Part shown: positions 1-64,000 of the stretch, piece by piece
Layout: the number at the start of each line of letters is the position of its first letter
Position numbering within the stretch: the stretch's first letter is position 1
Assembly: GCF_000027125.1 (NCBI RefSeq)
Contig: NC_017626.1
Strand: one strand, 5' to 3'
DNA length: 64,000 nt
Source of the DNA: Escherichia coli 042
GTDB lineage: Bacteria > Pseudomonadota > Gammaproteobacteria > Enterobacterales > Enterobacteriaceae
Program-made: the position numbers and the translations under genes
The notes under the pieces: model-generated
What the model was told of the DNA's origin: nothing
Databases searched by the model: none
The model's input: the letters and a program-made list of their open reading frames with translations, nothing else

Positions 1-31981: not shown

Positions 31982-33776
31982 ACTATTATCTTACTATCAG
32001 AAAGAACTCGCTTTTCTTAGAAAACAAGGTATTGAGTTTGCAAAAAAATATCCAAAGGTAGCCCGGCGTCTTGGATACAATCAGGGGGGGTCTGAAGATC
32101 CACATGTTCAGAGATTAACGGAGTCTTTTGCTTTCTTAAGTTCAAAAATTCATCAGAGATTAGATGAAGATTTACCCGAGTTAATGGAAGCATTACTTCG
32201 TAATCTTGCTCCCCAATTTTTGTATAACTATCCTTCATCATGTATTGTATCATTTGAACCAGACAGAAAATCCAGTGGAATAACTTCAACTTATAGAGTT
32301 CCTTCTGGCACATCGCTATATTCCAGATATAAATATAAAACCATCTGTCAGTTTCGGACGGTATATCCACTGACTATTGTCCCTGCAACGGTTAATAAAG
32401 CAAGAATTCACTATGATAATTCGTCCTCCTTATGGAAAATTGAATTGAATTTAGACGTTTTCGACGGAGCTAATTTTTCTCTTGATTTTGTAAGATTTTA
32501 TTTGAATGGTCCGGCAACGGTTACTGGTATAATATATACATTATTGTGCGATGAGGTCGATAATATCGTTTTGCAGAGAAATAATGATGTGTTATATGAT
32601 ATCAGTGCTAATATATCCGGTGCCGGATTTTATGAGAGTGAAGTAACACTTCCACAAAAAGGGAACGTTTCTTATATACATAACCTCATACTGGACTATT
32701 TTTCTTTTCCAGAACGATTTAACTTCATTGATATAGAATTTGACTCCGGAATCGAATTATGCTCAGGGGATTCTGTGAGAATAGAAATAACATTAAAAAG
32801 CAGTGCAGAAAAGTATGAGCCAGACAGAATAGAAAGGAATGTTTCTGAAAGACTTTTTAAAGTAAACTGTTCTCCCGTTGTCAATCTCTTCGAGAAGAAA
32901 ACTGAACCCCTACGATTATCTGATGGCCAGGATGAGTATCAGGTAAATACCGATTTATATTCACGTAATGAAGTCTTAATCTGGGATATAAATAAAGTGA
33001 CATTGCACAGATATGAAAATGATATAGTCAAGCAGTTTCCGTTAAAAAATTTATTTGGACTTGAACATTCTGTCATTAAACAATCGTGCAATATATTCTG
33101 GCATAGTTCATGTTATCGCTCGTCTTCTGAAAGAGGGAACTTTGAGGAAAGTGTATATATTCGTCTGAGCGATGATGGCGGAGCCCAGTCATGTATCATG
33201 ACTGGGGATGTCCTTTCAATTGATGCAATATGTACAAATGGTAATATTCCATCATCAATTAATAATGGTGATCCTGATGGTGATTTTGATTGTGATATAG
33301 ATATTGCTCAGCTGCGAATAACTGCGCTGAACCGTCCATCAAGAATGTTGCCGGCTATGGCATTAAAAGGAATGAACTGGAGAATTGTTTCTCAGTTATC
33401 CCTTAATTTTGTGTTGCTCAGTGGTACTGATGGGGCAATGAAACTGAGAGAAATGCTATCCATATATAACTACAACAATAACCACTCAATATCAATTTTT
33501 ATTGAATGGATTAAAGAGTTACAAATCACACCAGTTTCATCCCGTTTACCCGGCATATATCCGCCTGTAACTGCTCGTGGAATTGATATTACCGTAACTC
33601 TTTCAAAGGATGCAGATATGCACCCTGAATGTTTCATGTTTTGCTCTTTCCTTGATCACTTTCTTGGGCTACATGCCCCTGTCAATAGCTTTACTCGCAT
33701 GATTACTGTCATTGAACATGAGGAGCACACTCGTCGTGTATGGCCGATAAGAGCAGGAAAGTTAACATGGCTTTGA
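31974..33776 (+). CDS. tssF: TssF baseplate subunit
   Basis: 600 aa; N-terminus MNKLLSYYQKELAFLRKQGIEFAKKYPKVARRLG parallels TssF of locus A. Confidence 0.8.
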   Translation: MNKLLSYYQKELAFLRKQGIEFAKKYPKVARRLGYNQGGSEDPHVQRLTESFAFLSSKIHQRLDEDLPELMEALLRNLAPQFLYNYPSSCIVSFEPDRKSSGITSTYRVPSGTSLYSRYKYKTICQFRTVYPLTIVPATVNKARIHYDNSSSLWKIELNLDVFDGANFSLDFVRFYLNGPATVTGIIYTLLCDEVDNIVLQRNNDVLYDISANISGAGFYESEVTLPQKGNVSYIHNLILDYFSFPERFNFIDIEFDSGIELCSGDSVRIEITLKSSAEKYEPDRIERNVSERLFKVNCSPVVNLFEKKTEPLRLSDGQDEYQVNTDLYSRNEVLIWDINKVTLHRYENDIVKQFPLKNLFGLEHSVIKQSCNIFWHSSCYRSSSERGNFEESVYIRLSDDGGAQSCIMTGDVLSIDAICTNGNIPSSINNGDPDGDFDCDIDIAQLRITALNRPSRMLPAMALKGMNWRIVSQLSLNFVLLSGTDGAMKLREMLSIYNYNNNHSISIFIEWIKELQITPVSSRLPGIYPPVTARGIDITVTLSKDADMHPECFMFCSFLDHFLGLHAPVNSFTRMITVIEHEEHTRRVWPIRAGKLTWL

Positions 33777-34699
33777 TTAATAACCGGAGTAAATTCAGCT
33801 TTTTCAATAAAGTCCGTGTGTTATTGAAAAATATTCTGAAACCAGATGAAAGCGTTGAAGACGTTGTTGATGAACATTTCAGATTTACATCAAGTCTGTC
33901 TTTAGATGCACCTGACGGTCAGATAGAGAACCTGTATCAGGATGAGAAGGACGGAAAGTATCATCTCACATTATTCGATAATGGATTAACCGGGGCTACA
34001 GGGATTCTTCCTGCCGCATATACAGAATGGCTGATTGAAAGGAAATTACGTTATAATGATGACGCTCCTAAGGCATTCATGGACATGTTTGACCATAGAA
34101 TGTATTGTCTTTCTTATCTCGCATGGCAAAAAATGCATCTGTCAGGAGATGAAAACAGAAGGGATAATAATGTTCTTAACAATGTTCTTTTATCTTTAGG
34201 CGGGATCACTCCTCAGACAGTTAGTGTGACAGGTCTGGCATACGTTGCATTCTATTCACAACCAGTAAGATCCCTGGCCGGGCTTGAGCAGTTACTCTCG
34301 TTAATACATCAAATCAGAGTGTCCATTAATCCTTTTCGTGGCACTTTTGAAAATACAGAACCCAGTGAGCAGGGGGTTCTGGGGAATTGCCTCTATACTC
34401 TGGGGGAAGGTCCTGTCATAGGCAATGTTCGTTGGGTGGTTGATTCACATTTTGATGTTGTATTGGGGCCTGTGGACTATAGAAAAGCACAGGAACTTAT
34501 GCCGGGAAAAGATTCCCACTATTTTATCAGACAACAAATAAGATCGTATATAGGTGATGTTCTTAAGTTCAAAATATATGTGAAAATCTATCCCGGTAAC
34601 AATGATAATCAACTTAATATAAACAATAAGCTTGGTTTCAATCTTTCACTCGGTTCTGAAACAGAAAATTATAAAGAACGGTGCTTTTGTATATTTTGA
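33740..34699 (+). CDS. tssG: TssG baseplate subunit
   Basis: 319 aa; FSFFNKVRVLLKNI motif near the N-terminus; overlaps tssF, start uncertain. Confidence 0.7.
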   Translation: MADKSRKVNMALINNRSKFSFFNKVRVLLKNILKPDESVEDVVDEHFRFTSSLSLDAPDGQIENLYQDEKDGKYHLTLFDNGLTGATGILPAAYTEWLIERKLRYNDDAPKAFMDMFDHRMYCLSYLAWQKMHLSGDENRRDNNVLNNVLLSLGGITPQTVSVTGLAYVAFYSQPVRSLAGLEQLLSLIHQIRVSINPFRGTFENTEPSEQGVLGNCLYTLGEGPVIGNVRWVVDSHFDVVLGPVDYRKAQELMPGKDSHYFIRQQIRSYIGDVLKFKIYVKIYPGNNDNQLNINNKLGFNLSLGSETENYKERCFCIF

Positions 34700-34711
34700 T
34701 GAGAATATATT

Positions 34712-36694
34712 ATGACTAGGCAAAGATTTATATCTGACGATCATTATAAATTCCAGAGTGAACATTTTATCCGGTTGCACGGCTGTGATATATCATTATT
34801 TCCACTTGAGATTAAAGGTAAAGAGTCAATATCTGATGTATATAGTTATGAAATAAAATGCTTTAGTAGGACCGACCACAACTCTCTGGATAAGTTACAC
34901 GGCACGCGTTTGAGTTGTGAGATCGGGGAACAATACAATTCGTTACCTGCGCGCTTCATTCATGGTGTGGTCACAAAAGTGATATATAATTATGATAACA
35001 GCATGCAACATACCTGCATTATTATCTTACAACCAGAGATAGCCGAATTGGCATCTGGTAAAAGAACAAGAGTATGGTCAAATATAAAGCCATCAGATAT
35101 TGTAAGCACAATTCTGGAAGACAGTTTATTTAGTCCGCCACAAGTAATTTTATATAAAGAACAGAATTTGCTGGAGTATAAGATCCAGTACCAGGAGTCA
35201 GATCTTGACTTTATTAATAGAATTTTGTCTGAGGCGGGCATTTACTATTTCTTTGTTCATAATAGAGATAAACATATTATGACATTGGCAGATGATCCTG
35301 CATCTCATCCTAAAGCATCTTATGATAAACTGGAACACTTACCCTGTGAAAATCTGAAGGAATCGCGTCATGGCTATATCAGGGAATGGTCTTTCACAGA
35401 AAGTCTCAAATGTCCTTCTGTGACACTTTCAGGTTATAATGAGAGTAATGTCAGTGAAATTACTATAAAGTCAGAAAGTAAACTGACGGATGTAAAACCC
35501 AGTAAGGGAGTTTATGAAGATATTATCCCAGAGAGAAAGCGTGAGTTGATAAAGAAACGTTCTGAAGCACTGATAGCATCATGTGACAGTGAACTCAAAA
35601 TCTGGTCAGGAAAAACGGATTCATGGTGGTTGTCATGCGGGGAGTGTTTCAGTCTGGACAAACAGGATTACAGAATTACTTCGTTATATCTTAATGCTGT
35701 CAACAATGACAATGAACATGCTGGTTTGTGTTATTGTGATTTGTGTGCTTCAGATAATAAAAGCTCACTTAATTTCAGCCGTGAATTTAAAACACCTATT
35801 ATTCCCGGTGTTTTACTTGCCAGAGTGGTCGGTCCTGACTCCGAAGAATATTATACAGATGATAATGGGCGTGTAAAAATCAGCTTTCTCTGGGGAGAAA
35901 AGTCAGCGGCAGGTACAGATAAAACCTCCTGTTGGGTCCGTGTATCTCAGGTATGGTCCGGGGAGGGATTCGGTAGTCAGTTTATTCCTCGCATTGGCAG
36001 TGAGGTTCTGGTTAGTTTTATACAGGGTAATCCTGACTATCCAGTTATCGTTGGTACAGTGTATAATGGTCAGAATACATCGCCTTTTTCTCTTCCTGAG
36101 AATAATTGTAAGTCTGGATTTATCACCCGTAGTGTTAAGAATGGTAAAAAAGGAGAAGGTCATCAACTGGTTTTTGATGATAAAGAAGGTGAGGAAAAAG
36201 TTATAGTGACTTCATCTGGTGATTCTCTCCTGACTGTAAAGAAGGATATGATCAGCACTATTAACCGCTCTATGTCGTTAACTATTGCTGAAGGGCGTAA
36301 TGCTGAAATAAAAAGAGGGAATGACAGGCTTGTTCTTAAAGAAGGTGACCTACATAATGATGTACATGGTAATATTAATATAAAAGTTTCGAACGGAGAT
36401 TATAATCTTAAAGTGAGCGGGGGAAGTGGTAGTCTTATCACCGATAAGAATCTTACTCTTGAATCAACACAGTCAATAAAAATAAAAGTGGGTGCAAATG
36501 AGATAACGATATCCACATCAGGTATAGATATAAAAGCCGCTAAAATTACTATAGAAGGGCAGGTATCGGCAGAGGTCAAAGCGGCCACACTTAAGTTTGA
36601 AAGCCAGGCTATTTCTGAGGTAAAAGGCACCATGTTGACGCTTCAGGGCTCTGCAATGACACAGATAAAAGGTGGAATCGTGAATATAGGATAA
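34712..36694 (+). CDS. vgrG: VgrG spike protein without C-terminal extension
   Basis: 660 aa; VgrG-like N-terminus (RFISDDHYKFQSEHFIRLHGCDISLFPLEIKGKE) and C-terminal beta-helix repeats; no extra domain. Confidence 0.85.
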   Translation: MTRQRFISDDHYKFQSEHFIRLHGCDISLFPLEIKGKESISDVYSYEIKCFSRTDHNSLDKLHGTRLSCEIGEQYNSLPARFIHGVVTKVIYNYDNSMQHTCIIILQPEIAELASGKRTRVWSNIKPSDIVSTILEDSLFSPPQVILYKEQNLLEYKIQYQESDLDFINRILSEAGIYYFFVHNRDKHIMTLADDPASHPKASYDKLEHLPCENLKESRHGYIREWSFTESLKCPSVTLSGYNESNVSEITIKSESKLTDVKPSKGVYEDIIPERKRELIKKRSEALIASCDSELKIWSGKTDSWWLSCGECFSLDKQDYRITSLYLNAVNNDNEHAGLCYCDLCASDNKSSLNFSREFKTPIIPGVLLARVVGPDSEEYYTDDNGRVKISFLWGEKSAAGTDKTSCWVRVSQVWSGEGFGSQFIPRIGSEVLVSFIQGNPDYPVIVGTVYNGQNTSPFSLPENNCKSGFITRSVKNGKKGEGHQLVFDDKEGEEKVIVTSSGDSLLTVKKDMISTINRSMSLTIAEGRNAEIKRGNDRLVLKEGDLHNDVHGNINIKVSNGDYNLKVSGGSGSLITDKNLTLESTQSIKIKVGANEITISTSGIDIKAAKITIEGQVSAEVKAATLKFESQAISEVKGTMLTLQGSAMTQIKGGIVNIG

Positions 36695-36704
36695 AGGATT
36701 ACAT

Positions 36705-37172
36705 ATGTCAGAGACAAAGAATATCACTGTTCCGGAAATTAATAAAACAGTTGAGCAAATGCTGATAAAAGGGAGATGGCTGGATGCACTTGATTTCTGG
36801 ATTAATAATACAGATTCGTTAGTATTAATCAGATGGCTGGCACAATTTATCTCTCAGTTATCTCCTGAAGAGGATTCACTGCTTTTACAGTCTATTGTCA
36901 GATGGAAGGAAGGCGATGATGAGCAACGCTGGGAAATATTTAGACACGCTGAGTCTGTTGGATTTTCCACTCAGACAGGTGCACTGGGGGTGTCATTATT
37001 TGTATCACAGGGGAGTCTAAGTCCGGCCCCATATGATCCGGTCTATGCACCGTCATGTTCAGAAAAAAAAATTATTTATGGAATATTAATGCATCAGTCG
37101 AATAAATATTATGATGCACCTGATGAAGGTGTGTTTTTTCTTTTTCGGCATTGGTGTAATAGTCATTCCTAG
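36705..37172 (+). CDS. Hypothetical protein between vgrG and PAAR (possible adaptor or cargo)
   Basis: 155 aa; no motif recognised. Confidence 0.45.
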   Translation: MSETKNITVPEINKTVEQMLIKGRWLDALDFWINNTDSLVLIRWLAQFISQLSPEEDSLLLQSIVRWKEGDDEQRWEIFRHAESVGFSTQTGALGVSLFVSQGSLSPAPYDPVYAPSCSEKKIIYGILMHQSNKYYDAPDEGVFFLFRHWCNSHS

Positions 37173-37175
37173 GAG

Positions 37176-37481
37176 TTGTATATGCCTCAACCTGCTGCAA
37201 GAGTTACTGATATGCATGTATGTCCTATGGTGACGCCTGGTTTACCACCTGTTCCCCATGTTGGGGGGCCATTGTTACCACCAGGCTCTCCGTCTGTATT
37301 TATTGGTGGATTACCGGCAGCGACATTGGGGACCCTGGCTCTTTGTTCTGGGCCAGTGGATGTTGTCATTATGGGAAGTGTTAAGGTCTTGATATGCGGC
37401 AAACCAGCTGCACGAATGGGCGATATCTGTGCTCACGGAGGGACAATTGTCAGTGGATATCCTCAGGTATTAATAGGATGA
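37176..37481 (+). CDS. PAAR spike tip protein
   Basis: 101 aa with three literal PAAR-type motifs (PAARVTD, PAATLGT, PAARMGD). Confidence 0.8.
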   Translation: MYMPQPAARVTDMHVCPMVTPGLPPVPHVGGPLLPPGSPSVFIGGLPAATLGTLALCSGPVDVVIMGSVKVLICGKPAARMGDICAHGGTIVSGYPQVLIG

Positions 37482-37484
37482 AAA

Positions 37485-38561
37485 ATGAACAAAATAGAAA
37501 CGGATACATTACTGCTTCCTGTTATAGGAGAATCGCCGGCAGGTGATGATATTGAGTATGATCCGGTGTATAGCGAAATACGGGAGGCAAGACAAAATGA
37601 TCCGGACTATATGTCTCAGGGGGAATGGGCTGTCAGTGAACCCCGCAGAGCTGACTGGAGAAAAGTAAGAAAATTATGTGAGGTTACTTTACGTAATAAG
37701 AGTAAGGACCTACAAATTAGTTGCTGGTATGTGGAGTCCTTGACGCATTTATATGCTCTGGAAGGGATGCATTGCGGATTGGAATATCTTGCAAAGTTTA
37801 TTTCTCAGTACTGGACTACATGCTGGCCATCGCAGGAAGAAGGTCAGGAAATTCGTTACAGTAAATTGGTTCGTCTTGATATAGATTTATCAGAGTATCT
37901 GAAAGCATATCCTCTTCTTGAGGATAAGGAAATCACACTTTCTGAATGGTATAAGGTGTTATCGTTTGAACATGGAGCAAGTTTGTCAGAAGCTGGAAAA
38001 GAAAGATTAATAGAGAGCGAAGGTGATCACTCTGTTGAGTCCTTCAAAAGAGCTGTAGGAAAATATAATCCCCGCAAGGTTAGTGAGCAACTTCTCCAGC
38101 TTTATGATCTACCTGACAAAATTGATGAGATTGAATCTTCTTACTTCTTTCATACGCATGAAGATATACATCATATTTTCGCAAAAACCAGACATATCAT
38201 CAGTGAGATAACCGAGTTACTGAGTCGTTTTTTGCCGCAAGAAACACTGGATCACAGTTCAGTTTCTCAATTTCTAGGCAAACCCGATAGCAGAGACACA
38301 AGGACAGCACTTCCTGAGGAGAAAAAGGAATTTTATTCTGCATTAACACCCTCAACAGATAAAGAGATGTCAAGGGAGAAAGCTATAGAGCAACTGGAGA
38401 AAATAGCTATTTTTTTCAGGCAATCTGAACCAACCAGTCCTGTTCCTTATCTTCTGGAGAGGGCCATACGTTGGTCAACAATGACTATGTCAGAATGGCT
38501 TGAGGAACTACTTAAAGATAATGACTCTATGGAACAAATAAACCGTGTCTTAAAAGGATGA
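37485..38561 (+). CDS. tssA: TssA (ImpA N-terminal domain protein)
   Basis: 358 aa; ImpA_N-like N-terminus (LLLPVIGESPAGDDIEYDPVYSEIREARQ). Confidence 0.75.
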   Translation: MNKIETDTLLLPVIGESPAGDDIEYDPVYSEIREARQNDPDYMSQGEWAVSEPRRADWRKVRKLCEVTLRNKSKDLQISCWYVESLTHLYALEGMHCGLEYLAKFISQYWTTCWPSQEEGQEIRYSKLVRLDIDLSEYLKAYPLLEDKEITLSEWYKVLSFEHGASLSEAGKERLIESEGDHSVESFKRAVGKYNPRKVSEQLLQLYDLPDKIDEIESSYFFHTHEDIHHIFAKTRHIISEITELLSRFLPQETLDHSSVSQFLGKPDSRDTRTALPEEKKEFYSALTPSTDKEMSREKAIEQLEKIAIFFRQSEPTSPVPYLLERAIRWSTMTMSEWLEELLKDNDSMEQINRVLKG

Positions 38562-38565
38562 GAAA

Positions 38566-39120
38566 TTGATGACTATTAAGTGCCTGCTACTAGCGGTTAT
38601 GGTATGCCCCTTTTTCATCACTGCCTGTTCTGATAAGTATTCTGAACAGGATAGAGTGCAGGCTATCAACAATGCCGATGCTCCATTTGGCGCCGGCTTG
38701 CTTACTTTTCAGATATCATCTGATACGCAATTAAACTCACTTAACGAGATATCCAACAGCTGTGCATTATTATTCTTACAGGCTTCAGATAAAAATACAT
38801 TACAGGACATAATGAATAATCCTGTGTTAATCAAACAGTTTTTTATCGGGACAGGTAAGGTTGATGGCATTCTTAAAGTTGATAAATACGTGGCTATGCC
38901 GGGGCAGGAGATAACGCTACATATAGACAGGAATGAAGGGACTAAATATGTAGGTGTGGTTGCTGGATACTATCCATTTCCTGGAAAACAGCATATGTTA
39001 CTCTTAGATATTCCGGTTGATGTTGTTGAGGAAGGTTGGTGGAATAAATCATTACATGCATCACTCTTACCTCTTTCCAAAAAGATATCGATGGGTAAAG
39101 AAAGTATCAGTATGAAATAA
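38566..39120 (+). CDS. tssJ: TssJ-like lipoprotein
   Basis: 184 aa; signal peptide with lipobox FITAC; position before tssK. Confidence 0.65.
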   Translation: MMTIKCLLLAVMVCPFFITACSDKYSEQDRVQAINNADAPFGAGLLTFQISSDTQLNSLNEISNSCALLFLQASDKNTLQDIMNNPVLIKQFFIGTGKVDGILKVDKYVAMPGQEITLHIDRNEGTKYVGVVAGYYPFPGKQHMLLLDIPVDVVEEGWWNKSLHASLLPLSKKISMGKESISMK

Positions 39121-39138
39121 TTGTACGGGTATTACTGC

Positions 39139-40551
39139 ATGCAAGAAGAAGAACAACTTGTTTATTGGTATTCAGGGCTCTATTTACAACCTCAGCACTT
39201 TCAGTCAATTGACTTGCATCATGGCTTCATGCTTGCCAGAAGCAGGCAGTTATCACAACCCCATCATCAGGGGTACTATGAATGTTGTATCAATGATGAT
39301 CTTCTTAAGGAAGATACTGTCAGAGTTGAAAAAATAAAGGCTGTTTTATCTTCAGGGTATTATATCGAGTATCCGGGTAACTGTGTGGTACAGGATAAGT
39401 GCCTGACAAATCTCAAAGGTTCAGATCACGGTACCGTGGATTTGTGGCTTGCGCTTAAGAGATTCAATTCCGGTCATAAAAATGTCTCCAGTGTTAATGA
39501 TAAACGAGGCTCTGCCAGATGGATAAGTTCAGATGATGAACGTAACATGCGTAATGTTTATCATGACAGTCAGGATGCCGATATTACAAGAATAAAATAT
39601 GATATTCAGATTCTTACAGATGAGGAAAAAGATAATACTACAGACTATGAGTATTTACCCCTGACAAGGATCATATATGGAAATAATTCATTGTGTATTG
39701 ATGATGAGTGTTCATTTCCCGTGATGAGGTTATCTGCGAATCACAAACTTAGAAATAAGATCGCAGAGATCTATTCGGATATTAAGTTCTACAAAAATAG
39801 ACTGGAGAAATACAGATATACAGAACGAACAGTGTCCGATGGACATCTTTATAACTTTTTAATTCTATGTGCTATTAATAGGACATTACCACTTCTTTCT
39901 TCATTCATTAATGAAGATGCCATTCACCCATGGTTGTATTATATGGCATTATGTCAGTTTGCAGGGGAAATATCTACATTTCATAACTCTGGACTTTCAG
40001 ATACTAGGATTGTCGAACTATCATACAATCATTATGAGCAGATCTCATGTTTCAGTGATCTGCAGTATTATATTAAGTTAATACTGGATGATTCATGTCG
40101 AGATAAGATTATTAGTGTTGAATTCAGAAAAATAACTACTGATACATTGATCTGTAATTTCGATGAGTACGGTGCCGGAAGTAATTCAGATTACTATATT
40201 AAGTTAACCTCAGATACCTTCAGAAAGAATAAGCTGATTGCATTGCCAGAGATTAAGATTGCTCCATCTGAACATATCGACATGATAATTCAGCATGCTC
40301 TTCCAGGAATCAAGTTTACAGTGATGGATGCCGTTACATCTGATTTGCAGGTAAGAGAGAATACAATCTGGTTAAAGATAGATAAACATTCAGAATTATG
40401 GACGTTAGCTCAGACTCAAAAAAGAGTTGCATTCTATTGGTCATGTAGTCCTGATGATTTACTTGTAGAGTTAGTATTATCGCAGGAAAAGTATGCCGTA
40501 AGCAGGCCTAAACAGGATAACGGTTCTTTCCATCCGGCGGTTGGCAGATAA
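39139..40551 (+). CDS. tssK: TssK baseplate subunit
   Basis: Start taken at ATG 39139 (the ORF track start at 39121 is TTG); N-terminal VYWYSGLYLQPQHFQ is the TssK signature. Confidence 0.8.
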   Translation: MQEEEQLVYWYSGLYLQPQHFQSIDLHHGFMLARSRQLSQPHHQGYYECCINDDLLKEDTVRVEKIKAVLSSGYYIEYPGNCVVQDKCLTNLKGSDHGTVDLWLALKRFNSGHKNVSSVNDKRGSARWISSDDERNMRNVYHDSQDADITRIKYDIQILTDEEKDNTTDYEYLPLTRIIYGNNSLCIDDECSFPVMRLSANHKLRNKIAEIYSDIKFYKNRLEKYRYTERTVSDGHLYNFLILCAINRTLPLLSSFINEDAIHPWLYYMALCQFAGEISTFHNSGLSDTRIVELSYNHYEQISCFSDLQYYIKLILDDSCRDKIISVEFRKITTDTLICNFDEYGAGSNSDYYIKLTSDTFRKNKLIALPEIKIAPSEHIDMIIQHALPGIKFTVMDAVTSDLQVRENTIWLKIDKHSELWTLAQTQKRVAFYWSCSPDDLLVELVLSQEKYAVSRPKQDNGSFHPAVGR

Positions 40552-40877
40552 CGTTCATCCACTTTTGGGAGCTGAAATATGCTTTATCCAGACACTGGAA
40601 GACGTAGCCTAGTACAATATCTGTCAGGCTCCACAGGAGAACCGGATGGCAGAACAGAAAATCGCAGGATGTTTATGGACACGATAGGAGAAGCAGTATT
40701 GCGTTCATGTCAACCATATGTAAGAACCGTATTTAACTCTGTAGTGGTGTTGAACATAATGAGAACCACCCACATAGTGAGCATGGATGTTGCTCATCTG
40801 GCGAATATCAGTGCCAGTGGGCAAATGTTCAATTACAGTTTATCATTTTTGGGGATGAAACATGTTATACTTATGTT

Positions 40878-41480
40878 GTGGAGGTGCTGGTGAATATTGT
40901 TGAATGCTATATGCCAGTATTTAAACTCATATCATCTGTCAGAGTTTTCCCTGAAGAATATAGTGATTACGACAGTACTAGAAAGAATATAATTAACACT
41001 GTTGAGGAGGCTGTTCGCAATAGTGAAAAAATGTCGTTGAGTGACAGCGAACTTGATGCGGCATTTTATGCTGTAATCGTCATGCTTGATGAGGCAATAT
41101 TGTGTTCAGAGCTTCCCTGTAGAAAAGAATGGCGTGATAATCTTTTGCAGATAAAATATTTCGGACACTCCACTGGGGGGGTCGAGTTCTTTTATAAACT
41201 TGATAAAGTCATCGAATCGGGAAGTCAGGCTGGATGGGTCTTTCTCCTGTGCCTGTTACTGGGTTTCAGAGGTAAATATTCCGTGGGTAGTAATGATGAA
41301 ATCAATAATTATATATCGAGGCTGAGGCGACAATGTGAATTGAATGTTGCAATCGACGAAGGAAACAATATTTCACTCAGGGAAAAAAAGTATAAATCAT
41401 CGAGGCTTGGTTTCTATTTATTACTTGTAGGTATTGTTGCTGTCTATTTTGTGGTTTTATCCATGATTTATATGAGATGA
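40878..41480 (+). CDS. tssL: TssL (DotU-like) membrane complex subunit
   Basis: 200 aa; cytoplasmic domain plus one C-terminal TM helix (LGFYLLLVGIVAVYFVVL); start uncertain (GTG at 40878 or ATG at 40911). Confidence 0.7.
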   Translation: MEVLVNIVECYMPVFKLISSVRVFPEEYSDYDSTRKNIINTVEEAVRNSEKMSLSDSELDAAFYAVIVMLDEAILCSELPCRKEWRDNLLQIKYFGHSTGGVEFFYKLDKVIESGSQAGWVFLLCLLLGFRGKYSVGSNDEINNYISRLRRQCELNVAIDEGNNISLREKKYKSSRLGFYLLLVGIVAVYFVVLSMIYMR

Positions 41481-51658: not shown

Positions 51659-52813
51659 ATGGATAAAAATTTTATACTAGATATTGCAGTAAGTACTACT
51701 GATCCCCGGAATAATAAAGAGTTTCTTTGGATTAGTTATAGTATGAACAATCTGAGTCCGGCCAAATGTGAAAGAGCATATTGGATGACTCTGGAAAAAA
51801 GATGTCTTTCTTTATTTATGGAAAACGGATATGATCTTCAGACAGGAGCATGGTTCTGTCTTATTTCAGCCAATCTATATAGCTGGGAAGGACTGGCGCT
51901 TTCCTCATGGAAATTTGCAGATTCATTTGTAAAAGAAAAATGCTGGCCTCATGTTACGGCCACTCAGATGCGGACGAATATTCTTATCTGGTATATTAAA
52001 AATGTTATTCCTGCTATGCAAAGTCTGCCTGATGATGAGAAAACCTACTCGTCATTAACCTTGCTGGAGGATGCATTAACATTATTGGCTGATCTCGAAT
52101 ACAATCTTCTTTCTGGCAAATTTTTTATCGTTTCAGATATGCTGGCTGAACTCAAGAGACAAAAGAGTGATGACTCAGAAAGTACTGATGCCGCACATCA
52201 TGATTCAGGATCACATGATGCGAAAGATATTCGGTCTTTTAGCAGTGGTTTACCTACGAATATTGACTCCAATTATACTGCTGGACCAGAACACAATACG
52301 TTAATTAAGAAAGATAAGAAACTGCGCATATATTATAACGTCGTTTCTTTCATATCGGGTGCTCTAATAACCGTTGTAATGAACTATGCTGGCAGGCCGG
52401 AAACAGTACTGAAACTTAGGGGCATCATACCTGATAGCTTTATTACTGAAATGGTTATGAACTATTCTGGATGTTCAGTCTCCCTCCCTAATTCAGCAGA
52501 CTCCTGGTCTAAGCTTGGAAAGAAGATTGATGATTTTACGGAAACACTGAATGTAATTGAAAATGATGGGGGGTATATTACTATATCTAAGTTGAAAACG
52601 ATTGCTTACGATCTGAAAAATACCTTTCTTGAGTATGACATGCCTGTAAATATAAAAATATCAGACTTATATAATAACCAGAATATGAGTAAAGTTGATA
52701 TCAACAGAGAGCTTGAAATGATACAGCATAATATTAACAAGTTCAATTGTGAGATTGGCTATTTAAGGCTGAGAAATGAGGGACTATTAAAGGATAAGGT
52801 TAGAGAAAAGTGA
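51659..52813 (+). CDS. TagA-like ImpA_N-domain protein, AT-rich paralog
   Basis: 384 aa; shares ENG.DLQTG.W, WP and LPDDE blocks with the 20070 protein; internal hydrophobic helix (VVSFISGALITVVM). Confidence 0.55.
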   Translation: MDKNFILDIAVSTTDPRNNKEFLWISYSMNNLSPAKCERAYWMTLEKRCLSLFMENGYDLQTGAWFCLISANLYSWEGLALSSWKFADSFVKEKCWPHVTATQMRTNILIWYIKNVIPAMQSLPDDEKTYSSLTLLEDALTLLADLEYNLLSGKFFIVSDMLAELKRQKSDDSESTDAAHHDSGSHDAKDIRSFSSGLPTNIDSNYTAGPEHNTLIKKDKKLRIYYNVVSFISGALITVVMNYAGRPETVLKLRGIIPDSFITEMVMNYSGCSVSLPNSADSWSKLGKKIDDFTETLNVIENDGGYITISKLKTIAYDLKNTFLEYDMPVNIKISDLYNNQNMSKVDINRELEMIQHNINKFNCEIGYLRLRNEGLLKDKVREK

Positions 52814-53420
52814 GATGTTTCTGTCTATCGGGCTTTTCATAACGAACTCCTCTTATTGAGTCTGAATGTGTTTATCATAGAGGCCGTTTTGTCTTACTCA
52901 GCAATAGTGAGCACATGGCTAAGTGAGTACTCTATCAGTGGTGACTTATATGACAGAGACTGTATCATATAATTATCTCAGATATAATGATATTAATTGT
53001 TTTATGACGATAATTACAGGTAATGATAAGCAGTGATTGTCAGGCTGCTTACTCGATATTACTTGGGGGCGTCGGCCCGCTTGTTGTGGACAGAGGGTAT
53101 TGTTAAATCTTGTTGTTTATGGTATTTTTGTGACTGTGTTTGTTATTACTTTTTATGTCGGCATGCATTATGAAAATTTACTCGTTAACAGGAGCAGTTG
53201 TTATTGATACCGAGTCGGTTTGTTTATTATCTGACTCATCTGAAAAAAACAGATTTATTTACAGTGAGAAAACATAACAATCATTATAACTGTCGTGTGA
53301 GAGGTGTTGTTTGTTCATACAGATTAGTCAAGGCCACGGTTGATGATAGTCCTGATAAGACATTTAATGCGTATTACCTTCCTTATGTGAGAATAAAAAT
53401 TACAATATGTGGTGGACCCA

Positions 53421-53651
53421 TACATCCCATTGAAAAATTTCTCGGTATAGAATATACCAATGCTGAGGAGTTCCCTCTTACATTTCTAAAGGATAATTAT
53501 CATGGGGCCTTAAACTTGGTCCAAAACCGATTGCTAAATCGACAGGAAAACCGGATCAACGCCGACGAGATAATAAAGATACTCCTGGCAACACTCCGGG
53601 ACTAAAACCGAGTAAGTCTACAGGTAAGTAAATAAAAAGGATATAAATAAG
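53421..53651 (+). repeat. ~230 bp dispersed repeat, copy 2 (small ORF frameshifted)
   Basis: Aligns to 26141-26372; an extra base disrupts the 42-codon ORF that is intact in copy 1. Confidence 0.8.
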
Positions 53652-53837
53652 CATTTATACCCTGACTACATATCCAGTCTACTGAAGGTGTTTCTGCAGC
53701 CAGATGCTCGTTCCTTCTATATCATACGCCTTTGCTCCATACCCTTTCGCAAGCAAAGACTCTGGTAAATACTCGTCATATTTATCCAGATGCTTATCAG
53801 GAACAACTGCAGCAAGCTCAAACTCTGATGGTAAACC

Positions 53838-54064
53838 TGACAATAACAGTAAGCGTCAACGGAGCACCGTATTGACGCTTATTTATTGGTGAGTACTACG
53901 TTCCATGGCAGGAGTTCATCAACTCGGTTGGAAGGCCATTCCGGCAGTACGCTCAGGATATGGCGCAGATACGCTTCCGGATCGATACCGTTCAGACGGC
54001 AGGTGCCGATCAGCCCGTACAACAGTGCTCCACGCTCGCCGCCGTGATCGCTGCCAAAGAACAT
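53838..54064 (-). pseudogene. IS66-family tnpC 3' fragment with terminal repeat
   Basis: Minus-strand [36 protein letters not shown] is the IS66 TnpC C-terminus; element end GTAAGCG at ~53838; near-identical copy at 55968-56181. Confidence 0.75.
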
Positions 54065-54127
54065 AAAGATGGTATGACCTTTATATACTCACTATAGCAT
54101 TGGTGGGATATTCCAGAGGAGGTCATT

Positions 54128-55261
54128 ATGCATTCGGAAAATATTGCAGCTTACATCGGGCTGGATGTACATAAAGAAACGTTGGCGGTTGCTATTGCTG
54201 CACCTGAACGGCTTGGCGAAGTTCGTTATTATGGTACGATTAACAACGAAGCCCAGGCTGTACGTCGATTATTTCAGAAATTGCAGGGACTTTACGGAAA
54301 CATTCTTTCCTGCTATGAGGCTGGCCCCTGTGGTTTTGGGCTATATCATCAACTCACAGCGATGAATATAAAATGCCAGGTTATTGCCCCTTCCCGGATA
54401 CCAAAATCACCGACAGACAGAATCAAAAATGATCATCGGGACGCAATTTCTCTTGCCAGGTTACTGCGGGCTGGTGAACTTACCCCTGTCTGGATCCCTG
54501 ACCTGACTCATGAAGCTATGCGGGATCTAATCAGAGCCCGTGCAGCAGCTAAACGAGACAGCAGAGTTGCCCGACAGCGAATTCTGAGCATGCTATTGCG
54601 AACAGACAAACGTTATGCAGGAAAGCACTGGACCGGCAAACATCGAACCTGGTTAGCCAATCAATCATTTAGTCAGCCATCTCAACAGATTGCTTTTCAA
54701 CACTATTGTCAGAGTCTGGAGCAGATTGAAGATCGCATACTTCAACTCGACCAGGAAATATCCCGCCTGTTACCTGAGTGGTCTCTGTGCAATCTGGTCT
54801 GCCAGTTACAGGCCCTTAAAGGTGTTGGTCAGCTAACCGCAATAACCCTGGTTGCTGAACTGGGTGATTTTTCACGATTTTCCAGTCCCAAACAACTCAT
54901 GGCTTTTCTGGGACTGGTTCCAGGGGAATATTCCAGTGGAAACAGCATTCGTCCCAGGGGAATAACAAAAGTTGGAAACAGCGAACTGAGACGTCTGCTT
55001 TACGAAGCCGCCTGGTCTTATCGTACACCTGCAAAAGTTGGTGCATGGCTTATATATTACCGACCGGATTCTGTAACACAATATTCCAAAGATATTGCAT
55101 GGAAAGCTCAACAACGATTGTGTTCTCGTTACCGAAGTCTGACAGCAAAAGGGAAAAAATCACAAGTAGCCATTACGGCGGTGGCTCGTGAGTTGACTGG
55201 ATTTATGTGGGATATTGCACTTGCTGCCCAATCATCATTCAGTCAGCAGAAGCAAAATTAA
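54128..55261 (+). CDS. IS110-family transposase, copy 1
   Basis: 377 aa; N-terminal IGLDVHKETLAVAI is typical of IS110-type transposases; near-identical to 56245-57378; element appears 3'-truncated just after the stop codon. Confidence 0.8.
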   Translation: MHSENIAAYIGLDVHKETLAVAIAAPERLGEVRYYGTINNEAQAVRRLFQKLQGLYGNILSCYEAGPCGFGLYHQLTAMNIKCQVIAPSRIPKSPTDRIKNDHRDAISLARLLRAGELTPVWIPDLTHEAMRDLIRARAAAKRDSRVARQRILSMLLRTDKRYAGKHWTGKHRTWLANQSFSQPSQQIAFQHYCQSLEQIEDRILQLDQEISRLLPEWSLCNLVCQLQALKGVGQLTAITLVAELGDFSRFSSPKQLMAFLGLVPGEYSSGNSIRPRGITKVGNSELRRLLYEAAWSYRTPAKVGAWLIYYRPDSVTQYSKDIAWKAQQRLCSRYRSLTAKGKKSQVAITAVARELTGFMWDIALAAQSSFSQQKQN

Positions 55262-55810
55262 ACCTATCGTGGAGAACAGGGGCGAACTTGTAATAATTTA
55301 CTGAAGAGACAATTTTATGCTGACCGCCCAAATCAAAAGTGGGTAACAGATGTCACAGAGTTTAAGGTCGATGGCAGGAAGCTCTATTTATCACCAATCA
55401 TGGACCTGTATAATGGAGAAATAGTCTCATATAACCTTACTGAGCGCCCATTAGCATCAATGGTAAAGAGCATGCTATTAGATGCGGTAGAACAACTCAA
55501 TAAAGACGATAAGCCCTTGTTGCATAGTGATCAGGGGTGGCAATATCAGATGCCTCGTTGGCAACGTTGGTTGAGTGATAATGGCATAACACAAAGCATG
55601 TCCCGACGTGGTAACTGCTTAGATAATGCAGCAATGGAAAGCTTTTTTAGTACTTTAAAATAAGAATGTTACTACCTAAATAAATACAATAAGTTACATC
55701 ATCTAAAGCAAGATATAATTGATTACATTGAATACTACAATCACCATCGCATTAAAGAGAAACTCGATGGCATGAGTCCGGTTCAATATCGACTTAAACA
55801 TTTTTCATAG
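55262..55810 (+). pseudogene. IS3-family orfB (integrase core) fragment
   Basis: Translation ...KWVTDVTEFK...LYLSPIMDLYNGEIVSYNL...HSDQGWQYQ...GNCLDNAAMESFF..., with an in-frame stop before the final YYNHHRIKEKLDGMSPVQYR block. Confidence 0.7.
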
Positions 55811-55967
55811 GATGTCCAAGATTTGGGGCGCAGATCATTTGAAAAGGTGGGCACCTACGTTACCAATACTGGCTTAATGGCTACATACGGCAGTCGGTTT
55901 ACGCTTACCTCCGTTAACGCTTACCTTTAATCTGCTGAATTTCGAATTGTTCAGGAGTAATAGTCGT

Positions 55968-56181
55968 AAGCGTCAACGGAGCACCGTATTGACGCTTATT
56001 TATTAGTGAGTACTACGTTCCATGGCAGGAGTTCGTCAACTCGGTTGGAAGGCCATTCCGGCAGTACGCTCAGGATATGGCGCAGATACGCTTCCGGATC
56101 GATACCATTCAACCGGCAGGTGCCGATCAGCCCGTACAACAGTGCACCACGCTCGCCGCCGTGATCGCTACCGAAGAACAC
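55968..56181 (-). pseudogene. IS66 tnpC 3' fragment, separated from the gene body by the IS110 insert
   Basis: [36 protein letters not shown], continuing the tnpC body at 57631-59056. Confidence 0.75.
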
Positions 56182-56244
56182 GTAGATGATATGACCTTTA
56201 TATACTCACTATAGCATTGGTGGGATATTCCAGAGGAGGTCATC

Positions 56245-57378
56245 ATGCATTCGGAAAATATTGCGGCTTACGTCGGGCTGGATGTGCATAAAGAAACGTT
56301 GGCGGTTGCTATTGCTGCACCTGAACGGCTTGGCGAAGTTCGTTATTATGGTACGATTAACAACGAAGCCCAGGCTGTACGTCGATTATTTCAGAAATTG
56401 CAGGGACTTTACGGAAACATTCTTTCCTGCTATGAGGCTGGCCCCTGTGGTTTTGGGCTATATCATCAACTCACAGCGATGAATATAAAATGCCAGGTTA
56501 TTGCCCCTTCCCGCATACCAAAATCACCGACAGACAGAATCAAAAATGATCATCGGGACGCAATTTCTCTCGCCAGGTTACTGCGGGCTGGAGAACTTAC
56601 CCCTGTCTGGATCCCTGACCTGACTCATGAAGCTATGCGGGATCTAATCAGAGCCCGTGCAGCAGCTAAACGAGACAGCAGAGTTGCCCGACAGCGAATT
56701 CTGAGCATGCTATTGCGAACAGACAAACATTATGCAGGAAAGCACTGGACAGGAAAACATCGAACCTGGTTAGCTAATCAATCATTTAGTCAGCCATCTC
56801 AACAGATTGCTTTTCAACACTATTGTCAGAGTCTGGAGCAGATTGAAGATCGCATACTTCAACTCGACCAGGAAATATCTCGCCTGTTACCTGAGTGGTC
56901 TCTGTGCAATCTGGTCTGCCAGTTGCAGGCTCTTAAAGGTGTTGGTCAGCTAATTGCAATAACTCTGGTTGCTGAACTGGGTGATTTTTCGCGATTTTCC
57001 AATCCCAAACAGCTCATGGCTTTTCTGGGACTGGTGCCAGGTGAATATTCCAGTGGAAACAGTATTCGTCCCAGAGGAATAACAAAAGTTGGAAACAGCG
57101 AACTGAGACGTCTGCTTTACGAAGCCGCCTGGTCTTATCGTACACCTGCAAAAGTTGGGGCATGGCTTATATATTACCGACCGGACTCTGTAACACAATA
57201 TTCCAAAGATATTGCATGGAAAGCTCAACAACGATTGTGTTCTCGTTACCGAAGTCTGACAGCAAAAGGGAAAAAATCACAAGTAGCCATTACGGCGGTG
57301 GCTCGTGAGTTGACTGGATTTATGTGGGATATTGCACTTGCTGCCCAATCATCATTCAGTCAGCAGAAGCAAAATTAA
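56245..57378 (+). CDS. IS110-family transposase, copy 2
   Basis: 377 aa, differs from copy 1 at a handful of residues; insert flanked by short inverted TATGACCTTT repeats. Confidence 0.85.
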   Translation: MHSENIAAYVGLDVHKETLAVAIAAPERLGEVRYYGTINNEAQAVRRLFQKLQGLYGNILSCYEAGPCGFGLYHQLTAMNIKCQVIAPSRIPKSPTDRIKNDHRDAISLARLLRAGELTPVWIPDLTHEAMRDLIRARAAAKRDSRVARQRILSMLLRTDKHYAGKHWTGKHRTWLANQSFSQPSQQIAFQHYCQSLEQIEDRILQLDQEISRLLPEWSLCNLVCQLQALKGVGQLIAITLVAELGDFSRFSNPKQLMAFLGLVPGEYSSGNSIRPRGITKVGNSELRRLLYEAAWSYRTPAKVGAWLIYYRPDSVTQYSKDIAWKAQQRLCSRYRSLTAKGKKSQVAITAVARELTGFMWDIALAAQSSFSQQKQN

Positions 57379-57630
57379 ACCCTGAAGCAGTCAGACACGG
57401 AATGAGTGATCCTCGTAAAAGAATTCAGGGAAGCCAGAATGCGCTAATACCTGCACGTAGAAAGAGGCCAGCTCACTGCGTAAATCGTCATGGGGCTAAA
57501 ATCCCCGAATAAGAGTTTGTAAAATCCAAGATACAGTCTGACTGTTTCAGGTTCTTTAATCCGCGATATAACGAAGCTCCCGGAGCTGCGTAAGGTCTTT
57601 TTGGGCTTAATATTTGACAAAGGTCATAAG

Positions 57631-59056
57631 AATTTTTCTTTCCGAGACAGACTGCACGAAGCGCTCTTTCCGCTGTGTTATTGTCCGCCTCCGCCAGACC
57701 GTCATCACAGAAGTTGCACAACGCAACCCAGTGCTTCCTGATATACCGGAACGCATCTCTCAGACGGCATTTTTTCGATAACGTGTGTTCTTTCTCCTGC
57801 ATCAGCTTATACAGGGAAGTCAGTAGCGGTTTACTCTGCATTTGCCTGACCGCCAGGCGTTCAGACACCGGCAACCCGCGTATTTCGTGCTCAATGGCGT
57901 ACAGTTCGCCGATTAGTTTCAGTGCTTCTTCCGCCGTCGCGCTTTTGGTACTGATATATACATCGTGGATTTTGCGCCGCGCATGAGCCCAGCATCCTGC
58001 TTCCGTCAACGCGCCGCCTTCACGTTCGGCACTGAACAGCCGATCGTAACCTGCGAACGCATCTGCCTGCAGGATACCCCGGAAGGGACGAAGGTGTTGC
58101 TCCGGATGTTTACCCTGATGGTCCGGTGAGTAGGCGAACCAGACCGCCGGAGGTTCTGGCGAACCGGCATTTCGGTCATCCCGGACATACGTCCAGATAT
58201 ATCCTGTTTTCGCCTTCTTCCTGCCCGGTGCCAGTACTTTTACTGGTGTGTCATCAGTGTGAACCTTGCGGGTGTTCATCACATAACTGTACAGGGCATC
58301 ATTCAGCGGCGTCATTAACTGGCAGCACGCATCAACCCAGTTGGAGAGTAAGGCACGGCTCAGTTCGACACCCTGGCGGGCAAAGATTTCACTCTGACGA
58401 TACAGTGGCAGGTGTTCGCAGTATTTTCCCGTTAACACGCGGGCAAGTAACCCCGGGCCCGCGATACCACGCTCTATCGGACGGGATGGTGCCGGTGCTT
58501 CAACGATGCAGTCACATTTTGTACAGGCTTTTTTTACCCGTTCTGTGCGGATCACTTTCAGGGCGCTGCTCACCAGTTCCAGTTGTTCTGCGCTGACTTC
58601 CCCCAGATAATCCAGCTCACCGCCACACTCCGGGCAACAGCTTTCTTCAGGCTCCAGGCGGTATATTTCACGGGGGAGATGTGCCGGTAACGGACGACGA
58701 TGGCGCGACTGTCGCAACTGGCGGGGAACCAGCGGGTCATCCTCACGCCCACTGTAACGATCGCTTTCCTGCTCGCGTTGTTTCAGCAGGGCTTCAGCCT
58801 GTTCAACCTCACGACGCAGTTTTTCAGAACGGGTTCCGAACAGCATCCGGCGCAGTTTTTCTATCTGAGCCCGCAGATGCTCTATTTCCCGTTCATCTTC
58901 TTCGATCTTTTCTTCGGCACGTGCCAGTGCAGAGCGCAGGAAGGCCTCCGTCTCTTCAACCAGACTCAGTTGCTGGTCTTTCTGACGGAGGGCTTCAGCC
59001 TGCTCAGAGAGCAGCCTTTCCAGCTCAGCGATGCGAATGAGGTATTTCTGACTCAT
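57631..59056 (-). pseudogene. tnpC: IS66 tnpC, main body (disrupted near 3' end)
   Basis: IS66 TnpC-like sequence up to ...AERALRAVCLGKKN, then reads into IS110-derived sequence; the listed ORF end at 57488 is read-through. Confidence 0.8.
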
Positions 59057-59086
59057 GGCCGTTTTTATAATGCGGTCAGGAGTTTT

Positions 59087-59437
59087 TTACAACATTGTCA
59101 GTGCGTTAAGGCGGGATGTTTTTGGCTGACGCCAGTCCAGCTTATCGAGGAGCATTGCCAGTTGCGAGCGGGTAATGGATATCTTACCGTCACGCACCGC
59201 AGGCCAGATAAACTGACCTTCCTCAAGGCGTTTGGTGAACAGGCACAGACCATCAGCATCAGCCCACAGGATTTTAATCGTGTCTCCCCGTCGGCCACGG
59301 AAGATAAACAGGTGACCGGAGAAGGGGTTATCATCCAGCACATGCTGTATCTGCTCCCCCAGACCGTTGAAGGATTTACGCATATCAGTAACGCCGGCAA
59401 CGAGCCAGATACGGGTACCTGATGGGAGTGAAATCAT
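59087..59437 (-). CDS. tnpB: IS66 TnpB
   Basis: 116 aa; position between tnpA and tnpC; 4-bp overlap with tnpA. Confidence 0.8.
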   Translation of the reverse strand: MISLPSGTRIWLVAGVTDMRKSFNGLGEQIQHVLDDNPFSGHLFIFRGRRGDTIKILWADADGLCLFTKRLEEGQFIWPAVRDGKISITRSQLAMLLDKLDWRQPKTSRLNALTML

Positions 59438-59871
59438 CGTCCCCTCCCGGTCAGCTCACGGATCAACACCGTGAGCAGCTCTGGTGAAGGATTTTCCAGC
59501 ATCATTTTACCGTAATGGAATTCCACATGGCAGGAAGCTGCACAAGCAACTGATAATGCCTCCGGAGCAGGAGCATCTGTAGCACAGCGCGGGGTGTCGA
59601 TAAGTTCCACTGGAACCAGAGTCGGAGAGGCCGGAAAAGATTGTGATACTGTAGGGCCTACAATAGTTGGAGGCATTCTACGAGAAATACGTCCTTCTCT
59701 TTGCCAGAGGCGTAGCCATTTAAAAATCAGGTTGTTATCAACGCCATGTTCCCGGGCCAGTTGTGCAACATTGGCATTTGGTTTCGAAGCCAGTTCAACC
59801 ATATGAAGTTTAAATTCATTAGAAAATATCCGGCGGGTTCCGGAGCGCCAGTCTGTAGGTTTATCCATCAA
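59434..59871 (-). CDS. tnpA: IS66 TnpA
   Basis: 145 aa; HTH-like N-terminus; first ORF of the IS66 three-gene set. Confidence 0.75.
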   Translation of the reverse strand: MMDKPTDWRSGTRRIFSNEFKLHMVELASKPNANVAQLAREHGVDNNLIFKWLRLWQREGRISRRMPPTIVGPTVSQSFPASPTLVPVELIDTPRCATDAPAPEALSVACAASCHVEFHYGKMMLENPSPELLTVLIRELTGRGR

Positions 59872-59952
59872 TAGAACTCCGTCTAATTTAGAAGGAGCTC
59901 TAATTTAGTCTGCAAGGAGCAGGTGTTACAGACGGCATTGGCTTTACGCTTA

Positions 59953-60408
59953 CCCATAGAGGCGGATATAAGGGGAATGCCGGCAGAGCAGCGGCTTGCT
60001 GAACGTCAGCGAAAAACGAAACCGCTGTTGAAATCCCTGGAAAGCTGGTTGCGTGAAAAGATGAAGACCCTGTCGCGACACTCAGAGTTGGCGAAGGCGT
60101 TCGCGTACGCACTTAACCAGTGGCCGGCACTGACGTACTATGCGAACGATGGCTGGGTGGAAATCGACAACGACATCGCTGAAAATGCCCTGCGGGCGGT
60201 CAGTCTGGGTCGTAAAAACTTCCTGTTCTTCGGCTCTGACCATGGTGGTGAGCGGGGAGCGCTACTGTACAGCCTGATCGGGACGTGCAAACTGAATGAC
60301 GTGGATCCAGAAAGCTACCTTCGCCATGTGCTTGGCGTCATAGCAGACTGGCCGGTCAACCGGGTCAGCGAACTGCTTCCGTGGCGCATAGCACTGCCAG
60401 CTGAATAA
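59953..60408 (+). pseudogene. 3' fragment of a second IS66 tnpC (5' part missing)
   Basis: + strand ...[52 protein letters not shown]...; begins at the junction with the minus-oriented IS66; CGCTTAC end near 60455. Confidence 0.7.
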
Positions 60409-60455
60409 CACATCCCCGTCAATACGGCCCTCGCTGTACGCTTACCGCTTATCCA

Positions 60456-60689
60456 ACGGACATCCGCAAAGTGATCTATACGACGAATGCCATCGAGTCG
60501 CTAAACAGCGTGATCCGCCATGCGATCAAAAAGCGTAAAGTGTTCCCGACAGACGACTCGGTGAAAAAAGTGGTGTGGCTGGCAATCCAGTCTGCGTCCC
60601 AGAAATGGACGATGCCGTTGAAGGACTGGCGAATGGCAATGAGCCGCTTTATTATCGAGTTCGGTGACCGCCTGGACGGTCACTTCTGA
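60456..60689 (+). pseudogene. IS256-family transposase C-terminal fragment
   Basis: TTNAIESLNSVIRHAIKKRKVFPTDDSVKKVVWLAIQSASQKWTMPLKDWRMAMSRFIIEFGDRL resembles an IS256-type transposase C-terminus; no upstream part. Confidence 0.6.
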
Positions 60690-60839
60690 GAAAGGCATTT
60701 ACACAGAATCTTAAACAGGCTCGCGCCAGTCGGCAAAACTAGTTGACGTCTAATACACTCCCCCTTACCGAAGACCTTCAGTTTTATATTTTAAGAGTCT
60801 CTGAGAAAGGCTGCCTTCCGGCAGCCCTTTACCCCCACA

Positions 60840-63800
60840 TCAGAACATATACCGGAAATTCGCGTTTACCGCATTATCCACGTTATATTTACCAAAGGCT
60901 GACTTCTCAAACTCCAGACCAAAGCGCATATTGTCCTTTATCTGCGCATTCATACCAACATTAAACAGCATCCGGCTGTCCTTCTCTCCTTTTATCCGTT
61001 TCTCCCCGGACGCATCACGCAGTACGGTCTCTCCATTATTCAGCAGGTCAAACTGCCAGCTGGTTCCGGCACGGGCCGTCACACTCCAGTCCTTACCACT
61101 GAAGGTCTTGCCCAGTTCAACCCCTGTTCTTCCAACCAGCGGACTGAAGTCCCTGTTCTTCATGCTCAGGTCCATATCACCGTCTTTCCAGCGGAATGTT
61201 TTCCCGGACACGGCGCCGTAAACCAGTTCAGCCTGCGGCTCAATGAACGTGTCCTCTGTCAGGTGATAGCGGTAACCCGTTTCAGCACCGGCATACCAGG
61301 AATGGGTGTTGTAGTGTTTCGTTCCCAGGCTAGCAAAGTTACCTGTGTAATCATTGTCATGGTGAATATATTTACCAATCAAATCGATATAGGCACCGGA
61401 CTCAAACAATGCTGAAGCATACAGACCGCCCCCCACCGATTTCGTCTTTCCGCTGAATGCATGGCTGTCTGCACTGCTGTCGGTATAGGTCATCGTGACA
61501 CCGGTAAACAGGTCCACACCGTCCAGTTCATGTTTTTTGTCAAAGCCGACCTGAACATGGGTGTAATTATCACTGTAACCACCGTCTGCAGAACCGGCAC
61601 CACTCATGATGCGCGCCCAGGCACCGGCATCACCGTTTGTGTCACGCAGGTCACCCATACGTTTGTTCAGATTGTTAACTTCCGTCATGAAGTTTTTATA
61701 CCCGGCATTCATGAAACTGTCAGCCTTCGCGGCAGCGGCTTTATCAGCCTCCGCTTTAAAACCATCCAGTATCCACTTCGTATTGCCACCACTGGTATCA
61801 ACATGCAGGGTTGGGGTCACCCGACTGAAACCTGTCACCCGGGTGCCGGCCTTAAACATCTCTGCTGAAGTTCCCGCCGGTGCCGTGACCAGAGGAATAT
61901 TCAGGGCCTGTCCCTGAGCAGGATTATTCATAAAGCTGACGTTCAGGCTGTTATCTGAACCAGTGGCTTTTTCAGTCACATTAATTTTATCGGCATTTTT
62001 CAGGTCCGTACGCAAAACAAAATCACTGCCTGTTGCATCCAGTTTATTCACCGTCAGGGTACGGAATGTACGGTCTCCTTCAGAACTAATACGGCTGTTT
62101 CTGACGGTAAGACTGTGGATGGCAGAGTCCCCACCCAGAGTCCACAGTGCATTATGCATACTGACATCAGCCCTGCCACCGGTTATGGCACCATTGAATG
62201 CTGCGTTATAGCCCTCAAGAAGACTGCCGGCAAACGCCGATGCAGCCGTTTCCGCAGAAGCCAGTTCTGCCGGCGTGTCAGACCCGATGGTAACTGTTGA
62301 TGCCGCAGAGGCATGAATATCACCGGAAGCATGTGCTCCACGGGTAATTTCCAGTGCTGCGTTATCGCCGGTCAGGTCATATCCGTCCGTCAGATATACA
62401 GCAGGGGCATACTGATTAGCCGTATCTTTAACCGGTGTACCGCTCAGGGTGATTTTGCCGTTCTTACCGGCCTGAATATGCCCGTCGCTGAAAAGACCGT
62501 TCAGTGCTGTAAGATGACCGCCATCATGCACTGTCAGTGAACTGCCGGCAAAAGCACCCGGGGCTGTCAACAGGACGTCCGGAGAGGTGATGCTGACGGC
62601 ACTGTCATAAGCGTCAATCCCCCCGGTGAACCTGCTGCCGATATCCAGGGCTGAGTTATGGTTCAGCGTAATATTCCCTTCATACTGGCTCCTGTCATTC
62701 ACGGTGTCCGGGACAGAGGTACCTTCCTCCGGAATGACATAATTTCCTGTTCCGTCATTTTTATCCACAAATGCCCTGTCACTTCCCAGTGTGATATGGC
62801 TGTTATCCGACTTAATGTCACTGTTCAGCGAGGCGTTACGTGAAAGATGGAAGTCAGCGTCTTTCAGCGACAGTGTTTTCATTGTAAACTGACGGTTTTC
62901 CCAGTCTTTCTGGTTCAGGCTGACCGGTGCACTGCCACTGATGGAGGCATGGATAACCGGATGTCCCTGGAATATCAGGGTGCCACTGTCCTGACTCAGG
63001 GTACCTTCCGGCAGGTTCACGCTACCATCAAAGATGACCTTTCTTCCCCCCGGCACCTGTGGAATGGCGACATCCATATTCCCGGTCAGCTGACCATGAA
63101 AGATAACGGGTTGTTTTGCCCGCCCGGCCAGGATCCTATCTTTTACTGTCTGAACTGCTTTGTTTTTGTCCATGCCAACAAACTCCCACTGAGCCGGATC
63201 ATTCAGGCTGTTCCCCCACAGAGTGTTACCATAGCTGGCAGATTTCAGAATATAGAAGCGGGTCTGGCTGTTGAGTATCATGCTGTACAGGTTTCCTGGA
63301 GTGCCGGTACCACCAAAGGGGGATATATTTCCAATCGTCGGTTCACTGACATTTGTATCCTGAGCCTTAAGATCCAGTAAAAGCTGGGATTTTTGCTGTG
63401 CATTATTTGTAATCACCGCCCCGTAATCAGCAGCCTGCAGTCGGGTGAAGGTAACGGCATTACCATTAAGGTCAAGCTTACCTCCCCGGTATCCCCATGA
63501 AATGTTATCCGGATTGACCTGACGGGCATCCCCGAGCACCACGGTCGGACGTCCGCTGGCGAGGTTCACTGAACTGAAGGCCTGGATATTACCTGCAGTG
63601 TCTGCCTGCTGGTTAAGTACAACGATACCGTCTCCCGTTTTCAGTCCTCCCGGGTTTACACCTGTTCCGTTTATGGTCAGGGTTCCTTCCCCCAGCTTAT
63701 GCAAGTTGTCACCGGCAACGCCGTTGACCTTCCAGGTTACATTCGTCCCCTTGTCAGTAATAATGCCGGCACCCGTCCATGTTTTTCCGGATTCAGCAGA

Positions 63801-64000: not shown

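Follow-up and report, generated by a model that had tools for sequence, protein, structure and literature searches.

The window, by which we mean the whole stretch of 64,000 nucleotides analysed here, contains two T6SS clusters, each accompanied by a gene for a TagA-like protein. The gene on which we concentrate lies at 51659..52813 (plus strand, ATG start, 384 aa, 36.5% GC) and belongs to T6SS-3 (Aai/Sci-2, i4b), and the other, at 20070..21437 (plus strand, ATG start, 455 aa, 54.5% GC), is the tagA gene of T6SS-1 (Sci-1-type, i2). An earlier, sequence-only reading of this DNA had presented the two reading frames as TagA-like ImpA_N paralogs, one per T6SS locus, each matching its locus in composition. 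Both frames lie at the positions it gave, and its assignment of one TagA to each cluster is borne out, the GC-rich gene being that of the Sci-1-type cluster and the AT-rich gene following tssH in the Aai-type cluster. The region 19500-21700 is 100% identical to NC_011748, and 49500-53700 is 99.9-100% identical to many O104:H4 genomes; the window is thus an island from E. coli of EAEC 55989/O104:H4 type.

Locus A, with the order VgrG, Tle1-EAEC, two Tli1, PAAR, TssM, TssA, TssF, TssG, TssJ and TssE, is a Sci-1-type cluster (T6SS-1). Locus B, with the order tssB, tssC, aaiC/hcp2, tssE, tssF, tssG, vgrG, DUF6931, PAAR, tssA, tssJ, tssK, tssL, tssM and tssH, is the Aai/Sci-2 cluster (T6SS-3); in E. 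coli, T6SS-1 corresponds to i2 (sci-1) and T6SS-3 to i4b (sci-2) (PMC12282107, PMC5048182). The core genes of locus B end with tssH, also named clpV2 or aaiP (44894..47443, plus strand), and no TagB/TagJ gene was found between tssB and tssH of this locus. The two clusters have different forms of TssA. That of locus A (9637..11235, plus strand, 532 aa) is long, with ImpA_N and T6SS_VasJ in Pfam and 363.6 bits against TIGR03362, whereas that of locus B (37485..38561, plus strand, 358 aa) is short, with ImpA_N only in Pfam, and matches TIGR03363 over its full length (228.6 bits, cutoff 160.85). The GC contents of the two cores (49.6% in locus A and 39.0% in locus B) are mirrored by those of the respective tagA genes, in agreement with the composition noted previously. 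The two tagA genes arrived with two separately acquired clusters, and the word 'paralogs' is therefore a loose one.

In the GC-rich protein, ImpA_N spans aa 8-109 (63.6 bits) and VasL aa 306-449 (129.8 bits) in Pfam, and between them lies a hydrophobic helix at aa 234-259 with a Kyte-Doolittle value of 1.99. Full-length homologs of 432-465 aa are colinear with this protein at 86-94% identity. In strain 55989, PGAP cuts the counterpart of the gene into three features; the frame is intact here, and the 55989 RefSeq record fragments the Sci-1 tagA wrongly. The gene is located downstream of tssE in the Tle1/Tli1-bearing Sci-1-type cluster, and directly 5' of it there is a conserved ORF of 101 aa (19710..20015, plus strand), a frameshifted version of which is found in the ghost cluster described below. 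It is the ortholog in the window of the EAEC Sci-1 TagA, and we equate it with EC042_4550 on the basis of architecture, of the Tle1/Tli1-EAEC neighbours and of position, rather than on a comparison of the two sequences.

The product of the AT-rich gene is named 'VasL domain-containing protein' in RefSeq (WP_000359994.1). In Pfam, its ImpA_N (PF06812; aa 14-111, nt 51698-51991) scores 27.0 bits against a gathering threshold of 26.9, a marginal match by 0.1 bit, and its VasL (PF12486, B1 architecture; aa 277-364, nt 52487-52750) scores 32.2 bits against 27.3. The profile search for ImpA_N that had been suggested for both proteins thus places each of them above gathering. Hydropathy indicates a hydrophobic helix at aa 222-245 (nt 52322-52393), whose Kyte-Doolittle mean (1.54 over 19 residues) is borderline for a transmembrane helix; in the alignment the segment is kept across the family, and G234 is nearly invariant. 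An internal hydrophobic helix, as anticipated for both proteins, is thus found in each. In the AlphaFold2 model, a helical domain at the N-terminus (pLDDT 70-86) is followed by a disordered linker and a long helix at 213-244, and then by a C-domain that is also helical but modelled with lower confidence. The best PDB fold match of the model in Foldseek is 6HS5, the ImpA_N-containing N-domain of B. cenocepacia TssA, with a non-significant E-value of 0.25 and amid generic TPR-like helical proteins, which we do not count as independent proof; a search of PDB sequences with the family profile gave one chance match only.

BLASTP also aligns the N-terminus of the AT-rich protein with the ImpA_N domain in locus B's short TssA (E 2e-5). 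Against TIGR03362 the protein reaches just 23.1 bits (cutoff 230.1), with its N-terminus alone covered, and TIGR03363 gives no match. It has no full-length match to an equivalog model and is not a core TssA. It shows every sequence-level feature of TagA/TsmA class B.

The pairwise alignment of the two TagA proteins proposed earlier gives two colinear BLASTP HSPs, one N-terminal (25% identity, E 6e-7) and one C-terminal (32% identity, E 1e-7). The blocks said to occur in both in the same order are real, but had been transcribed loosely; what the proteins have in common is NG[YV][DE]LQT..W, EGLAL, WP and PDD. The C-terminal VasL motif Y.T[IV]SELKT (more generally [YF].T[IV]SELKT) is common to the AT-rich protein and the distal-anchor TagAs. 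A word-indexed search retrieved 53 relatives of the AT-rich protein, down to 42% identity, nearly all with both domains and assigned to Escherichia wherever the source gave a name. An exhaustive profile search with the family yielded only 164 representative clusters, including full-length relatives of ~360-375 aa and relatives of ~415-465 aa matched in two stretches, and those whose source is named come from, among others, Yersinia enterocolitica, Buttiauxella and Shigella. VasL is found in all 27 members of a diverse set that was aligned (best E 1e-30), and ImpA_N in 26 (best E 3e-14). When this 27-member family is compared with the T6SS-1 TagA family, hhalign gives a probability of 99.6% (E 9.5e-25) over 353 columns, end to end; the diverse alignment is required, as a shallow, Escherichia-only one gives just 78%, over the N-terminus only. 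The marginal ImpA_N score of the single protein is rescued by these family-level matches. The AT-rich and GC-rich proteins are thus homologous over their full length, and the family of the former is shorter because a segment of ~70 residues after the hydrophobic helix is absent.

The genomic context of the AT-rich gene type was compared in loci L002-L007 and L009-L018, from E. coli, Y. enterocolitica, Buttiauxella and metagenomes. In all loci examined it belongs to an Aai-type cluster, where it comes directly after tssH or, in one case (L017), after tssM. An overlap with the tssH stop is seen in Y. enterocolitica (L015) and Buttiauxella (L016), of 4 bp in each, and in L009, of 8 bp; the gene follows the stop after ~19-20 bp in L004/L005 and L018, and is separated from it by spacers of 0.67-1.75 kb in L002, L003, L006, L011 and L013. 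Ancestrally, the gene closes the operon and overlaps or directly adjoins the stop of tssH, and the AT-rich gene belongs to the Aai/Sci-2/T6SS-3 (i4b) cluster as its cognate final gene. In 10 further loci, those whose fetched flank contains tssA, TssA has 350-357 aa and ImpA_N only. A more distant relative (L019) is found in the series VasH-VasI-VasJ (long TssA)-VasK-VasL, the classical V. cholerae order. Among complete E. coli genomes, blastn at a coverage of at least 80% detects the short tssA in 102 and the TagA-like gene in 92, counts in which the sensitivity of blastn limits the detection of the most divergent types. In unsaturated pairs, pairwise dN/dS is 0.25-0.34 for the TagA-like gene versus 0.11-0.23 for tssH, and the divergence of the TagA-like gene ranks in the same order as that of tssH and tssA. 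It is therefore an old, vertically co-inherited member of the cluster that is under purifying selection but evolves fast.

In the window, tssH ends at 47443 and the TagA-like gene starts at 51659, leaving a gap of 4.2 kb, which is derived, since in the compact clusters of Yersinia, Buttiauxella and divergent E. coli the gene either overlaps the stop of tssH or begins no more than ~19-20 bp after it. The gap opens with 142 bp kept from the 5' side of the native spacer between tssH and tagA (47444..47585, plus strand), a stretch which aligns with the post-tssH sequence of L002, L013 and L006, followed by an IS3-family copy (47586..48893, plus strand) that is full length but degenerate, and that RefSeq describes as 'IS3 family transposase, frameshifted; internal stop', with an AL1L pseudoknot. 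A second IS3-family copy (51191..51594, plus strand) is internally deleted, with 336 bp of the left and 75 bp of the right side kept, and is followed by a retained 3' part of the spacer (51595..51658, plus strand, 64 bp), which includes the ribosome-binding region of the TagA-like gene. These 64 bp upstream of the ATG align with L002, L003, L006 and L013. The two IS3 copies have the same orientation, match one another in self-BLAST with 96% and 93% identity, both show TGAAC...GTTCA termini, and bracket 2.3 kb of DNA. Matching target-site duplications are absent from the flanks of each copy and of the composite in the window, and recombination or adjacent deletion is therefore likelier than simple composite transposition.

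The displacement of the AT-rich copy by IS activity, as proposed from the first inspection of this DNA, accordingly holds, the derived gap being bracketed by IS3-family copies, but the spacer had been invaded before IS3. In plasmid L002 the spacer contains a fragment of a group II intron (D1-D4, RF02001; 45 bits against 32), and its flanks are homologous to those in the window; on this basis, the tssH-tagA spacer of this lineage held foreign DNA other than IS elements before the IS3 events. We do not extend this to a group II intron remnant in the spacers of the whole lineage, as Rfam supports it in L002 only and a scan of whole loci gave no match at the gathering threshold; for the other loci the intron reading comes from the similarity of the flanks. 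Plasmid L003 carries IS3-family transposase pseudogene copies to which the IS3 copies of the window are 90-91% identical; the idea that both descend from the same ancient insertion was rejected, because the alignment of the flanks gives different insertion points. The intron fragment of L002, the IS3 of L003 at another point and the IS3 copies of the window together indicate repeated independent insertion at the tssH-tagA junction.

Part of the DNA between the IS3 copies is a collapsed foreign T6SS-1-type cluster of ~1.3 kb (49244..50571, plus strand). It comprises a 5' fragment of tssB (49244-49339, a RefSeq pseudogene), the 3' end of tssE (49447-49639, found by tblastn with the locus A TssE at 46-58% identity), a frameshifted counterpart of the 101-aa ORF (49729-50030, tblastn with locus A, 76-82% identity) and a decayed 5' part of a tagA gene with multiple stops (50086-50571, tblastn with the locus A TagA, ~30% identity over 199 aa). 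IS3 copies and a T6SS remnant thus do separate the AT-rich gene from clpV, as had been stated, but the remnant is not one of locus A, to which its DNA is just ~70% identical; it is a separate T6SS-1-type cluster with a third, dead tagA. The whole bracketed block was found in only 43 genomes, all with this type of island.

Between the ghost cluster and the second IS3 copy lies a gene for a caspase-fold (clan CD-like) protein of 188 aa (50614..51180, plus strand) with invariant Asp49, His56 and Cys98. Its AlphaFold2 model (pTM 0.72) matches SAVED-CHAT (E 6e-5), caspases and RTX CPD in Foldseek. The protein is 96% identical to an ORF of L006 and 46% to one of L005, and at the DNA level the block at 50483-51195 matches L006 11955-12667 with 97% identity. 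In other Aai-type clusters (L006/L007), a homolog of this gene sits downstream of the TagA-like gene, which in these loci is only 76% identical to that of the window; the disparity between the two identities indicates that the block with the 188-aa gene was imported or relocated. A companion ORF of ~169 aa, present beside this gene elsewhere, is absent from the window. An IcsB_M-like ORF downstream in Yersinia and a 196-aa ORF in L002 were considered as homologs of the 188-aa protein and found to be unrelated.

The state of the junction raises the possibility that in this strain the gene, a real member of the TagA family, is a silent relic that was cut off by mobile DNA and contributes nothing, its intactness reflecting only the recency of the 55989/O104:H4 clone. 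At 4.2 kb from tssH and behind two IS3-family remnants it has lost its operon linkage, and there is no good promoter directly upstream, the scan of this region giving sites no more frequently than expected by chance and the best candidate being a 9/12 match within the IS remnant. Identity among the 43 chromosomal copies is 99% or more, so that they are uninformative on selection in this lineage, and the copy on plasmid L003 is frameshifted, which shows that the TagA-like gene is dispensable. According to PMC6730261, which cites Dudley 2006, aaiA-P suffices for AaiC secretion, a point in favour of a relic; the same finding fits an accessory role of the protein. However, the reading frame is unbroken and still preceded by the native leader of 64 bp and the ribosome-binding region, and L002, L006, L011 and L013 keep intact genes under purifying selection behind spacers of 0.7-1.75 kb, so that an interrupted junction is tolerated. 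In addition, PMC6730261 attributes to Dudley et al. that AggR activates aaiA through aaiY, that is, genes beyond aaiP. On balance, we regard a silent relic as unlikely.

Instead, we favour, with moderate confidence, the view that ORF 51659-52813 encodes an accessory protein of TagA type that is cognate to its cluster and belongs to the Aai/Sci-2 (T6SS-3, i4b) machine. TagA proteins associate peripherally with the inner membrane and meet TssA at the sheath's distal end, where they stop polymerisation and hold the sheath; their deletion leads to long, curved or broken sheaths and to less killing (PMC7545191, PMC7896307, PMC6730261, PMC6745524). The role of sheath stopper that had been noted for this family thus agrees with the literature on the TagAs of EAEC Sci-1 and V. 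cholerae, and by homology may extend to the AT-rich protein. By the same homology with these two TagAs, the hydrophobic helix would place the protein at the inner membrane. [quoted passage not shown] Since the partner TssA of locus B is short and has no VasJ, contact with the sheath end or with the Nt1 region of TssA would be likelier than contact with a TssA C-terminal ring; the long-TssA C-terminus being absent and Nt1/ImpA_N binding the cognate sheath, a direct contact between ImpA_N and the sheath end is the most economical hypothesis. In this lineage mobile DNA has entered the tssH-tagA junction, leaving the gene 4.2 kb from tssH with 64 bp of native upstream sequence.

The short, VasJ-less partner TssA is compatible also with a mode of action different from that of the Sci-1 TagA, in which the protein would not be a distal clamp but a membrane-bound competitor or regulator of the initiation of assembly, with its ImpA_N titrating binding sites of the sheath or of TssA Nt1. 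The short TssA1 of P. aeruginosa is at the baseplate (PMC6745524), and the segment of ~70 residues that follows the helix in the T6SS-1 TagA is absent from the AT-rich protein, both of which would suit a competitor. Nevertheless, the protein shares its architecture and the conserved VasL motif Y.T[IV]SELKT with the distal-anchor TagAs, and the short TssA of P. putida is at the distal end during extension (Bernal et al., PMC7896307), and we consider this mode quite improbable. Given that one island holds both systems and that the two proteins have the same architecture, the AT-rich protein could also be imagined as a second, redundant stopper of the T6SS-1 sheath. This we find very hard to credit: identity to the Sci-1 TagA is just 25-32%, and local, the family profile gives the T6SS-1 TagA representative no more than 38.5 bits, the Aai-type synteny is strict even in genomes and plasmids with no T6SS-1 nearby, and Sci-1 and Sci-2 components (Hcp/TssB, ClpV/TssC) are reported as non-interchangeable (PMC5048182). 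We therefore retain the view of a TagA-type protein that serves the Aai/Sci-2 machine.

In the published rule, a long TssA goes with TagA as a distal anchor in groups 1-2, with slow, long-lived sheaths, whereas a short TssA goes with a TagB/TagJ baseplate collar in groups 3-5, with fast firing (PMC7896307, PMC10433429), and in later papers TagA is termed 'TssAL-associated' (PMC7896307, PMC10433429, PMC11106082). TagA is designated class B, or TsmA, by Schneider et al. 2019, and its pairing with a long TssA is an association found in the literature rather than part of the TagA/TsmA definition. The group 4B sample of the survey behind the rule included no Escherichia or Yersinia cluster, and the E. 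coli survey PMC12282107 makes no mention of TagA. In the literature compared, which is not exhaustive, we found no description of a short-TssA/TagA pairing, and an earlier mention is possible. The gene itself is already domain-labelled in RefSeq; what is added here is the conserved pairing of a short TssA with TagA, which contradicts the published dichotomy between long TssA with TagA and short TssA with TagB/TagJ.

We tentatively suggest that the Enterobacterales Aai-type (i4b) clusters, found in E. coli, E. marmotae, Shigella, Yersinia enterocolitica and Buttiauxella, may represent a third mode of stabilisation, in which a short, VasJ-less TssA is combined with a TagA-type anchor coupled to ClpV, the coupling being translational. 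If functional, such a mode would imply that TagA can be recruited without the C-terminal ring of a long TssA, more likely through contacts between ImpA_N and the sheath end, and that the rule by which the type of TssA dictates TagA versus TagB/TagJ, and slow versus fast firing, is incomplete. EAEC 55989/O104:H4, a pathogen amenable to genetics that has both modes in one island, offers a natural test of whether the anchor or the form of TssA sets firing. For annotation, both genes merit the name tagA over 'VasL domain-containing protein', and a ghost T6SS cluster should be recorded between clpV2 and tagA2.

The EAEC TagA that Santin et al. reportedly described in 2018 is that of the Sci-1/T6SS-1 (i2) cluster. 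Like this protein, to which it is homologous from end to end, the AT-rich protein has ImpA_N, a hydrophobic helix and VasL in the same order, carries the [YF].T[IV]SELKT motif and is encoded by an accessory gene at the tail of a T6SS cluster. It differs in being 71 aa shorter, for want of the post-helix segment, in the low local identity and the GC content given above, in its partner TssA, which is short with ImpA_N only rather than ImpA_N plus VasJ, and in its ancestral coupling to tssH, instead of a position after tssE and the 101-aa ORF. The V. cholerae TagA (VCA0121, VasL; i1), reported as a membrane-associated stopper and stabiliser (PMC7545191, PMC7896307, PMC6730261), is also a class B ImpA_N protein encoded by the last gene after membrane-complex and ATPase genes, in an arrangement that resembles the VasJ-VasK-VasL series of L019. 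Unlike the AT-rich protein, it goes together with a long TssA (VasJ) and a sigma-54 activator, and a V. cholerae-type representative (P0212) matches the family profile with an E-value of ~6e-17, versus at most 1e-34 for the short-TssA clade. TagB and TagJ, the accessory partners of short TssAs that stabilise the extended sheath (PMC7896307), fill the role that would be expected in i4b; they are proteins of ~30 kDa, are recruited to the baseplate and are unrelated in sequence to the AT-rich TagA-type protein. In locus B, a TagA-type protein is found in place of TagB/TagJ.

Inserted DNA parts both tagA genes of the window from their own clusters, since anti-phage defence genes lie between tssE and tagA of locus A, the Sci-1-type T6SS-1 (i2) cluster. 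Defence genes in fact surround this tagA (20070-21437) on both sides (16420-19645 and 21652-23045): upstream, the space after tssE is taken up by PD-Lambda-1 (16420-17664, 294 bits), then by a NERD+UvrD candidate defence system (17858-19645, 465 bits), and the Kiwa genes kwaA (21652-22212) and kwaB (22215-23045) follow just downstream. The gene itself is an uninterrupted 455-aa ORF, corresponding to 20571-21938 of the strain 55989 locus (L008), and alignment with homologs of 432-465 aa shows it to be intact and colinear. In the RefSeq/PGAP record of 55989 the same ORF is cut into three features: an ImpA_N pseudogene marked as partial, a fragment named "POTRA domain" and a VasL protein of 171 aa. 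This three-way split is an annotation artefact.

The gap between tssH and the TagA-like gene (51659-52813) of locus B, the Aai/Sci-2 T6SS-3 (i4b) cluster, holds an entire T6SS-1-type cluster, shrunk to about 1.3 kb (49244-50571). This ghost cluster shares about 70% identity with locus A, is restricted to the 43 genomes carrying this island and consists of a 5' fragment of tssB, the 3' end of tssE, a 101-aa ORF (49729-50030) and the decayed 5' half of a tagA. Because tssE here directly precedes the small ORF and tagA, this order is suggested to be the ancestral tail of T6SS-1. Another copy of the 101-aa ORF is found in locus A (19710-20015); its position immediately upstream of T6SS-1 tagA is conserved, Salmonella included, and the ghost cluster keeps it beside a dead tagA. 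A Pfam search of this ORF gave no match, and the protein may be a candidate partner of TagA.

Among Aai-type clusters, mobile DNA has landed repeatedly at two sites, the tssH-tagA junction and the tssK-tssL gap. In plasmid L002 the junction carries a D1-D4 fragment of a group II intron (19531-19677), and in the window, as in plasmid L003, it carries IS3. The tssK-tssL gap contains a group II intron with its RT in L006 (504-2102), IS30/IS3 in L003 (9147-11583) and IS fragments in L011 (988-2077).

Also located between tssH and the TagA-like gene of locus B is the gene for a 188-aa protein (50614-51180) with a caspase-like fold and invariant Asp49, His56 and Cys98-x-x-Gly. Foldseek matched it to SAVED-CHAT (E 6e-5), to caspases and to the RTX CPD of V. 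cholerae, and Pfam gave a weak Peptidase_C80 match. Other Aai-type clusters repeatedly have a homolog downstream of their TagA-like gene, in many cases accompanied by an ORF of ~169 aa that is missing from the window. The 188-aa protein may be a cargo effector of T6SS-3.

Downstream of the TagA-like gene, a 228-bp sequence (53425-53652) is repeated with 89.5% identity between the two T6SS loci (26145-26371). Further on lie two ORFs of 377 aa each (54128-55261 and 56245-57378), the first being an IS110-like ISEc45 transposase according to the DLI.5a annotation; the window appears to have two copies of this ORF, unlike DLI.5a. The adjacent region of DLI.5a (L001 29930-40693) encodes a DEAD/DEAH helicase, a DNA methyltransferase, an S8 peptidase, an AAA ATPase and an SNF2 protein, a block that is probably another defence system; in the window the corresponding region lies on the minus strand at ~59400-64000 and includes a 1031-aa ORF (60840-63935, minus strand).

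Remodelling of the island is still ongoing inside this clone, as indicated by strain-specific insertions: in the aai cluster of strain 55989 an extra ISVsa5 (IS4-like) sits upstream of tssB (L008 29261-30469), whereas the window has none at the corresponding position (~28.7 kb), and in strains NCCP15648 and FORC_069 an additional IS3 lies within the ghost region.

Follow-up and report, generated by a model that had tools for sequence, protein, structure and literature searches.

Recurrent insertion of ISEc45 into IS66-family tnpC genes as the probable origin of an apparent duplication beside pic in Escherichia coli 042

The window, a stretch of 64,000 nucleotides from E. coli 042 analyzed as a whole, contains a direct repeat of 1416 bp (53849-55264 and 55966-57381) whose copies lie in the same orientation, 2117 bp apart. 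They differ at 38 positions (97.3% identity, far above chance), and each is composed of an IS66-type terminal fragment followed by the IS110-family element ISEc45. The apparent duplication is very probably the product of recurrent site-specific insertion of ISEc45 at tnpC, most likely guided by a predicted bridge/seekRNA. Two different IS66-family elements would each have been struck at the same tnpC site by one of two ISEc45 lineages. ISEc45 and ISEc43, the IS66-family host of the second copy, are both already catalogued; in the literature searched, ISEc45 turned up solely as a supplementary sequence entry of PMC11187229. The significance for this genome is small, since the region is IS debris beside pic. 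More generally, the locus offers a natural example of apparently RNA-guided insertion, with two guide variants matching two target variants and with empty and occupied alleles that differ only by the element.

Structure of the IS pile-up beside pic

The region is an IS pile-up, or graveyard, adjoining the pic autotransporter gene in a virulence island of an enteroaggregative-type E. coli. Both repeat copies begin at the IS66-type terminal repeat GTAAGCGTCAACGG and encode the last ~60 tnpC codons on the minus strand (PF13817 in both), as the first-pass annotation had noticed in reporting the same tnpC 3' fragment before both IS110 genes. Eleven of the 38 differences fall in the 218 bp of the IS66 part and 27 in the 1198 bp of the ISEc45 part. 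The first IS66-family right-end fragment (53849-54066, minus strand, "type B") runs from a GTAAGCG-type terminal repeat through the tnpC codons (ORF 53879-54064) and terminates in ...AAAGAACATAA, the target of ISEc45. Copy 1 of ISEc45 ("type B", 54067-55264, plus strand) follows with the AG junction dinucleotide at 54067-68, the left end ATGGTATGACC..., a subterminal repeat at 54073-54082 and an intact gene for a 377-aa transposase at 54128-55261. The repeat ends at 55264, 3 bp past the stop codon, against a fragment of an IS3-family orfB, just as had been reported. Copy 1 is therefore 3'-truncated and devoid of the entire 3' non-coding region and the right end. A later deletion would have fused it, just past the stop codon, to the interior of IS3, removing the predicted guide RNA and the right end. 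Having lost both, copy 1 would be unable to move itself despite its intact transposase gene, an example of an element frozen in place.

ISEc45 copy 2 ("type A", 56184-57632, plus strand) is complete, with 1447 bp plus the junction dinucleotide. It is bounded by AG (56184-85) and the left end ATGATATGACC on one side and by the right end ...TTGACAAAGGTCATAAG and AA (57631-32) on the other. The left end measures 61 nt including AG, the transposase gene occupies 56245-57378, and a 3' non-coding region of 252 nt extends from 57379 to 57630. The inverted TATGACCTTT described earlier as flanking this copy is real (56190-56199, with AAAGGTCATA at 57619-57628), but it belongs to the element itself, as its subterminal inverted repeat, and is not flanking DNA. 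The subterminal inverted repeats, the short left end and the long non-coding region downstream of the gene make up an IS1111-type layout. In both copies the transposase matches PF01548 (1e-15) and PF02371 (1e-24), indicating a DEDD/RuvC-like N-terminal domain and an IS116/IS110/IS902 C-terminal domain. The match to NF033542, "IS110 family RNA-guided transposase", scored 278.9 bits against a cut-off of 140, and RefSeq names the element ISEc45. Both copies also contain GLVPGEYSSG, an instance of the G--P----SG motif of IS110-family transposases (PMC11187229) with the catalytic serine of the C-terminal domain; none of the four amino-acid differences between them falls in this motif.

Copy 2 sits within ISEc43 (55966-59953, minus strand; RefSeq name), which retains GTAAGCG-type terminal repeats at both 55966 and 59953. 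Its tnpA (59434-59871), tnpB (59087-59437) and tnpC match PF01527, PF05717 and PF03050 with PF13007, PF13005 and PF13817. The tnpC gene is split 57 codons before its end into a C-terminal piece (55996-56183) and a body (57633-59056), resuming at 57633 (PF03050) directly after the element. The host thus resembles other ISEc43/IS66-family elements in having all of tnpA, tnpB and tnpC and both repeats, and departs from them in the split tnpC and the lack of an 8-bp target duplication (TAATAGTC vs CCATAGAG). No target duplication was found for the IS66 fragment of copy 1 either (CAATAACA vs a non-matching octamer), and the flanks of the IS66 elements at this locus have been reshuffled.

Between the two repeat copies lies the IS3-family orfB fragment (55265-55837, plus strand; rve integrase core, PF00665 and NF033516), which is 5'-truncated, is interrupted by an in-frame stop (55664-55666) and extends to the IS3 right terminus ...GCAGATCA. 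Next comes the terminal ~70 bp of a separate ISEc8/IS682-like element of the IS66 family (55839-55908, plus strand), ending in the inverted repeat ...ACGCTTAC and ~97% identical to the matches listed, several of which lie under annotated IS66 tnpC genes. We considered whether 55829-55908 could be the opposite terminus of the IS66 element that holds copy 1 and rejected this, as it is the tnpC-proximal end of the different, co-oriented ISEc8/IS682-like element. A spacer of 57 bp (55909-55965) then holds another ACGCTTAC remnant. An Rfam scan of 53500-60900 gave a sole match, a partial AfaR at 55868-55908 with 27.8 bits against a threshold of 100, which is the IS66-type terminal repeat. Beyond ISEc43, profile matches bore out the 5'-truncated IS66 and the IS256 fragment already annotated. 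The former is the 3' fragment of a third IS66-family element (59954-60446, plus strand), with 150 C-terminal tnpC codons, ~67% DNA identity to ISEc43 and a terminal repeat ...ACGCTTAC at 60445; the latter is the C-terminal part of an IS256-family transposase (60471-60689, plus strand; PF00872, NF033543).

Seven complete genomes, among them NCTC9082 and several FORC/NCCP strains, shared the whole 7.2-kb arrangement with 100% identity, and at least 80% of it was found in one place in 17 genomes. Further genomes showed variants with additional IS insertions. Mis-assembly of a single IS66/IS110 copy as two, which had been named as a possible refutation, has 1.4-kb repeats as a classic cause; recurrence of the identical structure in seven independent complete assemblies, together with 38 fixed differences and different right-hand neighbors of the two copies, makes its probability negligible. 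The pic-side region varies among closely related EAEC and O104:H4-type strains by gain or loss of IS and by recombination between IS copies.

Probable separate origins of the two ISEc45 copies

The repeat had been taken to imply a segmental duplication and later rearrangement. A local event of this kind would have duplicated the IS66 end together with the IS110 block, with IS3 later truncating one copy, and the O104:H4-type allele described below would have lost ISEc45 by precise excision. Two co-oriented copies 2117 bp apart that have the IS66 fragment and the IS110 gene in common fit such a history, as does the other rearrangement evident in the region, where IS66 elements are without target duplications. 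However, the copies diverge by 2.7%, against ~0.04% for entire loci compared between strains (~5 SNPs in 11.7 kb). The ISEc45 parts differ from each other at 27 positions, whereas each shows only one difference from copies in other strains and at unrelated loci: copy 2 from ISEc45 in Nissle 1917 and from the element inserted in yqhC in a strain of serotype O18:H1, and copy 1 from a complete element at another locus in strain TB4328 (L006). Furthermore, the two IS66 parts differ at the target bases themselves (ATAA vs ACGT), matching two separate circulating junction types. By these comparisons, copies 1 and 2 belong to two different circulating lineages, type B and type A, respectively. For copy 1, ISEc45 and IS66 may have co-diverged as one ancient IS66::ISEc45 composite.

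An allele with an empty copy-2 site was found in FDAARGOS_403 (O104:H4-type; L003). In this near-identical locus, copy 1 and the IS3 fragment are present, ISEc43 is intact and the site reads GAAGAACACGTAATTTTTCTTTCC without interruption. Alignment of the occupied and empty loci gave a clean 1447-bp gap and five SNPs in 11.7 kb, none of them within ISEc43. That copy 2 is a genuine insertion in tnpC, as first annotated, is thereby confirmed. The difference would reflect either a gain in the lineage of the window or a precise loss in the O104:H4 lineage; for the IS1111-type element ISEc11, excision with a regenerated uninterrupted target was not detected (PMC11187229). With separate lineages and an empty-site allele, the common upstream IS66 fragment is therefore best read as the mark of the same target struck twice, and a local duplication is highly improbable.

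The presence or absence of copy 2 could also have come about with no fresh insertion at this locus, through homologous recombination or gene conversion with an ISEc43 copy at another genomic site that already contained ISEc45, or through transposition of an ISEc43::ISEc45 composite. IS66-family sequences are abundant, at a median of six places per genome, a further ISEc45-in-IS66 copy (H27) is present in the O104:H4-type genome, and the ISEc43 at this locus is without a target duplication. In addition, recombination between ISEc45 copies is demonstrated by two single-copy loci, L002 and L004, which are chimeras with the left part from copy 1 and the right part from copy 2; in such strains, homologous recombination between the copies would have removed the intervening 2117 bp. 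Nevertheless, the occupied and empty alleles are identical across ISEc43, with zero co-converted SNPs, and the composite in Nissle has a different IS66 part. Conversion or composite transfer would still need the same site-specific insertion earlier and changes only where that event happened. We consider it unlikely for this locus, somewhat less so than local duplication, and retain insertion of two lineages at one target as the preferred reading.

Target site and predicted bridge/seekRNA

ISEc45 targets DNA in IS66-family tnpC, namely the codons for the conserved motif G-(K/R)-K-N-(Y/F/W)-(V/M/L)-F. The type-A insertion, in ISEc43, is at GAACACGT|AA|TTTTTC, and the type-B insertion, in a relative, at GAACATAA|AG|TTTTTC. 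Among 5426 E. coli genomes, the ISEc45 3' region was present at a coverage of at least 80% in 617 and accompanied by an IS66 flank in 594, although these genomes are not independent events. Relatives with transposases 56-72% identical interrupt IS66 tnpC at the same codons and have conserved element ends; they came from Nitrosomonas, Limnoglobus, Sphingomonadales, Rhodobacteraceae, Novosphingobium, Trabulsiella, Ralstonia and Sphingomonas. One relative (L015) was inserted in a non-IS66 gene that contains the same 12 nt, CAGCCAGTTCTT. The left junction is always AG and the right junction consists of the target's bases, the type-A target having AA where the element has AG. A duplicated CT/AG dinucleotide flanking every insertion was considered and discarded, as this is true only of AG targets; with an AA target, the insertion is flanked by AG on its left side and by AA on its right.

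The core of the predicted bridge/seekRNA was placed at 57389-57533 (plus strand), in the 3' non-coding region of copy 2. A covariance model (R1) scored 124.6 bits there, its only match in the window, with no match in copy 1, and it also recovered the RNA in the 3' regions of distant relatives. The minimum-energy fold had a z-score of -2.7 and contained an 11x11 internal loop. In the consensus fold of 11 sequences, 96% of cells were paired, with 27 double-change cells and seven pairs showing compensatory changes; none of 500 shuffles was as good, and shifted registers fell to 36-60% paired. A long closing helix joins 57381-57396 with 57536-57551. Rfam holds no family for this predicted RNA, and a promoter/terminator scan of 56100-57800 found nothing. 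A candidate circle-junction promoter, TTGACA-N17-TATGAC, was recognized by eye, its -10 TATGAC being weak.

The predicted target loop is closed by CCUC/GAGG and an inner covarying hairpin. Its two 7-nt segments lie in the one 11x11 loop and are complementary to opposite target strands: AAGAAUU (57419-57425) to the plus strand at AATTTTT, and CACGUAG (57454-57460) to the minus strand opposite CACGT+AG. The former would pair with the junction dinucleotide and right flank, and the latter with the left flank and dinucleotide. The predicted donor multiloop surrounds a hairpin at 57492-57506 and would likewise pair with the excised element once its ends are joined. The start of the left end, G+ATGAT, is complementary to AUCGUC (57484-57489) with a wobble pair included, and AUAAGAG (57509-57515) equals the right end ATAAG plus AG. 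Pairing on the donor side is short, at 5-7 bp with wobbles, reaching up to 9 nt in L009 and L026 and being of uncertain register in L017 and L029.

Four variants of the left-flank guide follow four variants of the target, with agreement at 6-7 of 7 positions: CACGUAG with CACGT+AG in the window, CAUAUAG with CATAA+AG in L006, CAGGUAG with GAGGT+AG in L016, and CAGCCAG with (G/C)AGCC+AG in L009, L012, L013, L015 and L017. With G.T/G.U wobble allowed, the targets AATTCTT, AGTTCTT and A(A/G)TTTTT are all complementary to the second guide, AAGAAUU; because this right-flank guide is almost invariant, covariation comes from the left-flank guide only. Most relatives have the same AGCC target. An exact k-mer search for guides yields only 6-7-mers, which become convincing only when mapped onto the fold and set beside those of the relatives. 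In the chimeric L004, a type-A guide stands beside a type-B flank; the chimera accounts for this mismatch without proving it. At the yqhC insertion, just 4 of 7 positions agree with the left-flank guide, so the specificity of ISEc45 is not absolute. In the model that these pairings suggest, the RNA would be transcribed from the 3' non-coding region, bind the transposase and direct insertion.

Comparison with known systems and a possible IS66-specialized clade

The published seekRNA/bridge RNA of IS1111-type elements derives from the non-coding region downstream of the gene and has its donor guides in a multiloop; its top-strand match lies 5' of the bottom-strand match, both overlap in the target, and the non-coding region is needed for circle formation and transposition (PMC11187229; PMC11208160). 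ISEc45 resembles IS1111-type members of the IS110 family (ISEc11, ISKpn4, ISPa11, IS5075) in the DEDD/RuvC-like domain and the GL-P----SG motif, the short left end, the subterminal inverted repeats with short terminal extensions, and the downstream non-coding region. It also shares orientation-specific insertion at one sequence and a TTGACA close to the right end, at the position expected for a circle-junction promoter. The predicted RNA is likewise similar, with two loop segments that match opposite strands and overlap at the junction, the top-strand match again on the 5' side, and with candidate donor guides in a multiloop. However, the ISEc45 transposase, at 377 aa, is longer than typical IS1111 members, for which 330-350 aa is quoted, and its identity to other ISfinder entries is only 15-25% in a published matrix (PMC11187229). 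Unlike those members, ISEc45 targets a protein-coding motif of another IS, and its RNA is known from prediction.

Like ISEc45, a known IS110/IS1111-type element that prefers a conserved sequence of another mobile element as its target is nested at one position and in one orientation; in ISEc45 the host is IS66, the site lies inside a transposase gene and the guide sequences are unrelated. IS621, of the IS110 group, shares with ISEc45 the junction dinucleotide CT, on the strand opposite the transposase gene and in each guide, and loops with left and right guides for target and donor. In contrast to ISEc45, its RNA lies in the left end upstream of the gene with the guide order reversed, it is without long subterminal repeats, and its targets are mainly REP-like.

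A more tentative proposal, to which we would give slightly less than an even chance, is that ISEc45 is part of a widespread, RNA-guided clade of the IS110 family that specializes in parasitizing IS66-family elements. Insertion would disable the IS66 transposase and leave the element still mobilizable within an IS66 that has both ends, with guide and host co-evolving. One branch, in Gamma-, Beta- and Alphaproteobacteria and Planctomycetota, would aim its guide at the codons for the TnpC motif G(R/K)KN(W/Y)LF. In a distant branch of relatives, from Belnapia/Paeniroseomonas (L018-L020) and probably also ISSso6, the guides predict the IS66 terminal repeat GTAAGCG as the target site. Neither the tnpC target nor a clade of IS66 parasites was described in the searchable literature on ISEc45, IS66 with bridge RNA, or IS1111 with IS66. 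If the specialization is true, one mobile family uses a programmable RNA to exploit the conserved sequences of another, and its natural guide-target pairs could serve bridge-recombinase engineering. The junctions of L018-L020 read GTA|AG|CG.

Structure of the IS region adjoining pic

Self-comparison of the window revealed one strong direct repeat of 1416 bp with 97.3% identity (53849-55264 versus 55966-57381). Both repeat copies started with the IS66-type terminal repeat GTAAGCGTCAACGG, followed by ~60 C-terminal codons of a minus-strand tnpC (PF13817) and then by a plus-strand gene for a 377-aa IS110-family transposase (PF01548 and PF02371; NF033542, 'IS110 family RNA-guided transposase'). 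RefSeq names the IS66-family element ISEc43 and the IS110-family element ISEc45. Both are already catalogued, and within the searchable literature the sole appearance of ISEc45 was its sequence among published supplementary data.

The transposase gene of the first ISEc45 copy (copy 1, 54067-55264) is intact, and the copy ends 3 bp past the stop codon, in agreement with the first-pass annotation, in which it ended right after the stop codon against an IS3-family orfB. Fused to it is the interior of an IS3 orfB (55265-55837; rve domain with an internal stop), and an ISEc8/IS682-like IS66 terminus of ~70 bp (55839-55908) and a 57-bp spacer lead to ISEc43 (55966-59953). ISEc43 retains tnpA, tnpB, the tnpC body and both terminal repeats, and contains the second ISEc45 copy (copy 2, 56184-57632). 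The additional IS66 and IS256 fragments that had been noticed downstream were located at 59954-60446, as the 3' fragment of a third IS66 element, and at 60471-60689. No 8-bp target duplication was found at any IS66 piece of the locus. The IS region, which adjoins the autotransporter gene pic, is a reshuffled patchwork. It is not an assembly artefact, and the 7.2 kb around the structure showed 100% identity to seven complete genomes (FORC_069, FORC_043, FORC_029, NCCP15648, NCCP 13905, NCCP 13983 and NCTC9082).

Some neighbouring features were also observed. The segment 55868-55908 gave a sub-threshold match to Rfam AfaR (27.8 bits versus a gathering score of 100); since this segment is an IS66-family terminal inverted repeat, the AfaR model apparently includes a part similar to an IS66-type end. 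The long minus-strand ORF at 60840-63935 encodes the autotransporter Pic, as annotated by RefSeq at the identical locus, and two plus-strand ORFs lie antisense within it (62658-62843, 61 codons; 62847-63380, 177 codons), whose sizes and arrangement make them candidates for set1B and set1A, the genes of the ShET1 enterotoxin. A 28-nt inverted repeat (51188-51215 versus 51570-51597; 82% complementary, arms 354 nt apart) brackets a frameshifted transposase pseudogene (RefSeq; ~51245-51525) and may be a small IS remnant or a MITE-like element.

The empty site and the origin of the two copies

Copy 2 had been claimed as a genuine insertion into the IS66 tnpC, and the O104:H4-type strain FDAARGOS_403 bears this out. 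The same locus in this strain has an intact tnpC. Over 11.7 kb, a clean 1447-bp gap and 5 SNPs separate it from the window; it carries copy 1 with the IS3 fragment, and its ISEc43 is empty. The empty site is GAAGAACACGTAATTTTTCTTTCC, and the occupied site is ...ACACGT-AG-ATGATATGACCTTT......AAAGGTCATAAG-AA-TTTTTC.... All AA targets seen (the window and the relatives L012 and L016) gave AG at the left junction and AA at the right. The inverted TATGACCTTT is indeed present at 56190-56199 and 57619-57628, but it is the subterminal inverted repeat of ISEc45 itself rather than a flank of the insertion. Less probably, copy 2 arrived by gene conversion from another ISEc43::ISEc45 copy, although no co-converted SNPs were seen between the window and FDAARGOS_403. 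The difference between these two alleles reflects either gain or loss of copy 2.

Copies 1 and 2 differ at 38 positions, 11/218 in the IS66 part and 27/1198 in ISEc45. Copy 2 differs by 1 nt in 1447 from the ISEc45 of Nissle 1917, which lies inside another IS66 remnant, and is also 1 nt apart from the yqhC copy of an O18:H1 strain. A complete element of strain TB4328, located close to the cob genes, differs from copy 1 by 1 nt in 1198. Since each copy is 1 nt from elements in other strains, the two represent two circulating lineages: type A (copy 2), with target ...CACGT-AA-TTTTT and left end ATGATATGACC, and type B (copy 1), with target ...CATAA-AG-TTTTT and left end ATGGTATGACC. These distances, together with the empty ISEc43 of FDAARGOS_403, argue against the segmental duplication by which the two copies had been explained.

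Single-copy loci, 2119 bp shorter, were found in four genomes (e.g. MLI121). The single-copy version is a chimera, with its left part from copy 1 and its right part from copy 2, as homologous recombination between the copies would produce. The locus L004 resembles L002 in its chimeric pattern, with a type-A guide beside a type-B flank. A partial 'ATP-dependent helicase' pseudogene (RefSeq; 53679-53849, minus strand) abuts the IS66 fragment of copy 1 in the window, and in L004 a similar partial gene, annotated as 'ATP-binding protein', occupies the equivalent position ahead of the IS66 fragment.

A predicted guide RNA downstream of the transposase gene

The 252-nt region past the transposase stop codon had a more stable fold than shuffled controls (z = -2.7). 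In the predicted fold, a long closing helix formed by 57381-57396 and 57536-57551 encloses an 11x11 internal loop, which is delimited by CCUC/GAGG and by an inner hairpin. The same helices were kept in a consensus fold of 11 divergent sequences, with 96% of cells paired and compensatory changes at 7 pairs; none of 500 shuffles matched the observed pairing or covariation, and shifted registers dropped to 36-60% paired. The covariance model from this alignment (R1) had a single match in the window, at 57389-57533 (124.6 bits), with none at copy 1, and an Rfam search returned no family for the predicted RNA.

The 3' side of the target loop starts with CACGUAG, which equals the plus-strand left flank plus AG and would pair with the minus strand. 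The 5' side ends with AAGAAUU, complementary to plus-strand AATTTTT with one G.T wobble, and the two target guides overlap at the junction dinucleotide. The left-flank guide varies with the target at the same alignment columns: CAUAUAG for CATAA+AG in the TB4328 element (L006), CAGGUAG for GAGGT+AG in L016, and CAGCCAG for (G/C)AGCC+AG in L009, L012, L013, L015 and L017. Near the hairpin at 57492-57506 lie AUAAGAG, identical to the right end ATAAG followed by AG, and AUCGUC, complementary to G+ATGAT of the left end. This predicted donor pairing is shorter and less certain than the target pairing.

Nested insertion sequences and the bridge/seekRNAs of IS110/IS1111 elements are known, as are IS1111-type elements that target the ends of another transposon (IS4321/IS5075). 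A guide RNA with an IS66-tnpC target is apparently undescribed in the searchable literature for ISEc45 and its relatives. Experiments on IS1111-type elements showed that circle formation and transposition depend on the non-coding region downstream of the gene, that the match to the top strand is positioned 5' of that to the bottom strand with both overlapping in the target, and that the donor guides are in a multiloop (PMC11187229; PMC11208160). The predicted ISEc45 layout agrees with this in its downstream non-coding region, in the order and overlap of the matches, and in the multiloop position of its tentative donor guides. By this precedent, copy 1 would be unable to move by itself because the RNA and the right end are missing.

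Target sites of ISEc45 and its relatives

The ISEc45 3' region occupied ~920 places across 5426 E. coli genomes. It was present with at least 80% coverage in 617 of these genomes, and joined to the IS66 flank in 594, counts that do not represent independent events. When one genome per species was scanned, 28 loci encoding relatives emerged. An IS66-family tnpC was split at the same codons, between ...G(R/K)KN and (W/Y)LF..., in 8 of them (Nitrosomonas, Limnoglobus, a Sphingomonadales MAG, a Rhodobacteraceae MAG, Novosphingobium, Trabulsiella, Ralstonia and Sphingomonas; transposase identity 56-72%). The conserved element ends are AG-ATG(A/G)(T/G)ATGACC... and ...TTGACAA(A/T)GGTCATAAG. In a Planctomycetota MAG, a relative (L015:1005-2468) interrupts a non-IS66 gene (translation ...GIAPKNWLTPFGV...) that holds the same 12-nt target, CAGCCAGTTCTT, which argues for nucleotide-level recognition rather than recognition of IS66 as such.

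Distant relatives from Belnapia, Paeniroseomonas and Roseicella (L018-L020 and L027), together with L007, showed the same RNA architecture with other guides (R1 matches of 38-49 bits). In L018-L020, the target predicted from CAGUAAG and GGACGCUUU as guides is the GTAAGCG terminal repeat of IS66, (C)AGTA-AG-CGTCC. Their left junctions (GGGTA-AG-... and CTGTA-AG-..., i.e. GTA-AG-...ATGTCCGC) and right junctions (...CATCAG-AG-CG(T/G), i.e. ...GGACATCAG-AG-CG(T/G)) agree with this predicted GTAAGCG target. At L007:345-1746, an ISSso6-family copy abuts GCGTCAACGG, the ISEc43 end minus GTAA, and this RNA-plus-IS66 stretch was found with at least 80% coverage in 23 E. coli genomes. The whole ISEc45 clade may be specialised on IS66-family elements.

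A type-A ISEc45 lies in chromosomal yqhC of E. coli O18:H1 CFSAN067215 (L036:1306-2869), at GGCATCAT-A?-TTCTCTTTTCC. The left-flank guide was matched at only 4 of 7 positions, indicating that off-target events occur. The right end of this copy carries a 117-bp tandem duplication that joins the true end CATAAG-AG to an internal AATAAG-AG, the very stretch that codes for the proposed donor guide; it looks as though this internal motif had been used as a pseudo-end. A similar tandem duplication was observed at the right end in L020.
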